DNA of 64,000 nt from a virus: the IMG/VR virus record IMGVR_UViG_3300028569_002586, positions 93,012 through 157,011 of that record. One strand, written 5' to 3'. Below the pieces are notes generated by a model. That model did not search any database. It saw only the letters and a program-made list of their open reading frames with translations, and was not told the DNA's origin. The translations under genes were made by a program, and so were the position numbers. Below, piece after piece: positions 1 through 64,000 of this stretch. The first letter of the stretch is position 1, and each line of letters opens with the position of its first letter.

Positions 1-320
1 AATATATTGGTAAAAAGCAGTGCAAGTCCAAGCTTAAGCGCAAACCTTTGAAGGGTAAGGTTAATAAGAGAATAGAGATCAAGGAATCAGATTGGAGGGA
101 GTACACAAGTTCATCCAATGAACTCAATCAAGACATAGAAAGGATTGGTAAGGATAAATTTGTTTTTAAAATACTCAGAGAGTGTGGATCAAAGTGGGAG
201 TTAGCATATTTTGAAATTAGAGAGCAACTAGACAGGAATGTTCTTCTTAAGGAAGATTATTATAATGGCATTATAAATGTAAGAATTGGCAGACCTCCAA
301 AAAATTTCTTGATTACTTGA
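1..320 (+). CDS. GIY-YIG-family endonuclease-like protein (5' partial)
   Basis: Frame is open from base 3 (YIGKKQCKSK...), then ESDW..Y.SSS, F..KILREC, YYNGII; typical T4-like GIY-YIG protein. Confidence 0.75.
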   Translation, partial: YIGKKQCKSKLKRKPLKGKVNKRIEIKESDWREYTSSSNELNQDIERIGKDKFVFKILRECGSKWELAYFEIREQLDRNVLLKEDYYNGIINVRIGRPPKNFLIT

Positions 321-342
321 CTGTTTCATGCAATAATACAGT

Positions 343-900
343 ATGCTAAAAGATGTTATACTGAAGGAACACAATCTGCATATTGTAAATTTTTTTTATG
401 TTTTTAAGACACAGGTGGAGAGAGATCTTGTGGATGAGCTGCATAGGTTTGAGCTACTTGGTGATACATGCAGTACGACAATAAGGAGATTGTTCCTACA
501 CCACACCATCTATAAGCTTTGCGAGTATTTGCTGAAATGCAGTAGCAGAGAGAAAGTTATAATTTATTTTGATCTGAATAATATTTACGACAGCGAGCTG
601 GCAAAATATCTTACAGAAGAAAAGGTTAAAAAATATTTAGAATTAGTTTTTCGAAAAATAAAGAGTATACTGCCATTGCGCATATACTTCTCAACATTCT
701 CTCTCGACTATCTCAATAACAAGAGAAAAGAAGGTATAGGCATAGAAACCATTAATAGGATAAAAAATATGCTCTATAAGCATGATTTTAACAGGTTTAC
801 ATTTGAAAGATGTAAGAAGTTCATTAAAAAAGAGGGGCTATACTTTCTTGATAAGCATTACTTTGATAATCTTAAATCTAAACAATTGTTGCTTGTATAA
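343..900 (+). CDS. hypothetical protein
   Basis: 185-aa ORF; TTGATT-17-AATAAT 5 nt before the ATG. Confidence 0.7.
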   Translation: MLKDVILKEHNLHIVNFFYVFKTQVERDLVDELHRFELLGDTCSTTIRRLFLHHTIYKLCEYLLKCSSREKVIIYFDLNNIYDSELAKYLTEEKVKKYLELVFRKIKSILPLRIYFSTFSLDYLNNKRKEGIGIETINRIKNMLYKHDFNRFTFERCKKFIKKEGLYFLDKHYFDNLKSKQLLLV

Positions 901-911
901 TAAATAATGAT

Positions 912-1376
912 ATGGGATTTAAGGAAAAGCTTAACGAATATGTACTATCTTTAGAACAAGATGCAGCTGCAGTAGGTCAGCCTGCACAACAAGATGCTTC
1001 TCAACCTATTACACAGCCTGTAGCAATGCCTGCCCCTGATAAAGGCAAAGCAGCAGAGCCTCAGGGCATTGCGCCTGAGGGGTATGTGGAGCTTGTAAGA
1101 TTGTTAGCTAAAGCTCTTGTAATGAATGTACCACCAGAATCTATTGATGACCTCTTCTCAACACCTGTAACTAAGGAAAACGCAGAAGAGGTAAGAGAAG
1201 CGCTAGAGAAGCTAATGGGTACATCCAATAACTATAAGAACAATCCAGAGAAAGTTGACAATGTAAGTTTCATGAAATTTTATGATTCAATTAATGAAAA
1301 TAATTTTTATAATAAGCTCAAACATGTCATTTCTGTAATGAAGAAGTATAGTAATGATGTGGATGTAAAGCTATGA
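912..1376 (+). CDS. putative internal head protein
   Basis: TAAATA 5 nt upstream; N-terminus MGFKEKLNE resembles a capsid-targeting sequence (CTS). Confidence 0.6.
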   Translation: MGFKEKLNEYVLSLEQDAAAVGQPAQQDASQPITQPVAMPAPDKGKAAEPQGIAPEGYVELVRLLAKALVMNVPPESIDDLFSTPVTKENAEEVREALEKLMGTSNNYKNNPEKVDNVSFMKFYDSINENNFYNKLKHVISVMKKYSNDVDVKL

Positions 1377-2530
1377 AGTCAGGAAAAAAGTATACTTCTT
1401 TAGGAGAAGTTTATATAGAAAACACTCTAGGAAAAAAGCTGCCTCCGCTGCCCAGACAAATACTAGAAAGAGTAAGGATTTCGGTACAAAATGATCAGGG
1501 CGATACAGAAGATTTTATTGTTTCAGATACATGGTATAACAAAGCAATTAGAGAAAAGCTTAAATTAGGCAGTCAAAATCAAGATACATATTATGAATTG
1601 ATACACAGCAGGTGTGTTGATGCAGGTATTCTGCCTCAAGGCCATGAAGATATAAATGTAGATGCAGTAAAAATAATCTATAGTTATATTTTAAAGATAG
1701 CTGGTCCAGAGAAGATGAATGTGTTTTTTGAAAAATTTGTTGATAATGGTGAAAAAGTGGCACAGTTATTTGTTGGTGAGTTGAAGAAATTTCAACGGTT
1801 TAATATATTTGATGTATTATCTAGCTTTTATGGCATACCGTTTGTTTATGACCCTGATATCTTTGTATTAAGGCCTTTTAAAGCAGCAAAAAGTACAAGA
1901 GGCGCAGCAGGGCCTGGTGAAGCATTTATGTCGTTTTTCTTTTTTGGTAAAAAATACGAGGTGGGTGATCTTGTTATTCCTTATGGCGGTGCAGCATTTG
2001 AAATAGAAATCAAGAAGCAAAAAGGACGCATAGGGAAAGATGTTAATCGTAACGGTGGGATGAATGCGAGAAAATTATATCCAACGTTGGCAGGACTAGA
2101 TGTAAATGCTTTACAAGAGTTTATTAAAAAGTATAATTTAAAAACATTAAGAGATATATTGCTGGGTACTGATGCCTTTGCAGGTATTTCAGGGGTATCA
2201 AAATATCCTAACTTACAATTAGATTCCTCTTTTTTAAATCAAAATATAACATCATTCAAGGATTATTTTAGTACTTTGAATGATCTAGAGCCATATATTG
2301 GCTTGATGCAGATGAAGCAGTATTTTGAGCTTATTAAAAAGTTTGATTGCATTATGATTTTTACAGAAAAAGGTATTGCTCTGGGTATTGAGAGAGATCT
2401 AGTTTTAGCTAAATCTCTGCTAGATCTTGTAGCGCACATGAAGACCATAGGTGTTAGGTTGAAGAGAAAAACAGCAGTAAAAGGTGGTGCTACGGTTTAT
2501 GATAACGAGGGCTTGCAGATCTTGATATGA
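1373..2530 (+). CDS. PD-(D/E)xK nuclease-like protein
   Basis: GPGE...GDL...EIEIK motif order; ATGA coupling to the upstream gene. Confidence 0.5.
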   Translation: MKSGKKYTSLGEVYIENTLGKKLPPLPRQILERVRISVQNDQGDTEDFIVSDTWYNKAIREKLKLGSQNQDTYYELIHSRCVDAGILPQGHEDINVDAVKIIYSYILKIAGPEKMNVFFEKFVDNGEKVAQLFVGELKKFQRFNIFDVLSSFYGIPFVYDPDIFVLRPFKAAKSTRGAAGPGEAFMSFFFFGKKYEVGDLVIPYGGAAFEIEIKKQKGRIGKDVNRNGGMNARKLYPTLAGLDVNALQEFIKKYNLKTLRDILLGTDAFAGISGVSKYPNLQLDSSFLNQNITSFKDYFSTLNDLEPYIGLMQMKQYFELIKKFDCIMIFTEKGIALGIERDLVLAKSLLDLVAHMKTIGVRLKRKTAVKGGATVYDNEGLQILI

Positions 2531-2560
2531 TAACTATAGAGCAAATAAATAAATAATAGT

Positions 2561-3466
2561 ATGAACAAAGATGTACATCTAATATATGAAGCATTTGTCA
2601 ACAAAGGTGTGCAGATCACGATTACGGACTACATTGAAGAGGACAAGGTTTTCTCAATTAACACAACAGTCAAACAATTTGATGCCAAGCATGTGGCTCA
2701 TGCATTTGTGAAACATGCATATGGCAAATATGACCAAGAAAGAGTGGAGCCAGCATTGCAATCTGTGTTGGCCAGTATGCAAGTTAATCCATATGGTGAA
2801 AAGCCAGGCATCATAGAATTGAGCATACAAGAATTTGCAGGTGATGGCATGGATCATTATGTGGAAGCCAAGATGTTTGGCAAAGAAGAGAATGCAGAGC
2901 AATATGAACAGAACCGCATTGTGGGTAACACCATCATGCAAGATGATCAGGAAGTTGGAGCATTTTTGGGTGATTCATACAGCAGCAAATTGACCTTGAA
3001 TGGCAAACAAATGTTCATGCCTGGTGCTCCTTATGCTCAAACTGTGAATCAAGGTACACACATGGGGTTGTGGTACCTGAACAGGAGGCACAGATTGATT
3101 GTGAAGGATGCAAGCAAATGGAAAGAATTCTTGAGTGACATTGTGTCCACAAGTGATGACAAATATTGGGATGGCAAGAAGATGCATCAACATGATCACA
3201 TTGGTGACAAGATTGCTGCTTCAAATGCATATTGGACCAAGAAGATTGCTGCAGGAGCAGATCAACGTGCAGAAGATGCAGAGGGAATTTCTTTTAAGAA
3301 GGGTGATAATGTTTATTTTAATGATTCAAATTACCCTTCTTATAAAAATATAGTATTTCAAATAAGAGATTTACATGGAGAAGATGCAAATCTATGGAGT
3401 AATGAGCTGCCTTCTTCTGGGAAGCCATTCTGGGTTAAAATAAAAAATTTAAAAAAAGCTCACTAA
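2561..3466 (+). CDS. putative internal head protein
   Basis: TAAATA-ATAGT-ATG; N-terminus MNKDVHLIYEAF. Confidence 0.55.
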   Translation: MNKDVHLIYEAFVNKGVQITITDYIEEDKVFSINTTVKQFDAKHVAHAFVKHAYGKYDQERVEPALQSVLASMQVNPYGEKPGIIELSIQEFAGDGMDHYVEAKMFGKEENAEQYEQNRIVGNTIMQDDQEVGAFLGDSYSSKLTLNGKQMFMPGAPYAQTVNQGTHMGLWYLNRRHRLIVKDASKWKEFLSDIVSTSDDKYWDGKKMHQHDHIGDKIAASNAYWTKKIAAGADQRAEDAEGISFKKGDNVYFNDSNYPSYKNIVFQIRDLHGEDANLWSNELPSSGKPFWVKIKNLKKAH

Positions 3467-3482
3467 GGGAATAGTTTTTAAT

Positions 3483-4730
3483 ATGAATACCTTTGAAGAA
3501 TATTTTCTCCTTGAGGGGGGTGCAGCAGGCCATATGGCGCATCCTTTTGATCTGTCTTCTGTACGTACTGGTAGAGATCTTGTAAGTTTTTTTAAGAGAG
3601 CTAGTGATAGTATTAAAAAAGATAAGACCAGCGTTAAATTTGATGGGTTAAATATAAGCTTAAAGCTCATACAAGATGGTGACAAGTATAGATTTGCACT
3701 TGATAGAGGTAGCAACAAGCCAGCAGATATAAAAGGCATTACAGCAGATAATATAGAAGAAAGATTTGATAAGGGGCATGGCATGATTCCTGTGGGTAAG
3801 TTTATATTGAGTGTAATGGATAGTGCTCTTGATACAATACAACCAGAACTCAAGGCACTGGGTCTCTACAATTCAAATAAATTTTTAAATACAGAATATA
3901 TTACAAAGCTGACTAACGTTACAGAATATGATAGAAATATGATTGTATTTCATGGTATTAATGAGTTTTTTAACGAAAAGAGTCCTTTGAAGAGAACAAC
4001 AAGAAGAGTATCACGTGAAATACCATATAATAAGAAAGCGTTAAATGAGCTTGTATTGAAATTGAGACCCATCTTTAAACAACACGAATTTGAAGTGTTT
4101 GGTCCTACAAAAGCAACAAGCACAGGTGACATAGATTATAGCTCTGCACTCAACAGTACCTTTGGTATAGTGTATACAGGTAATGATATGCAGACAAAAT
4201 CTCTCAAGGGATGGTTGGATCAAGCAAAAAATCCAAGTAAGCTCTTTGTTCGTGATTCGAGGAATAAAAAAATACCTGCCATGTCAAAGTCAAATTATCT
4301 TTATGTGCTATCAGGCAAGCCTGTTGCAAATCTTGTGGGTAACAATCCAGATTACCAGAAGGCTGTGGCAGATGGTGCAATATTTTATCATGCAACACGT
4401 CTGCTGGGCAATGAGCTTCTTAAAACTCTTGGCTCAGAAGCAGGAGAGCTTGCAAAACATGAAGGTATTGTGATAAGAGATTCAAAGGTTGCTTCAGTGC
4501 CAGTGAAAATAACAGGTGAATTTATTGTTAAGGGCATGTCCAGTCAATTTCAAAAATCTGAGAATGAAGAGGGCATGGGTGGTTTAACTGGTGCAATTAA
4601 TTACATTAACAACAGAGGATATTCAAATTCTTCAGGTAATCCTGTAGATCCAAATAATTATATGGATAATGTGAATTACATAAACAGACCAAGCTACGGC
4701 TCACCGCCCAAAGTGGGGAGCAATGTATAA
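3483..4730 (+). CDS. ligase-superfamily nucleotidyltransferase-like protein (DUF6267-like) with CTS propeptide
   Basis: LLEGGAAGHMAHPFD, SVKFDG (KxDG motif I), HEGIVIRD (motif IV-like), VKITG (motif V-like). Confidence 0.6.
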   Translation: MNTFEEYFLLEGGAAGHMAHPFDLSSVRTGRDLVSFFKRASDSIKKDKTSVKFDGLNISLKLIQDGDKYRFALDRGSNKPADIKGITADNIEERFDKGHGMIPVGKFILSVMDSALDTIQPELKALGLYNSNKFLNTEYITKLTNVTEYDRNMIVFHGINEFFNEKSPLKRTTRRVSREIPYNKKALNELVLKLRPIFKQHEFEVFGPTKATSTGDIDYSSALNSTFGIVYTGNDMQTKSLKGWLDQAKNPSKLFVRDSRNKKIPAMSKSNYLYVLSGKPVANLVGNNPDYQKAVADGAIFYHATRLLGNELLKTLGSEAGELAKHEGIVIRDSKVASVPVKITGEFIVKGMSSQFQKSENEEGMGGLTGAINYINNRGYSNSSGNPVDPNNYMDNVNYINRPSYGSPPKVGSNV

Positions 4731-5287
4731 TGACATTTAAAAGGTTTCTTGCAGAACAGTTGAAAGATCGTGTTGTGATATTGCCCGGTGGATTTAAACC
4801 GCCGCATAAGGGTCACTTTGAAGCACTTAAATTCTTATTAAAAGAAGCAAAAGCTACACAAGCAAAAGTTTTTGTGGGCAGAGCAGAGCGCGACGGCATT
4901 ACACAAGATCAAGCAGTTAAGATATGGAATATATACAAGAAGTATATTCCTGCTACAGTGGAAATTGTACCAGTATCTGGTGTTGATAAAGCAGGGAGAG
5001 AGTCAACACCTCTCAGTCTAACATATGACTTCATAGAAGATAATAAAGATTCCTTTAATCGTTTCTATGTTGGTGCAGGACAAGAAGACCTTGCAAGATT
5101 CAAAGGACTAGAAAAAGATAAAGCAAGATATCCCAATACAACAGTAATAGCCATACCACCACAATTTGGCAGGCTATCAGGAACTGATACACGAAAAAAG
5201 ATTCAAAATAAAGACAGTGATGCTTTGAGCTTTGTACCTAGTGGTATTAAAGAAGTGGATGCAATAAAAGCAATCTTAGCTCTCTAA
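4730..5287 (+). CDS. HIGH-family cytidylyl/adenylyltransferase-like protein
   Basis: PGGFKPPHKGH and LSGTDTR motifs; N-terminus MTFKRFLAE. Confidence 0.8.
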   Translation: MTFKRFLAEQLKDRVVILPGGFKPPHKGHFEALKFLLKEAKATQAKVFVGRAERDGITQDQAVKIWNIYKKYIPATVEIVPVSGVDKAGRESTPLSLTYDFIEDNKDSFNRFYVGAGQEDLARFKGLEKDKARYPNTTVIAIPPQFGRLSGTDTRKKIQNKDSDALSFVPSGIKEVDAIKAILAL

Positions 5288-5956
5288 TTGCTTAATAACT
5301 TCAAGAAATAACTTCTCTTTTGTTTCTCTTGATTCTCTATTCAATACATGCTTGAGATTAAGAATTAAATCATCGCCACCCTTATTAATTGCATTATATA
5401 AATCAATTTCTGTCTCTTCTTGCTGCACATCTAATCCCCCCATCATTTTAATTTTCTCTTTAAAACTTTCAAAATCTTTGTATCCAAATACAGAGTTAAG
5501 ATTGTCATGAGCTTTGGAAATTTTATCAAGCACCCAGGCTTCAACTTCAGTACCATTTCTCATGAGTGGGTACAGCATGGAGGCCAATTTAAATATTCTA
5601 AAAATAAGCTGCTTTGCCATGTAGGCATCTGAATCAGTATGTTCTTCTTCTGATCCACAGATGCCACCGCATTCTTCACAGTTCTCATCTTCTTCAGCTT
5701 CAGCTTCAGCTGGATCTGCAGCAGCCTGCTGTTGTGCAGGTGTTTGAATCATTACAGTCTTTTTTAGAGATTGTGGTGTTGCAACACTGGATACCACCCC
5801 GTCCTTGACAACTTTCTTTTTAGGCATTAGCACGGCAACACGTTTTTCAGGTGAAAGGCCTTCAGAAGGACCATCCTGTGGGCCTTGGCCAAGATTTAGC
5901 TCACTGATCCTGGTTCTATATGCCTCTGTAATCAATTCTGCATCACGTCTGAACAT
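5276..5956 (-). CDS. putative internal head protein
   Basis: TAAATA 5 nt upstream; MFRRDAELITEAY; EAWVLDKISKA motif seen in T4-like hypothetical proteins. Confidence 0.6.
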   Translation of the reverse strand: MFRRDAELITEAYRTRISELNLGQGPQDGPSEGLSPEKRVAVLMPKKKVVKDGVVSSVATPQSLKKTVMIQTPAQQQAAADPAEAEAEEDENCEECGGICGSEEEHTDSDAYMAKQLIFRIFKLASMLYPLMRNGTEVEAWVLDKISKAHDNLNSVFGYKDFESFKEKIKMMGGLDVQQEETEIDLYNAINKGGDDLILNLKHVLNRESRETKEKLFLEVIKQLES

Positions 5957-6000
5957 ATAAATATTTAATCCAACAGGTGGTTAAAATATAAATAATTAAA

Positions 6001-6291
6001 GTGAAGACATTTGAAACAATATTTCTTGAATCCATTGATAGTGACCTACTTACTGAAAAAGCAGGTGCACGCTGCACCAAAGTTACAGGCCAGATGTCAT
6101 CAACAAGATCTGATAAAAAATACATGAGATGTGCAAGAGTCGATGGCACTCTTAAAAGAATACATTATGGAGATCCAAATCTGAGAATTAAAAAGTCAAA
6201 TTCTAAGCGTCGCAAGAGTTTTAGAGCAAGACACAAATGCTCTTCAGCAAAGCCTGGTACACCTAAATACTATAGCTGTAAAAACTGGTAA
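6001..6291 (+). CDS. small basic conserved phage protein with CTS propeptide
   Basis: TATAAATA-6-GTG; MKTFETIFLES; HYGDP...RRKSFRARHKC...YYSCKNW. Confidence 0.7.
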   Translation: MKTFETIFLESIDSDLLTEKAGARCTKVTGQMSSTRSDKKYMRCARVDGTLKRIHYGDPNLRIKKSNSKRRKSFRARHKCSSAKPGTPKYYSCKNW

Positions 6292-6692
6292 TGAAGACGT
6301 TCAAACAATATATACAGGAAAAGTTAACACTTAGTGTTGTTGAAGCTATTCAGATAAAAGATGTTGGTGAGGCTGCTGCAAAGGTTGATACAGGCAATGA
6401 AGCATTTAATGTATTGCATGGTACAGATATTGAACATACAGAAAGAGGTGTTAAGTTTAAAACCCTGCATGATAAAGCAATGGAAAAGCCTATACTAAAA
6501 GAGATTGAAATTAATATAGGCAGTGGTAATCTTGAAAAAAGACCAGTAGTGGAGATTGAGTTTACAATGAGAGGTAGAACCTATACCAAGCCTTTTAGTA
6601 TTGCAGACAGAAGCACTAACGATGAGCCTGTTTTACTTGGAGAAGTTTTCTTGAGAGAAATTGATGCTGTTGTTGATGTCAATCAACAGTAA
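6291..6692 (+). CDS. retropepsin-like aspartic protease (RimK-associated 'Zn protease' family) with CTS
   Basis: AKVDTGN, RPVVEI, DRS..EPVLLG; N-terminus MKTFKQYIQE. Confidence 0.8.
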   Translation: MKTFKQYIQEKLTLSVVEAIQIKDVGEAAAKVDTGNEAFNVLHGTDIEHTERGVKFKTLHDKAMEKPILKEIEINIGSGNLEKRPVVEIEFTMRGRTYTKPFSIADRSTNDEPVLLGEVFLREIDAVVDVNQQ

Positions 6693-6695
6693 CTG

Positions 6696-7355
6696 TTAAT
6701 CTCTTTTATTCTGAGCAAACTCAACAAACTTATAAAATTCTGCTCTGGAGTTGTCATCATTATCCAGAAATGCACCAGACATGCGAGCAGTGCGCATGGT
6801 AGAGTCATGTCTGATGCCCCTATTTGAGCAACATGTATGGGCTGCTTCAATCATAACTGCCACGCCATTGTTTTTCTCACATACCAAGTCAATATAAGCA
6901 TGAATTTGCATGGTAAGATTTTCTTGCACTTGAGGTCTGCGAGCAAACCAATCCACAATTCTATTCAGCTTGCTCAAGCCAATTACCTTACCATCTGTTG
7001 ATGGTATGTAAGCAACATGTGCATACCCTGTGAAAGGAGCATGATGATGAGAACAAAGTGACGTGAGTTTAATGTTATTCTGACAAACCATGCCATCATA
7101 TTGATCCACATTTATAAAAGCAGTTACCTTGGGTGGGTTACTGTAACAGCCTGCTGCAAAGTCTTCAACAAATGCTTTTGCTACTCTATGAGGTGTGTTG
7201 GAGCTGTTGGGATCATTTCTCCAGTCATAACCCAGGGCATCCATGTATGCTTCATAGGCTTTTGCAGCTTTCTCTATGATTTCATTGCGTTCCTCCAGGG
7301 TATGTGGGTGATTATGGTTAGCGAATTGAAACTTCTTTGTGTTACTCATGAACAT
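6696..7355 (-). CDS. folE: GTP cyclohydrolase I
   Basis: TPHRVAK, SLCSHHHAPF, VIGLSKLNRIV..FARRPQVQE, HTCCSNRG. Confidence 0.96.
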   Translation of the reverse strand: MFMSNTKKFQFANHNHPHTLEERNEIIEKAAKAYEAYMDALGYDWRNDPNSSNTPHRVAKAFVEDFAAGCYSNPPKVTAFINVDQYDGMVCQNNIKLTSLCSHHHAPFTGYAHVAYIPSTDGKVIGLSKLNRIVDWFARRPQVQENLTMQIHAYIDLVCEKNNGVAVMIEAAHTCCSNRGIRHDSTMRTARMSGAFLDNDDNSRAEFYKFVEFAQNKRD

Positions 7356-7396
7356 GTATTATATGATATAAGCTATTGAGTTCAATAAATAATATT

Positions 7397-7834
7397 ATGG
7401 GATTTCATTCTTTATTAAAAGAGTCTCTTTTGAATACTAATTTGAAGAGGATACGCATCAAAACTGATCCAGCACAAGTAGCTAAGAATCAAGATTTTAG
7501 AAAAATTGCAGGGTATGAAGGCTTCATACTAGGGGAGTGTCAAGGTAAGATGAAAATTCTTGTGCTGGATCCAGAGCTCACCATAGCAGGTGACATACCA
7601 GAGGAAATGTTGGAAATGTTAGCACAAAGAAATGATGTGGATGTGATGAATGAATTTAGAGAGTATGCAAAAGAATGCTTAATTAAACTCAAAGGAAAGC
7701 AGAATAATGACCCGGCATTTGCACAGATAGACAATGCTGCAACATTAGCGGATGCAGAGGTATTCCTAAAACAGGGTGGGTTCACAGAAGCAGAGGTGAA
7801 TGATCTGTACAGGAGGTTCATCGGCAATGATTAA
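7397..7834 (+). CDS. putative internal head protein
   Basis: Start reassigned to ATG 7397 after TAAATA; MGFHSLLKES. Confidence 0.6.
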   Translation: MGFHSLLKESLLNTNLKRIRIKTDPAQVAKNQDFRKIAGYEGFILGECQGKMKILVLDPELTIAGDIPEEMLEMLAQRNDVDVMNEFREYAKECLIKLKGKQNNDPAFAQIDNAATLADAEVFLKQGGFTEAEVNDLYRRFIGND

Positions 7835-8369
7835 TTTCGAGCAATATTATAATGAAGGCCTTGGCAGTTTCGTAAAGAAAATGGGTGGTGACATAAGTAG
7901 AGGTATCAAAAAGACTGTACGTACAGCTCTTAATCCCGGGACATATATAGCTGCAGCTGGTAATGCTATTAAAGCAGCTCCAGGGGTTGTTGGTGCAGCT
8001 GGTAAATTCATGAAACAAGGCCCAAGTATTGCAGGTACAGCAGCAGGTATAGCAGGAGCTGCAGGGGGTGCACTAGCTAAGACAGGTGAATATGTAAAAG
8101 CAGGATGGGGAGATCAAGATATCTTGATCTCCAACAAGCCGGCCGGCGGCGAAAATCTTGATATACCAACATATCAGAACCTTGCAGCATCAGGTAAGAT
8201 AAAATTGAGCCTACCAGCTGGTAAGACAAATCTATCTCAGCTAGCAGCAGGAGATTCATACAGTGTTGTAAACAAGAGAACAGGGCAATCAACACAATAT
8301 AAAGTCACAAATAAGCAGGGCAATACCATCCAGGTAGTTGATGCTGCAGTTATGCAAAAGAAAGTATAG
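7827..8369 (+). CDS. Gly/Ala-rich putative internal head protein
   Basis: AGGAGG before ATG 7827; MINFEQYYNEG. Confidence 0.6.
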   Translation: MINFEQYYNEGLGSFVKKMGGDISRGIKKTVRTALNPGTYIAAAGNAIKAAPGVVGAAGKFMKQGPSIAGTAAGIAGAAGGALAKTGEYVKAGWGDQDILISNKPAGGENLDIPTYQNLAASGKIKLSLPAGKTNLSQLAAGDSYSVVNKRTGQSTQYKVTNKQGNTIQVVDAAVMQKKV

Positions 8370-8393
8370 GTAGCTAAATCTGAAAATAACCAG

Positions 8394-8421
8394 TTGATTT
8401 CTTGTTTTTTTCTGTTATAAT
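8394..8421 (+). promoter_or_regulatory. sigma70-like promoter (upstream queD promoter)
   Basis: TTGATT-16-TATAAT. Confidence 0.55.
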
Positions 8422-8454
8422 ATCAATAGGTATAGAAAGAATAACTTTGGTGAG

Positions 8455-8482
8455 TTGATTATTATTGTTAATCAGTTATTAT
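8455..8482 (+). promoter_or_regulatory. sigma70-like promoter, leaderless queD
   Basis: TTGATT-16-TATTAT-6-ATG. Confidence 0.55.
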
Positions 8483-8488
8483 GTTGAT

Positions 8489-9190
8489 ATGAAATTTACG
8501 AGTACAAAGATAATAGAATTAGGTTCATGCGCATTCAGACAATGGAGAGCAGACAGTCACTGCAAGTTCATACATGGTTACAGATTAATAGCGAAATTCT
8601 ATTTTACATGTGATTATTTGGATGAAAGAAATTGGGTAGTAGATTTTGGTGGTCTTAAGGAGCTCAAGCAAGTACTAGAGAAGCAATTTGATCATACATT
8701 CTGTGTATCAGCTGATGATCCTTTACTAGAACAATTCAAAGCTTTGCATGCTTCAGGAGCAGCAGATCTGAGAATTATGCCCAAGGGTGTTGGCATAGAG
8801 AGAACAACAGAGTGGTGTTTTGAAATAGCAGATGCACATGTGAGAAGCATTACAAACAACAGATGTTGGGTAGATAAAGTTGAAGTATGGGAGCATGATA
8901 AAAATTCTGCAATTGCAGAGTATGCTGCACCTGCAACATTCATCAATAGCAAACATGACACAAAAGTTGAAGGTAGGTTCATTGCTGAACAATATGAGCT
9001 CAAGCTTGATCAACCCACAACTCCATATGCTACAGCTGTGGGCGCACCAGCACCAGGCATTACAAAGGTTTCTGAGGGTGGTCAAATTGACAATACACCT
9101 CTAAAGAAGGATATTAAACCTGCACCCTTGTACACACAGAAGAGCAGTGGATATGGTAATCTCTTTGGTGGCACCTCCTGGGGTACATGA
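8489..9190 (+). CDS. queD: 6-carboxytetrahydropterin synthase (QueD/PTPS) with C-terminal extension
   Basis: SCAFRQWRADSHCKFIHGY, WVVDFGGLK, FDHT, VEVWEHDKNSA. Confidence 0.88.
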   Translation: MKFTSTKIIELGSCAFRQWRADSHCKFIHGYRLIAKFYFTCDYLDERNWVVDFGGLKELKQVLEKQFDHTFCVSADDPLLEQFKALHASGAADLRIMPKGVGIERTTEWCFEIADAHVRSITNNRCWVDKVEVWEHDKNSAIAEYAAPATFINSKHDTKVEGRFIAEQYELKLDQPTTPYATAVGAPAPGITKVSEGGQIDNTPLKKDIKPAPLYTQKSSGYGNLFGGTSWGT

Positions 9191-9375
9191 ACATAGACAG
9201 GGATCCTTTCATTGACAGTCTTCAAGAACAGCTTGAAGCTACACTTACAAAGGAATTAAAAGGTAAGATTGAATCTGCACCGGTGTTACAGAACACAAAA
9301 AGCAGTTCTGTCAGAGAAGTTAGCTTGGAAGACGCTTTAAGAGAATTACTGGAATTAGAGAAAAAGATTACTTGA
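9187..9375 (+). CDS. hypothetical protein
   Basis: 62 aa, ATGA-coupled to queD. Confidence 0.6.
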   Translation: MNIDRDPFIDSLQEQLEATLTKELKGKIESAPVLQNTKSSSVREVSLEDALRELLELEKKIT

Positions 9376-10108
9376 TCTTGATGCTGGCAATCACCTTGAC
9401 AATAAACTTCAGAAGTTTGCTTCTTGTAATGTCCTCTTCAGTAAAGTGAAATGTGCATATGCCATTCTCCTTGCTGGATGCTGAATCAAAAGCATTCATT
9501 ATCTTTTCAAAACCTGATTTCTGAATATCAGATTGCAAGGAGTCACCTATGACAAACAACTTGCAGTTTTTTCCAAATCTGGTTAAAATTGTAACTAGTT
9601 CACTATGTTCAAGATTTTGTGCTTCATCTACTATTACCACATTATTCATGAATGTGGAGCCTCTCAAAAAATTAACTGGAATACTTTTGAGATAATCACT
9701 GTTAAACAACATTTCTGTTATTTGTTTGCCTACTAATTCATCACATTTCTCCACAAGAGGTATACTCCATGGCTTGAATTTTTCATCCACTTCACCAGGA
9801 AGACTTCCAAGTTTTCTTGTGGCAGATTCAACAATGCTTCTTATGTACACAATCTCATCAATCTTCTTGTCCCTGAGCATTGAAAGAGCCACATATACTG
9901 CCAGGTATGTCTTTGAGGATCCCGCAGGCCCATCACAAAACAGTATTTGTGATCCATCTTCCATAGCTATATCAACGAACGCTTTGTGATGTTCGTTTAA
10001 ATGAAACTTTTGGTCAATTTTAAAATTAAGAAAAATATCATTTCTAATAATACCATTCTCATCTTTAGCTTTGGCAGCTTTTTTCAGCTGTCTGTCTTTT
10101 TTAGACAT
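9368..10108 (-). CDS. phoH: PhoH-family ATPase
   Basis: GPAGSSKT, LGSLPG, FLRGSTF, IVDEAQN, GDSLQSD. Confidence 0.95.
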   Translation of the reverse strand: MSKKDRQLKKAAKAKDENGIIRNDIFLNFKIDQKFHLNEHHKAFVDIAMEDGSQILFCDGPAGSSKTYLAVYVALSMLRDKKIDEIVYIRSIVESATRKLGSLPGEVDEKFKPWSIPLVEKCDELVGKQITEMLFNSDYLKSIPVNFLRGSTFMNNVVIVDEAQNLEHSELVTILTRFGKNCKLFVIGDSLQSDIQKSGFEKIMNAFDSASSKENGICTFHFTEEDITRSKLLKFIVKVIASIKIK

Positions 10109-10121
10109 CTATAATTATTTA

Positions 10122-10149
10122 TTGATTTCTGCTATCTTTATCTTATAAT
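10122..10149 (+). promoter_or_regulatory. sigma70-like promoter, leaderless queE
   Basis: TTGATT-16-TATAAT-6-ATG(10156). Confidence 0.6.
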
Positions 10150-10155
10150 TTGGTC

Positions 10156-10893
10156 ATGGAAAAGCATATCTTTCTTAGTGATGACAAAATCTTTCATACC
10201 ATTGAAGGAGAGGGTGAGCATATAGGCAAGCCTTCTGTATTCATGCGTGTCTCTATGTGTAACCTCACGTGCAAGGGTTTTGCAAGCAAGGACTCACCTC
10301 ATGGTTGCGACAGTTTTGTGAGCTGGTCAGTGAAGAATCGAATGACATATGATGAGATTCTTGATCTAATGGAGCAAAATAACTATATTAAATTTCTAAA
10401 TAGAGGTGATATTTTAAAAATTACAGGTGGTGAGCCTCTCATACAACAGAAAAATCTCTTGGAGCTCATGAAAGCTTTCTTAGATCGATATGGTTTTGTG
10501 CCTCGCATTGATTTTGAAACAAACGCAACTCTCATGCCCCTGGAGCCTTGGTATGAAGAATATTTTGCTACATTTACTACATCTCCTAAATTATCAAATA
10601 ATGGCGATCCTGAGAATAAAAGGTACATACCTGCAACTCTTGAATGGCACGCAAAGAATGGATCAGGATTCAAGTTTGTTGTGGCCAAAGAGAGTGATCT
10701 TGATGAGATTTATACAAAATATATTGACAGATTCAACATCAAGCGTAACAAGATATGGCTTATGCCTTGTTGTGGCAGCAGAGAAGAACACATAAAGATT
10801 GCGCCTATTGTTGCAGAATTTTGCAAAGAAAGAGGATTAAGCTTTAGTCCAAGATTGCAGCTTGTTATTTGGGATAAGGCTCTTAAAGTTTAA
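10156..10893 (+). CDS. queE: 7-carboxy-7-deazaguanine synthase (radical SAM)
   Basis: FHTIEGEG, FMRVSMCNLTC...CDS, ITGGEP, ETNA, SPKL, FKFVV. Confidence 0.92.
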   Translation: MEKHIFLSDDKIFHTIEGEGEHIGKPSVFMRVSMCNLTCKGFASKDSPHGCDSFVSWSVKNRMTYDEILDLMEQNNYIKFLNRGDILKITGGEPLIQQKNLLELMKAFLDRYGFVPRIDFETNATLMPLEPWYEEYFATFTTSPKLSNNGDPENKRYIPATLEWHAKNGSGFKFVVAKESDLDEIYTKYIDRFNIKRNKIWLMPCCGSREEHIKIAPIVAEFCKERGLSFSPRLQLVIWDKALKV

Positions 10894-10896
10894 AAT

Positions 10897-11940
10897 ATGA
10901 ATATTCTTGTTACCGGTTCTTCCGGTTTAATAGGATCTGAAGTTGTTGAGTATTTCTGTCAACAAGATAATACTGTATATGGTGTTGACAACAACATGCG
11001 CAAAACATTCTTTGGTGAAAGTGGTTGCACAAATAGAAATACAAAAAGACTTAAAAAAACCTTTGATAATTTCAAACACTTAAAATACGATATACGCAAC
11101 AGAGCTAAAATTTTAAGTTTGTTTGAGGACATAAAATTTGATGCAGTAATCCATACTGCAGCTCAGCCAAGTCATGATCTTGCTGCGAGAATACCGTTTG
11201 ATGATTTTGACACCAATGCCGCTGGCACGTTGAATCTGTTGGAAGCAACCAGGCAGCATTGTCCTGAGGCTGTATTTATTCATATGTCCACAAACAAGGT
11301 GTATGGTGATAACCCCAATAAATTAGAGCTCATAGAGCACGAGAAGCGATTTGATTACAAAGATAATACCTTTCTTGGTGTACCCGAGACATTCAGTATC
11401 GATAGCTGCAAGCACTCTCTCTTTGGTGCATCAAAAGTTGCTGCAGACATTCTAGTACAAGAGTATGGAAGATATTTCAATATCAAGACTTGCTGCTTAA
11501 GAGGCGGTTGTCTCACTGGTCCAAATCATTGTGGTGTTGAGCTTCACGGTTTCCTGAGTTATCTTGTAAAGTGTAATATAACACGAAAACAATATAAAAT
11601 ATTCGGCTACAAAGGCAAACAAGTACGTGACAACATACACAGCTTGGATGTTGTGAGATTCATGGATTTTTTTATTGCTTCACCCAAAATTGGTGCCATT
11701 TATAACATTGGTGGTGGCAAACAGAATAGCTGCTCCATTCTTGAAGCTTTTGACAAAGTGGCAGGTGTTACTGGCAGGCAAATGGACTATGAATACATTG
11801 ACTGTGCCAGAGACGGTGATCATATTTGTTATTATTCTGATTTGTCAAAAATGAAAATGGATTATAAAGACTGGGATATTACTAAAAGTCTAGATGTTAT
11901 TTTTCTAGAAATAGTTAATTCACATTTGAAAAAGATTTAA
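10897..11940 (+). CDS. NAD-dependent sugar epimerase (CDP-paratose 2-epimerase/RfbE-like)
   Basis: [37 protein letters not shown]. Confidence 0.85.
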
Positions 11941-11961
11941 ACAAGATTAAATGTATCTAAC

Positions 11962-12699
11962 ATGAGAATAGCTATTTCAGGATCTGCTTGTCAAGGTAAA
12001 ACAACTTTAGTAAATGATTTTATTAAGAATTGGCCTTCTTATAAGAAATCTAATGAAAGCTACAGAAAGGTTATCAAGGAAGATAAATTAAAAATCAATA
12101 AGCAAGTCAATCAAGATAGTCAGTGGAAAATTTTAAACTGTCTCATAGATGATATTCAGAAGGCTTCAAAAGAAACACATGTCATCTTTGACAGATGTCC
12201 GCTTGATAATCTCATCTATTCAATGTGGTGCTTTGAGTCTGGTGCCTCTGATATTGACAAAGCTTTTATTGACAAATGCATTCCTCTTGTAAGTGAAAGC
12301 TTGAAGCTTATAGACATAATCTTCTTCCTGCCCATCACAAGAGTAGCACCTGTTAAAATTTCTGAAAAAGATGACCGTGAAACAGACAAAGTTTTCATCA
12401 AAGAAATTGATAATATCTTTAAAATGGTGCACCAGCAGTATCTTAAAAATGGGGGTGTTCCCTTCTTCTGCGCTGATGATAAGCCAGGCTTCATTGAGGT
12501 ATTTGGCAATCCTGAAGAGAGAATAAAGATGATTGAACTGTATCTTAATAAAGAAGGCGATCTGATTAGTGAAGAAGACAGTGTTTTGAGCCCTGAAAAC
12601 CTGGATTTAATGGAAACTCTTCTGGGAATACAGAAGAAAGCACAAGATTCAGAGAATGAAGAGAAAAGACTTAGGGACAAATTCATCTTCGGCAAATAA
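11962..12699 (+). CDS. P-loop nucleotide kinase (AAA_28/NadR-like)
   Basis: GSACQGKTT, FDRCPLD. Confidence 0.75.
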   Translation: MRIAISGSACQGKTTLVNDFIKNWPSYKKSNESYRKVIKEDKLKINKQVNQDSQWKILNCLIDDIQKASKETHVIFDRCPLDNLIYSMWCFESGASDIDKAFIDKCIPLVSESLKLIDIIFFLPITRVAPVKISEKDDRETDKVFIKEIDNIFKMVHQQYLKNGGVPFFCADDKPGFIEVFGNPEERIKMIELYLNKEGDLISEEDSVLSPENLDLMETLLGIQKKAQDSENEEKRLRDKFIFGK

Positions 12700-12707
12700 A
12701 TAATTAG

Positions 12708-12923
12708 GTGAGTAAGTTTAACGATAAAATTGAAGAACTAAACGAAGGCTTCAAATCCATTCTTTATAAAAAAAGAGAGTTTTACCCAAAGAATTTCAAT
12801 CTTTCAGAAGAGTTTGTCAAAGCCTTTAAAACAGAATACAAGAGACTACTTGATGAAGGCATAGAGCCAAAAAAAGCTCTTGTAAGACTCAACAAAGCTT
12901 TGCTATTTCACACAGCTAATTAA
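12708..12923 (+). CDS. small late protein
   Basis: TAAATA-5-GTG; MSKFNDKIEELNEG. Confidence 0.6.
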   Translation: MSKFNDKIEELNEGFKSILYKKREFYPKNFNLSEEFVKAFKTEYKRLLDEGIEPKKALVRLNKALLFHTAN

Positions 12924-13615
12924 AAGAAATATAATATTCTGTAATAGATATAATTTGCACCAAAGAGAACTGTCTTTGTATTAACTCTAAAGTTTAATGT
13001 ACCAAAATCTCCAAGAGAACTAAACGACAGTGCATCAATTCTAGGCACTGCAGATAATGGCGGTAAATCTATGCCATTAAAATTTGTACCTGCAGGTATC
13101 AAGGTGAAATGCCATGGTTGTATGGCATTTCCAACCACAGAAGGAACATTGTTAATTGCTACAGGGCTTGCTGAAGCATTTGCCAGGATTGTTACCAGTC
13201 CACTTGCTTCATATCTACGGCCAATGGCTGAAGTAGTGGCAACAAGATTGTAAAGAGATGTATACTCTGGTGAGCCAATGACAAAATCAGCTGATGTAAC
13301 AAGCCCATTTGTAAGTGTCATTCTGTTTGTATATCCAAATGCTTTGCTGTTGCCCTGGATGCCGTTAGAGAAATATGCCTGGCTGCTCAAAGCATCAACA
13401 CTTATTGTTGTGAAAATAGCATCATTACCTGTTAGTGAACCAGCAAGTACAGTGTTACCATTAATATCTTCTTTGACAACATTAAAATTATCAAACGTTA
13501 TTGTGCCTGTTCCATTAGCTGTTTGAAGAATAAGAAGATCTGTATCAAGAGCTATTTGTGATTGCGGTAGATCCTGTATATTAACAAAATTGCTATTTGT
13601 TGTATTATTTGCCAT
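12920..13615 (-). CDS. Ser/Thr-rich structural (fibre-like) protein
   Basis: TATAAATA-6-ATG; N-terminal IQDLPQ..TDLLILQT..GT..ITF fibre-type motif. Confidence 0.6.
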   Translation of the reverse strand: MANNTTNSNFVNIQDLPQSQIALDTDLLILQTANGTGTITFDNFNVVKEDINGNTVLAGSLTGNDAIFTTISVDALSSQAYFSNGIQGNSKAFGYTNRMTLTNGLVTSADFVIGSPEYTSLYNLVATTSAIGRRYEASGLVTILANASASPVAINNVPSVVGNAIQPWHFTLIPAGTNFNGIDLPPLSAVPRIDALSFSSLGDFGTLNFRVNTKTVLFGANYIYYRILYFF

Positions 13616-13648
13616 TAATGATATTTATACTAAAATATAGAAGTCAAT

Positions 13649-14464
13649 ATGGATAAAATAGGAGTTGGTGTAGTTACTTGCAATAGACCGAGTTTCTTTC
13701 TTAAATGCTTTAATTCAATACCTGTTGATATTGAACTAGTAGTAGTTAATGATGGTGCAGATTTCTCTGATATTGAAAAGTTAAAACAAAAAAGACATTT
13801 TGACTATATACATAACAATGTTAATCTAGGTGTTGGCAAATCAAAGAACATACTTTTTAAGCAGCTGCTTGCCAAAGATTGTGATCATATATTTCTAATT
13901 GAAGATGATATTGTTATTAAAGACAAGAGCGTCTTTAAAGAGTACATTAAAGCTCGCAATTTAACTGGTATTCAGCATTTCAATTTTGGCTATCACGGCC
14001 CAGCTAACAAGAACGGTGTCTCTGGTGGACCGCCCAAACCGAGATTCATTGTTGACTATGGCAACACAAAAATTGCCATCAATCATCACAGTGTTGGTGC
14101 ATTCTGCTATTACACAAAAGATGTCTTGAAAAAAGTTGGCCTAATAGATGAAGAATACACTAATGCCTTTGAGCACGTAGATCATGATTATAGAATTGCT
14201 AAAGCTGGGTATAGTACGCCATATTGGAATTTTGCTGACATGGCTAATAGTTGTGATTTTCTTGAAGAAATAGAATGTTCAGAGAAGAGCAGTTCTATAA
14301 GACCAAGAGATGACTGGAGCTCCAATATTAGAAAAGGATATGAAACATTTAAAACAAAACACAACTGCTACCCTGCATTTCAAGGCGGGGTACCTGATAC
14401 TGGGGAGCAGGAAGTCAAAAATATTATGAAACAAATTTATAAAAAATATGCTAAACGAAACTGA
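13649..14464 (+). CDS. glycosyltransferase, GT2 family
   Basis: VTCNRP, VVNDG, NLGVG, LIEDD, GLIDEEY..FEHVD. Confidence 0.88.
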   Translation: MDKIGVGVVTCNRPSFFLKCFNSIPVDIELVVVNDGADFSDIEKLKQKRHFDYIHNNVNLGVGKSKNILFKQLLAKDCDHIFLIEDDIVIKDKSVFKEYIKARNLTGIQHFNFGYHGPANKNGVSGGPPKPRFIVDYGNTKIAINHHSVGAFCYYTKDVLKKVGLIDEEYTNAFEHVDHDYRIAKAGYSTPYWNFADMANSCDFLEEIECSEKSSSIRPRDDWSSNIRKGYETFKTKHNCYPAFQGGVPDTGEQEVKNIMKQIYKKYAKRN

Positions 14465-15203
14465 TTTTATTATTCCTGTGTTCATTGATCATGCAGATAG
14501 ATTGCGCAATCTAAAAATCATGCTCTCTTATCTCAAGAAGATTGGTGCAACAAATGTGTATGTCCGCGAGTACTTTGACAGCGCACATAAAACAGGCGAA
14601 CTACAAGCATTGTTTCCTGAGTATCATTTTTCAAGCAAAGAAAGAGATGCGCCTTTCTTCAATAAAATGACATGTGTAAATGAAGTGTTCAAGATGTTTT
14701 CCAGGGGCAAAGTTGTAAGCTTTTATGATGTAGATGTTCTCTTTTCAAAGAAAGACCTCATTGAAGCATCAGATTTAATTCTCAAGAAACAGGCTGATGT
14801 TGTATATCCATATAATGGTTATTTTTATGATGTACCTGCAGAAACTGTAAAGCTACTGGAGACAGATCTCACTACACCTATTAATCTCAATACATGCAAA
14901 CTGTTCAATACTGGCTCACATGGTGGTGGTGCACTTTTTGACAGACAGGTATTCGAAGATGGTGGCATGTGTAACCCTAATTTTAAAAATGTTGGTTATG
15001 ATGATGATGAAATAAGAGTTAGATTTGATAAACTCAATTACAAGATCACAAGAACAAAGGGTGTACTTCTGCACCTAAATCATTTTCGTGGTGCCACCTC
15101 TTTTAATCATAATGACTACACAACAAATAATGTCAATGAGGTCGAAAAAGTAACACACATGACAAAAGAACAGTTACAAGCATACATCAAGGGCTGGAAA
15201 TGA
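14448..15203 (+). CDS. GT-A glycosyltransferase (GT2/GT7-like)
   Basis: IIPV...DRLRNL, YDVD, GG...NFKNVGYDDDE, LLHLNH. Confidence 0.82.
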   Translation: MLNETDFIIPVFIDHADRLRNLKIMLSYLKKIGATNVYVREYFDSAHKTGELQALFPEYHFSSKERDAPFFNKMTCVNEVFKMFSRGKVVSFYDVDVLFSKKDLIEASDLILKKQADVVYPYNGYFYDVPAETVKLLETDLTTPINLNTCKLFNTGSHGGGALFDRQVFEDGGMCNPNFKNVGYDDDEIRVRFDKLNYKITRTKGVLLHLNHFRGATSFNHNDYTTNNVNEVEKVTHMTKEQLQAYIKGWK

Positions 15204-15997
15204 ACATACCCTTACTCAAGGGCGGGCTTTGCAATCAATTATTTCAAATTGCTGCAACCTATGCTCATAGCTTAAAACACAATCAAGAATTAGGCATAAA
15301 TTATAATTTTCCATTTGTTGCTCATCAAGGCCTACATCCAAGAAAATACAAAGATAACTTTTTTTCAAAAATACAGTCCACAGACATTATGCCTAGCAAA
15401 ACATTCAATAATCTTGGCTTTACTCTTACTGATATCCCTGTCGAACACAATCTAATTGTCGATGGGTATTTTCAGTGTTATAAATTTTTTGAAAATTATA
15501 CGGCTGAAGTACAGAATTTATTTGTGTTCCCTGATAGCATACAACAAAAAATAACCAAAGCTGTTGAAAAGATTAATAAACCTCTTTGTGCTATTCATGT
15601 GCGCCGCGGTGACTACAAATCGCTTGCACCACACCACATGGTATGCAATACAGATTATTACATTGAATGCGCTAAAAAAATAAAACAAATAAATGCAAAT
15701 GCTCTCTTTATTGTCATGACTGATGACAAGCAGCACGTTTTCTCTGAATTCAAAAAACAGTTTGAAGATGGTGATTTTATTATTAGTAATTCTGCCGATG
15801 AATTAGAAGATTTATACCTGCTTACACAAGCTGACTATATAATTGGCAGCAATAGTTCTTTTTCATGGTGGGGTGCTTTCTTTAATAAGCAGAAAAAGAA
15901 CACACTTTTCCCCGAAGTATGGTTTGGTCCAGAAGGCGTTAAGGAATACGGAAATCCTGATATCTATACTGATTATATGGAAAAAGTAAAAGTATAA
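15200..15997 (+). CDS. alpha-1,2-fucosyltransferase-like (GT11)
   Basis: GGLCNQLFQ, GYFQ, HVRRGDY, NSSFSWWGA. Confidence 0.92.
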   Translation: MNIPLLKGGLCNQLFQIAATYAHSLKHNQELGINYNFPFVAHQGLHPRKYKDNFFSKIQSTDIMPSKTFNNLGFTLTDIPVEHNLIVDGYFQCYKFFENYTAEVQNLFVFPDSIQQKITKAVEKINKPLCAIHVRRGDYKSLAPHHMVCNTDYYIECAKKIKQINANALFIVMTDDKQHVFSEFKKQFEDGDFIISNSADELEDLYLLTQADYIIGSNSSFSWWGAFFNKQKKNTLFPEVWFGPEGVKEYGNPDIYTDYMEKVKV

Positions 15998-16013
15998 CCT
16001 ATAATATATAAGA

Positions 16014-16631
16014 ATGAAAAGCTATAGCCAATACGGACAGGATGTTGCACTTTATAATAATTTTTTTAAGGACAAGAAGAATGGTTATTTTGTTGAAATT
16101 GGTGCCTTCGATGGCCTTCTTCTGAGCAATACGTATTTGTTTGAAGAAAGAGGTTGGGATGGTGTTTGTGTTGAGCCAATGAATGACGCCTTTGAACAAT
16201 TGAAAAAGAACCGCAAATGCAAGTGCTTTAATTACGCAGTAACCAACAGGGATGATGAATATCTTGACTTTTGCAAAATTACTGGTTTTAATAATATGTT
16301 AAGCGGGGTAATAGATTCCTATGATGATAAACATAAAGAAAGAATTCTTAGAGAGTGTCCACAGCTTGGAACAAAAGAAAAAATTAAAGTTAAAAATATT
16401 CAGTTTAATGACCTAATTACAGAGACAACAATTGATCTCCTGTCTGTTGATACAGAGGGTGGAGAAGATGCATTGCTCAATTCAATTGACATGGTAAAAT
16501 ATAAAATTGATGTGATTTTAATTGAAGATAATTACAGCCAGTATCGTAACACACTGAGTGAGCAAATTAAAGACCTGTACAAGATATCCGATATCTCTCT
16601 TGGTGATGACATTGTGCTCAAGAGAAGATAA
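16014..16631 (+). CDS. FkbM-family methyltransferase
   Basis: SQYGQD, FVEIGAFDG..SNT, VEP, LSVDTEGGE. Confidence 0.9.
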   Translation: MKSYSQYGQDVALYNNFFKDKKNGYFVEIGAFDGLLLSNTYLFEERGWDGVCVEPMNDAFEQLKKNRKCKCFNYAVTNRDDEYLDFCKITGFNNMLSGVIDSYDDKHKERILRECPQLGTKEKIKVKNIQFNDLITETTIDLLSVDTEGGEDALLNSIDMVKYKIDVILIEDNYSQYRNTLSEQIKDLYKISDISLGDDIVLKRR

Positions 16632-16632
16632 A

Positions 16633-17469
16633 ATGATGGTGGTCAATCTTTTTGATGGTAATTTTGCACATACACCAAGTGTTTGTGGTTTTGATTCTGC
16701 AACTGCATGGAGAAAACCTACAAAGATATCTTACGTAAGAGATCAACCATCATTTGACGGCGTGACAATATTCACAGATGATTTCATCTTCTCCTCACAG
16801 GTTGATAAAGTGCAGTCAAAATACAAGATTGCTTGGTGCCAAGAGTCTCCTGTTGTTAAGCCGTACTCTCATGCAGCTATACATGGGGTAGAGAGTAAAT
16901 TTGATTTCATCTTCACCCACAACAAACAAAAGACAGCTGAAAAACCTGAAAAGTATAAATTCCTACCTGCAGCATGCTGCTGGGTGAAAGACTATGGTTT
17001 TGATATTGAGAAAAAAACAAAACTAGCTTCTCATATATTCACAGGGAAAAACTTTTCTGAAGGACATGCACTACGTCACAACATAACACAGCTGCTTAAA
17101 AACTCTTCTATTGACATATTTGGTGAGAAACAGTTTAATAAAACTGAAGTTCATCAGCCTTATAAATTTTCAATTATCGTGGAAAACTGCAAATCACCAG
17201 GGTATTTTTCTGAAAAAATTATAGACTGTCTCATACAAGGCACCATTCCTATATATTGGGGTGACCCTACCATAAGTTCCTACTTCAACATGAAGGGTAT
17301 TATTAATTTTAATAACATAGATGAAATAGCTAATCTTAAAATTAGCAAGAAATATTATGATGAAAATTTAGATGCAGTAAGAGAGAATATTGCTACATGT
17401 GAAAATAAATATCTCTCTTCTGATGATAATCTTGCTGATTTGCTTAAAGAGGTAGGTGTATGCTCTTAA
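16633..17469 (+). CDS. GT10-like glycosyltransferase
   Basis: YKFSIIVEN...YFSEKIIDC...GTIPIYWG; start reassigned to ATG 16633. Confidence 0.8.
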   Translation: MMVVNLFDGNFAHTPSVCGFDSATAWRKPTKISYVRDQPSFDGVTIFTDDFIFSSQVDKVQSKYKIAWCQESPVVKPYSHAAIHGVESKFDFIFTHNKQKTAEKPEKYKFLPAACCWVKDYGFDIEKKTKLASHIFTGKNFSEGHALRHNITQLLKNSSIDIFGEKQFNKTEVHQPYKFSIIVENCKSPGYFSEKIIDCLIQGTIPIYWGDPTISSYFNMKGIINFNNIDEIANLKISKKYYDENLDAVRENIATCENKYLSSDDNLADLLKEVGVCS

Positions 17470-18080
17470 ATCTAGATAATCTCATCTCACGATATAATAT
17501 GAATATAACAGGTGTTATACACATAGGAGCACATTTTGGTGAAGAATATGACTTGTATAAAAAACTACCATCCATAAAAGATATAATATTCTTTGAACCT
17601 GATACTGATAGCTTTGCAAAATTAACTGAAAAAACAAAAGACGATAAAAAAGTAATACGCATTAATCGCGCACTTGGCCCTTTCTCTTGTGAAGCATATC
17701 TGCATAAAGAAACAGCAAACAACGGTCAATCCAACTCTTTACTCGAACCACATTTACATGTAAGACAATATCCTGGGATACAATTTACGGATAAAGTAAA
17801 AGTAAAAGTGGAACCACTTGATAGATATGAACCAGGATCCACATTGAACCTTATTAATATTGATGTGCAGGGTGCAGAATTAAATGTTTTTCTAGGTGCA
17901 TCTAATACTTTAAAAAACAATATACAATATATTATTACAGAAGTTAACCGTGATGAGTTGTACAAGAATTGTGCACGGGTTGAGGACTTGGATTACTTTC
18001 TTGGTAAATTTAATTTTAAAAGAGTAGAAACAACTTGGGACGGTGTTACGTGGGGTGATGCTTTTTATATCAAAAACTAG
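17460..18080 (+). CDS. FkbM-family methyltransferase
   Basis: HIGAHFGEE, FEP, NIDVQGAEL, WGDAFY. Confidence 0.9.
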   Translation: MLLNLDNLISRYNMNITGVIHIGAHFGEEYDLYKKLPSIKDIIFFEPDTDSFAKLTEKTKDDKKVIRINRALGPFSCEAYLHKETANNGQSNSLLEPHLHVRQYPGIQFTDKVKVKVEPLDRYEPGSTLNLINIDVQGAELNVFLGASNTLKNNIQYIITEVNRDELYKNCARVEDLDYFLGKFNFKRVETTWDGVTWGDAFYIKN

Positions 18081-18084
18081 CGCC

Positions 18085-18894
18085 ATGAATGATACACTTA
18101 CTGTAAACCATAATGCTGGTTTTTTTTCCTGTTGCTCAGTAAGATTACATGAATTAATTAAATTCTTCAATTACAATAAAAGAGAGCCTGTTAATCTAGA
18201 CATCAAACATCAATTCTCTGGCTATAGAATTAACCCTGCCGATACCAATGAAGATGTCAATTCCTTATTCTTTAAGACACCAGATAAGGAGGAGATATCA
18301 TTTAAAAGAGAGGTTGATTATGACCATGGCTATCAATTTGAATCATATGCAAAATTTGACTTTGAAGGTATTGTGCCATTTATTAAAAAATATTTTGCTC
18401 CAAGCGATACAGTATTGGAATTTGTTAATAATATTATACAAAAATATAATATTAATTTTGAAACAACTGCAGGTGTCTTTTACAGAGGCAATGATAAATG
18501 CACAGAAACAGGAATCGGGACATATGAGGAGTATTTTAATAAATGCAATGAACTTATAAACTTAAATCCAGATATAACATTTCTTGTACAAACTGATGAG
18601 CTAGAGTTTAGAGATTTTTTTAGCTCTAAATTTAAAAACAGTTTTTTTATAGATGAATTACCAGTTATAAACAAAAATACAAACACCGCAATGCATAACA
18701 TGATAGGGTCATATGATAGACCAAAATTTGGTATGCGCATACTAGGAATAACTTACTTACTATCAAAATTAAAATATCTTATCACACACTCTGGTAATTG
18801 TAGTGAATGGGCAATATTTTATAGAGGCAATGCTAATAGTGTATACCAATATCTCAAGCATCCAAGTACTGCTGTTACGGGAGAATGGGTATAA
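18085..18894 (+). CDS. NodZ/GT23-like fucosyltransferase-fold protein
   Basis: AGFFS, GVFYRGNDK, LVQTD, LITHSGNCS. Confidence 0.65.
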   Translation: MNDTLTVNHNAGFFSCCSVRLHELIKFFNYNKREPVNLDIKHQFSGYRINPADTNEDVNSLFFKTPDKEEISFKREVDYDHGYQFESYAKFDFEGIVPFIKKYFAPSDTVLEFVNNIIQKYNINFETTAGVFYRGNDKCTETGIGTYEEYFNKCNELINLNPDITFLVQTDELEFRDFFSSKFKNSFFIDELPVINKNTNTAMHNMIGSYDRPKFGMRILGITYLLSKLKYLITHSGNCSEWAIFYRGNANSVYQYLKHPSTAVTGEWV

Positions 18895-18904
18895 TTAATA
18901 GATT

Positions 18905-19840
18905 ATGAAAATAGTAGAAAATTTCACCGGCAATTATGCAGAAGATCCAATAACATTCTTAAACTTTACTCCCCTGCAAGATATTAATGTTACACTCCAT
19001 CTCGGGCTAGGTACAACAATAGACAAAAACAATAGTAGTAGAAAGTTTTATCTTGAGCTTGAAGAGCCAAATAGATTTTGTGTACACGAAGCAGCATTGA
19101 AATATCGTTCTGATTTTATTCATTGTGATAAAATTCTCACATTATGTCCATACACAGCTACATACATGAATAAAGAATTCTACAAAAGGAATGTAGCTAC
19201 ACCAATATTTTTTCCATTCAACAAAGACTTTATACCTGCAGATTTTAACAAAAAATACAGTGTTCTGTATTCTGGTTACACACAGTCACGTTATCATACA
19301 CAGATGTTAAGCGCTATATCAAAATTTGATAATAATGTCATAATTTCATTTAGACCTTTTGACAAAGTAACACATGTTAATGTGTCATACAAGGAAAAAA
19401 TTAATCTTTATGCTCAAACAAAAATTGCTGTTGTACATAATATTATAATAAACAAGGGATTAACAATTGGCTCTCTACAGAATACAGCTTCACAAATCGG
19501 ATTAACAAACATCAGAGAAAATCATGCATTTAATTTCCTAGAAACCGACAATGTGATGCCTCAATTAAAATCTAGAATATTTGAAGCTGCGTTTACTAAG
19601 TGTATAATTCTATGCCAAAGGGATCCTTTTAATGTTATAGAGCAATATTTTACACCTGAAAAAGAATTTGTCTATTTCAATGACCATGCAGATTTAGAGA
19701 ATAAAATTAAATTGATACTTGAAAATTATGATGACTACAGTAAGGTAGCAGACAGTGCATTTACAAGAGCTATCAATAATTATACTACAGATCACTTAGT
19801 CAAAAAAATTTATGAAATACATAGTAACAACAACTATTAA
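18905..19840 (+). CDS. GT-B glycosyltransferase (CgeB-like)
   Basis: KSRIFEAA...FTPEKEFVYF..DLENKI. Confidence 0.7.
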   Translation: MKIVENFTGNYAEDPITFLNFTPLQDINVTLHLGLGTTIDKNNSSRKFYLELEEPNRFCVHEAALKYRSDFIHCDKILTLCPYTATYMNKEFYKRNVATPIFFPFNKDFIPADFNKKYSVLYSGYTQSRYHTQMLSAISKFDNNVIISFRPFDKVTHVNVSYKEKINLYAQTKIAVVHNIIINKGLTIGSLQNTASQIGLTNIRENHAFNFLETDNVMPQLKSRIFEAAFTKCIILCQRDPFNVIEQYFTPEKEFVYFNDHADLENKIKLILENYDDYSKVADSAFTRAINNYTTDHLVKKIYEIHSNNNY

Positions 19841-20747
19841 TAAACCTACAAAAGCTACATTAGAATATTGTAAGTTTACAGATTGGAAATTCATTATTGT
19901 GGGTGATTTGAAGACACCACATGATGAGTATCTTGCTCTTGAAAAGAAGTATAATGTTGAATACTTGTCACCTGAAAAGCAAGAAAAACTATATAAAGAC
20001 ATTAGCGACATAATTGGATGGAAGACCATTCAGAGAAGAAACATAGGCTTTATTGAAGCATACAATCAAGGCGCCCAAGTTATTGCTACCGTTGACGATG
20101 ATAATATTCCCTACAGCCATTGGGGTAAAAATATTCTAGTTGACAAAGAGATTGAAGTTGATGTTTACGATCCAAAAGACCATGACATTTTTGACCCTCT
20201 TTCAGTTACAGATTCGAATCATGTATGGCATAGAGGATTTCCAATTGACTACCTGCAGAAAAGACATAATGTTGAGTACAAAGGAAAAGCTTTTCGAAAA
20301 ATCTTAGCTCAAGCTGATCTTTGGGATGGTGATCCTGATATTGATGCTATAGCTAGATTGACTCATAAACCAATAGTTAAGTATTCTGAAATCACTGCCC
20401 CTTATTGCAGTAACTTCAGATCACCATTTAACAGCCAAAATACATTCATATCCAGATCAGCTCTAAAATACTATAGCGTATGGCCACATGTAGGCAGAAT
20501 GGATGACATTTGGGCAAGTTATTACTTCCAACAAAAATTTCCTAACAGCTTAATATACAATACTGCTTCTGTTTATCAGGAAAGAAATATTCAAGATCTT
20601 ATAACAAACCTAGAGAAGGAGATCATAGGATACAGAAATACTCTCAACTTCACCAAACTACTAGAAACCACAGAAGTAAAAGACATACCCTTTGTACCAC
20701 AAGCTACCAAAGACTTTATAGTTGAATACGAGAAACATTTCAATTAA
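19812..20747 (+). CDS. STELLO/RGP (GT75-like) protein
   Basis: IVTTTIN, VGDLKTP, RRNIGF, TVDDDN, RGFP, GDPDIDAI, FNSQNT, RMDDIW. Confidence 0.8.
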   Translation: MKYIVTTTINKPTKATLEYCKFTDWKFIIVGDLKTPHDEYLALEKKYNVEYLSPEKQEKLYKDISDIIGWKTIQRRNIGFIEAYNQGAQVIATVDDDNIPYSHWGKNILVDKEIEVDVYDPKDHDIFDPLSVTDSNHVWHRGFPIDYLQKRHNVEYKGKAFRKILAQADLWDGDPDIDAIARLTHKPIVKYSEITAPYCSNFRSPFNSQNTFISRSALKYYSVWPHVGRMDDIWASYYFQQKFPNSLIYNTASVYQERNIQDLITNLEKEIIGYRNTLNFTKLLETTEVKDIPFVPQATKDFIVEYEKHFN

Positions 20748-20756
20748 AATTTAACA

Positions 20757-21749
20757 ATGAAAACAGCATTAGTATTAGGTGCAGGTGGGTTTATAGGCAG
20801 CCATCTTGTTACAAGATTAAAAGAGAATGGTTATTTTGTTCGTGGTGTTGATTTAAAACTTCCAGAATATTCAGGATCCACAGCTAATGAATTCATACTT
20901 GGTGATTTGCGCAACCAGCCTTTTGTTGATAAGATTTTAAACATCAATTGTAATGCACAAGACAAACAAGCAGTACCTTTTGATGAGGTTTATCAGTTAG
21001 CTGCTGATATGGGTGGTGCAGGCTATATATTCTCTGGTGATCATGATGCAGATGTGATGCATAATTCAGCTACCATAAATCTTAATGTTGCTGATGTTTG
21101 CAAAAGACACGGTGTTAAGAAAGTTTTTTATAGTAGTAGCGCTTGCATGTATCCAGAGCACAATCAGCTTGATCCTAACAATCCAAACTGTGAAGAAAGC
21201 TCAGCTTACCCAGCCAATCCTGATAGTGAATATGGTTGGGAAAAGCTTTTTAGTGAGCGTCTCTTTTTAGCTTACAAGAGAAATTATAATTTAAATGTCT
21301 GTATAGCAAGATTTCATAACATCTTTGGCCTACAAGGCTCCTGGAGCAATGGCAAAGAAAAGGCACCTGCTGCTATCTGCAGAAAAGTAGCAGAAGCAAA
21401 AGATGGCGGTGAAATTGAGATTTGGGGAGACGGTGAACAGACAAGAAGCTTTCTGTACATTGACGAGTGTTTGGATGGTATATTGAAGCTAATGTCCTCT
21501 GATTTCACTGGCCCAGTAAACATTGGCTCAGAACAAAGAGTTACTATCAATCAATTGGTAGACATTGCTTGTGATATTGCAGGCAAAAAGCTAATCAAAA
21601 AACACATCAAAGGACCCACAGGTGTAAGGGGTCGCAATTCAGACAACAAGCTCATTAAAGAAAAATTAAATTGGGCACCTTCGCAGGATCTTAGAATTGG
21701 CTTGGAAAAGACATACAATTGGATTAACAGTCAAGTTCACAGCAGTTGA
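20757..21749 (+). CDS. GDP-mannose 3',5'-epimerase-like SDR
   Basis: GAGGFIG, QLAADMGG, SSSACMYP, YGWEKL, EKAPAA, GVRGRNSDN. Confidence 0.9.
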   Translation: MKTALVLGAGGFIGSHLVTRLKENGYFVRGVDLKLPEYSGSTANEFILGDLRNQPFVDKILNINCNAQDKQAVPFDEVYQLAADMGGAGYIFSGDHDADVMHNSATINLNVADVCKRHGVKKVFYSSSACMYPEHNQLDPNNPNCEESSAYPANPDSEYGWEKLFSERLFLAYKRNYNLNVCIARFHNIFGLQGSWSNGKEKAPAAICRKVAEAKDGGEIEIWGDGEQTRSFLYIDECLDGILKLMSSDFTGPVNIGSEQRVTINQLVDIACDIAGKKLIKKHIKGPTGVRGRNSDNKLIKEKLNWAPSQDLRIGLEKTYNWINSQVHSS

Positions 21750-21773
21750 TATTTTAAAATTTTATACTAGAAT
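21746..21773 (+). promoter_or_regulatory. sigma70-like promoter, leaderless
   Basis: TTGATA-16-TAGAAT-6-ATG(21780). Confidence 0.6.
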
Positions 21774-21779
21774 AGACAT

Positions 21780-22364
21780 ATGATTATTGACCAGAAGATC
21801 TACGACGGTAACCTGATTCATTCACGATTTGCATACAAGTACTTTAAAGACCGTACGCTCCCCATTGGCAACATTGTTGTTTTCAGAGCGCCCATGAAAG
21901 TGGAAGCTGCAGGCATGATTGACACAGAAGACATTCTTAATAATGATTTCATCTACAGTGATGATGCTATTAACTTTTGCTGGGAAATTCCTAACCTGGA
22001 TCCCTTTGGTGCAGTTGCTTGGCAGAGACTTTTCAATACCCAGATAGCAAACATACTTGGCAATACGTATCTCAAAGCACCCATTGAAGTTGATGGTGAT
22101 GATTTAATTGTTCACAAGGAACACAATCAAGGTGGCATTGAGCAGAAGAAGGGCAAGTGTAGTGTCAGTATTACATATTCTAAGAACAATGTTGCTTTAG
22201 GTCATACGGGTATCAATATTGCTGCAGGCAAGAAAGCACCTGCATTTGCTTACTCTACTAATCTTACAGATGAACAAGCAACAGCTTTTATGAAGAATGT
22301 TATTGATGTATTCTATAGCTTAAATGATGACATCTTTATTGCCACCTCCAAAGTTATTGCTTAA
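21780..22364 (+). CDS. DUF366-like protein
   Basis: YDG, IVVFR.PM.V, MID.ED, QRLF, GDDL, K.SVSI, HTGINI match my recollection of DUF366. Confidence 0.65.
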   Translation: MIIDQKIYDGNLIHSRFAYKYFKDRTLPIGNIVVFRAPMKVEAAGMIDTEDILNNDFIYSDDAINFCWEIPNLDPFGAVAWQRLFNTQIANILGNTYLKAPIEVDGDDLIVHKEHNQGGIEQKKGKCSVSITYSKNNVALGHTGINIAAGKKAPAFAYSTNLTDEQATAFMKNVIDVFYSLNDDIFIATSKVIA

Positions 22365-22732
22365 TGTCAATATTTGACTTCTTAAAAGATATTTTATTCC
22401 TCAAGAATAAACAATCTCTTGCCAATGTGGATAATGAGTCTGCATTTTCACCATATATGGTTAACAGATGGTCAAGCATGTATTCAAATCAGGTAGCACT
22501 AAGATGCAATATCTTGAACAAGTACTTTGCCTTTAGTCCTATAAAGACTGATGTGTTCAATCTCTTCTTTCATTTCCTGCCTAGAGTTGTACAGAGAAAA
22601 ATTACTTACTTCAAGAAGACCAAAGAAGAAAAACAGCCGGATAACAACAATGATTTACTTGCTAAATCTCTTGAAGTTTCAACAAGAGAAGTTGAAAACT
22701 ACACTGATATGTTGAAAACTCTAAAAAGGTAA
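22364..22732 (+). CDS. clamp loader small subunit (gp62-like)
   Basis: MSIFDFLKDI, FSPYMVNRWSSM, S.REVENY. Confidence 0.65.
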   Translation: MSIFDFLKDILFLKNKQSLANVDNESAFSPYMVNRWSSMYSNQVALRCNILNKYFAFSPIKTDVFNLFFHFLPRVVQRKITYFKKTKEEKQPDNNNDLLAKSLEVSTREVENYTDMLKTLKR

Positions 22733-22744
22733 TTAATTATACAT

Positions 22745-23188
22745 ATGCCTGCAAATATTGACGCACTACCGACACAAAAAAGTTTAATTGATTTAGCTGA
22801 ACTGCCCAAAAATTCATTTAACTCTACATTTCTTGGCTTCAATTTGAAGAAGCTGTTAGATGATGTGATGCTTGTTAAGTTTGTTGATGAATCTACAGAT
22901 GGTGCTGCTATTATTCGCAATGGGATTCATATCCCAACAAATGCTGATACAAGAGCATGGAGAATTGGTGAAGTCATTCTTGCTGGTCCTAACGTTAAGC
23001 ATACAGTGATTGGCGATTTTGTTTGCTTTCCCAACAACCTGGGCATGCCTGTTGCAAACCTGGATGTTGATGGTTATGGCACCTTGAAAAAAGGTATCTT
23101 TTTGAATGAACAGCGCATATTTGGCATATGTTCTGTTAGACAAGAAAAAGATACTATTGCAGCTAACGTGTTAAAGAAGAAGAAATAA
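22745..23188 (+). CDS. GroES-like co-chaperonin
   Basis: LDDVMLV, GIHIP, GEVILAGP, GDFV, LNEQRIFG. Confidence 0.75.
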   Translation: MPANIDALPTQKSLIDLAELPKNSFNSTFLGFNLKKLLDDVMLVKFVDESTDGAAIIRNGIHIPTNADTRAWRIGEVILAGPNVKHTVIGDFVCFPNNLGMPVANLDVDGYGTLKKGIFLNEQRIFGICSVRQEKDTIAANVLKKKK

Positions 23189-23193
23189 CCTTC

Positions 23194-23571
23194 ATGAAGG
23201 TATCCTTTTCAACACTAAAAACATTAGTGCTTACTAATGTTGTTGAAATAAAGTTTGCGCGCAAGAGACCCAAGGCAGGATTTCCACCCACCAGAAGAAT
23301 GCTTTGCACAAACAGCTTCCCTCTGTTAAATAGCCCGGAAGGTAGATTGGCCCTCAACTTCAAGCCTGCAAAAACAGTGCCCAAGTTTAATATGGTGGAA
23401 AGAAATGTTTTAATTGTGTGGGATATCTTTATGCAAAATTTCAGGTGTATAAACATGAGTGCTTGTAATTTAATTTCTGTTATTCCAGCCAATAAAGAAT
23501 TCTGGAAATATTTCAACCAAAAGCTAGCCAGGCTTTCTGTACAACAAAAAATGGTATTCATGAACAAATGA
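23194..23571 (+). CDS. WYL_2/SH3-like phage protein
   Basis: VVEIKF.R...RRMLCT...VWDI...FRCI. Confidence 0.5.
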   Translation: MKVSFSTLKTLVLTNVVEIKFARKRPKAGFPPTRRMLCTNSFPLLNSPEGRLALNFKPAKTVPKFNMVERNVLIVWDIFMQNFRCINMSACNLISVIPANKEFWKYFNQKLARLSVQQKMVFMNK

Positions 23572-23915
23572 TTTCTCCTGAAATAGTAGAAGCGGAAATT
23601 GTTAAAAATTTACAAAAAAAAGTAGATTTTATTCTTGAGAATAAAACTCTCAAGACAGGAAAAATTCTTTTATTTTCAGTAAAAGATTTTTATTGCACAT
23701 TCTTATTGGATGTAGAGCACAAGAAGAAGAAGATTTTGTATGAAATTCCTTATCCGTATAACTTTGAAAAAGTTAATACAGGTTTCATCTTTGACTATAC
23801 ACTTGAGACATTCTTTAAAAACAACTCTCATATTGAAGATAATATAAGCATCTTCCGCGGCTCAAAAACTTCTAAAATTTTCAATAAGAAACTATTATTA
23901 AAAATTTATATATAA
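23568..23915 (+). CDS. hypothetical protein
   Basis: 115 aa, coupled to the upstream gene. Confidence 0.6.
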   Translation: MISPEIVEAEIVKNLQKKVDFILENKTLKTGKILLFSVKDFYCTFLLDVEHKKKKILYEIPYPYNFEKVNTGFIFDYTLETFFKNNSHIEDNISIFRGSKTSKIFNKKLLLKIYI

Positions 23916-23942
23916 TCCGTGTTTGTAGTATATAATTAACTT

Positions 23943-25574
23943 GTGTTCAGTCGCTATTTAAATCATTTTCCAAAAGAATATAGTCCCTCTCCACAGCAAA
24001 TTAAGCTCATTAAGAGTGTGGAGAATGCTTTTAATAAGGGAAAAAAATTTGTAATTGCTTGTGCACCTACTGGATCTGGAAAAAGCTTTCTTTCCAAAAC
24101 TATATCCGGACTTGGTCAAAAGCCTTCTGCAGAATTCATCAATCTGATCAAAAGCTACAGCGCCTATAAACAAGACTATACTGGTAACTATATAAGTGAG
24201 GTTGAATGCATGTCACAGCCCCCCTTTGGTACATTTGCTCTAACTATCACCAAGTCTTTACAAGATCAATATCTCTCACTATTTCCTGACACTGATCTTT
24301 TGAAAGGTAAGACAAATTACATTTGTGATGTGGATCCAAATTTTGATGTGGAAACTGCACCTTGTTTGTTTGTGAGCTCTTTGAAAGATGACTGCTGTAA
24401 AGCAAATAGATGCCCCTATTATAATGCAAGAAATACAGCTTTACTTTCTCCCTTTGCAGCACTTAACTACAAAATGTTTCTTGCGCTTCCAAGACATCTG
24501 AAACGCAAAAACTTTATCATATGTGATGAGGCAAGTGAACTTGAAGATGAGCTTGTTAGACAATTCTCTGCAGAAATTAATTACGAACGTCTTAAAAATT
24601 ATGGCATAAATTACAGGATACTCACCACAGAGAGTTATGACAAAGCAAGAGCATGGATAAGTGATCTGCTCTTATGTGTGAGTGAAAAGATTAATGCACT
24701 GTCAACAAAAGCCATCAAAAAGCAAAATGTATTCTCACAACCTGACAGAATCAAACTTCTATATCTCAAGAATCTGTCAAACTCTCTTCTCATGGTTGAT
24801 ACATTATGGACAGATTGTGAATTTATAATTGACAGAGATTCCAAGCGAGCAGTCTTTACTCCATTAAAGATTAACAGGCTTTCAAAGAACATCTTTGACC
24901 ATGGGGACAATATCTTGCTCATGTCTGCTACAATTATTGATCATAAGAATTTTGCCAAGACACTTGGCATAACAGATTATGAATATGTGGAAGTTGAGAG
25001 TGAGTTTAGTCCCGATAAATCTCCCATCTATGTAACATCAAAAAACAAATTGAACTATAAGAACTATAGAGTGCTCTTACCTGAGATAGCTGATCAAATA
25101 AAAACAATCATAGAACACCACAAGAATGATAAAGGCATCATTCATACTCATAGCCAAGAGATCACCAACATATTGAGAGACAAGCTTAGAGGAAATAAAA
25201 GGTTTCTTTTCAGAGATGAAACGTCAAATAATGAGGCAATTCTCAAGGAACATTATAATACTGATTTTCCTACTATTCTCATGTCACCGTCTCTTTCTTA
25301 TGGTGTTGATCTTAAAGATGATCTGGCAAGATTTCAGATTATTGTAAAACTGCCATTTCCACCGCTTTCTGTTAAACGTATCAAGAAAATGTTTGATTTG
25401 GACAAAGATTGGTATGAGAACAAGATGCTGAATACTCTTGTGCAAGCATGCGGAAGAGCCACAAGAAGTAAAAATGATTTCTCTACTACCTATATCCTTG
25501 ATGGCAATATTGTTAACACTCTCAAAAGAACACGCTCAAAACTACCTCAATCATTTATAGATAGGATAGTTTAA
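23943..25574 (+). CDS. DinG/Rad3-like SF2 helicase
   Basis: APTGSGKS, Cys cluster (C..C..C.RCPY), DEAS, MSAT, GVDL, KLPFP, QACGRATRS. Confidence 0.9.
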   Translation: MFSRYLNHFPKEYSPSPQQIKLIKSVENAFNKGKKFVIACAPTGSGKSFLSKTISGLGQKPSAEFINLIKSYSAYKQDYTGNYISEVECMSQPPFGTFALTITKSLQDQYLSLFPDTDLLKGKTNYICDVDPNFDVETAPCLFVSSLKDDCCKANRCPYYNARNTALLSPFAALNYKMFLALPRHLKRKNFIICDEASELEDELVRQFSAEINYERLKNYGINYRILTTESYDKARAWISDLLLCVSEKINALSTKAIKKQNVFSQPDRIKLLYLKNLSNSLLMVDTLWTDCEFIIDRDSKRAVFTPLKINRLSKNIFDHGDNILLMSATIIDHKNFAKTLGITDYEYVEVESEFSPDKSPIYVTSKNKLNYKNYRVLLPEIADQIKTIIEHHKNDKGIIHTHSQEITNILRDKLRGNKRFLFRDETSNNEAILKEHYNTDFPTILMSPSLSYGVDLKDDLARFQIIVKLPFPPLSVKRIKKMFDLDKDWYENKMLNTLVQACGRATRSKNDFSTTYILDGNIVNTLKRTRSKLPQSFIDRIV

Positions 25575-25585
25575 TAAATAATTGA

Positions 25586-26389
25586 GTGAGAAACATCACA
25601 TTTCACTTTGAAATAAAAGATCTTATAACTCAGTTTGTTACTGCGTTTGATAATATTATCATAAAACGGTATGATAGTAACAGAGTACCACAGAATTTAC
25701 TGCAAGTGCGATATGTTTACTCTCCCAAACAAAGAGTAATGTATGACCTGGTTAACAAAGCACAAAACCTAACAGTGCCTGTTGTGGCTGTAAACATCAC
25801 AAGTGTGAGCAGAGATGAGACCCGGGTTTTCAATAAATTAAATGGCTTTTATTTTTCAAAAGGCACTTCTGATACCAGTGCAAAAAGCAAGAGTACTTTT
25901 GTTGCTTCACCAATACCAGTCAACATTGGCATAAACATGTCCATATTAACCAAGTTTCAATCTGACATGGATCAAATCATAAGCAACTTTGTTCCATACA
26001 ACAATCCTTACATCATCATATCTTGGAAAGTGCCTCAAGATTTGGCTGCAGAAGGCTTGTCACCTCTGCAAGAAATTCGTAGTGAAGTTCTTTGGGATGG
26101 TAACATTGCTCTCAGCTACCCAACAGACATTAATGCATCTGACAAATATCGTATTGCAGGAGACACAACATTCATTATCAAGGGATGGCTGTTTCAAGCT
26201 TCAAAGGATAGTGTAAGCAATATATTCTATGTTGATGCTAATTTTTATAATAGTAGAATCATTTCTAATTATGAGACCTTAAGCTCCATAGATTATGCAG
26301 CTTCACCTTCTGGTGAAATTATATCAACAACTGAGACAGTAAGTGTGTCAGGATTCCCTCAAATAACAAACATTGATTACCAGCTCTAA
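25586..26389 (+). CDS. tail terminator/sheath stabiliser (gp15-like)
   Basis: F..AFDNIIIKR, V.YVYSPKQ, DMDQII..F.P, FIIKGWLF; late promoter. Confidence 0.75.
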   Translation: MRNITFHFEIKDLITQFVTAFDNIIIKRYDSNRVPQNLLQVRYVYSPKQRVMYDLVNKAQNLTVPVVAVNITSVSRDETRVFNKLNGFYFSKGTSDTSAKSKSTFVASPIPVNIGINMSILTKFQSDMDQIISNFVPYNNPYIIISWKVPQDLAAEGLSPLQEIRSEVLWDGNIALSYPTDINASDKYRIAGDTTFIIKGWLFQASKDSVSNIFYVDANFYNSRIISNYETLSSIDYAASPSGEIISTTETVSVSGFPQITNIDYQL

Positions 26390-26390
26390 A

Positions 26391-26720
26391 ATGAATATTA
26401 TAACTGTAGCTTCAGGGTTAACTGCCAGTATTGCTTTTGAGGGGTATTTTTATGATAAACTGAATGCTGTCTATTTGAGCGCTTCAAATGCTTCTGCATT
26501 CCCATATGTAAGCGCAGTAAATCTCTTTCCATCCAACACTGCTCTTGCTACTGCATTTCCACCATTCTCCGGTTACCCGTGGCAAAATTATACTGTATTA
26601 AACAACAATAAACTGTTTGTATACTTCTACAATAACAGTAGTTCTTTATTTGACATCATATTAGTCAATAACGCAGGGTATTCAAAATTATCAAGCAGGA
26701 ATTATCTGCTATCAAGCTAG
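26391..26720 (+). CDS. small Ser-rich structural protein
   Basis: ATG 26391; lies between gp15-like and portal. Confidence 0.55.
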   Translation: MNIITVASGLTASIAFEGYFYDKLNAVYLSASNASAFPYVSAVNLFPSNTALATAFPPFSGYPWQNYTVLNNNKLFVYFYNNSSSLFDIILVNNAGYSKLSSRNYLLSS

Positions 26721-26768
26721 ATAACATATAGATCTTTTAATATTATAGTGTATCATAAATAATACTAT

Positions 26769-28565
26769 ATGGCAGACTCCAATCGTGAATCTACGTTCGG
26801 CAGGGACTTGATGAAGTTTGTCTCCTCTAAACTACCATATCAATCTGTGGATGTTGCATCAAAAGTTAATGCTCTTAATCCGAAATATGAACTCTTTTAC
26901 AGTCAAGGCACCAAATATAACGATGCTCTGTCAAGACAATCCATCTCCAACACAACAACCTATTCAGAAGACTTGTATGCAAATGTTGTACAAAATAAAG
27001 ACTTCCATGAATTCATGTATGCAAATATTCAGCCTGATAAAGGCAGAAGACTCATGGATTACAGGGTCATGGCTGCTTTTGCAGAAGTGGCAGATGCATT
27101 AGATGAAATATGCGATGAATTTATTAACAAAGATGAGAGCGGTGAAGTTGCAAAAGTACAGTTCAGAGATTGTGAACTTTCTGAACAACAAAAGAATGAA
27201 ATAAGAAAAGAGTTTCAAAAGTATGTAGATTTTTTTGATCTAGAAAACAAAGGATGGGAATACTGCAGGCATCTTCTCATTGATGCTGAATTGTACTGGG
27301 AACACATTGTGCACAAAGATCACAAAGACAAGGGTGTATTAGGCATATTGCAAATACCTTCTGATACAATTGATCCTGTGTATCAAAATGTCCAGAACAT
27401 GAACATCAAGGGTTATTTGTTACGCAAGCCTATTTATGATTCCAAGAACCCTGGAAAAATTGTTAAAACTGAAATGGTTCCAATGGATCTCAATCAAGTT
27501 ACATATGTCAATTCTGGCATATGGAATGAATCAAAAACCATAAGACTGCCTTTCATTGAAAATTCTAGAAGAGCTTACAGACAATTATCTCTCATAGAAG
27601 ATTCAATCGTTATTTACCGACTGGTCAGAGCACCAGAGCGTCTTGTTTTTAATGTTGATGTGGGCAACATGGCACCACCCAAAGCTGAAGCTTACCTGCG
27701 CAAGTTAATGACAAATTATTGGTCCAAGAGAACATATGATGCAGATCAAGGTGCTTCAGTACAGAAATTTAACCCACAGTCAATGCTGGATAGTTTTTGG
27801 TTTGCAAAACGTTCTGGTAGTGAAGGTACAACTGTTACCTCGCTGCCTGGTGGACAGAATCTCGGTGAGCTTACAGACTTGATGTACTTTGTCAAAAAAC
27901 TTTACAAGAGCTTGAAGGTGCCAGTTAACAGACTTAATCCTGAAGATCAATACAATGATGGTGCAAATATTCTTAGAGAAGAATTAAAATTTGCTAGATT
28001 TGTTATCCGCTTGCAACAAAGATTTGCTGCTGGCATTACCCCAGGATTCATTACACACCTCAAGTTGAAAGGCATTTTTGACAAGATTAAGCTAAAAGAA
28101 TCAAATATAGATATTAATTTCAATGTACCTACAAACTTCTATGAGATAAGAGAGAATCAAAAATTCCAACTCAAGTTTGAAAACTTTAATAATATTACAC
28201 AGAGTGATCTTGTTTCCAAGACATATGCACAAAAGAAATATCTTGGATGGCATGACAGTGACGTCATGGCCAATAGAGAGTTTCTTAGAAAAGATAAAGA
28301 ACTTCTCTGGGAGCTTGCTCAAATTGAAAATGCTGGTCCAAATTGGAGAGAAGGCGGTGAAACTGTGCCCGGTGGTGAAGCTGGTGGCGGAGGAGCAGCT
28401 GGTGGTGCATCCATGGCTGCTGGGACACCACCTGCATTTGGCCCTGCTCCTGAAACACCTGAAGCTGGTGGTGCAGAAGGTGAAGGTGCTGGTGAAACAG
28501 GTACAGCAGCTGCAGCTCCTGAAACATCTGCTGGTGGTGGTGGGTCTTCTGCATTGCCCACATAA
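26769..28565 (+). CDS. portal protein (gp20)
   Basis: YRVMA..EVADALDEI, EDSIVIYRLVRAPERLVFNVDVGN, LPGGQNLGE, REELKFARF. Confidence 0.97.
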   Translation: MADSNRESTFGRDLMKFVSSKLPYQSVDVASKVNALNPKYELFYSQGTKYNDALSRQSISNTTTYSEDLYANVVQNKDFHEFMYANIQPDKGRRLMDYRVMAAFAEVADALDEICDEFINKDESGEVAKVQFRDCELSEQQKNEIRKEFQKYVDFFDLENKGWEYCRHLLIDAELYWEHIVHKDHKDKGVLGILQIPSDTIDPVYQNVQNMNIKGYLLRKPIYDSKNPGKIVKTEMVPMDLNQVTYVNSGIWNESKTIRLPFIENSRRAYRQLSLIEDSIVIYRLVRAPERLVFNVDVGNMAPPKAEAYLRKLMTNYWSKRTYDADQGASVQKFNPQSMLDSFWFAKRSGSEGTTVTSLPGGQNLGELTDLMYFVKKLYKSLKVPVNRLNPEDQYNDGANILREELKFARFVIRLQQRFAAGITPGFITHLKLKGIFDKIKLKESNIDINFNVPTNFYEIRENQKFQLKFENFNNITQSDLVSKTYAQKKYLGWHDSDVMANREFLRKDKELLWELAQIENAGPNWREGGETVPGGEAGGGGAAGGASMAAGTPPAFGPAPETPEAGGAEGEGAGETGTAAAAPETSAGGGGSSALPT

Positions 28566-28573
28566 ATAATTAA

Positions 28574-29656
28574 ATGGCATGCACAGAGATAACCCCGGTT
28601 TCTGCTTTTCAGAGTACTAATCTCAATAGTAAGATTGCTTCATTCTCACGTCTAAGCGAACGCGTTATGAGGTCTCTTGGAGCTCCTCTGGTCAATGTAG
28701 AAATACATCATGATCAACTGTTTGAAAATATTAGTCTTGCTTGTGAAATGTTTACTAAATTTGCAGGGTACACAGAAGAATATCTTATTTTTAATTCTGA
28801 CCTTTATGTTGATAACAAAGGTCTCAAGTTAGACGAGCTCTTCAGCATCACACCCTACTTTAACAAAGTCATTAACCCTGCAAAACCTACAGTTTATGCT
28901 GCAACTTCTTCCATCCCTGGAACAGCGTTCAGCACATCCTACCTGCTGTCAACAACATATGTTGACGGTATTTTCAAAAATCAAATTCTCACATCAACTA
29001 ATTATTTGAGTGTTATAAATTTTGATGCTACACTTTCTGGTTATTTCCTGGCTTCATCCAACAGCAACAAAGAACAAATTGTCAACAGCTTTGATTATGA
29101 TATCATGGATTACAGGAAAGTCATGGACATAGTAGACTTTGAAGAAGGCACTAGCACAGGTATTAATACTCTGTTCACCATTGAGCAAACTCTTGCTCAA
29201 CAAACATATTTTAGCTACGCCATGGGTAATTATGGCTTTGATTTAATCAGCTGGTATGTTCTTAAGAACTGGCTGAAAGATCGTGAGAAGATGTTAGCAC
29301 AGAGAAGACATTTAACATTTGATGACAGAACACAATACATGGTCATGTTTCCCCCGCCCAGAACACCAGGCTCAGGATCTCAATTCTGGGGAATAGTTAA
29401 ATGTTATGTGGAAAGAGCATTGAGAGACATCATCAAAGAGCCTTGGGTGTATCAATATGCTCTTGCATTGAGTAAAATAACCGTTGGCAACATACGTGGT
29501 AAATATCAAGGCACAAGTCTTTTCGGGGGAGGTCAAATCAATGGCACAGATCTTCTCTCGCAAGGCTTGGCTGAAAAAGAAAAACTTGAGACTGCTCTGC
29601 AAGAAGGGCCCCCAGGGTTCGGTGATGCTGATCCACCCATGTTTTTTGTAGGATAA
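28574..29656 (+). CDS. neck protein (gp13-like)
   Basis: RSLGAPLVNVEI..DQ, WVYQYALALSK...G.IRGKY....GGGQING. Confidence 0.88.
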   Translation: MACTEITPVSAFQSTNLNSKIASFSRLSERVMRSLGAPLVNVEIHHDQLFENISLACEMFTKFAGYTEEYLIFNSDLYVDNKGLKLDELFSITPYFNKVINPAKPTVYAATSSIPGTAFSTSYLLSTTYVDGIFKNQILTSTNYLSVINFDATLSGYFLASSNSNKEQIVNSFDYDIMDYRKVMDIVDFEEGTSTGINTLFTIEQTLAQQTYFSYAMGNYGFDLISWYVLKNWLKDREKMLAQRRHLTFDDRTQYMVMFPPPRTPGSGSQFWGIVKCYVERALRDIIKEPWVYQYALALSKITVGNIRGKYQGTSLFGGGQINGTDLLSQGLAEKEKLETALQEGPPGFGDADPPMFFVG

Positions 29657-29657
29657 A

Positions 29658-30119
29658 ATGCTACCTCTCAGAAAAGATGACAAGTACAGGCAAGGGGTGT
29701 TTAAACCAAAAAACGCATCAAAATACATTGGTAAAACACATCCAGTCTACAGATCAGGATGGGAATTAAAATTCTTTAGATGGTGTGATGATAACGATAA
29801 CATACTGGAGTGGGCCAGTGAAGCAATTATTATACCATATACAAATCCTGTGGACGGCAAAGTGCATAGATACTACACAGATGGCGTAATAGTTATTAAA
29901 GAGGGTGAAACAAGAGCAAGGTACATAATTGAAATTAAACCATCAAGTCAGCTCAAAGTGCCAGTCAGAGGGAAAAAGCGGCAACAAACTGTTTTATATG
30001 AGAATCTTAGGTACATCCAGAACCAATCCAAATGGAAAGCTGCTAAAACATGGTGCGACAAACATGGTTATAAATTCTTAATCTTGACTGAAAAGGAACT
30101 AGGACTAAGTAAAAAGTAA
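29658..30119 (+). CDS. head completion nuclease (gp4-like)
   Basis: FKPKN..KYIG, YRSGWE..F..WCD, WASE, HRYYTD, IEIKP, ILTEKEL. Confidence 0.93.
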   Translation: MLPLRKDDKYRQGVFKPKNASKYIGKTHPVYRSGWELKFFRWCDDNDNILEWASEAIIIPYTNPVDGKVHRYYTDGVIVIKEGETRARYIIEIKPSSQLKVPVRGKKRQQTVLYENLRYIQNQSKWKAAKTWCDKHGYKFLILTEKELGLSKK

Positions 30120-30127
30120 CAGAAAGA

Positions 30128-30135
30128 TATAAATA
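30128..30135 (+). promoter_or_regulatory. T4-type late promoter
   Basis: TATAAATA 5 nt before the gp21 ATG. Confidence 0.75.
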
Positions 30136-30140
30136 ATAAT

Positions 30141-30803
30141 ATGGCGCTTCGTCTAATAGTTGAAACCCCTCAAGATAATTCTGACTTCGAGTATATCTAT
30201 GAGGAGAAAAATCACAAAGAACTTTCAAAGCTTTTTATCTCCGGACCTTACATGATGTGTGAAACAGTCAATAAGAACAAGCGCATTTACTCAAGAGATG
30301 ACATGGAGAGAGAGGTGGGCCGTTATGTGGGTGAAATGGTTAATACAAAGAGAGCCATGGGTGAACTCAACCACCCTGAGAGTGCTGATGTTAATCTGGC
30401 CAATGCATGTCACCTTGTTACATCTTTAAAGATGAATGATAATTTTGTTGTTGGCAGATCACAAGTTCTCTCCACACCCTCAGGCAAGATTGTTGAATGT
30501 CTCATTAAGGATGGTGTCAAGGTTGGAATGTCTTCCCGTGCACTTGGCGAGCTCAAGGAAGAGAATGGTGTTAACAAGGTCAATAACATGCGGTTGATTG
30601 CAGTTGACTGTGTTGCCGACCCATCGTGTCCAAAAGCTTTTGTTAATGGTATTCTGGAATCTAAGGAATATGTTCTCAAGGACAATGGAGAGCTTCAGGA
30701 ATTTTATGATAAATTTGAAAAGTCAATTTCTAAATTACCTAAACATGATGTGGAGAGCTTCCTAAAGGAACAATTCATTAATTTCATAAGAAAAATCAAA
30801 TAA
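30141..30803 (+). CDS. prohead protease (gp21)
   Basis: NKNKRIY, AMGELNHP, TPSGKI, GMSSRALG, DCVADPS. Confidence 0.96.
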   Translation: MALRLIVETPQDNSDFEYIYEEKNHKELSKLFISGPYMMCETVNKNKRIYSRDDMEREVGRYVGEMVNTKRAMGELNHPESADVNLANACHLVTSLKMNDNFVVGRSQVLSTPSGKIVECLIKDGVKVGMSSRALGELKEENGVNKVNNMRLIAVDCVADPSCPKAFVNGILESKEYVLKDNGELQEFYDKFEKSISKLPKHDVESFLKEQFINFIRKIK

Positions 30804-30819
30804 ATAGATAAATATCATT

Positions 30820-30984
30820 ATGAGCGACAAAAATAACAATAAAGGCGTAGAACAAAACATTCTTGCATTTATTAAGAACATTTCTCAAAAAAATTACTCT
30901 GAAGCAAATAAATACTTACAAGAGGTACTTGATTCTAAATTAAAGAATAGAATTAAAACATCCTCAGAGAATAAATTATATTAA
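30820..30984 (+). CDS. small prohead core protein (gp67-like), not in ORF track
   Basis: 54 aa MSDKNNNKGVEQNILAFIKNISQKNYSEANKYLQEVLDSKLKNRIKTSSENKLY; TAAATA-5-ATG; between gp21 and gp22. Confidence 0.65.
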   Translation: MSDKNNNKGVEQNILAFIKNISQKNYSEANKYLQEVLDSKLKNRIKTSSENKLY

Positions 30985-30985
30985 C

Positions 30986-31861
30986 ATGAGCACAATCATA
31001 GACGTACTAAAAGAAGCAACAAAAGACATTCTTTCTGAAGAAACATTGAAAGATATTGAGACAGTATTTAACACCTCAGTAAATGAGAAAGTTGAATTGC
31101 ATGTAAATAAAGCCTTAACAGAGCAGGATGCAGATTATGCTTCTAAGCTAGAAAAGCTTGTTGAAGCCATTGATAGTGATCATACTGACAAGCTCAAGAA
31201 AGTCGTTGAAGCAATTGATGCAGATCGTGCAAACAAGCTCAAAGCTGTTGTTGAAAAGTATGAAAACGCTCTCAAGAATGAAGCTAGCAAGTTCAAAGGA
31301 ACACTAGTAAATAACATTTCCAAATATCTAGAACTTTATCTAGATGAAAAACTACCTGTTACAGCTGTTAATGAAGCTGTAAAAAACAAGAAAGCTCAAA
31401 ATGTTCTTGAAGGTATCAGAAAAACTCTCGCCGTTGACATGGCATTCTCCAAAGATAGCATCAAGGAAGCCGTTGTTGAAGGTAAGAACAGACTCGATGA
31501 AGCTGCAAAGCAGCTTGAAGCCTCCAATGCGAAAGCAACAGCTCTTGAAAAAGAGCTAACAAAATTAAAGGCAGAACTTACTCTTGAACAAAAAGTTCAA
31601 GGATTAGATGAAGAAAGAAAAACATACGTAAAAAAGATGTTTTCTGGAAAATCTGACAAGTTCATAGCTGAAAATTTTGACTACGCAGTGGGGCTTTATG
31701 AGAAGTCAGAAGAAGAACAAGTTGATTCCCTAAAAGAGGAAGCAGTAAATGATGCTGTTTCTGCCAAAGTGGATCGTCCTGTTATTGCAGAGTCTGTAGC
31801 CAGGCCAGTTAATGAAGACCCTGCCTTCAATAATTACCTATCTGAATTAGGTAAGTACTAA
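30986..31861 (+). CDS. prohead scaffold (gp22-like)
   Basis: Acidic coiled-coil directly upstream of the major capsid gene. Confidence 0.85.
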   Translation: MSTIIDVLKEATKDILSEETLKDIETVFNTSVNEKVELHVNKALTEQDADYASKLEKLVEAIDSDHTDKLKKVVEAIDADRANKLKAVVEKYENALKNEASKFKGTLVNNISKYLELYLDEKLPVTAVNEAVKNKKAQNVLEGIRKTLAVDMAFSKDSIKEAVVEGKNRLDEAAKQLEASNAKATALEKELTKLKAELTLEQKVQGLDEERKTYVKKMFSGKSDKFIAENFDYAVGLYEKSEEEQVDSLKEEAVNDAVSAKVDRPVIAESVARPVNEDPAFNNYLSELGKY

Positions 31862-31930
31862 TTTCTCTGAGGCATTAAGCCTGAACAGAAACAATAAGGT
31901 CGACAATTTACAAAGGAAATACATATTATT

Positions 31931-33400
31931 ATGTCAAAATCTATTCGTCCTTCGCAGTCTTACATCAGTGAAGATCGCGCTAAACTATTAACAGAGAAGT
32001 GGGCTCCAGTATTGGATTACACATCTGCTAATGTTGCAGCAATCGAAGACGACCATACTCGCTTAAACACTGCTATCCTCTTGGAAAACCAAGAGAAGTG
32101 GTGCATGGAAGCTAACACTGCCGGTCCTGGTTCCACTCTTGGTTCTTGGACAGATGTTGGGAATCAGTTCCCTTCACAAAACGACAGCGGTTACGCCCCA
32201 GGTGATTACCGTCTTCCAAAGATCCTCATTCCGATGATTAGACGTACCTTCCCTGAGTTGATCACTAACGAAATCGTTGGTGTTCAGCCCATGAGTGGTC
32301 CAGTTGGTCTTGCCTTCGCCCTCCGTTATAAATACGAAGGTGCCGCTCTTGGCTCACAGATCAACAGTGGTGACGCAGCTCCTAACGTCAGTGGTCCCGT
32401 TGGTGGTCCTCAGTCCCAGTCTGATGGTGCAGAACTCGGTTATCAGTATCTAGATTCTAGATTCACTGGTACCTCTGCTTCCAATCTTTCTGGAAATGCA
32501 GACTTCTCAATGGTTGCTAGTGATCAGGGTGTTGCTCAGTTGCTTGCCAACTTTGAGCTCACATCCAAGATCCCTCAGATCGTAGTTAGCTTCGAAAAGA
32601 CAGCCGTTGAGGCTGGTACTCGTAGGCTCGCTGCCCGCTGGTCCGTTGAACTCGAGCAGGATTTGAAGAACATGAACGGTATTGATATCGACACTGAGCT
32701 CACAAACGCTATGTCTTATGAGCTACAGGCCGAAATCGATCGTGAAATGATCATCAGAATGATCCAGACAGCTCTTAACGGTGGCTTCGGCCGCGGTTAT
32801 TCTATCTGGTCTCCTGCTTCAGCAGATGGCCGTTGGTTGGTTGAACGTAACCGTGACTTCTATCAGAGACTCATCATCGAAGCTAATCGTATTGCCGTTC
32901 GTAATCGCCGTGGTAGCGCCAACTTTGTTGTTGCTACTCCTCGCGTTTGCGCAATCTTGGAAATGCTCCCTGAATTTCAGTGGGTACCAGTCCAGGGTAA
33001 CGTTAATACCCAGCCCGTCGGAGTCGCTAAGGTTGGTACACTCGCTGGTAGATTCAATGTATATCGTGACACACGTACAGAGGCACAATTTGAAGCCGCT
33101 GGTGGTGGAAACTACGCCGGAAACGCCGCAGCTCCCGTCACCCGTAATGCTCGTCTTGAGTACGCCCTATTGGGCTACAAGGGACCAGAGTTTTACGACA
33201 CTGGTATCATCTATTGCCCATACATCCCTGTCATGGTACAAAGAACAATTGGACCCAATGATTTCGCTCCCCGTGTTGGTCTCTTGACCCGCTACGGTGT
33301 TGTCGATAACATCTTTGGTGCCAACTTGTACTACCACGTTATCATCCTGCAGGGTCTCGGCACTGCGTTCCAGCCTGGATTGCAGTCTGTTTACTTCTAA
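31931..33400 (+). CDS. major capsid protein (gp23)
   Basis: KWAPVL, LLENQE, GVQPMSGPVGL.FALR, ELEQDLK, EIDRE, YCPYIP, TRYG. Confidence 0.98.
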   Translation: MSKSIRPSQSYISEDRAKLLTEKWAPVLDYTSANVAAIEDDHTRLNTAILLENQEKWCMEANTAGPGSTLGSWTDVGNQFPSQNDSGYAPGDYRLPKILIPMIRRTFPELITNEIVGVQPMSGPVGLAFALRYKYEGAALGSQINSGDAAPNVSGPVGGPQSQSDGAELGYQYLDSRFTGTSASNLSGNADFSMVASDQGVAQLLANFELTSKIPQIVVSFEKTAVEAGTRRLAARWSVELEQDLKNMNGIDIDTELTNAMSYELQAEIDREMIIRMIQTALNGGFGRGYSIWSPASADGRWLVERNRDFYQRLIIEANRIAVRNRRGSANFVVATPRVCAILEMLPEFQWVPVQGNVNTQPVGVAKVGTLAGRFNVYRDTRTEAQFEAAGGGNYAGNAAAPVTRNARLEYALLGYKGPEFYDTGIIYCPYIPVMVQRTIGPNDFAPRVGLLTRYGVVDNIFGANLYYHVIILQGLGTAFQPGLQSVYF

Positions 33401-33459
33401 AAAAAGTAGACAGAGATCATAAAAGAAAGCAATTTCACCTAGTCAGTCCTAGGAAATTT

Positions 33460-33493
33460 AAAAAAGGGCCTCTTGCGGGGCCCTTTTTTTTTT
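33460..33493 (+). terminator. intrinsic terminator after gp23 (possibly bidirectional)
   Basis: A6-GGGCCTC-TTGC-GGGGCCC-T10; a second hairpin lies at 33431-33458. Confidence 0.9.
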
Positions 33494-33535
33494 GTTAAAT
33501 TATAAAAATAAAGACACAAGAGAATAAATATTTGT

Positions 33536-34057
33536 ATGGCCTTACTAACATCTTCACTGTCTTCACAAGCTACTAACACTAGCACATACAACCCAGTTAA
33601 CTCTGCTTTCACAGGCACAGTGACTGTTTCTGGTCAAATTGATCCTAGATTCAATGGTTCTTTATCTGGTAGCAGCTATGCTTTTAGCGGAACGTTTAGT
33701 TACAGTGTAACAGGTGCTGCAGGTAGCACATTGACTGCTGGTGCAAATCAGTTGGTATTAACCATTCCTTTTGCTGGTGGTTCAAATGTAGCTTATGGTG
33801 CTTTGCAAGGTAATAGCGTATACTTCCCTGGTTCAAGTGCTGCAAACATTGTTGTAGGTTTCAGTGCACCTTTAAACAACACCACAATAAGTGTTTCAGC
33901 AAATAGAGCTGCAGCATCTCTTCCATCTAGTAATGGATTTGTTAATCAAATTGATGTGCCTTATAAGACTACCAGTACTGATACAGCTCTAGGTGCTAAT
34001 AACGTCACCTTCCGTACTGTGGGTGACTTCTTGAGACTCTGGAGTCTCAACGGTTAA
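33536..34057 (+). CDS. Ser/Thr/Gly-rich late protein (possible capsid decoration)
   Basis: TAAATA-5-ATG right after the gp23 terminator. Confidence 0.6.
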   Translation: MALLTSSLSSQATNTSTYNPVNSAFTGTVTVSGQIDPRFNGSLSGSSYAFSGTFSYSVTGAAGSTLTAGANQLVLTIPFAGGSNVAYGALQGNSVYFPGSSAANIVVGFSAPLNNTTISVSANRAAASLPSSNGFVNQIDVPYKTTSTDTALGANNVTFRTVGDFLRLWSLNG

Positions 34058-34978
34058 TTATTGTCTAACTGTTTTAGTAAAGTACTTCCGCTCATCCCAC
34101 AAGGCGCTGTTCTGTTTGAGTAATTCCTGACTGCTGGCCCTGATAGGATTGATGTCAATACCACCGCGCCTCACATACAAGCAAGCCACCATCAATTCCT
34201 CTGGCTTGACCAAGTCATATAAACGCTTGTAAATGGTCTCACAAATTTCTTCATGGAAATGACATTCATCCCTAAATGAGACTATGTATTGCAGCAAAGA
34301 AGTCTGATTGAGTTCATAAGGTCCTTTGTAATGAATATAAACATCCCCCCAATCTGGTTGGGATGTGACCCTGCAATTACTCTTTAACAGGGCTGAATGA
34401 TATCTCTGCACGCGACTTGTAGTCCCATTCACCCAACTAATCAGAGAGGGATCTTCATTATAACCTCTGGACTTGATGGTCGTTACATCAATATAATTCT
34501 CCATGGTGGGGTAGTGACGAGTGGCAAACAACGGTGGGTAGTAGATTGAGTCATCAATTGCTTGAGTGAGTTGCACAGACACCCGAACATCTGTTTCAAG
34601 TAACTTGGACAAATCAGATTGCATGACTGCTTCAAGTTGCTGCAATACCCTTACAATATTACCTTGATACGTTTCCATGTTAAACGAATTCATGTACAGT
34701 TTTATGGACTTGGACTCCACAATGTACTTGTTAGTGGCAGGATAAACAACCTTAGCAATAGCAGCAATGGGCATTCCTTCGTTTGTTAGGCAAGATACTT
34801 CATAAGCATTCCAGGTATCATATCCACAGAAAGGAGGATTTTCATCACTAATGCCCAGATGCTTTCTGTTGTTAGCTCTGGGCTCGCGAACCAAGAGCGA
34901 GGGGTCATAGGTGCACTTGTACCCTGTTATTCTGCCAAGATGCTTTGATATGTTACTGTTATCTAATTCCGTGTTCAT
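34058..34978 (-). CDS. queF: NADPH-dependent preQ0 reductase (two-domain QueF)
   Basis: YDPSLL, D.WNAYEVS.L, VESKSIKLY.NSF, LKSNCRVTSQPDWG, FHEEICE, YVRRGGIDINP. Confidence 0.95.
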   Translation of the reverse strand: MNTELDNSNISKHLGRITGYKCTYDPSLLVREPRANNRKHLGISDENPPFCGYDTWNAYEVSCLTNEGMPIAAIAKVVYPATNKYIVESKSIKLYMNSFNMETYQGNIVRVLQQLEAVMQSDLSKLLETDVRVSVQLTQAIDDSIYYPPLFATRHYPTMENYIDVTTIKSRGYNEDPSLISWVNGTTSRVQRYHSALLKSNCRVTSQPDWGDVYIHYKGPYELNQTSLLQYIVSFRDECHFHEEICETIYKRLYDLVKPEELMVACLYVRRGGIDINPIRASSQELLKQNSALWDERKYFTKTVRQ

Positions 34979-35537
34979 TAAGTTTTATTTTAATAGCTTC
35001 CATGCGTTCTTCCACTGTTCCTTTTAAAATAGTTACCTTGCCCTTTAATCTTTCATCTTTAAGCCAGCAATTTTCATACGAATCAATAATTGCATCTCTA
35101 AATTCTTTATTTGTACTTCTCTCGCCATCATCCACCAAGGAAACATCATGAGGGCTTGGATAAAAAATATGATCATATCTATGAATATGATTCACATAAT
35201 ACATCAAACCAAGACTATTGGACACAGGAAAATCTTTTAACCTATTATAGGCAAAGTAGCTTGTATAAATCATACCATCCATTATGCATCTATCATGCAG
35301 GGCACCTTCAAACTTGCTCAGCTTGTAATTGAACATCAAGTTCTCAAATTCTTTATTTAATATTAGAGTTTGAGTCACATCATTTGCACCTGACTCATTG
35401 ATATCAATCCCATACTCACGGCTAATTAATCTTGTGACCTCATCCACATACCATAGCTTAGAACCATAAAATTTCTTGCACTCTTTGAGCAGAGTAGTTT
35501 TACCAGAAGACTGAGGGCCTGTGAAGGTGAACATCAT
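34959..35537 (-). CDS. P-loop nucleotide kinase (AAA_28-like)
   Basis: GPQSSGKTT, HDRCIMD, DDGERS, GTVEER. Confidence 0.8.
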   Translation of the reverse strand: MMFTFTGPQSSGKTTLLKECKKFYGSKLWYVDEVTRLISREYGIDINESGANDVTQTLILNKEFENLMFNYKLSKFEGALHDRCIMDGMIYTSYFAYNRLKDFPVSNSLGLMYYVNHIHRYDHIFYPSPHDVSLVDDGERSTNKEFRDAIIDSYENCWLKDERLKGKVTILKGTVEERMEAIKIKLNEHGIR

Positions 35538-35704
35538 TTGCGTATGTTCCTAGTATAATTGACTTCAATGTCATGTACAAGCTTTTTTAATGAACTTATT
35601 TCCTTCAGAAGTAAATGATTTTCCTTTTTGGCCAATTCAAGCTTGTTTTGAAGCTCAACAATTTCATTATTATCTACTTTGCGCAACCACTTCATTATAA
35701 ACAT
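35534..35704 (-). CDS. small coiled-coil protein
   Basis: Start reassigned to ATG 35704 (MFIMKWLRK); coupled within the operon. Confidence 0.5.
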   Translation of the reverse strand: MFIMKWLRKVDNNEIVELQNKLELAKKENHLLLKEISSLKKLVHDIEVNYTRNIRK

Positions 35705-35705
35705 G

Positions 35706-36053
35706 CTATTTGCCCCATTTGCTGTTGTATACAATTTCGGCAATAATGCAATATACTGCTGAGTCCTTGAATGCATCCATGACTGGCTCATTTGCAGTTT
35801 GAAAGGTTTGCTTTTTAAGCACAAGATTTATAAGGCGCTGTATTTTGTCATTGAGTCTCACAACTGTGGCAGAAATTGCAGCAAAACGATCTTCCTTTTT
35901 ATTTAAATCCGATCCAAGAGATATATTACCAGGACCGTAGTCGAACTGCTTTTTGCAGAACATTTCATAATGTTCGTTTTGTATTCTTTTGAACTCCTTC
36001 ACAGTTTCAGGAAAGTTCTTTTCCACATATTCAATAACATCTTCTTTATTCAC
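35706..36053 (-). CDS. nucleotide-modification-associated domain 1 (Nmad1/DUF1599-like)
   Basis: F.KKQ.DYGPGNI, RLNDKIQRL, EP..DAF.D.A.Y.IIA; GTG overlaps the guaC stop. Confidence 0.7.
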   Translation of the reverse strand: MNKEDVIEYVEKNFPETVKEFKRIQNEHYEMFCKKQFDYGPGNISLGSDLNKKEDRFAAISATVVRLNDKIQRLINLVLKKQTFQTANEPVMDAFKDSAVYCIIAEIVYNSKWGK

Positions 36054-37021
36054 AATCGTACCCCATAATGAACTGTATTTAAATTCAACGCACCAAGATT
36101 GCAACCCCCTGCATAGCTAATGGCACTCTGCAAGTCTTGTTTAATTTCTGCAAGTTTTTCAACATATGTAACAGTATCAGTCTCCATTAATTTCATAGTA
36201 CCTTCAATATTTTTCTTTTCAATTTTATTATGCACGCTGGCAGAGCCAAAGTATTGCTTGAATCGTCTGCCATTTGCATCCTTAACTAATGGTGCAGGGC
36301 TGTCTGCACATGCAGCAAATATGGAACCGCACATCACCATGGTTGCTCCTGCCACAAGAGCTTTTACAATGTCTCCATTGCAGCGTACACCTCCATCAGC
36401 AATGACAGGTATTCCTCTGTCCTTGGCACACTCCACGATGCAACTAAACATGGGATAAGTAAACCCAGTCTTGTCTTTTGTTGTGCAAGCATAACCACCA
36501 CCAATGCCCACCTTCACAGCATCTGCACCAGCACTATGCAAATATTCCACCCCCTGAAAGGTTGCAACATTCCCAGCGATAACTTTTGTGTATGGTAATT
36601 TGTTTTTGATATGAATAATTTGATCTGCTACTTTGGAATGATGACCATGGGCCACATCTATGGTTATAAAATCAACACGCAGCTGACGAGCTGCTAATTC
36701 TGTAATTATATTTGCATCTTTAGGCTGTATGCCCACACTGATGGAAATCGTCTTGAATTCACCCATCCAAGCTTTGTTATTAGCCTCTTCAACGAATTGC
36801 ATGATATCAATGCCAAACCGGTGCATAATGTAGAAATAATTTTCAAAATCTAGCATCTTGCAAACATCATAATCAATGCAGCATTTCATGTTGGCAGGTA
36901 CCACAGGCAATGCAAAAGTTTTACCGCAAAACATTACGTCTGTGTCTATTTCAGATCTAGTTTGAACAGAGTTAAAGTTTGGCTTGAGAAAGATATTCTC
37001 ATAGTGTAAGGATATGTCCAT
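36050..37021 (-). CDS. guaC: GMP reductase (short type)
   Basis: LPVVPANM, YIMHRF, ITIDVAHGH, IAGNV, KVGIGGGYACTT, IADGG, YFGSAS, DLQSAISYAGG. Confidence 0.9.
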   Translation of the reverse strand: MDISLHYENIFLKPNFNSVQTRSEIDTDVMFCGKTFALPVVPANMKCCIDYDVCKMLDFENYFYIMHRFGIDIMQFVEEANNKAWMGEFKTISISVGIQPKDANIITELAARQLRVDFITIDVAHGHHSKVADQIIHIKNKLPYTKVIAGNVATFQGVEYLHSAGADAVKVGIGGGYACTTKDKTGFTYPMFSCIVECAKDRGIPVIADGGVRCNGDIVKALVAGATMVMCGSIFAACADSPAPLVKDANGRRFKQYFGSASVHNKIEKKNIEGTMKLMETDTVTYVEKLAEIKQDLQSAISYAGGCNLGALNLNTVHYGVRL

Positions 37022-37022
37022 A

Positions 37023-37595
37023 TTACTGTTCGAGGATTTTAAATGCGGTAAAGAAACTCTTCCAGAGGTCTAATGCTGTCACACGCAAAGCACCATGCAC
37101 TTCATTTAATGTTTTGTTTTTTATATCTATGCCCTGGCTCATTAATATTTCTCCTTCATCCACCCCTGGTGTAACTCTGTGAATAACACAGCCTGCCACA
37201 TCATATCCTTCTGTAAAAGCTCTCTGTTGTGGATTAAACCCCTTCAATGAGGGGAATTTATCAATGAGCCCTGGGTGTAAATTGTAGATTTCATATTTTT
37301 CACATATTTGTTTGGGAATAATTCTCAGATACCCATGCAATGTGACAATTGGATTGTCATACCTGGACAGAACATTCTCATAGTTTGTTACACTTGGTTT
37401 GGATGGCAGATGCTGCCAGCAGTGCATCATGTTGAGTTTGGTTGCTCTGAAAGTGGTTAGCTCAACAAGCTTTGGATTAACACCATCATTATTGTGCTTG
37501 TTATGCACAACACAATCTGGGTAGACACCCAGTGCATTACTGAGATCATATATCTCAGTGCCAGTTTGAGAAAAAAAAGTTATCCAGGGTCTCAT
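37023..37595 (-). CDS. PurN-like formyltransferase (DpdN-like, predicted preQ1 formyltransferase)
   Basis: FFSQTG, LHGYLRII, YNLHPGL, GCVIHRV..GVDEG; adjacent to the dpdA-like gene. Confidence 0.8.
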   Translation of the reverse strand: MRPWITFFSQTGTEIYDLSNALGVYPDCVVHNKHNNDGVNPKLVELTTFRATKLNMMHCWQHLPSKPSVTNYENVLSRYDNPIVTLHGYLRIIPKQICEKYEIYNLHPGLIDKFPSLKGFNPQQRAFTEGYDVAGCVIHRVTPGVDEGEILMSQGIDIKNKTLNEVHGALRVTALDLWKSFFTAFKILEQ

Positions 37596-38422
37596 CTGCG
37601 AATGATCTTCTTAAACATTGTAGTGTTATACTTCACCAATGCAAGCTGATCATCTGTAAAATTGTGAGTAATGAGGTCAGCTAATTTTGTTGATGGCTTG
37701 CTATCCAGTCCATAGTCTGCATCATACTTCAATCCATGAATAGCAGCAACAATGGGATTACTGGTGTCACAACTAACAATATTGTGAACATTTTTATCCA
37801 CATAATGTCTAAACTCCCTGGCCAAGGAACAACCGAGCAGATGATGAGGCTTGTTCCAATTCCATACACCTGTGCTTATCAAGTCCTGAATAAAGCGCTG
37901 ACGACCTGAACACCATCTGTCAAGAGGGCTGCTGCCCTCGCCAGTGATCTGATAATAACTAAAATCAAAACTTATTGCGATCATGTCTGCATTATCAGAC
38001 ATGAACTTGTAGCACTCTTTGAGCTCATGCCAGTTCCTGCCCTGTACTGCACCAATGGCTTTTGTTTGAAATGTATTTCTGATGTTATCTCTCTTGTCGC
38101 TAAACTCCCTGAAGCTCTGCACAGTGCCATGCATGTCTTCCAGCACATCAGGTACAATGTACATGTTTGGCTCAATATCCAGTACAGACTTGTAAAATTC
38201 TGCAGGATCAAAAGCTTTGCCAAGCTCGAATATGGAGTTGTCCAGCAACACCTCTCTGTTGTACAGCGTTCTACTGAATTTATAGAAATTGTAATAAGCT
38301 AATTGTTCAGGTGCACCTGCATTTTGATGCAACAAATGCACCAAGCAGTAATCAAAATCATTGTATTCTTTAGAATAATCAAGTATAGATACAGGAGACT
38401 CATGAGATACTTTCATTAGCAT
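37592..38422 (-). CDS. TGT-fold 7-deazaguanine transglycosylase (DpdA3-like)
   Basis: LLDNSIFELG, IVPDV, GAVQG, IAISF, HHLLG, SCDTSNP; que-gene context. Confidence 0.75.
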   Translation of the reverse strand: MLMKVSHESPVSILDYSKEYNDFDYCLVHLLHQNAGAPEQLAYYNFYKFSRTLYNREVLLDNSIFELGKAFDPAEFYKSVLDIEPNMYIVPDVLEDMHGTVQSFREFSDKRDNIRNTFQTKAIGAVQGRNWHELKECYKFMSDNADMIAISFDFSYYQITGEGSSPLDRWCSGRQRFIQDLISTGVWNWNKPHHLLGCSLAREFRHYVDKNVHNIVSCDTSNPIVAAIHGLKYDADYGLDSKPSTKLADLITHNFTDDQLALVKYNTTMFKKIIRR

Positions 38423-38428
38423 ACATTA

Positions 38429-38456
38429 ATACTAAATGTAAATACTAATATATCAA
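38429..38456 (-). promoter_or_regulatory. sigma70-like promoter of the dpdA operon overlapping a divergent late box
   Basis: TTGATA-16-TAGTAT-6-ATG; + strand TAAATA at 38439-38444 faces gp5. Confidence 0.6.
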
Positions 38457-38457
38457 G

Positions 38458-41319
38458 ATGAAAACCCCTTTATATCAAGGAAATTATTTGGGCATTGTGG
38501 TGCAGAATAATGATCCCTTAAAAAGAGGCAGAGTTAAAGTATTTGTTCCACATGTGTCCCCTACTGTATATAAAGGCTGGAATGATATAGTTAGAGATAA
38601 GAAATTTAAATTTGTTGGGGTTAATACATACAGTGATTTGACTAATGTTGTTGAGGATCTGAAAAAAATCTTACCTTGGGCAGAATGTGCAGCTCCATTG
38701 GCAGGGGAAAGTTCATCTGGCAGATACAGTATCTATAAAAACACTGGAACCATAAGTGATAGCAACAGACTTGATACAACAGTATCAAATGTTTCTTCTT
38801 GTGAGATAAATCCTAAAATACTCACAAAGTATACACAAAATCTAGATAAAATTGGTGAAAAGCCTGCCAACCTGTATGACACATATGCATATAAAATTAA
38901 TGATGCTTTTACTACACCTGAAGAAACAAATGTCAATAATGTAAACAAGTACAGCTATAACTACACCCCTGAAGCTTACAGTAATAGCGCCAAGGGAGCT
39001 TTTGCTGTCCCCTCTGTTGGTTCTCACCTTTGGGTTTTCTTTGCAGGTGGTGAGGCCTTGAAGCCTGTTTACTTTGCTACATCTTTTGGTGTTGAAGACT
39101 GGAATAGCATATATCAGCAAAGTGCAGATACAGAAAATTCTGACCCTGGTACTGATTATCCTGGTGAATATGAAAATAAGAGGCTCAAGAATGAGGATAA
39201 TTATTCACCAAATATTGAAACATACAGAAACAAATATGTAATAAATCAAAAAGGTGGTACACTCTCTTTCGTCAATACTGACAACAGAGAGACATTAAAG
39301 CTTACACACTTCTCTGGATCGTTCAAAGAATTTAATAATTTTACAAACATTGAATTAGCATCCAAGAACGATCAAAAGCTTGTTCTTGAAGACTCTTTTT
39401 TAACTATTAGAGGAGATAGAAATGAATACACACAGAGGGATTATGATAATGTCATCAAGGGCAATTTGTACAAAAAAATTGGCAACTTGAAGCAAGACCT
39501 TGCTCAACAATGGAAAGACATAGTAAACGAGCTTTCCAACATTAAACAGCTTTTTGAAATAAAAAGAGCAAGAAAGATCACAAATGCTGTACTAAGATAC
39601 ACATCTACAAAACAAACACTGGAGGGCAATTATGCACCATGCCCCGTGTGCAGTTCAGATAAAGATACATATTACACATATAATAACTCTTATGCAAATG
39701 CTGCAATGGGATTTTTAAATTCTGTATTTCCTTCAACAGCAGATCAGTCTGGTGATTATACTTTCTCCAAAACAATTTCCATTCAAGGCCTTTTGAACAC
39801 CATATCTTTTCCTGGCATCTTGGGAAGTCCCATTGTCACAACTGCCATAGGCTCTCTCGGTGGTGGTGTTTTAGGTGGCGGTACCCGCAATGCCAATGGA
39901 CAGATTTTTGGTGATGCATGCCCTGCTTGTGGTGGATCTGGCATATCACCTTCCTCACAAGATGGTGTATGGAACAAAGAAGACAAAAAAGAACAAATGC
40001 AAAGTTTCTTTAATAGAAACTTAAAAAAGCTTGCTGACATTGAAGAGCAGCTTGGCACAGGTGGCAGTGAGATAATAGAAATTACCAAGCACAAAATTGA
40101 AACAATTGGCACTGTGATGAATGATTTTGCTTCCATTAGACTGGACGATGTGGGTAAGATGGATCTGTCAGAAGTAAGAATAGCAAAATATGGAACATTT
40201 TACAACAGAACACCTTCACCAGTTATTGAATACGTGAATGTGGATGATCTGCCAGGTGGTAATTACACCTTAAATGTAAGCAACAGGTACAACATTCTAG
40301 TAGGTGCAGGTGGATTGAATCTGAAATCTTTTGGCCCTGTTAACATGTCTGGTACCATTACCAATGTCACAGGTGATCAATTGAATCTTGCCAGTGGCAA
40401 TGAAGTTAACATTGATGGTGGCAAGAGATTGTCTGTTATTGCAGATATCATTTCCATAAGACAGAGAAACAAGCAGCAAGTGTTAATTGATAGCTCTCTG
40501 GGTGTTTCTAGAAATCTAATAGTAGCAGGTGGTGCTTACATAGATGGTGAATTGTTTGTTAACCATGTTACTGCTCCTGTGGAATATCAGCAAACAGAAG
40601 GCAAAGTTATCTGGGGGGCAGCTGCAACTGACCCAACAAACAGCTTGGGTAAAATCATAGGGTTTGGTGTACCCATGTCTAATTTCCCAGTAAGAGCAGG
40701 TACCAAATTTGAGCCTATACTAGGAGGTGTGTCAGGGCCACCGTATGTAGGATTCACAGATGCACAATTGCCATGTGGGAGATTAAAAAAAGGGGAGTTT
40801 ATTGGATACATTCCGGGAGATGGAGCCACATTTATAGGATACATCCAAGCAGGGACACTGCTTGGAGTAAATGCCGGGGGCCCTGTTAATGCTGCAGGTC
40901 CTTTACCTGTTTACGCATCACAGACAGGTGCACCAGCGATAGGACCTGGAGCAGGAGATGTTAAGCTGTATGCATCCAGTACTGGAAATGCGCTTGGTTT
41001 CGATACACCGGTATATGGATCTGGGTTTGGCTCCTATCTTGGACCACTAGGTCCTATAGGTGGTACAGGCGCTCCAGGTGTTGGGTGCATCAAAGGTGCT
41101 GATACAGGATTCGGTGGCATGGCTGCAGATGCAATGACTATTGTAGTGTATGGCACAGGTCGGGATAATGATTCAATCTTCATACCTGAACACAGTCACA
41201 TGTTCAAGAATTTACCGCTCAATCTGGTTGATACAAATGCTGATGTCAGAGAAGCAGCAAAAGTTATGCACAGTGGACCAGCAATACCCCCTGCACCAAT
41301 CAATAATAGTAAAAAGTAA
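38458..41319 (+). CDS. baseplate central spike (gp5/VgrG-like)
   Basis: YLGIVVQNNDPLKRGRVKV, LPWA, VPSVGSHLWVFF; beta-helix-like repeats; HSH near the C-terminus. Confidence 0.85.
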   Translation: MKTPLYQGNYLGIVVQNNDPLKRGRVKVFVPHVSPTVYKGWNDIVRDKKFKFVGVNTYSDLTNVVEDLKKILPWAECAAPLAGESSSGRYSIYKNTGTISDSNRLDTTVSNVSSCEINPKILTKYTQNLDKIGEKPANLYDTYAYKINDAFTTPEETNVNNVNKYSYNYTPEAYSNSAKGAFAVPSVGSHLWVFFAGGEALKPVYFATSFGVEDWNSIYQQSADTENSDPGTDYPGEYENKRLKNEDNYSPNIETYRNKYVINQKGGTLSFVNTDNRETLKLTHFSGSFKEFNNFTNIELASKNDQKLVLEDSFLTIRGDRNEYTQRDYDNVIKGNLYKKIGNLKQDLAQQWKDIVNELSNIKQLFEIKRARKITNAVLRYTSTKQTLEGNYAPCPVCSSDKDTYYTYNNSYANAAMGFLNSVFPSTADQSGDYTFSKTISIQGLLNTISFPGILGSPIVTTAIGSLGGGVLGGGTRNANGQIFGDACPACGGSGISPSSQDGVWNKEDKKEQMQSFFNRNLKKLADIEEQLGTGGSEIIEITKHKIETIGTVMNDFASIRLDDVGKMDLSEVRIAKYGTFYNRTPSPVIEYVNVDDLPGGNYTLNVSNRYNILVGAGGLNLKSFGPVNMSGTITNVTGDQLNLASGNEVNIDGGKRLSVIADIISIRQRNKQQVLIDSSLGVSRNLIVAGGAYIDGELFVNHVTAPVEYQQTEGKVIWGAAATDPTNSLGKIIGFGVPMSNFPVRAGTKFEPILGGVSGPPYVGFTDAQLPCGRLKKGEFIGYIPGDGATFIGYIQAGTLLGVNAGGPVNAAGPLPVYASQTGAPAIGPGAGDVKLYASSTGNALGFDTPVYGSGFGSYLGPLGPIGGTGAPGVGCIKGADTGFGGMAADAMTIVVYGTGRDNDSIFIPEHSHMFKNLPLNLVDTNADVREAAKVMHSGPAIPPAPINNSKK

Positions 41320-41493
41320 TTAAGCTTTGTTTTTTTTGTGGAAAACCCAATCTAATAAAGCTCTCTCAAACCCCACATCTTTTCCTTCTTTTTCACTCAT
41401 GTACCATTTATTTTTAAGGACATGCTCTCTTTCCTCTCGAAATCTCTTGTAAAGACTAGAGTGCTCAACAAATGTCCCTGACAATGTATTCAT
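41320..41493 (-). CDS. small DUF4032-C-terminal-like protein, not in ORF track
   Basis: 57 aa ...SSLYKRFREEREHVLKNKWYMSEKEGKDVGFERALLDW... Confidence 0.75.
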   Translation of the reverse strand: MNTLSGTFVEHSSLYKRFREEREHVLKNKWYMSEKEGKDVGFERALLDWVFHKKNKA

Positions 41494-41496
41494 ATC

Positions 41497-41943
41497 CTAT
41501 CTATTGATATTTAATAAATCCAAAATGGATTTTATCTTGTTATCATGCATATTCTTCTTTATTAACCAGGGATGATCTGCAGATGGAGCGACCATAAAAG
41601 ATTTCATATCTTTCCTATAATATTGAACCAGGTCTCCTGTGTCAATATCCAGATGCACAATAATGTCTGATATTTTTTTCTTCGCCCAAAGCCAACCTGA
41701 AGCTTTGTTATCAATATAAAAGCTTCCCAATTTTAAATTAGCTTTGACGTCAACTGTGTAAGTTCTAGGCCATTTATTATTCTTGATACTAAAGTCAGCA
41801 CCAGCTGCTTGATCTGTTTTGCTTGATTGATTCCAAGACACACTGTCATATCTTTTCACAGCAAAGTCATAATAGAGACGTTCACCTTGGTCGCCTTTAA
41901 TACCAGAAGCCCCATACTTCTCGCCTGCAGTATCATACCACAT
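41497..41943 (-). CDS. PD-(D/E)xK endonuclease-like protein
   Basis: GDQGE...GADF...VDVKAN; start at ATG 41943 after TTGCTT-17-TATACT. Confidence 0.6.
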   Translation of the reverse strand: MWYDTAGEKYGASGIKGDQGERLYYDFAVKRYDSVSWNQSSKTDQAAGADFSIKNNKWPRTYTVDVKANLKLGSFYIDNKASGWLWAKKKISDIIVHLDIDTGDLVQYYRKDMKSFMVAPSADHPWLIKKNMHDNKIKSILDLLNINR

Positions 41944-42053
41944 AGCCACAGTATAAAGGAACAATAAAAATAAAGCAAGCATTTTTATACCAGTAGCAGA
42001 CGTTATCTGCTCCCACCACCCACCCCTGATATAAATACTCCTTCAGAATTTAT

Positions 42054-42275
42054 TTATATTGGAGCAAGTAACTTTTTTTGCAAATTCTCTAAAATAACTG
42101 CACCTTCATCTGTGAGGCTTGCTTTGAGTTTTTCTAGCTTTTTTGCAGCAACATCACGCCGTACTGTCTTGAGTATAGGATAGGAAACTTCAAATGTTAA
42201 TTCATCTTGAGTAACAATAGCTAGTAACCCCAACTCTTCTTCAGAAAGCTCCTTCAAAGCATAATCAAAAATCAT
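42054..42275 (-). CDS. hypothetical protein
   Basis: 73 aa, coupled to nrdB. Confidence 0.6.
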   Translation of the reverse strand: MIFDYALKELSEEELGLLAIVTQDELTFEVSYPILKTVRRDVAAKKLEKLKASLTDEGAVILENLQKKLLAPI

Positions 42276-43336
42276 AGCTTGATATCTTCAAAAACATCTT
42301 CTGTTATATTGGTATCTCGAGCACCAATCTTATAAGCACCAATTTCAGTTTCCTGGGGAGCCACTTGCACCTTGCTGCTATCCAAGTAGGTGTCTAACCA
42401 ACCAGAAATTGGATTTGACTTTTCGTTAAAAATCTTCTTATATCCCAAAGAGCGCAATCGATTATCACAAAGCCACTTAGCATAACCACCAAGAACCTCA
42501 GCATTCAATCCTAACAAAGAGCCTTTGCTGAACAAATACTGAGCCCATTCAATCTCATTCTTTGCTGCCTGTTCATAGAAGGCATAAATCTTATCTTCAT
42601 TCTTCTTCACTACACCTGTGAAGCCTTCTTTATCTTCATCTCTCAAGATTTTAATTAAATTTTGTGTAATTGCAAAGTGCTGCGATTCATCCCGTTGAAT
42701 GAACTTAATAATTTTAGCGTTTCCCTCCATCTTACCTCTGTAGCCAAAGTAAAATGAACATGCAAATGATACATAAAACACAAGCCCCTCCATGCAGTTA
42801 ATTGCAAGAATACAATCAAATATTTTTTCTTTCAAGTCCTTCTTATCGCTACTGCCAAGAATTTTGTCATAATTATTGCGAATTAATTCTGCTCTGCTTA
42901 CAATTTCCTTATCCTCCATGATGCTATCAAAGAATGCTGATGCATCTGGATGCACATTGTTAAGAAGGTAGCTGTAGCTGTAGCTATGAATACCCTCAAA
43001 GCGCTGCCATGTATTCATGCATATCTCAAGCTCAGGATTACTAACATAATCTTTGAGTGAATGGATGGAGCGAGATAGCATGCTGTCACCCAAAGTCTGA
43101 AATTTTAAATTTGTATCAAAAACAAATCGTTCTTCTTTGGTAAGCTCTCTATAATCACTACGATCTTTTTGCAAAGATATTTCATGCGGCCACCAGAAAA
43201 ACTCTTCTTGTTTTTTAAACAGCTCAAAGAATGCAGGATATTTGAAGCGATCATATCTCTGCAGATTCAGATCTTCACCAAAGAACAAAGGTTGCTTTGT
43301 ATAGTCTACATTCTTAAGATTGAGCACAGATTTCAT
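42272..43336 (-). CDS. nrdB: ribonucleotide reductase class Ia beta subunit
   Basis: FFWWPHE, FEGIHSYSY, EGLVFYVSFA, RDESQH, APQETE. Confidence 0.97.
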   Translation of the reverse strand: MKSVLNLKNVDYTKQPLFFGEDLNLQRYDRFKYPAFFELFKKQEEFFWWPHEISLQKDRSDYRELTKEERFVFDTNLKFQTLGDSMLSRSIHSLKDYVSNPELEICMNTWQRFEGIHSYSYSYLLNNVHPDASAFFDSIMEDKEIVSRAELIRNNYDKILGSSDKKDLKEKIFDCILAINCMEGLVFYVSFACSFYFGYRGKMEGNAKIIKFIQRDESQHFAITQNLIKILRDEDKEGFTGVVKKNEDKIYAFYEQAAKNEIEWAQYLFSKGSLLGLNAEVLGGYAKWLCDNRLRSLGYKKIFNEKSNPISGWLDTYLDSSKVQVAPQETEIGAYKIGARDTNITEDVFEDIKL

Positions 43337-43357
43337 GATGGATATACTATTATATAT

Positions 43358-45622
43358 TTATAGCTTGCAGGCTCCACTGGAACAATCTGTGTCTTTATTC
43401 ATGGATTGTTCTCTGTCACCATCATCTGTGTTGTTGTAATATAAACTAATAAGACCTAAGCTATAAGCACTCATTATCTCCTTCATTACCTTGCTATCTG
43501 GCAGCACGTGATTCTCATAATGCCCATAGTTGTAATAGATGTTTGTTGATATGGCCATATCAAGGTATTTCTGAATAACAGCATTAACGTTAATAACACC
43601 TGTATTATCTTTAAGATTGTATGCTAGGTCATAATGCTCATCGTATTTACCTATACCAGGAACCAATACCGGCAGTTTACCCATCTTGGACATCTTGTAT
43701 GTGATAAGTGATCTTACCGGTTCAACACCATTGGTAGAACATTGAATAACAGAGCTAGATTCACAAGGCATGCAGCTGGACAGTGTGGAATGGCGCAGAC
43801 CATGCTTCTTGATGTCTTCACGCAAAGCTGACCAATCGTGGGTGAGTTTTCGCTTCACAATATCATCAACTTTTCTCTTGTAGGTATCAACAGGCAGAAT
43901 ACCTTTGGCATATTTTGTGTGTTCAAACTTCTCACATTTGCCTCTTTCTTTTGCCAGCTCCACACTGGCTTTCAGCAAATAATATTGAAAATGTTCCATC
44001 CACTCATCAACAAGCACAAGCGCATGTCTGGAGCTATATGCAACTCCATTCCTGGCTAAGAATGCTGCAAGGTTGGTAATTCCAATTCCAAGACTTCTGC
44101 GCTTCTTTGCAAAATTTTCTGCAGCTTTGTTAAAATAATCCTGCGCATCAATAATTTCATCCAAGAATCTTACCACCAAGTTGCATGTCTTCTCCAGGTC
44201 TTTCCAATCCTTGATCTCCAACATGTTGATGGCAGACAGAATGCACATGCCAATTTCTGCATCAGGATCATTAAAGTCTTTGAGAGGTATAGTGGGATGT
44301 ATCACTTCTGTGCAAAGATTGCTCATGGTTACTTTGTCAAGCCATGCACCGTGTTCATTGGCAGTATCCACATTGAGAATGTAGATCCTACCAGTTTCTA
44401 CTCTTTCCTTTACAATCAAAGAAAATAGATTGCGAGCAGATACTTTCTTTTTCATCTTTATCTTGCGATCTGCTTCACACTCTTCATACACTCTGTTGAA
44501 CTTCGATGTGCCCCAAGCTTCAAATAAATGAGGCACCTCATGGGGGCTAAAAAGAGTCACATCCTCATTCTTGATGACACGGTCATAAAACATCTTGGAC
44601 ATGCCAACTGTGTAGTCCAACTTTCGAACTCTATTGTCATCTGTGCCTGCATTATTCTTGAGTACCACAATATCTTCTATCTCATAATGCCACCATTGAA
44701 TATTAGCAGTAGCAGAACCACCTCTCAAGCCATTCTGTTGCCAGGCTTTAACTGATGCTTCAAATATTTTGAGAAAAGGAATTACACCTGTGTGTACAAC
44801 TTCACCATTCCGGACTGGAGCTCCAAGTGCTCTAATTCTAGAAATGTCTATACCAATACCACATTTGTTTGCTGTGGCAATGGATACAGCTGTACTGGAT
44901 GAAGTAATAGATTCTTTATTATCATCCACCCCAATCAAGCAACAACTGGCATAGCTTCTTGAATTGGTGCGCACACCTGCCATGATGGGTGTAGGCAAAT
45001 TGATCTTATGCCTAGATACTGCGTTATAGAATTTTCTTACATATTCCAGGCGCGTCTCTTTGCTGTAATTAATAAAGGCATAAGCTGAGATTAGTATATA
45101 AGCAAATTGAGGTGTCTCATGAATTATGTCGGTGATTCTGTTTTTAATAAGATATTTGTCACACAGTTGCTTCAGACCAGCGTAGGTAAAGAGAAAATCT
45201 CTTTCATGGTCAATAAACTCTCCCATTTTGTTTATTTCATCTTCAGAATACTTCTCGAGAATTACAGGGTCATAAATCTTCTTCTTGAGACCATTGTGAA
45301 TAACATCCAGAAGTCTTGGTGAATGCTTGCCACCCCAAACATCTTTCCGGAGTTGATAGTTAAGAAGCCGGCTGGCGACAAATTGATAATTTGGAGTTTC
45401 AAGGGTGATTAGGTTTGCAGCTGACTCAATAAGCACTTGATGTATTTCTTTTGAAGTGATATTATCAATCATATTGAGCTTTGCGTTGATCTCAATATTA
45501 GACAAGCTTACATCTGATATGCCTTCAATGGCCCAATTTATAACTTTATGAATTTTCTCAATATTAAATTTCTCTGCTTCACCATCACGTTTTTTTACAG
45601 AAATTTGAGAACTCATAACCAT
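43358..45622 (-). CDS. nrdA: ribonucleotide reductase class Ia alpha subunit with ATP cone
   Basis: VKKRDG, PTPIMAG, SCCL, RGGSA, SNLCTE, C-terminal CSSGACKL. Confidence 0.97.
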   Translation of the reverse strand: MVMSSQISVKKRDGEAEKFNIEKIHKVINWAIEGISDVSLSNIEINAKLNMIDNITSKEIHQVLIESAANLITLETPNYQFVASRLLNYQLRKDVWGGKHSPRLLDVIHNGLKKKIYDPVILEKYSEDEINKMGEFIDHERDFLFTYAGLKQLCDKYLIKNRITDIIHETPQFAYILISAYAFINYSKETRLEYVRKFYNAVSRHKINLPTPIMAGVRTNSRSYASCCLIGVDDNKESITSSSTAVSIATANKCGIGIDISRIRALGAPVRNGEVVHTGVIPFLKIFEASVKAWQQNGLRGGSATANIQWWHYEIEDIVVLKNNAGTDDNRVRKLDYTVGMSKMFYDRVIKNEDVTLFSPHEVPHLFEAWGTSKFNRVYEECEADRKIKMKKKVSARNLFSLIVKERVETGRIYILNVDTANEHGAWLDKVTMSNLCTEVIHPTIPLKDFNDPDAEIGMCILSAINMLEIKDWKDLEKTCNLVVRFLDEIIDAQDYFNKAAENFAKKRRSLGIGITNLAAFLARNGVAYSSRHALVLVDEWMEHFQYYLLKASVELAKERGKCEKFEHTKYAKGILPVDTYKRKVDDIVKRKLTHDWSALREDIKKHGLRHSTLSSCMPCESSSVIQCSTNGVEPVRSLITYKMSKMGKLPVLVPGIGKYDEHYDLAYNLKDNTGVINVNAVIQKYLDMAISTNIYYNYGHYENHVLPDSKVMKEIMSAYSLGLISLYYNNTDDGDREQSMNKDTDCSSGACKL

Positions 45623-45707
45623 TAAATAATTTATTCATCACTCCAAGAGAATTGGAAGAAAGTTATAGAATAATTCATACATGAGTATAAATTATTTTTC
45701 CGCTAAA

Positions 45708-46151
45708 TCAATGCACTCTTTTCAGTATCTCTGCAACTATTACAACACAGATGGATGTGAAGGAAGCCAATGTACCTGCCGCGATAGCTGTCTTGAAATC
45801 CCACTTTTTACTTGCAGCAACCTGCTCTTTGCTGAATTCAGTCTTGATTTGTGTACTCAAATTATTAAATCTTTCCATGACAACATCAGTAACATTTTTA
45901 AATTTTAAAGTTATCTCAGTATCAAGAGATTTAATTTTTTCATTCATGTGGTTTGACACATCCACTATTCTCAACTTTATTTCTTCATCTATTGAGTCAA
46001 TTCCTTCTTGAACTGTTTTTAATTGTGTTTCCAGGTTTGCCAATTGTGTCATGACAGAAGGCTTGCCATTGCCTTGATATACAGTCTTGTACAAGAGTTC
46101 TACGTTTTTCTTTAAAGCTGTAATATGGCTAGGGTTAGATGACTTTTTCAT
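45708..46151 (-). CDS. coiled-coil protein with C-terminal membrane anchor
   Basis: GNGKP motif, coiled coil, hydrophobic C-terminal helix. Confidence 0.6.
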   Translation of the reverse strand: MKKSSNPSHITALKKNVELLYKTVYQGNGKPSVMTQLANLETQLKTVQEGIDSIDEEIKLRIVDVSNHMNEKIKSLDTEITLKFKNVTDVVMERFNNLSTQIKTEFSKEQVAASKKWDFKTAIAAGTLASFTSICVVIVAEILKRVH

Positions 46152-46155
46152 GTTT

Positions 46156-46395
46156 TTATCTTACACTGAAAGTGTATTTAATTGTACCTCTGCTTAATGT
46201 GTACACTTTGCCTTTTAATCTGCCACTTGGATCTTTTACAACCAAGCTCAACACATCACCTGTGACAACAGGCCCATTAACCAGTGTATCTACTCCAAGA
46301 CTAATGGTATATTCTCTTGTGCCTTTTTCAGTATTGAAAACTTTGATAACATTGTTATCCGCGACAGCAGAATACCCTTTGTACATATATAACAT
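46156..46395 (-). CDS. hypothetical protein
   Basis: 79-aa beta-rich ORF. Confidence 0.55.
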   Translation of the reverse strand: MLYMYKGYSAVADNNVIKVFNTEKGTREYTISLGVDTLVNGPVVTGDVLSLVVKDPSGRLKGKVYTLSRGTIKYTFSVR

Positions 46396-46441
46396 TATTT
46401 AATGTTGTACATAAATACTTTAATAAATAATTATAATTCAT

Positions 46442-47689
46442 ATGGCTGACCAAATTACCAAAATAGTAATACGCAGAGGAACAGATATACAGAGAAGAAC
46501 AGCAAATGTTACAGGCATAACATTTGATCTCGGAGAGCCTGCTTACTGTACAGATACAAAGAGACTGTTCATAGGTGATGGCGCTACAGTGGGTGGAACT
46601 GCAGTAGGTGTAAGAAATCTTGGCCCTGTAGCACAGCTATTTGGTTCAGATATACAAGGTTATACAAATGAAGCATATAATATTTTGACATTTCAAGGTG
46701 CTGAAGTTGGAGACATAATTTATGATAAGACAACAAGAAACATATACAGCCTAACAGCAAAATCCAACTTCCCACCATTAACATCTGATTTTACAAAATA
46801 TGATTCTCTAACACTTATTAATAGTAGCCAATTTGAGTATGGTGCTGGTCTTGTTTTAAATATAAAAGAACAAGGTGTCAGCAGAACAAACGTCAATTCC
46901 AATATTGCAGATGGCATTGGTCTTGTAAAGGCACTACCAACAGACCCTATTTCACTCTCCCCAGGAGGCATTGCAAATGGTGTTTCTGTTTCTAACTTGC
47001 AATTTATTGCAGGAAATTCACTTTATTTAAATACTGAAGGGTCAACTGTAGCACCAAAAGTGGTTCAAGTCAACCCCCGTCAACTCATAGGCAGGACATC
47101 TACATCAACACTCTCAACCATTAACTACAGTACATTAGCTTCAGAATTAATTTCAACAGGGCTTATTAAAGGTGATAACGGTGTACAAGTAAATGCAGTT
47201 GGTGACACAGCAGTAATATCGCTCTCTACAAACATTTTTAATATTACACCTTTTTCTGCTGCAATAAGCGTTCCTTTGCGCGTTACAGGTAATACAATAG
47301 CAACAGGCTTTCTTTCTGCAGGTAGTAATATTTTTGCAAGTGGAAATATTTTTGCAAGTGGAAATATTTTCTCTTATGGTGACGTTGTTGCATATTATAC
47401 ATCAGATAGAAGTCTTAAGACAAATATTAATAGAATTGACCAACCTCTTATCAAACTCAAGACATTAAATGGCTATGAATTTGATTGGAAGGATAATGCA
47501 CCAGAGCATCTAAGAGGACATGACATTGGTGTGATTGCAAATGAAGTTGAAGATACACTTCCTGAAGCTGTGACCAACCGCCCTGATGGCATCAAAGCTG
47601 TTAATTACAATAAGATTGTACCTTTGTTAATTGAGTCAATTAAAGAACTAACAAGCAAGGTGGAACAACTTGAATCTAAAATTCTATAA
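46442..47689 (+). CDS. tail fibre with C-terminal intramolecular chaperone (peptidase S74)
   Basis: IVIRRGT...GEP.YCTDTKRLFIGDG; SDRSLKTNI, FDWK, GVIANEVE, VNYNKIVPLLIESIKEL. Confidence 0.9.
   Translation: MADQITKIVIRRGTDIQRRTANVTGITFDLGEPAYCTDTKRLFIGDGATVGGTAVGVRNLGPVAQLFGSDIQGYTNEAYNILTFQGAEVGDIIYDKTTRNIYSLTAKSNFPPLTSDFTKYDSLTLINSSQFEYGAGLVLNIKEQGVSRTNVNSNIADGIGLVKALPTDPISLSPGGIANGVSVSNLQFIAGNSLYLNTEGSTVAPKVVQVNPRQLIGRTSTSTLSTINYSTLASELISTGLIKGDNGVQVNAVGDTAVISLSTNIFNITPFSAAISVPLRVTGNTIATGFLSAGSNIFASGNIFASGNIFSYGDVVAYYTSDRSLKTNINRIDQPLIKLKTLNGYEFDWKDNAPEHLRGHDIGVIANEVEDTLPEAVTNRPDGIKAVNYNKIVPLLIESIKELTSKVEQLESKIL
47321..47371 (+). repeat. 18-bp in-frame tandem repeat (GNIFAS)
   Basis: AATATTTTTGCAAGTGGA twice plus a partial copy. 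Confidence 0.8.
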
Positions 47690-47885
47690 TCTTGTAGCTA
47701 GCCTACTAGAAGCTAGCATATCACCCTTTGTCAGCAGGTCACAAGACGTGCATGCATCATCGGGTACAAATCAAGGAATAACTGTAGCTGACATTAATAA
47801 TACTTTTCCTTCTTCAATAAAGAGCATCAATGTAGCATTGCCTGGTAAAAGAAAAAAAATTAAGAAGCTGAAGAAAAAAGATTAA
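47670..47885 (+). CDS. small protein with CTS-like N-terminus
   Basis: MNLKFYNLVASLLE; basic C-terminus. Confidence 0.4.
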   Translation: MNLKFYNLVASLLEASISPFVSRSQDVHASSGTNQGITVADINNTFPSSIKSINVALPGKRKKIKKLKKKD

Positions 47886-48432
47886 TTATATTTCTGGCTC
47901 TATTGCCTACTTGTCCTGCCCACTTGCTATTCTTTAATTCCATGGCAGCATTTTTATAATCACCTTTTTGTATTAATTCTTTTGTCTTTACAAATTTACT
48001 CAATCGAGTGTAGCCAAGATTAAAAGACATATCCAATAAACCTAATTTTATATTGCGTGGTAAGCTATCAAATCCTGGTATATAGTGTTTAACGTCCTTA
48101 TAAGCTATCTGAAGACACTCAGTAAAAAGAGCTTTTATCTGTTCATCAGTTAAATTGATCTTACCAGAAAGAACATCATCATAATTAACATTTAACTTGT
48201 TAAAAATTAACCTGGCATCAGGTCTTTGCAAATTGAATCCTATGCCCACTGTTGGTATACCGAGTGAATCAGGATACACATGAGGTCTTACACCTTCATG
48301 TTTCTTAATGAAACTCAGGATATCATCAAATGTGAGACGTGTATCTTCTGCTTTTTGAATGATGGCAGGAGGTGGTGGTGGGACATCAGCTACCGCTTCT
48401 AAGATTTGCTTGATTAGCTTGTAGAATCGCAC
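47860..48432 (-). CDS. phage lysozyme (GH24) with CTS-like propeptide
   Basis: HEG..PHVYPDSLGIPTVGIG (E-D-T triad), MSFNLG, SKWAGQVGNRA; N-terminus MRFYKLIKQILE. Confidence 0.9.
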   Translation of the reverse strand: MRFYKLIKQILEAVADVPPPPPAIIQKAEDTRLTFDDILSFIKKHEGVRPHVYPDSLGIPTVGIGFNLQRPDARLIFNKLNVNYDDVLSGKINLTDEQIKALFTECLQIAYKDVKHYIPGFDSLPRNIKLGLLDMSFNLGYTRLSKFVKTKELIQKGDYKNAAMELKNSKWAGQVGNRARNIINLFSSAS

Positions 48433-48440
48433 CTAATTAT

Positions 48441-49016
48441 TTAATTAAGCACAGCGACCTTTACAATTTTTGGATGTGAATCGGCAAAATCAATGGCATC
48501 ACTTTTGTTGACAAAGAACACATCAATCACTGGTAGTTTGCCACCAGAAGCAACTTTGTCTTTAACAGCTGAACCTGTATCAACTGCTTTCACAAGACCT
48601 ACGTTGGGTATAATAACCTCTTTGTTGTAGGGAATAATGCGTGGGTCGACTGCAATAGAGTCACCTTGCTTGAGTGTGTAGCCTGTGGAGCTCCTCATTC
48701 TGCGGCTATCAGCATCTGTACCACTGCCTCGAGCCCAATATACAGTTAATCTAACAGTAAGCACTCTGTAATTATTGTTATCTGTCTTGGGAATAAAGGT
48801 ACCATTGTAATTGATACCATCTTTCTTTACTTCTATATTTTTTGCTAGCTCTCTCTCTTTACCAGATGAGAGAGATTTTAGCTCTCTCTTTACATCATTA
48901 ACTGTTAGCTTCTTCTCTATACGCTGAAAAGCAGACATGCTTATGGGATTAGCTGTTAGAATTAAGCCTACTAGTATTAATAGAAGCTTATTAGTTTTTG
49001 TGTTTTTTGTTTTCAT
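48441..49016 (-). CDS. secreted 3D-domain (MltA-like) peptidoglycan enzyme
   Basis: Signal peptide; IAVDPRIIP, AVDTGSAVK, IDVFF. Confidence 0.85.
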   Translation of the reverse strand: MKTKNTKTNKLLLILVGLILTANPISMSAFQRIEKKLTVNDVKRELKSLSSGKERELAKNIEVKKDGINYNGTFIPKTDNNNYRVLTVRLTVYWARGSGTDADSRRMRSSTGYTLKQGDSIAVDPRIIPYNKEVIIPNVGLVKAVDTGSAVKDKVASGGKLPVIDVFFVNKSDAIDFADSHPKIVKVAVLN

Positions 49017-49021
49017 AGATT

Positions 49022-49042
49022 AAAAAAGAGTCGCTTAGCGAC
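49022..49042 (-). terminator. short hairpin plus U-tract directly before the 3D gene
   Basis: GTCGC-TAA-GCGAC-TCTTTTTT on the minus strand. Confidence 0.5.
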
Positions 49043-49118
49043 AGGCCAAATAAGGTACTAATGTATGTTTTAATATTTAATCAGTATACTGGAAATTGCT
49101 ATTGCATCAAGAAGAAAA

Positions 49119-49616
49119 TTATGCTAAATTCTCTATATACTTGCGCAAGTTATTATTTCTATTGGTCCAACCCTTGAGAAACACACCTAACTTGGGTCTT
49201 GATTCAGATAAATTTTTATAAAAAGTTTGACGTTGATCAATGATTTTTTTTGCAAGCTGTTTTGCATTTGCCTGATCTGCAGCCTTTAAAGTGACAGGCC
49301 CGACAACACCATCTGCAGCAACACTCAAAGCTCGTTGTAAGAATTTATTTGCTTGTTTGCGCCCTGCATTAACAACAGAGTCAAAATATGAGATATATGC
49401 AGGTTCAGACAATTTATCTGCAACACTAGGAAGCCAGTAATCGTTATAAAAGATTTCATCTGCTTTTTCACGTGAAAGATTTTTAATATCTAGATCTGGA
49501 TAATCCCTTTTCGTAATACCATACATGGTTTCCCCACCTGGGTCGTTGGGGTGATTGTAGTATCCACCTTCTGCTTCTCTGACAAACTTCATGGCTTTTT
49601 GGAAGCGCTCGTTCAT
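49119..49616 (-). CDS. endolysin, glycoside hydrolase family 108
   Basis: EGGY..HPNDPGGETMYGIT, FDSVVNAG, DGVVGP.T, GWTNR; TAAATA-5-ATG at 49616. Confidence 0.92.
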   Translation of the reverse strand: MNERFQKAMKFVREAEGGYYNHPNDPGGETMYGITKRDYPDLDIKNLSREKADEIFYNDYWLPSVADKLSEPAYISYFDSVVNAGRKQANKFLQRALSVAADGVVGPVTLKAADQANAKQLAKKIIDQRQTFYKNLSESRPKLGVFLKGWTNRNNNLRKYIENLA

Positions 49617-49620
49617 GTGA

Positions 49621-50079
49621 TTATTTATCCCAGGGAAACTCAACCCATACATCATGCTCATATTCTTTTGAGCTATAACTGGGTTTGTGTGTAGTTTTAT
49701 TCTTTGTAACAAGGCTTATTGTTGTTAGGGATATCCCTGGGTCTAGACGATGGAAATACTTCAAAAGATAATCAAAGGTATCTCCTGTATCAGAAATATC
49801 ATCTACAATAAGGACATGCCTCTTTAAATCAGATGCTTTGACAGACTGGTATACAATAAAATCTTGTTGTGTCTTTTCATCTGAATAACTTCTTATTCCA
49901 ATACTGAAAACGTTCTTAATATCAAGTTTGTATGCAAGTGAAGCAGCTAAAATTAACCCACCTCTCGATAAACCTACAATATCATATTTTTTAATATCTT
50001 TAATATCATTCTTTACTCTGTCAACAATAAAATCTAAATGAGAGTTATATTCGCTCCAAGAAATAGTGCTCTTTGCCAT
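49621..50079 (-). CDS. purine phosphoribosyltransferase (Gpt-like)
   Basis: IVGLSRGGL, VLIVDDISDTGDT, WVEFPWD. Confidence 0.88.
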   Translation of the reverse strand: MAKSTISWSEYNSHLDFIVDRVKNDIKDIKKYDIVGLSRGGLILAASLAYKLDIKNVFSIGIRSYSDEKTQQDFIVYQSVKASDLKRHVLIVDDISDTGDTFDYLLKYFHRLDPGISLTTISLVTKNKTTHKPSYSSKEYEHDVWVEFPWDK

Positions 50080-50084
50080 TCCTT

Positions 50085-50112
50085 ATTATGATGAAAGTGG
50101 CAGCAATATCAA
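50085..50112 (-). promoter_or_regulatory. sigma70-like promoter, leaderless PRTase
   Basis: TTGATA-16-CATAAT-5-ATG. Confidence 0.55.
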
Positions 50113-50113
50113 C

Positions 50114-50596
50114 TTAAGAGTTGAAATTATATCTTTTTAACATTCCAGGCATCTTACCTGCTCTTCTCAGCTTTTCTATATCTCGCTCAACTTCAACAAG
50201 GGCCTTGATTCCATGCATTAAAAATCCATATTTTTCTTTGATTCTCTTCCATACAAACACAGGTTCATTGTTATTAATTCTTTTGGCAAGATCTTCAATC
50301 TTTTTAGATACATTGTCTTTTAGTTGACCTAGGGTAACAACACCAAAGCCAGCAACATTAACTTGAGATTTGTCTAGATCTGTTTTGTCAATCTTCTCTA
50401 TCCAGCCTGCCCTCTCTGGTTTAACAGAAACAGGTTCTTCAACAACAGAGTTCTCCTCCTGTTCATTGCGATAAGTTACAGGAGCCTGTGCACCGTCTGG
50501 TATGTTTTGTGTCTGGATTTCAGTATGATTGGCACTCATCCTGGGCTTCACCTTCTGCAGGTAAGCCTGCTCAAGTAACAAAATATCACTGTTCAC
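50114..50596 (-). CDS. putative internal head protein
   Basis: TAAATA-5-GTG; MNSDILLLEQAY. Confidence 0.6.
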   Translation of the reverse strand: MNSDILLLEQAYLQKVKPRMSANHTEIQTQNIPDGAQAPVTYRNEQEENSVVEEPVSVKPERAGWIEKIDKTDLDKSQVNVAGFGVVTLGQLKDNVSKKIEDLAKRINNNEPVFVWKRIKEKYGFLMHGIKALVEVERDIEKLRRAGKMPGMLKRYNFNS

Positions 50597-50608
50597 TTAA
50601 GTATTTAT

Positions 50609-50839
50609 GTGAAAGAGAAGAGGTTTTCCTCTCGAAAAGAAGCTGCAGAATATGTAGCTATTAATTACAAGCGTTACAAGGTGTGTGAAGGGTGTGATTC
50701 AGTGCTCGCCAAGACATTAGCCATGTGTCCAATATGTTATACGTATAGATTTGATGACTCAAAAGAAGCAGTTATTAATACTTCTGTGAGGCTGGGTAAC
50801 AACGATAGATCCACATTACTTGATAGTGATCTTTTCTAG
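50609..50839 (+). CDS. small zinc-ribbon protein
   Basis: CEGC...CPIC. Confidence 0.6.
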   Translation: MKEKRFSSRKEAAEYVAINYKRYKVCEGCDSVLAKTLAMCPICYTYRFDDSKEAVINTSVRLGNNDRSTLLDSDLF

Positions 50840-50977
50840 ATCAACACGTTCATTTAAAATATTTGAGAAAAAGATGACCTTTTTCATTAGATCTTCTTTC
50901 TTAATACTCTTGGATTTTTTTGCCTGCTCGTACATATCAAGTATGAAATCAGCAGTAATTTTCTTACGCTCTCCCAT
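50816..50977 (-). CDS. small late protein, not in ORF track
   Basis: 53 aa MGERKKITADFILDMYEQAKK...; TAAATA-5-ATG. Confidence 0.5.
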   Translation of the reverse strand: MGERKKITADFILDMYEQAKKSKSIKKEDLMKKVIFFSNILNERVDLEKITIK

Positions 50978-51029
50978 GATAGTATTTATTAATAGTTGAT
51001 TTAATAAAGATCTTTAGTATATAAATTAT

Positions 51030-51221
51030 ATGGAAAACACCTTCATCGAACAAATTGTAAATGCAGCAAACACCCTAACAGAGGATTTTGAAAAGTTTTT
51101 TGTCAAGGGTCAAAATGCAGCCTCCTCCAGACTCCGTAAAGGCCTAAAGGCAATCGCAGATGTATGCAAAGCAGAGCGCAAGAGGATCTCAGAAGTACGC
51201 AACAGCCGAAAAGCAAAATAA
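51030..51221 (+). CDS. histone H1-like (Hc1-family) protein
   Basis: KF..KGQNAASSRLRKGL..IA..CK.ERK. Confidence 0.75.
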   Translation: MENTFIEQIVNAANTLTEDFEKFFVKGQNAASSRLRKGLKAIADVCKAERKRISEVRNSRKAK

Positions 51222-51247
51222 GTCTAAACTATCTCCTAAATACTTTC

Positions 51248-51505
51248 ATGAAAGATTGTGTTTGGGGCAGAGGCATTCTCTATTTTCTTATCGCAGCTCT
51301 AGCTACCTTCATACCAGCCATAAGTCAGTACAAGGCTCTTGGTGATATAAGTGATATCGCAAAAATTATAATTGTCTCTAATGTGTTTCTGCAAGGCTTC
51401 ATTGCAGTGAGAGCATTTGTAGATCAATCAATAAGCAGAGCTACTGATAGAAAAAATACCGTAAGCAAGCGTGAATTGATAATCGAAGATAAAAAAATTA
51501 TTTAA
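51248..51505 (+). CDS. two-TM holin-like protein
   Basis: TAAATA-5-ATG 51248; two hydrophobic helices and a charged tail. Confidence 0.55.
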   Translation: MKDCVWGRGILYFLIAALATFIPAISQYKALGDISDIAKIIIVSNVFLQGFIAVRAFVDQSISRATDRKNTVSKRELIIEDKKII

Positions 51506-51917
51506 CTATGTCTTTGGCTCTGTCCCAGATGGAATCTGGTTCCTTACCATCTTTGCGCCAGCTGTTGAGAACAGCATAATAAACTAAATGCTGCTGGTCT
51601 ATGATGAACAGCTTATTGTTGCGCTTATCAGTATACTCAGTTACACCTGCATTCTCATTTAAATCAACGCCCTTAAAGCTCTTGAACCGTATCTTGTACG
51701 CTTTGATGAGGGTGTTGTAGCGGAGCAGACCAAACTGGGTAATGAGACCTCTGCCGTCATCAGTAAAGCCAATAAAGCCAGAGTTCTGTACATCATATCC
51801 ATTGGGTGTTGTTGCATCATAAGAAGCTATTTCATCTTCCACTTTGTCGGGTGTAACAGTTGTACACGCACATAATAGGAGGCTACTCAGAGAGAATATC
51901 GCGAATTTTCTTAACAT
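51498..51917 (-). CDS. lipoprotein (o-spanin-like)
   Basis: Lipobox LCAC; overlaps the 3' end of the upstream membrane gene. Confidence 0.55.
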   Translation of the reverse strand: MLRKFAIFSLSSLLLCACTTVTPDKVEDEIASYDATTPNGYDVQNSGFIGFTDDGRGLITQFGLLRYNTLIKAYKIRFKSFKGVDLNENAGVTEYTDKRNNKLFIIDQQHLVYYAVLNSWRKDGKEPDSIWDRAKDIVK

Positions 51918-52083
51918 CTTTGTCCTTTATGGCTTTTTCCACATCATTATTGAAGTCGACTTCTTTCTGTTGTTCTTGAGCCTTTTTCATCTCTGGTGTA
52001 TTCTTTGCCCCGAACACATTGTTAATAGCTCCAAAGATTCCGGAAATGGCGCTCAATAGTGCTTGTAAGATTCCAGCAGGCAT
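51883..52083 (-). CDS. membrane-anchored coiled-coil protein (i-spanin-like)
   Basis: Start ATG 52083, MPAGILQALLSAISGIFG; overlaps the lipoprotein gene. Confidence 0.5.
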   Translation of the reverse strand: MPAGILQALLSAISGIFGAINNVFGAKNTPEMKKAQEQQKEVDFNNDVEKAIKDKDVKKIRDILSE

Positions 52084-52529
52084 TAGTTTACGTAGCTCTC
52101 TGTAGCATCCTTGCATCCTTTGGCAATGGCATTGAGAACATCCACAGCAAGTTTTGCATTGCCACCCACCTTGTTGAATTGAGTAGCATACAGATCTTTA
52201 ATGGCCACAACATACTTGGACCAATGCGTCTTTTCAACTGGAAGATAATCAGTGAGTGCTTTTTGCAGTTGATCAGGAGTGGGAGTGGACCCGCGGGTTA
52301 GCCCTTCAACAATGGTGGCGACGTTGTTAATCATCTTGGCCTTTTCAGCTCTGTCAGTGGCTGAAACTGCTTGATCCAGCACAACAGTGCAAGTCAAGGT
52401 AACAGCAGGAGCAATGTAGGGCAAAGCATTCTCAACTGTCTGTGCTGGATCAACTTTGTTGTCAGGACCTGTGGTGACACAGCCAGCAACCAAGAGAGGA
52501 ATCAAAATAAATGGTAAGAAATTTTTCAT
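52083..52529 (-). CDS. lipoprotein
   Basis: MKNFLPFILIPLLVAGC lipobox; TAAATA-5-ATG. Confidence 0.75.
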   Translation of the reverse strand: MKNFLPFILIPLLVAGCVTTGPDNKVDPAQTVENALPYIAPAVTLTCTVVLDQAVSATDRAEKAKMINNVATIVEGLTRGSTPTPDQLQKALTDYLPVEKTHWSKYVVAIKDLYATQFNKVGGNAKLAVDVLNAIAKGCKDATESYVN

Positions 52530-52541
52530 AAAAGTATTTAA

Positions 52542-53357
52542 TCATGCATAGATTTTTGCAACAACATCTGCATGTGATTTGCCACAGAGGTATGCCGCTT
52601 TCATCAGTGACCCATTTGTGCCCAAATAGCAGTTTGGGTTAATATCAAAGATGTAAATCCTGTCGTCTTTAATTCTGTAATCTATTCTAAAATAACTGGT
52701 TATATTGAAATGGTTTTTAATTTTACTAACAATGCATTTCATATCATCATGTTCTGCAAGTTTACAGTTTTCTGCTGTTTCTTTCTTCCATTTGAAATGA
52801 AAGTCACAAATCTTATTTTTTTCCACTTCTTTCTCTATGGATGCTTCAAATAAACCTGGCACCTCACAATAACTAAATTCATCTCCTTCTATAAATTCTT
52901 CCAAATAATTCTCTTCATTTATTGTTGCTGGTATATCATGCAAGATGTTTTCTGGTGTCATCTTGTAGCTGCCATGTGAAAATTTATTCTTAAGAATAAC
53001 AGGTACAGTAAAATGGCTATTAAAAAAAGAACTATTTGGTGTGGTGATTTTTTTGTGTATGCTTCTTAACCATATCTCTTTGTTTACAAAATTTCTTAAC
53101 ACACTACTTGAAGCACCAGTAAAAAATATTTTTCTCTTTTCAAGCTCTTGTGCACTCTCAAAAAGACCTGTGCCAGTATTCTCATCATTGTCACATAAAT
53201 TAAAAACTTTTGTAAAATTGTCTTTAAGACATTTTATGTCATTTACTGGCAATGCAGGGATGTTGAGAATTTTACTTATCTGTTGTGCTACAGTACAATT
53301 TGAGAGTGTTTCTTCTTTAGACAGATCTTTGTTGCTGCTATAAATTACACACTCCAC
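52542..53357 (-). CDS. D-Ala-D-Ala-ligase-like ATP-grasp enzyme
   Basis: VFNLC, FFTGA, PVILK..SHGS, LEEFIEGDEFS, RIDYR, DINPN; start GTG 53357. Confidence 0.75.
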   Translation of the reverse strand: MECVIYSSNKDLSKEETLSNCTVAQQISKILNIPALPVNDIKCLKDNFTKVFNLCDNDENTGTGLFESAQELEKRKIFFTGASSSVLRNFVNKEIWLRSIHKKITTPNSSFFNSHFTVPVILKNKFSHGSYKMTPENILHDIPATINEENYLEEFIEGDEFSYCEVPGLFEASIEKEVEKNKICDFHFKWKKETAENCKLAEHDDMKCIVSKIKNHFNITSYFRIDYRIKDDRIYIFDINPNCYLGTNGSLMKAAYLCGKSHADVVAKIYA

Positions 53358-53365
53358 ATAATAAT

Positions 53366-53665
53366 TTATGATTGAAGCTTGTAATAGATCTTGTAAAGAT
53401 ACACAGCAAATAAATGTGTTATGAGACCACACACTGCAGTGGAAATAATATTATACTGGTCAAAACAATTAAAAAATGGATTAAAGAAGAAAGAAGTAAG
53501 CACTCCCATCCAAAAACTACTGCACTCAGGGCAGAGCAAGGGTTTTCTGATGTAAGGAATTCTGGCAATAAAATTCCTCACAGGAATAAAAATAGTACTG
53601 TAACTGTACATCTGTGCTACAGCCAGAGAGACAATCAAATAAACTGCAACATCAGCTAATGTCAT
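53366..53665 (-). CDS. membrane protein with CxxC (DUF1360-like)
   Basis: LLCPECSSFW between TM helices. Confidence 0.65.
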   Translation of the reverse strand: MTLADVAVYLIVSLAVAQMYSYSTIFIPVRNFIARIPYIRKPLLCPECSSFWMGVLTSFFFNPFFNCFDQYNIISTAVCGLITHLFAVYLYKIYYKLQS

Positions 53666-54084
53666 AAAAAGTATATCTTAATATTGTCACCAGCAGGCAC
53701 AACACTGAACCCACGAAACACATATCTCTCACTAATTGCTTTTGTGTAGAACTCAGCAAATGCTTGCTCTGTGTTGGGCAGAGTCACTATGGTACCACCA
53801 ATTGTTGCAGTTGCATGTCTTTGAATGATGGCTTGTGGGTTGAAACTGGGTTGCGGGTTCTGCAGCAACCAATCTGTAATAAAAGCATGACTGGAGTTGC
53901 GGTTGGAATTGACATGTGCTTCAATTCTGCCCCTGCATGAGCAATTGGGATTAATTTTGAATGATTCTACATCTGCAAAAATAGCAGGCATTGTGGCTTG
54001 AATATCAGTCTTGAATTTTGCATTGGTTTGAATTAATTCTAAAAATAGCTTGGAAAAAAAGGGAGAGTCTCTATCAATATTCAT
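53662..54084 (-). CDS. hypothetical protein (NPNCSC motif)
   Basis: TAAATA-5-ATG; first gene of a 3-gene operon. Confidence 0.6.
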   Translation of the reverse strand: MNIDRDSPFFSKLFLELIQTNAKFKTDIQATMPAIFADVESFKINPNCSCRGRIEAHVNSNRNSSHAFITDWLLQNPQPSFNPQAIIQRHATATIGGTIVTLPNTEQAFAEFYTKAISERYVFRGFSVVPAGDNIKIYFL

Positions 54085-54113
54085 AATATTATTTAATTTG
54101 GAATGTATTTAAT

Positions 54114-54314
54114 CTACCAGTGGTGAATGGCATTGGCAATGATGAAGCCACATGTTATGAAATTGACCAGCACAATTAATGTACGTATGATCAAGCTGAT
54201 GTTTGCATCTCTCACCTTGAGATTTGGCACATCTGGTCTCTCTTCATCAGTGAGACCTACTCTATGATCCACAGCTCGAGCCCAAATAAGCCACAATTTC
54301 TTTCTCAATCCCAT
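54114..54314 (-). CDS. small membrane protein
   Basis: W.IWARA...IIRTLIVLVNFITCGFIIANAIHHW, a type common in T4-like phages. Confidence 0.65.
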   Translation of the reverse strand: MGLRKKLWLIWARAVDHRVGLTDEERPDVPNLKVRDANISLIIRTLIVLVNFITCGFIIANAIHHW

Positions 54315-54349
54315 GTGCATATTGTACACACAAACCTATAAATATCCAT

Positions 54350-54844
54350 ATGGCACAACAATTTGAAAACATTATCAAGAGAATAGAAGAAGGCTTTTTT
54401 GACCGCATCAAAGCGCAAGGAGCTGGGACAGTGGGTGCCATGCAGGGATTGAAGCAAAGGGCACAAGGTGTAGTGCAGGGAGCCATTGCAGGTGCCAAGA
54501 GAGATGTGGCAGGTGTCAAAGCAGCAAAGAAACTGAGTGCTCAGGGTGCAGCTGCAGGTGAAGTTGCCAAGATACAGAGTTACAAAGAGATTGCTAATAA
54601 AAAATTGCAACAAGCATTAAATGACATTGTTGTAGACTTGGGCAAACTAGGTGTCAATACAACAAATTTTAGAGAGTTGGGGTATTACAATGTAATTGAT
54701 ACATTAGACAAAACTCTGGATAACATTGCTCAATCTATTCAAAATCCTGCTCCTGCTGCTAAGCCAGTCAAGTACAGGCCAAAGACAGCTGCAGCTCCTG
54801 GTGTAATTTCTGATGATGAAGCTCGTGCATGGGCAACAGCATAA
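54350..54844 (+). CDS. putative internal head protein
   Basis: TATAAATA-5-ATG; MAQQFENIIKRIEEGFFDRIKA. Confidence 0.65.
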   Translation: MAQQFENIIKRIEEGFFDRIKAQGAGTVGAMQGLKQRAQGVVQGAIAGAKRDVAGVKAAKKLSAQGAAAGEVAKIQSYKEIANKKLQQALNDIVVDLGKLGVNTTNFRELGYYNVIDTLDKTLDNIAQSIQNPAPAAKPVKYRPKTAAAPGVISDDEARAWATA

Positions 54845-54883
54845 TATTAGTAGCATAAGGAAAACCACCAGTTAAGTACTGGT

Positions 54884-55081
54884 ATGAACATAATCCTTGA
54901 GACCACATTTAAGAAGAATAAAAAAACAATTGATACACTCAGCGTAGAACTTAATGTGGATGAATTAACAAAGCTAGTAGAGTCCAGAGGCATTGCTCAG
55001 GGTAATCAAGCCATTGATAACTTTGTTGCAAAGTATACTAATGATATCAAGAAGAGAATTGCTGCAGCTCTAAAATCTTAA
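54884..55081 (+). CDS. small late protein
   Basis: TAAGTA-5-ATG. Confidence 0.55.
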   Translation: MNIILETTFKKNKKTIDTLSVELNVDELTKLVESRGIAQGNQAIDNFVAKYTNDIKKRIAAALKS

Positions 55082-55187
55082 TAAAAACAATACTCTTGTG
55101 ATGTAGGTATAGTTCCTATCGATACTACATAATTATGCAATTAAAGGGGGTGGAGAGATATAAATATACTTTAAAGGAGTATGAATC

Positions 55188-56630
55188 TTGCCTAATGTAC
55201 CGGATTTTCGTGATTTAGAGAGAGGAAAAAGATCTGCATTAGATAGATTTTCCTTCAAGAATGTAATTGGTGGTATATCTGTGCAAAATGCGGTACCTAG
55301 GTTCATACCTCCACCTGCACCACAAGACAACCCCGTCTTTAGCTATGTCACTGATAATAATGAAGTTATTGTTATCACAAACCCAGAGACACCTAACTAC
55401 ATCATTGTATCTACAAATGTGGCAACATTTAGTGCGGCTTTTGACTCACAAGTACTTGGATTTACGAATAATTTTGATATCAGTGATTTTTCTAACTGTA
55501 GCTTAATTTTTAATTATGGTATTGGTTTATCTGCTAATGTACAAGAAATTTTTGTAACTGAAAATGCTGCCATATCAAGCAATCTAGGAAACCTATACAC
55601 AGTTTATTACACAAATACAGGCTCTGTTATTGTTGGGTTTGCTGCCAGCAATGTGTATGTACCACCTATCACAAGTTATCCGCCCGTACCATCTCCAACT
55701 ACAACACCTACTCCCACACCCACAATCTCTGTGACACCAACCATTAGTGTCACACCCACCATTTCTGTTACTCCAACACCCACACCTACACCAACACGAA
55801 CACCCTCTCAGACACCTACCAATACTTTACCTCCCGGCGTGACGCCTTCTCCTACACCGCCCTCTTCAACTCCTACACCGACACCTACTGATAGTAGAAC
55901 GTTTATTACATATGGTGTTGCGGTTTCTGCTACTAAGTTAGATATAATCGCCGATGCACAATGTAATTTTGGTTTCTTTATGGGCGGTTATTTTGGTATA
56001 CAAGCTGAAAATTATTATCTCTTCAGTTCAACATTTAGTGATTATATTGAAACCCCGATATATGAATACGGAAACGGTACTTGGAGAATACGTAATAGTG
56101 ACGGTGATGTATATTTCACTAATAGTTATCCTTTAGCGGATAAGTTCCCTGCAAATAACTGGCAACGGGGTTCCTTCTTTGATACATATTGTACTACATA
56201 TTCAGCTGTTCCTGTATTTGTTGCTGCTGTTTTCCCCACACCCACGCCCACACCAACAAATACACCCACACCTTCAAGAGCACCTGCTCTTGTGTACAGT
56301 AGCAGTTACATACCTTTTGAAATAACAAATACAGGAATATCTTACAATATTAGTCAAATTGGCACAGGCAACCCACCCCTGACATGCTTCAGAGGTACCA
56401 ATTATGATTTTATAGTTCTAACCCCATCTCATCCTTTTGCTTTAAGAATATCAGCAGGGAACACATCTTCACCGGTTTCTGGGGCTTATAATAATAATCC
56501 TGCTGCAGGCATCACATCAGGCAGAGTAATGTTCACTCCTAATAGTGCAACACCTGACACAATTTACTATCAATGCACAATTCATAGTTCAATGATTGGC
56601 ACAATAAGTATAAAAAATTACAGTTTATGA
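55188..56630 (+). CDS. MPNVPDFR-leader protein 1: Pro/Thr-stalk multi-domain surface protein
   Basis: TTG start 8 nt after AAGGAG; two PT tracts; C-terminal FRG..YDF...HPFAL...[16 protein letters not shown] cupredoxin-like virion module. Confidence 0.75.
55684..55890 (+). repeat. Pro/Thr mucin-like coding repeat
   Basis: (TP)n and (TPTISV)x3. Confidence 0.85.

Positions 56631-64000: not shown

What the first reader, a model, noticed from the sequence alone, without database searches (positions are those of the whole stretch)
34058..38422. dpdA3-formyltransferase-guaC-Nmad1-kinase-queF operon: formyl-preQ1 DNA, possibly with guanine-pool engineering
Seen: one tightly packed minus-strand operon with a TGT-fold DpdA3-like gene, a PurN-like formyltransferase, GMP reductase, an Nmad1-like gene, a P-loop kinase and QueF; folE, queD and queE lie 23-30 kb away. 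Known: FolE-QueD-QueE-QueC-QueF make preQ1, and DpdA3 plus a PurN-like DpdN has been linked to formylated preQ1 (fdPreQ1) in phage DNA. Inference: guaC (GMP to IMP) inside the operon together with a nucleotide kinase and Nmad1 suggests a pre-replicative route that drains GMP/dGTP and supplies a modified dNTP for extensive G replacement.
Basis: partly seen in the sequence, partly recalled or inferred. Interest (0 to 1): 0.8.

Follow-up and report, generated by a model that had tools for sequence, protein, structure and literature searches.

The report
Phage guanine-replacement operon with extras
An uncultured T4-like phage carries a tightly packed seven-gene operon that most likely replaces the guanines of its DNA with formyl-preQ1. 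Comparison with relatives suggests, but does not prove, that part of this chemistry happens on free nucleotides, not only on finished DNA as the literature proposes.

Summary
folE, queD and queE lie 23-28 kb away. queC lies outside the window.

The core is a homolog of the Flavobacterium phage immuto cluster, whose DNA has all G replaced by fdPreQ1. The kind is therefore known.

What I could not find in the papers searched:
- A P-loop kinase sits beside DpdA3 in all 41 dereplicated relatives and in all four DpdA3 lineages.
- A nucleotide phosphohydrolase sits nearby in three lineages: MazG, HD or PRA-PH-like. A MazZ-like dGTP diphosphohydrolase occupies the Nmad1 slot in some relatives.
- Nmad1-like is fused to DpdN in some relatives, so it pairs with the formyltransferase.
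- guaC is an accessory: 16 of 41 clusters, one acquisition, three positions.

A nucleotide-pool step is plausible (about 0.5) but unproven. The main rival is that the kinase-like protein is an ATPase helper of DpdA3, like DpdB. This is a new variant of a known kind.

The parts
37592..38422 (-). dpdA3: minimal TGT-superfamily guanine transglycosylase (276 aa)
   Evidence: tblastn gives 43% identity to immuto DpdA3 and 41-43% to the Campylobacter CP220 group, E 1e-45 to 9e-55. 3077 metagenomic homologs. Atlas feature score is 0.97 to a 'queuine tRNA-ribosyltransferase/transglycosylase' cluster and 0.95 to a PF23859 DpdA cluster. Invariant D61, D92, G128, H194, G197 and D219 across 25 sequences including immuto, CP220 and phiST. 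No Pfam or PDB sequence hit.
37023..37595 (-). dpdN: PurN-like formyltransferase (190 aa)
   Evidence: Pfam Formyl_trans_N 60.1 bits. TIGR00639 PurN 57.5 bits, far below the equivalog cut-off. 44% identity to immuto DpdN. Invariant N105, H107 and D146 in 27 homologs. 4-nt overlap with dpdA3.
36050..37021 (-). guaC: type-2 (Firmicutes-like) GMP reductase (323 aa), an accessory gene
   Evidence: NF003966 332 bits (cut-off 344) and TIGR01306 293 bits. PDB 1ypf B. anthracis GuaC, E 8e-75, residues 6-319, with the catalytic-loop Cys and the YFGSAS and IEG segments conserved. In-operon in 12, upstream in 4 and absent in 25 of 41 dereplicated relatives. Forms one group in the tree.
35706..36053 (-). 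Nmad1-like / DUF1599 helical protein (115 aa), probable partner of DpdN
   Evidence: DUF1599 E 0.041. AF2 pLDDT 92.7, four helices. Atlas TM 0.91 to a DUF1599 cluster. 26 invariant residues, many charged: D38, R66, D69, K70, R73, E89, D93, D97. 3714 representatives in the family. Fusions Formyl_trans_N+Nmad1-like (P0249, P0256, P0257, P0260), one of them inside a dpdA3-kinase-queF operon.
35534..35704 (-). 56-aa coiled-coil ORF, poorly conserved
   Evidence: ORF with an ATGA overlap onto the kinase start. Only weak bZIP-like coiled-coil hits. Homologs in only 3-4 relatives.
34959..35537 (-). AAA_28 P-loop kinase-like protein (192 aa), invariably next to dpdA3
   Evidence: Pfam AAA_28 47.4 bits and phrog_2107. 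AF2 pLDDT 91. Foldseek matches deoxyadenosine kinase 2jas, thymidylate kinase 5xai and dCK, E about 1e-6, TM 0.65-0.69. Present in 62/62 loci and 41/41 dereplicated clusters. In 50,697 phage records, homologs occur only in DpdA3 phages.
34058..34978 (-). queF: bimodular NADPH-dependent preQ0 reductase (306 aa)
   Evidence: Pfam QueF_N 115 bits and QueF 82 bits. TIGR03138 259 bits, cut-off 293. 45% identity to immuto QueF.
38429..38456 (-). promoter-like site in the 35-bp gap upstream of dpdA3
   Evidence: TTGATA-16-TAGTAT, 9 of 12 matches. The overall count of such sites is not above the shuffles, so this is weak.
6696..7355 (-). folE, GTP cyclohydrolase I
   Evidence: Pfam GTP_cyclohydroI 164 bits.
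8465..9190 (+). queD (PTPS family, 241 aa, with a C-terminal extension)
   Evidence: Pfam PTPS 60 bits over residues 22-151. TIGR03367 hit.
10150..10893 (+). queE, radical-SAM CDG synthase
   Evidence: Fer4_12. Five QueE NCBIfam models, best TIGR03963 62.8 bits.
49621..50079 (-). small XPRT/HGPRT-like phosphoribosyltransferase (152 aa), possibly linked to the pathway
   Evidence: Pfam Pribosyltran 62 bits. Best NCBIfam hit is xanthine PRT, NF006613 65 bits. Homolog of the immuto PRT that lies inside its que cluster. Homologs in the phiST group and in QueC-carrying Brevundimonas phages. Within 10 kb of dpdA3 in 13 of 62 relatives.

Best explanation
The operon is the guanine-replacement module of an uncultured T4-like phage.

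Supply of the base (by homology): FolE, QueD and QueE in the window, and QueC elsewhere in the genome, make preQ0 from GTP. QueF reduces it to preQ1.

Swap and formylation: DpdA3, a minimal TGT-type transglycosylase, exchanges guanine for the 7-deazaguanine. DpdN, working with the Nmad1-like helical protein as an accessory subunit or domain, formylates the aminomethyl group to give fdPreQ1. In the homologous Flavobacterium phage immuto this replaces all G.

Inferred, not shown: part of the route runs through the nucleotide pool. The dNK/TMK-like kinase always sits beside DpdA3 and would phosphorylate a modified (deoxy)nucleoside or nucleotide. Relatives add a dGTP or NTP pyrophosphohydrolase that would keep dGTP out and supply dGMP. 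The modified dNTP would then be built in during replication, which would explain 100% replacement.

GuaC is a lineage-specific accessory. Together with the small XPRT-like phosphoribosyltransferase, it would irreversibly remove the guanine or GMP set free by the exchange (guanine to GMP to IMP). This would pull the exchange to completion and shift purines toward the A-rich needs of a genome that is 37% G+C across the window.
For: Pathway and homology:
- All genes are identified.
- DpdA3, DpdN, kinase and QueF are 43, 44, 29 and 45% identical to the immuto cluster and in the same order.
- Immuto DNA has 345,000 fdPreQ1 per 10^6 nt and no dG (PMC10516641, Table 1).

Kinase:
- It has a small-molecule dNK/TMK fold.
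- It is present in 41/41 dereplicated relatives, even where DpdN, QueF and Nmad1-like are absent.
- It is adjacent to DpdA3 in Campylobacter phages, in a different genomic setting.
- phiST has a non-orthologous AAA_18 kinase (CGPG_00066) next to its DpdA3.
- Of 284 phage records with QueC, only the DpdA3 phages have this kinase.
- Control clusters 9g and phiSM have none annotated.

Phosphohydrolases beside DpdA3:
- phiST has MazG, CP220 has an HD+AAA_33 protein, and immuto has a PRA-PH-like protein.
- A PF18909 dATP/dGTP diphosphohydrolase lies between DpdN and the kinase in L062 and L069, E about 1e-20.

Nmad1-like with DpdN: they co-occur, and fusion proteins exist, one of them in the same operon.

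GuaC: the catalytic loop is intact. It stays near dpdA3 in three arrangements after a single acquisition.

Literature: the ADG nucleoside was seen in the cytoplasm of CP220-infected cells (cited in PMC10516641).
Against: - No enzyme of the TGT superfamily is known to act on mononucleotides (my knowledge).
- The only paper on DpdA3 proposes post-replicative insertion (PMC10516641).
- Bacterial DpdA needs an ATPase, DpdB (PMC10164549). phiSM DpdA sits beside a ParB-like protein. The kinase-like protein could therefore simply be an NTPase helper.
- This genome record (74% complete) has no MazG, HD or PRA-PH gene. A dGTP-excluding enzyme is therefore not identified here.
- No homology between Nmad1-like and MazG, PRA-PH or MazZ could be shown.
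- GuaC is absent from most relatives. It also consumes the precursor pool of the pathway.
- GMP reductases occur in other large phages that have no deazaguanine genes near them.
- Nothing here measures the DNA.
Confidence: 0.5

Rival explanations
1. Same chemistry, but purely post-replicative, as published. DpdA3 swaps guanine for preQ1 on finished DNA. The AAA_28 'kinase' is an NTPase helper that makes the exchange processive or complete, a functional analog of DpdB. DpdN with Nmad1-like formylates preQ1 in DNA. The phosphoribosyltransferase and GuaC only recycle or dispose of the released guanine.
For: - PMC10516641 proposes post-replicative insertion for all DpdA families.
- Salmonella DpdA needs ATP hydrolysis by DpdB (PMC10164549).
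- phiSM DpdA is adjacent to a ParB-like, DpdB-like gene. An NTPase partner next to a DpdA is therefore a known pattern.
- The invariant DpdA3 and P-loop pairing fits a two-component enzyme.
- This genome record shows no dGTPase.
Against: - The partner has the fold of nucleoside and nucleotide kinases, not of ParB-type NTPases.
- NTP pyrophosphohydrolases, including a dATP/dGTP diphosphohydrolase family member inside the operon of relatives, have no obvious role if dGTP is needed for replication.
- The other DpdA families reach only 0.1-30% replacement, whereas DpdA3 phages reach 100% (PMC10516641).
Confidence: 0.35
2. guaC has no specific tie to deazaguanine. It is a general purine-balancing auxiliary gene, as in other large AT-rich phages, that happens to have landed in a permissive spot of this operon.
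For: - GMP reductase homologs occur in Caulobacter phage Cr30, Bacillus phage G, Xanthomonas and Stenotrophomonas jumbo phages, Thermus phage YS40 and Microcystis phage Mel-JY01.
- guaC is absent from 25 of 41 dereplicated DpdA3 relatives, from five large contigs, and from immuto and the Campylobacter phages.
- The operon also takes up unrelated insertions in relatives: radical SAM/SPASM, Ig-domain, OCD and cupin genes.
Against: - After one acquisition the gene is found at three different positions, all within about 4 kb of dpdA3. In the window it is translationally coupled to its neighbours.
- The reaction catalysed by DpdA3 releases guanine, one salvage step away from the GuaC substrate.
Confidence: 0.3
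3. The module modifies tRNA (host or phage queuosine-type tRNAs) rather than DNA.
For: The TGT superfamily is primarily a tRNA-modifying family, and FolE to QueF is the bacterial queuosine precursor pathway (my knowledge).
Against: - Three cultured DpdA3 lineages have fully modified DNA (PMC10516641).
- DpdA3 lacks the extra domains of tRNA TGTs: it is 276 aa with no Pfam TGT hit.
- The only tRNA gene in the window is tRNA-Met (CAT), which is not a queuosine substrate.
Confidence: 0.03

Closest known systems
[quoted passage not shown]
   Same: Same gene families in the same order: dpdA3, dpdN, AAA_28 kinase, queF, at 43, 44, 29 and 45% identity. Both are T4-like myoviruses. Both have FolE, QueD, QueE and QueC, plus a small phosphoribosyltransferase.
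   Different: - Immuto has no guaC and no Nmad1-like gene. It has a PRA-PH-like NTP pyrophosphohydrolase two genes upstream of dpdA3.
- Its que genes are contiguous with dpdA3, whereas here they are 23-28 kb away or further.
- Here the operon is wedged, on the opposite strand, between the major capsid gene and the gp5-like hub gene.
dADG system of Campylobacter phages CP220/CPt10 (Firehammervirus)
   Same: DpdA3 (41-43% identity) is immediately followed by a homologous AAA_28 kinase. G replacement is complete (PMC10516641).
   Different: - There is no QueF, DpdN, guaC, Nmad1-like gene or phosphoribosyltransferase.
- An HD+AAA_33 protein lies upstream of DpdA3.
- There is a second AAA_28 paralog elsewhere in the genome.
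dDG cluster of Cellulophaga phage phiST (QueD-QueE-FolE-MazG-DpdL-CGPG_00066-DpdA3)
   Same: A distant DpdA3 (21% identity in the alignment) sits next to a P-loop kinase and a MazG pyrophosphatase. The genome has a phosphoribosyltransferase homolog. G replacement is complete.
   Different: - The kinase belongs to another family (AAA_18) and is not detectably homologous.
- It has the decarboxylase DpdL in place of QueF and DpdN.
- It is a smaller phage that is not T4-like.
Pre-replicative dNTP-pool systems: T4 (dCTPase gp56, dCMP hydroxymethylase gp42, dNMP kinase gp1) and Z-genome phages (MazZ, PurZ, DatZ). Compared from my knowledge.
   Same: The logic is the same: canonical-dNTP hydrolase, base-modifying enzyme, nucleotide kinase, giving total replacement. 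PF18909, the MazZ-type dATP/dGTP diphosphohydrolase family, appears inside the operon of relatives.
   Different: - The modifying enzyme here is a TGT-type base exchanger with no known mononucleotide activity.
- No canonical-dNTP hydrolase is recognisable in this genome record.
Bacterial Dpd system DpdA/DpdB/DpdC (Salmonella Montevideo; PMC10164549)
   Same: A TGT-type transglycosylase needs a separately encoded NTPase encoded next to it.
   Different: - DpdB has a ParB fold and acts with DNA. The partner here has a dNK/TMK-like fold.
- Dpd modifies under 0.1% of G with preQ0 and belongs to a restriction-modification system.

Membership tests
DpdA3 subfamily of TGT-type guanine transglycosylases | Sequence homology to the DpdA3 proteins of phages with fully replaced G (immuto, CP220 group, phiST) | tested here: met
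   tblastn gives 43% identity to immuto and 41-43% to Campylobacter phages, over at least 90% coverage. phiST DpdA3 hits 56 of the related loci.
DpdA3 subfamily of TGT-type guanine transglycosylases | TGT (TIM-barrel) fold and catalytic aspartates | tested here: inconclusive
   No Pfam, NCBIfam or PDB sequence hit, even with a 25-sequence profile. Atlas features score 0.97 to a transglycosylase-named cluster and 0.95 to a cluster where 17% of members carry PF23859 DpdA. Invariant D61, D92 and D219 would fit the TGT aspartates, but that mapping rests on my memory. HHpred 98.8% to PF01702 is reported for the phiST protein (PMC10516641).
DpdA3 subfamily of TGT-type guanine transglycosylases | Virion DNA with complete replacement of G by a 7-deazaguanine | not testable with these tools
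DpdN (preQ1/dPreQ1 formyltransferase, PurN superfamily) | Formyl_trans_N domain, a conserved Asn-x-His...Asp triad, homology to immuto DpdN, and position next to dpdA3 with a full FolE-QueF pathway | tested here: met
   Pfam 60.1 bits. Invariant N105, H107 and D146. 44% identity to immuto DpdN. 4-nt overlap with dpdA3. Pathway genes found. Formylation activity itself has never been shown for any DpdN (PMC10516641).
GMP reductase GuaC, type 2 | Score above the NCBIfam equivalog cut-off | tested here: not met
   NF003966 scores 332 bits against a cut-off of 344. TIGR01306 scores 293 against 466. This is a near miss. GMP reductase models are clearly the best, ahead of IMPDH models at about 155 bits.
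GMP reductase GuaC, type 2 | Full-length similarity to a solved GuaC, no CBS domain, catalytic-loop cysteine | tested here: met
   1ypf E 8e-75, residues 6-319 of 323. The loop reads GIGGGYACTT, against GIGPGKVCIT in 1ypf.
DUF1599 / Nmad1 (PF07659) | Pfam score above the gathering cut-off | tested here: not met
   14.7 bits against a cut-off of 25 for the window protein. Family members found with its profile do reach the cut-off: P0304 26.3 and P0360 25.0.
DUF1599 / Nmad1 (PF07659) | Same fold and detectable homology to annotated members | tested here: met
   Atlas TM 0.91, 113 residues aligned, rmsd 1.2, to a cluster where 16% of members carry DUF1599. tblastn E 7e-5 to annotated DUF1599 proteins of crAss-like phages.
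AAA_28 / dNK-TMK-like small-molecule kinases | P-loop, Pfam score above cut-off, and kinase fold with a lid | tested here: met
   AAA_28 47.4 bits against 27. Invariant G12-K13-T15, D82-R83 and R140. Foldseek probability 1.00 to dAK, TMK and dCK, TM 0.65-0.69. The phosphate acceptor is not known.
Pre-replicative dNTP-pool replacement systems (T4 or Z-genome type) | A hydrolase that removes the canonical dNTP | tested here: not met
   No MazG, HD or PRA-PH in the 157-kb record, which is 74% complete. PF18909 was not searched in the window's own genome. Such hydrolases are present in relatives and in the other DpdA3 lineages.
Pre-replicative dNTP-pool replacement systems (T4 or Z-genome type) | Modifying enzyme acts on a mononucleotide, and a kinase re-phosphorylates the product | not testable with these tools
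   Only gene linkage and fold are available.

The most novel reading that the evidence does not exclude
DpdA3 systems are not post-replicative. DpdA3 exchanges the base on a free deoxynucleoside or deoxynucleotide, which would be the first TGT-family enzyme with a small-molecule substrate. Its obligate kinase partner and host enzymes raise the product to the triphosphate, and a dGTP-directed hydrolase excludes dGTP. This would give 100% replacement in the Campylobacter, Cellulophaga and Flavobacterium phages and in this large metagenomic clade. GuaC plus the XPRT-like enzyme would act as a guanine sink that drives the exchange.
Probability: 0.3. Interest if true: 0.85.

Novelty: new variant of a known kind. 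Interest (0 to 1): 0.6.

Why it matters
How some phages replace every guanine with a 7-deazaguanine is unresolved. The published model, a DNA transglycosylase working after replication, has not been reconstituted for DpdA3.

The comparative pattern found here gives concrete proteins to assay. It consists of an invariant DpdA3-kinase pair, nearby NTP pyrophosphohydrolases, DpdN-Nmad1 fusions and an optional guaC. It turns 'pre-replicative or post-replicative?' into a simple in vitro question.

It also gives the widespread DUF1599/Nmad1 family its first specific partner, a formyltransferase. The DpdA3 family has more than 3000 protein clusters in metagenomes.

Fully modified DNA of this kind resists many restriction enzymes. 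It is also of interest as a source of enzymes for making modified nucleotides.

Tried and rejected
- Megablast of the operon against 50,697 phage records found no match.
- DpdA3 alone and as a 25-sequence profile against PDB sequences gave nothing.
- Foldseek and VIA-align of the Nmad1-like model against PDB gave only generic helical hairpins, Z at most 7.3. MazG-like entries (2a3q, 2p06) appeared only at E about 3-4. I therefore claim no fold relation to MazG.
- hhalign of the Nmad1-like profile against immuto PRA-PH-like, phiST MazG, a PF18909 protein and a 30-sequence PF18909 profile was not significant (best E 0.034, probability 1.5%). It aligned only a short 'DYG..N...G' stretch. I dropped the idea that Nmad1-like is a cryptic dGTP pyrophosphatase. 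The DpdN fusions point elsewhere.
- hhalign of the kinase profile against phiST CGPG_00066 aligned only the P-loop region. I treat the two as analogous, not orthologous.
- Complex prediction of DpdN with Nmad1-like gave no verdict, score 0.00. I do not use it either way.
- A scan of genome contigs for cellular relatives of GuaC confirmed no hits. The protein search returned only the phage clade among the 120 hits listed. The GuaC tree therefore has only five outgroups taken from phage records.
I had hoped to look for run-level signs of modified G.
- I considered a split or frameshifted gene across 35534-36104, because phrog_1485 has length 238. I rejected it: relatives have the 115-aa protein as a complete ORF with the same start and stop.
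- I considered tRNA modification as the target and rejected it (see rivals).

Full report
**What is there.** The window is the last 64 kb of a 157-kb IMG/VR virus record, estimated 74% complete. The phage is T4-like: its Gp23 capsid protein is at 31931-33400.

Between the capsid gene and a gp5-like hub gene, on the opposite strand, lie seven ORFs from 38422 down to 34058. They overlap or are separated by one base.
- DpdA3-like, 276 aa.
- A PurN-like formyltransferase, 190 aa.
- A GMP reductase, 323 aa.
- A 115-aa helical protein.
- An AAA_28 P-loop kinase, 192 aa.
- A bimodular QueF, 306 aa.

queC is outside the window at genome 81295-81930.

**Identity of the core.** No phage record is similar at the DNA level. 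At the protein level, DpdA3 matches only Flavobacterium phage immuto (43%) and the Campylobacter CP220 group (41-43%).

Immuto has the same gene order, dpdA3-(small ORF)-dpdN-kinase-queF. Its DNA carries fdPreQ1 in place of all G (PMC10516641). DpdN keeps the invariant Asn-x-His and Asp of PurN-type enzymes.

Reading the operon as an fdPreQ1-type guanine-replacement module is therefore well grounded by homology. Nothing here measures the DNA. The family is large: 3077 protein clusters at E below 1e-5, many on contigs of 100-230 kb.

**Comparative anatomy.** I fetched 80 related IMG/VR loci with 10-kb flanks and mapped the window's proteins onto them. I then dereplicated them at 90% DpdA3 identity. 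Among 41 clusters with enough downstream sequence:

| Gene | Clusters (of 41) |
|---|---|
| Kinase following DpdA3 | 41 |
| QueF | 38 |
| DpdN | 35 |
| Nmad1-like | 34 |
| guaC inside the operon | 12 |
| guaC upstream, within about 4 kb | 4 |
| guaC absent | 25 |

Some relatives consist of DpdA3 plus the kinase only. Five large contigs without a nearby guaC have none anywhere. Immuto and the Campylobacter phages also lack it.

**The kinase.**
- Its AF2 model (pLDDT 91) resembles deoxynucleoside kinases and thymidylate kinases, with Foldseek E about 1e-6 and TM 0.65-0.69.
- In 50,697 phage records its homologs occur only in DpdA3 phages, although 284 records carry QueC.
- In CP220 and its relatives it is the gene right after DpdA3, in a different genomic setting among tail genes.
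- In phiST, CGPG_00066, the gene next to DpdA3, is an AAA_18 kinase-family protein (29.8 bits against a cut-off of 29.4). The 2023 paper left it without an assigned function.
- All four DpdA3 lineages therefore pair the transglycosylase with a P-loop kinase-like protein. I found no discussion of this: 'kinase' has 0 occurrences in PMC10516641.

**Phosphohydrolases.**
- Next to or near DpdA3 are a MazG in phiST, an HD+AAA_33 protein in CP220 and a PRA-PH-like protein in immuto.
- In clade members that lack Nmad1-like (L062, L069), the slot between DpdN and the kinase holds a PF18909 'dATP/dGTP diphosphohydrolase' protein, E about 1e-20.
- L059 and L063 add a HIT protein after DpdA3.
- The window's own genome shows no MazG, HD or PRA-PH.

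**Nmad1-like.**
- The label is right at family level.
- No solved structure resembles it convincingly, and no relation to MazG-type enzymes could be shown.
- A profile search found 3714 representatives. Several are fusions of a DpdN-like formyltransferase domain with a C-terminal Nmad1-like domain.
- One fusion (P0257) sits between a 280-aa DpdA3-position gene and AAA_28 kinase-QueF, opposite a Gp23 gene. That is the same operon.
- With the co-occurrence of the two genes, this makes Nmad1-like the probable partner or substrate-binding module of DpdN. It does not look like a guanine-pool enzyme.

**GuaC.**
- It is a full-length type-2 GMP reductase with the catalytic loop intact.
- In a tree with five outgroups, all GuaCs of the clade form one group (99/98). 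Each of the three positional classes is monophyletic. This fits one acquisition followed by relocation near dpdA3 and repeated loss. The outgroup sampling is thin.
- guaC is thus linked to dpdA3 more than chance placement would suggest, but it is dispensable.
- GMP reductases also occur in other large phages that have no deazaguanine genes near them.
- A small XPRT/HGPRT-like phosphoribosyltransferase (window 49621-50079) has homologs in immuto (inside its que cluster), in the phiST group and in QueC-carrying Brevundimonas phages, but not in CP220.
- My inference: the phosphoribosyltransferase and GuaC turn the guanine released by DpdA3 into GMP and then IMP, removing the product of the exchange.

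**Mechanism.**
- Shown by homology: the enzymes that make preQ1, swap it for guanine and formylate it.
- Inferred: that the route runs partly through the nucleotide pool. The grounds are the kinase fold, the invariant pairing, the neighbouring NTP hydrolases, 100% replacement in cultured DpdA3 phages, and the ADG nucleoside reported in infected cells.
- The main rival is that the kinase-like protein is an ATPase helper. Bacterial DpdA needs DpdB, and phiSM DpdA sits beside a ParB-like gene.
- I put the nucleotide-pool version at about 0.5 and the purely post-replicative version at about 0.35.

**Verdict.** This is a real, well-delimited operon of a known kind with new accessories. The comparative pattern questions the published mechanism for DpdA3. 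It is a new variant of a known kind, with interest 0.6.

Noticed in passing
L004:12566-13891 and L010:13446-14765 (also L005, L055): A radical SAM protein of about 440 aa, with a SPASM domain at its N-terminus, is inserted between the kinase and queF in some relatives. It may make a further deazaguanine hypermodification.
   Followed up: partly
L059:9395-10321, L063:11906-12826; L059:5800-6165: In two relatives an ornithine cyclodeaminase/mu-crystallin family NAD(P)-enzyme occupies the slot where guaC sits in the window. A HIT-family nucleotide hydrolase/transferase follows DpdA3.
   Followed up: partly
L062:11586-11951, L069:11801-12175: PF18909 (MazZ-type dATP/dGTP diphosphohydrolase, also called DUF5664) proteins lie between dpdN and the kinase in relatives that lack Nmad1-like.
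   Followed up: partly
L087:8382-8861 (Cellulophaga phage phiST CGPG_00066): This gene next to phiST DpdA3 has no assigned function in the 2023 paper. It scores as an AAA_18 P-loop kinase-family protein (29.8 bits, cut-off 29.4).
   Followed up: partly
L083:5868-6899 (CP220 gp055) and NC_027997.1 5425-5937: CP220 has an HD phosphohydrolase fused to an AAA_33 kinase domain just upstream of DpdA3. It also has a second AAA_28 kinase paralog far from DpdA3.
   Followed up: no
L086:7791-8345 and 11832-12929 (Microcystis phage Mel-JY01): This is the closest cultured-phage homolog of Nmad1-like (40% identity). It sits in a replication module about 3.5 kb from a GuaB/GMP-reductase-like gene, in a phage where the DpdA3 search found no homolog.
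   Followed up: no
window 8465-9190: QueD is 241 aa. The PTPS domain covers only residues 22-151, leaving an unexplained C-terminal extension of about 90 residues.
   Followed up: no
window 33460-33489: A strong 13-bp-stem hairpin flanked by A and T runs, a bidirectional terminator-like site, lies just after the major capsid gene.
   Followed up: no
window 21780-22364: The ORF that earlier notes call DUF366-like has no NCBIfam hit. The 'missing queC' that motivated those notes is present elsewhere in the genome (81295-81930).
   Followed up: partly
window 61387-61461: The only tRNA gene in the window is a single tRNA-Met (CAT), on the minus strand.
   Followed up: no
L061:6974-7423: A cupin-domain protein is inserted between dpdA3 and dpdN in one relative (two loci).
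   Followed up: no
P0298: One Nmad1-like family member is fused to an N-terminal NUDIX hydrolase domain, a second kind of fusion besides those with DpdN.
   Followed up: no
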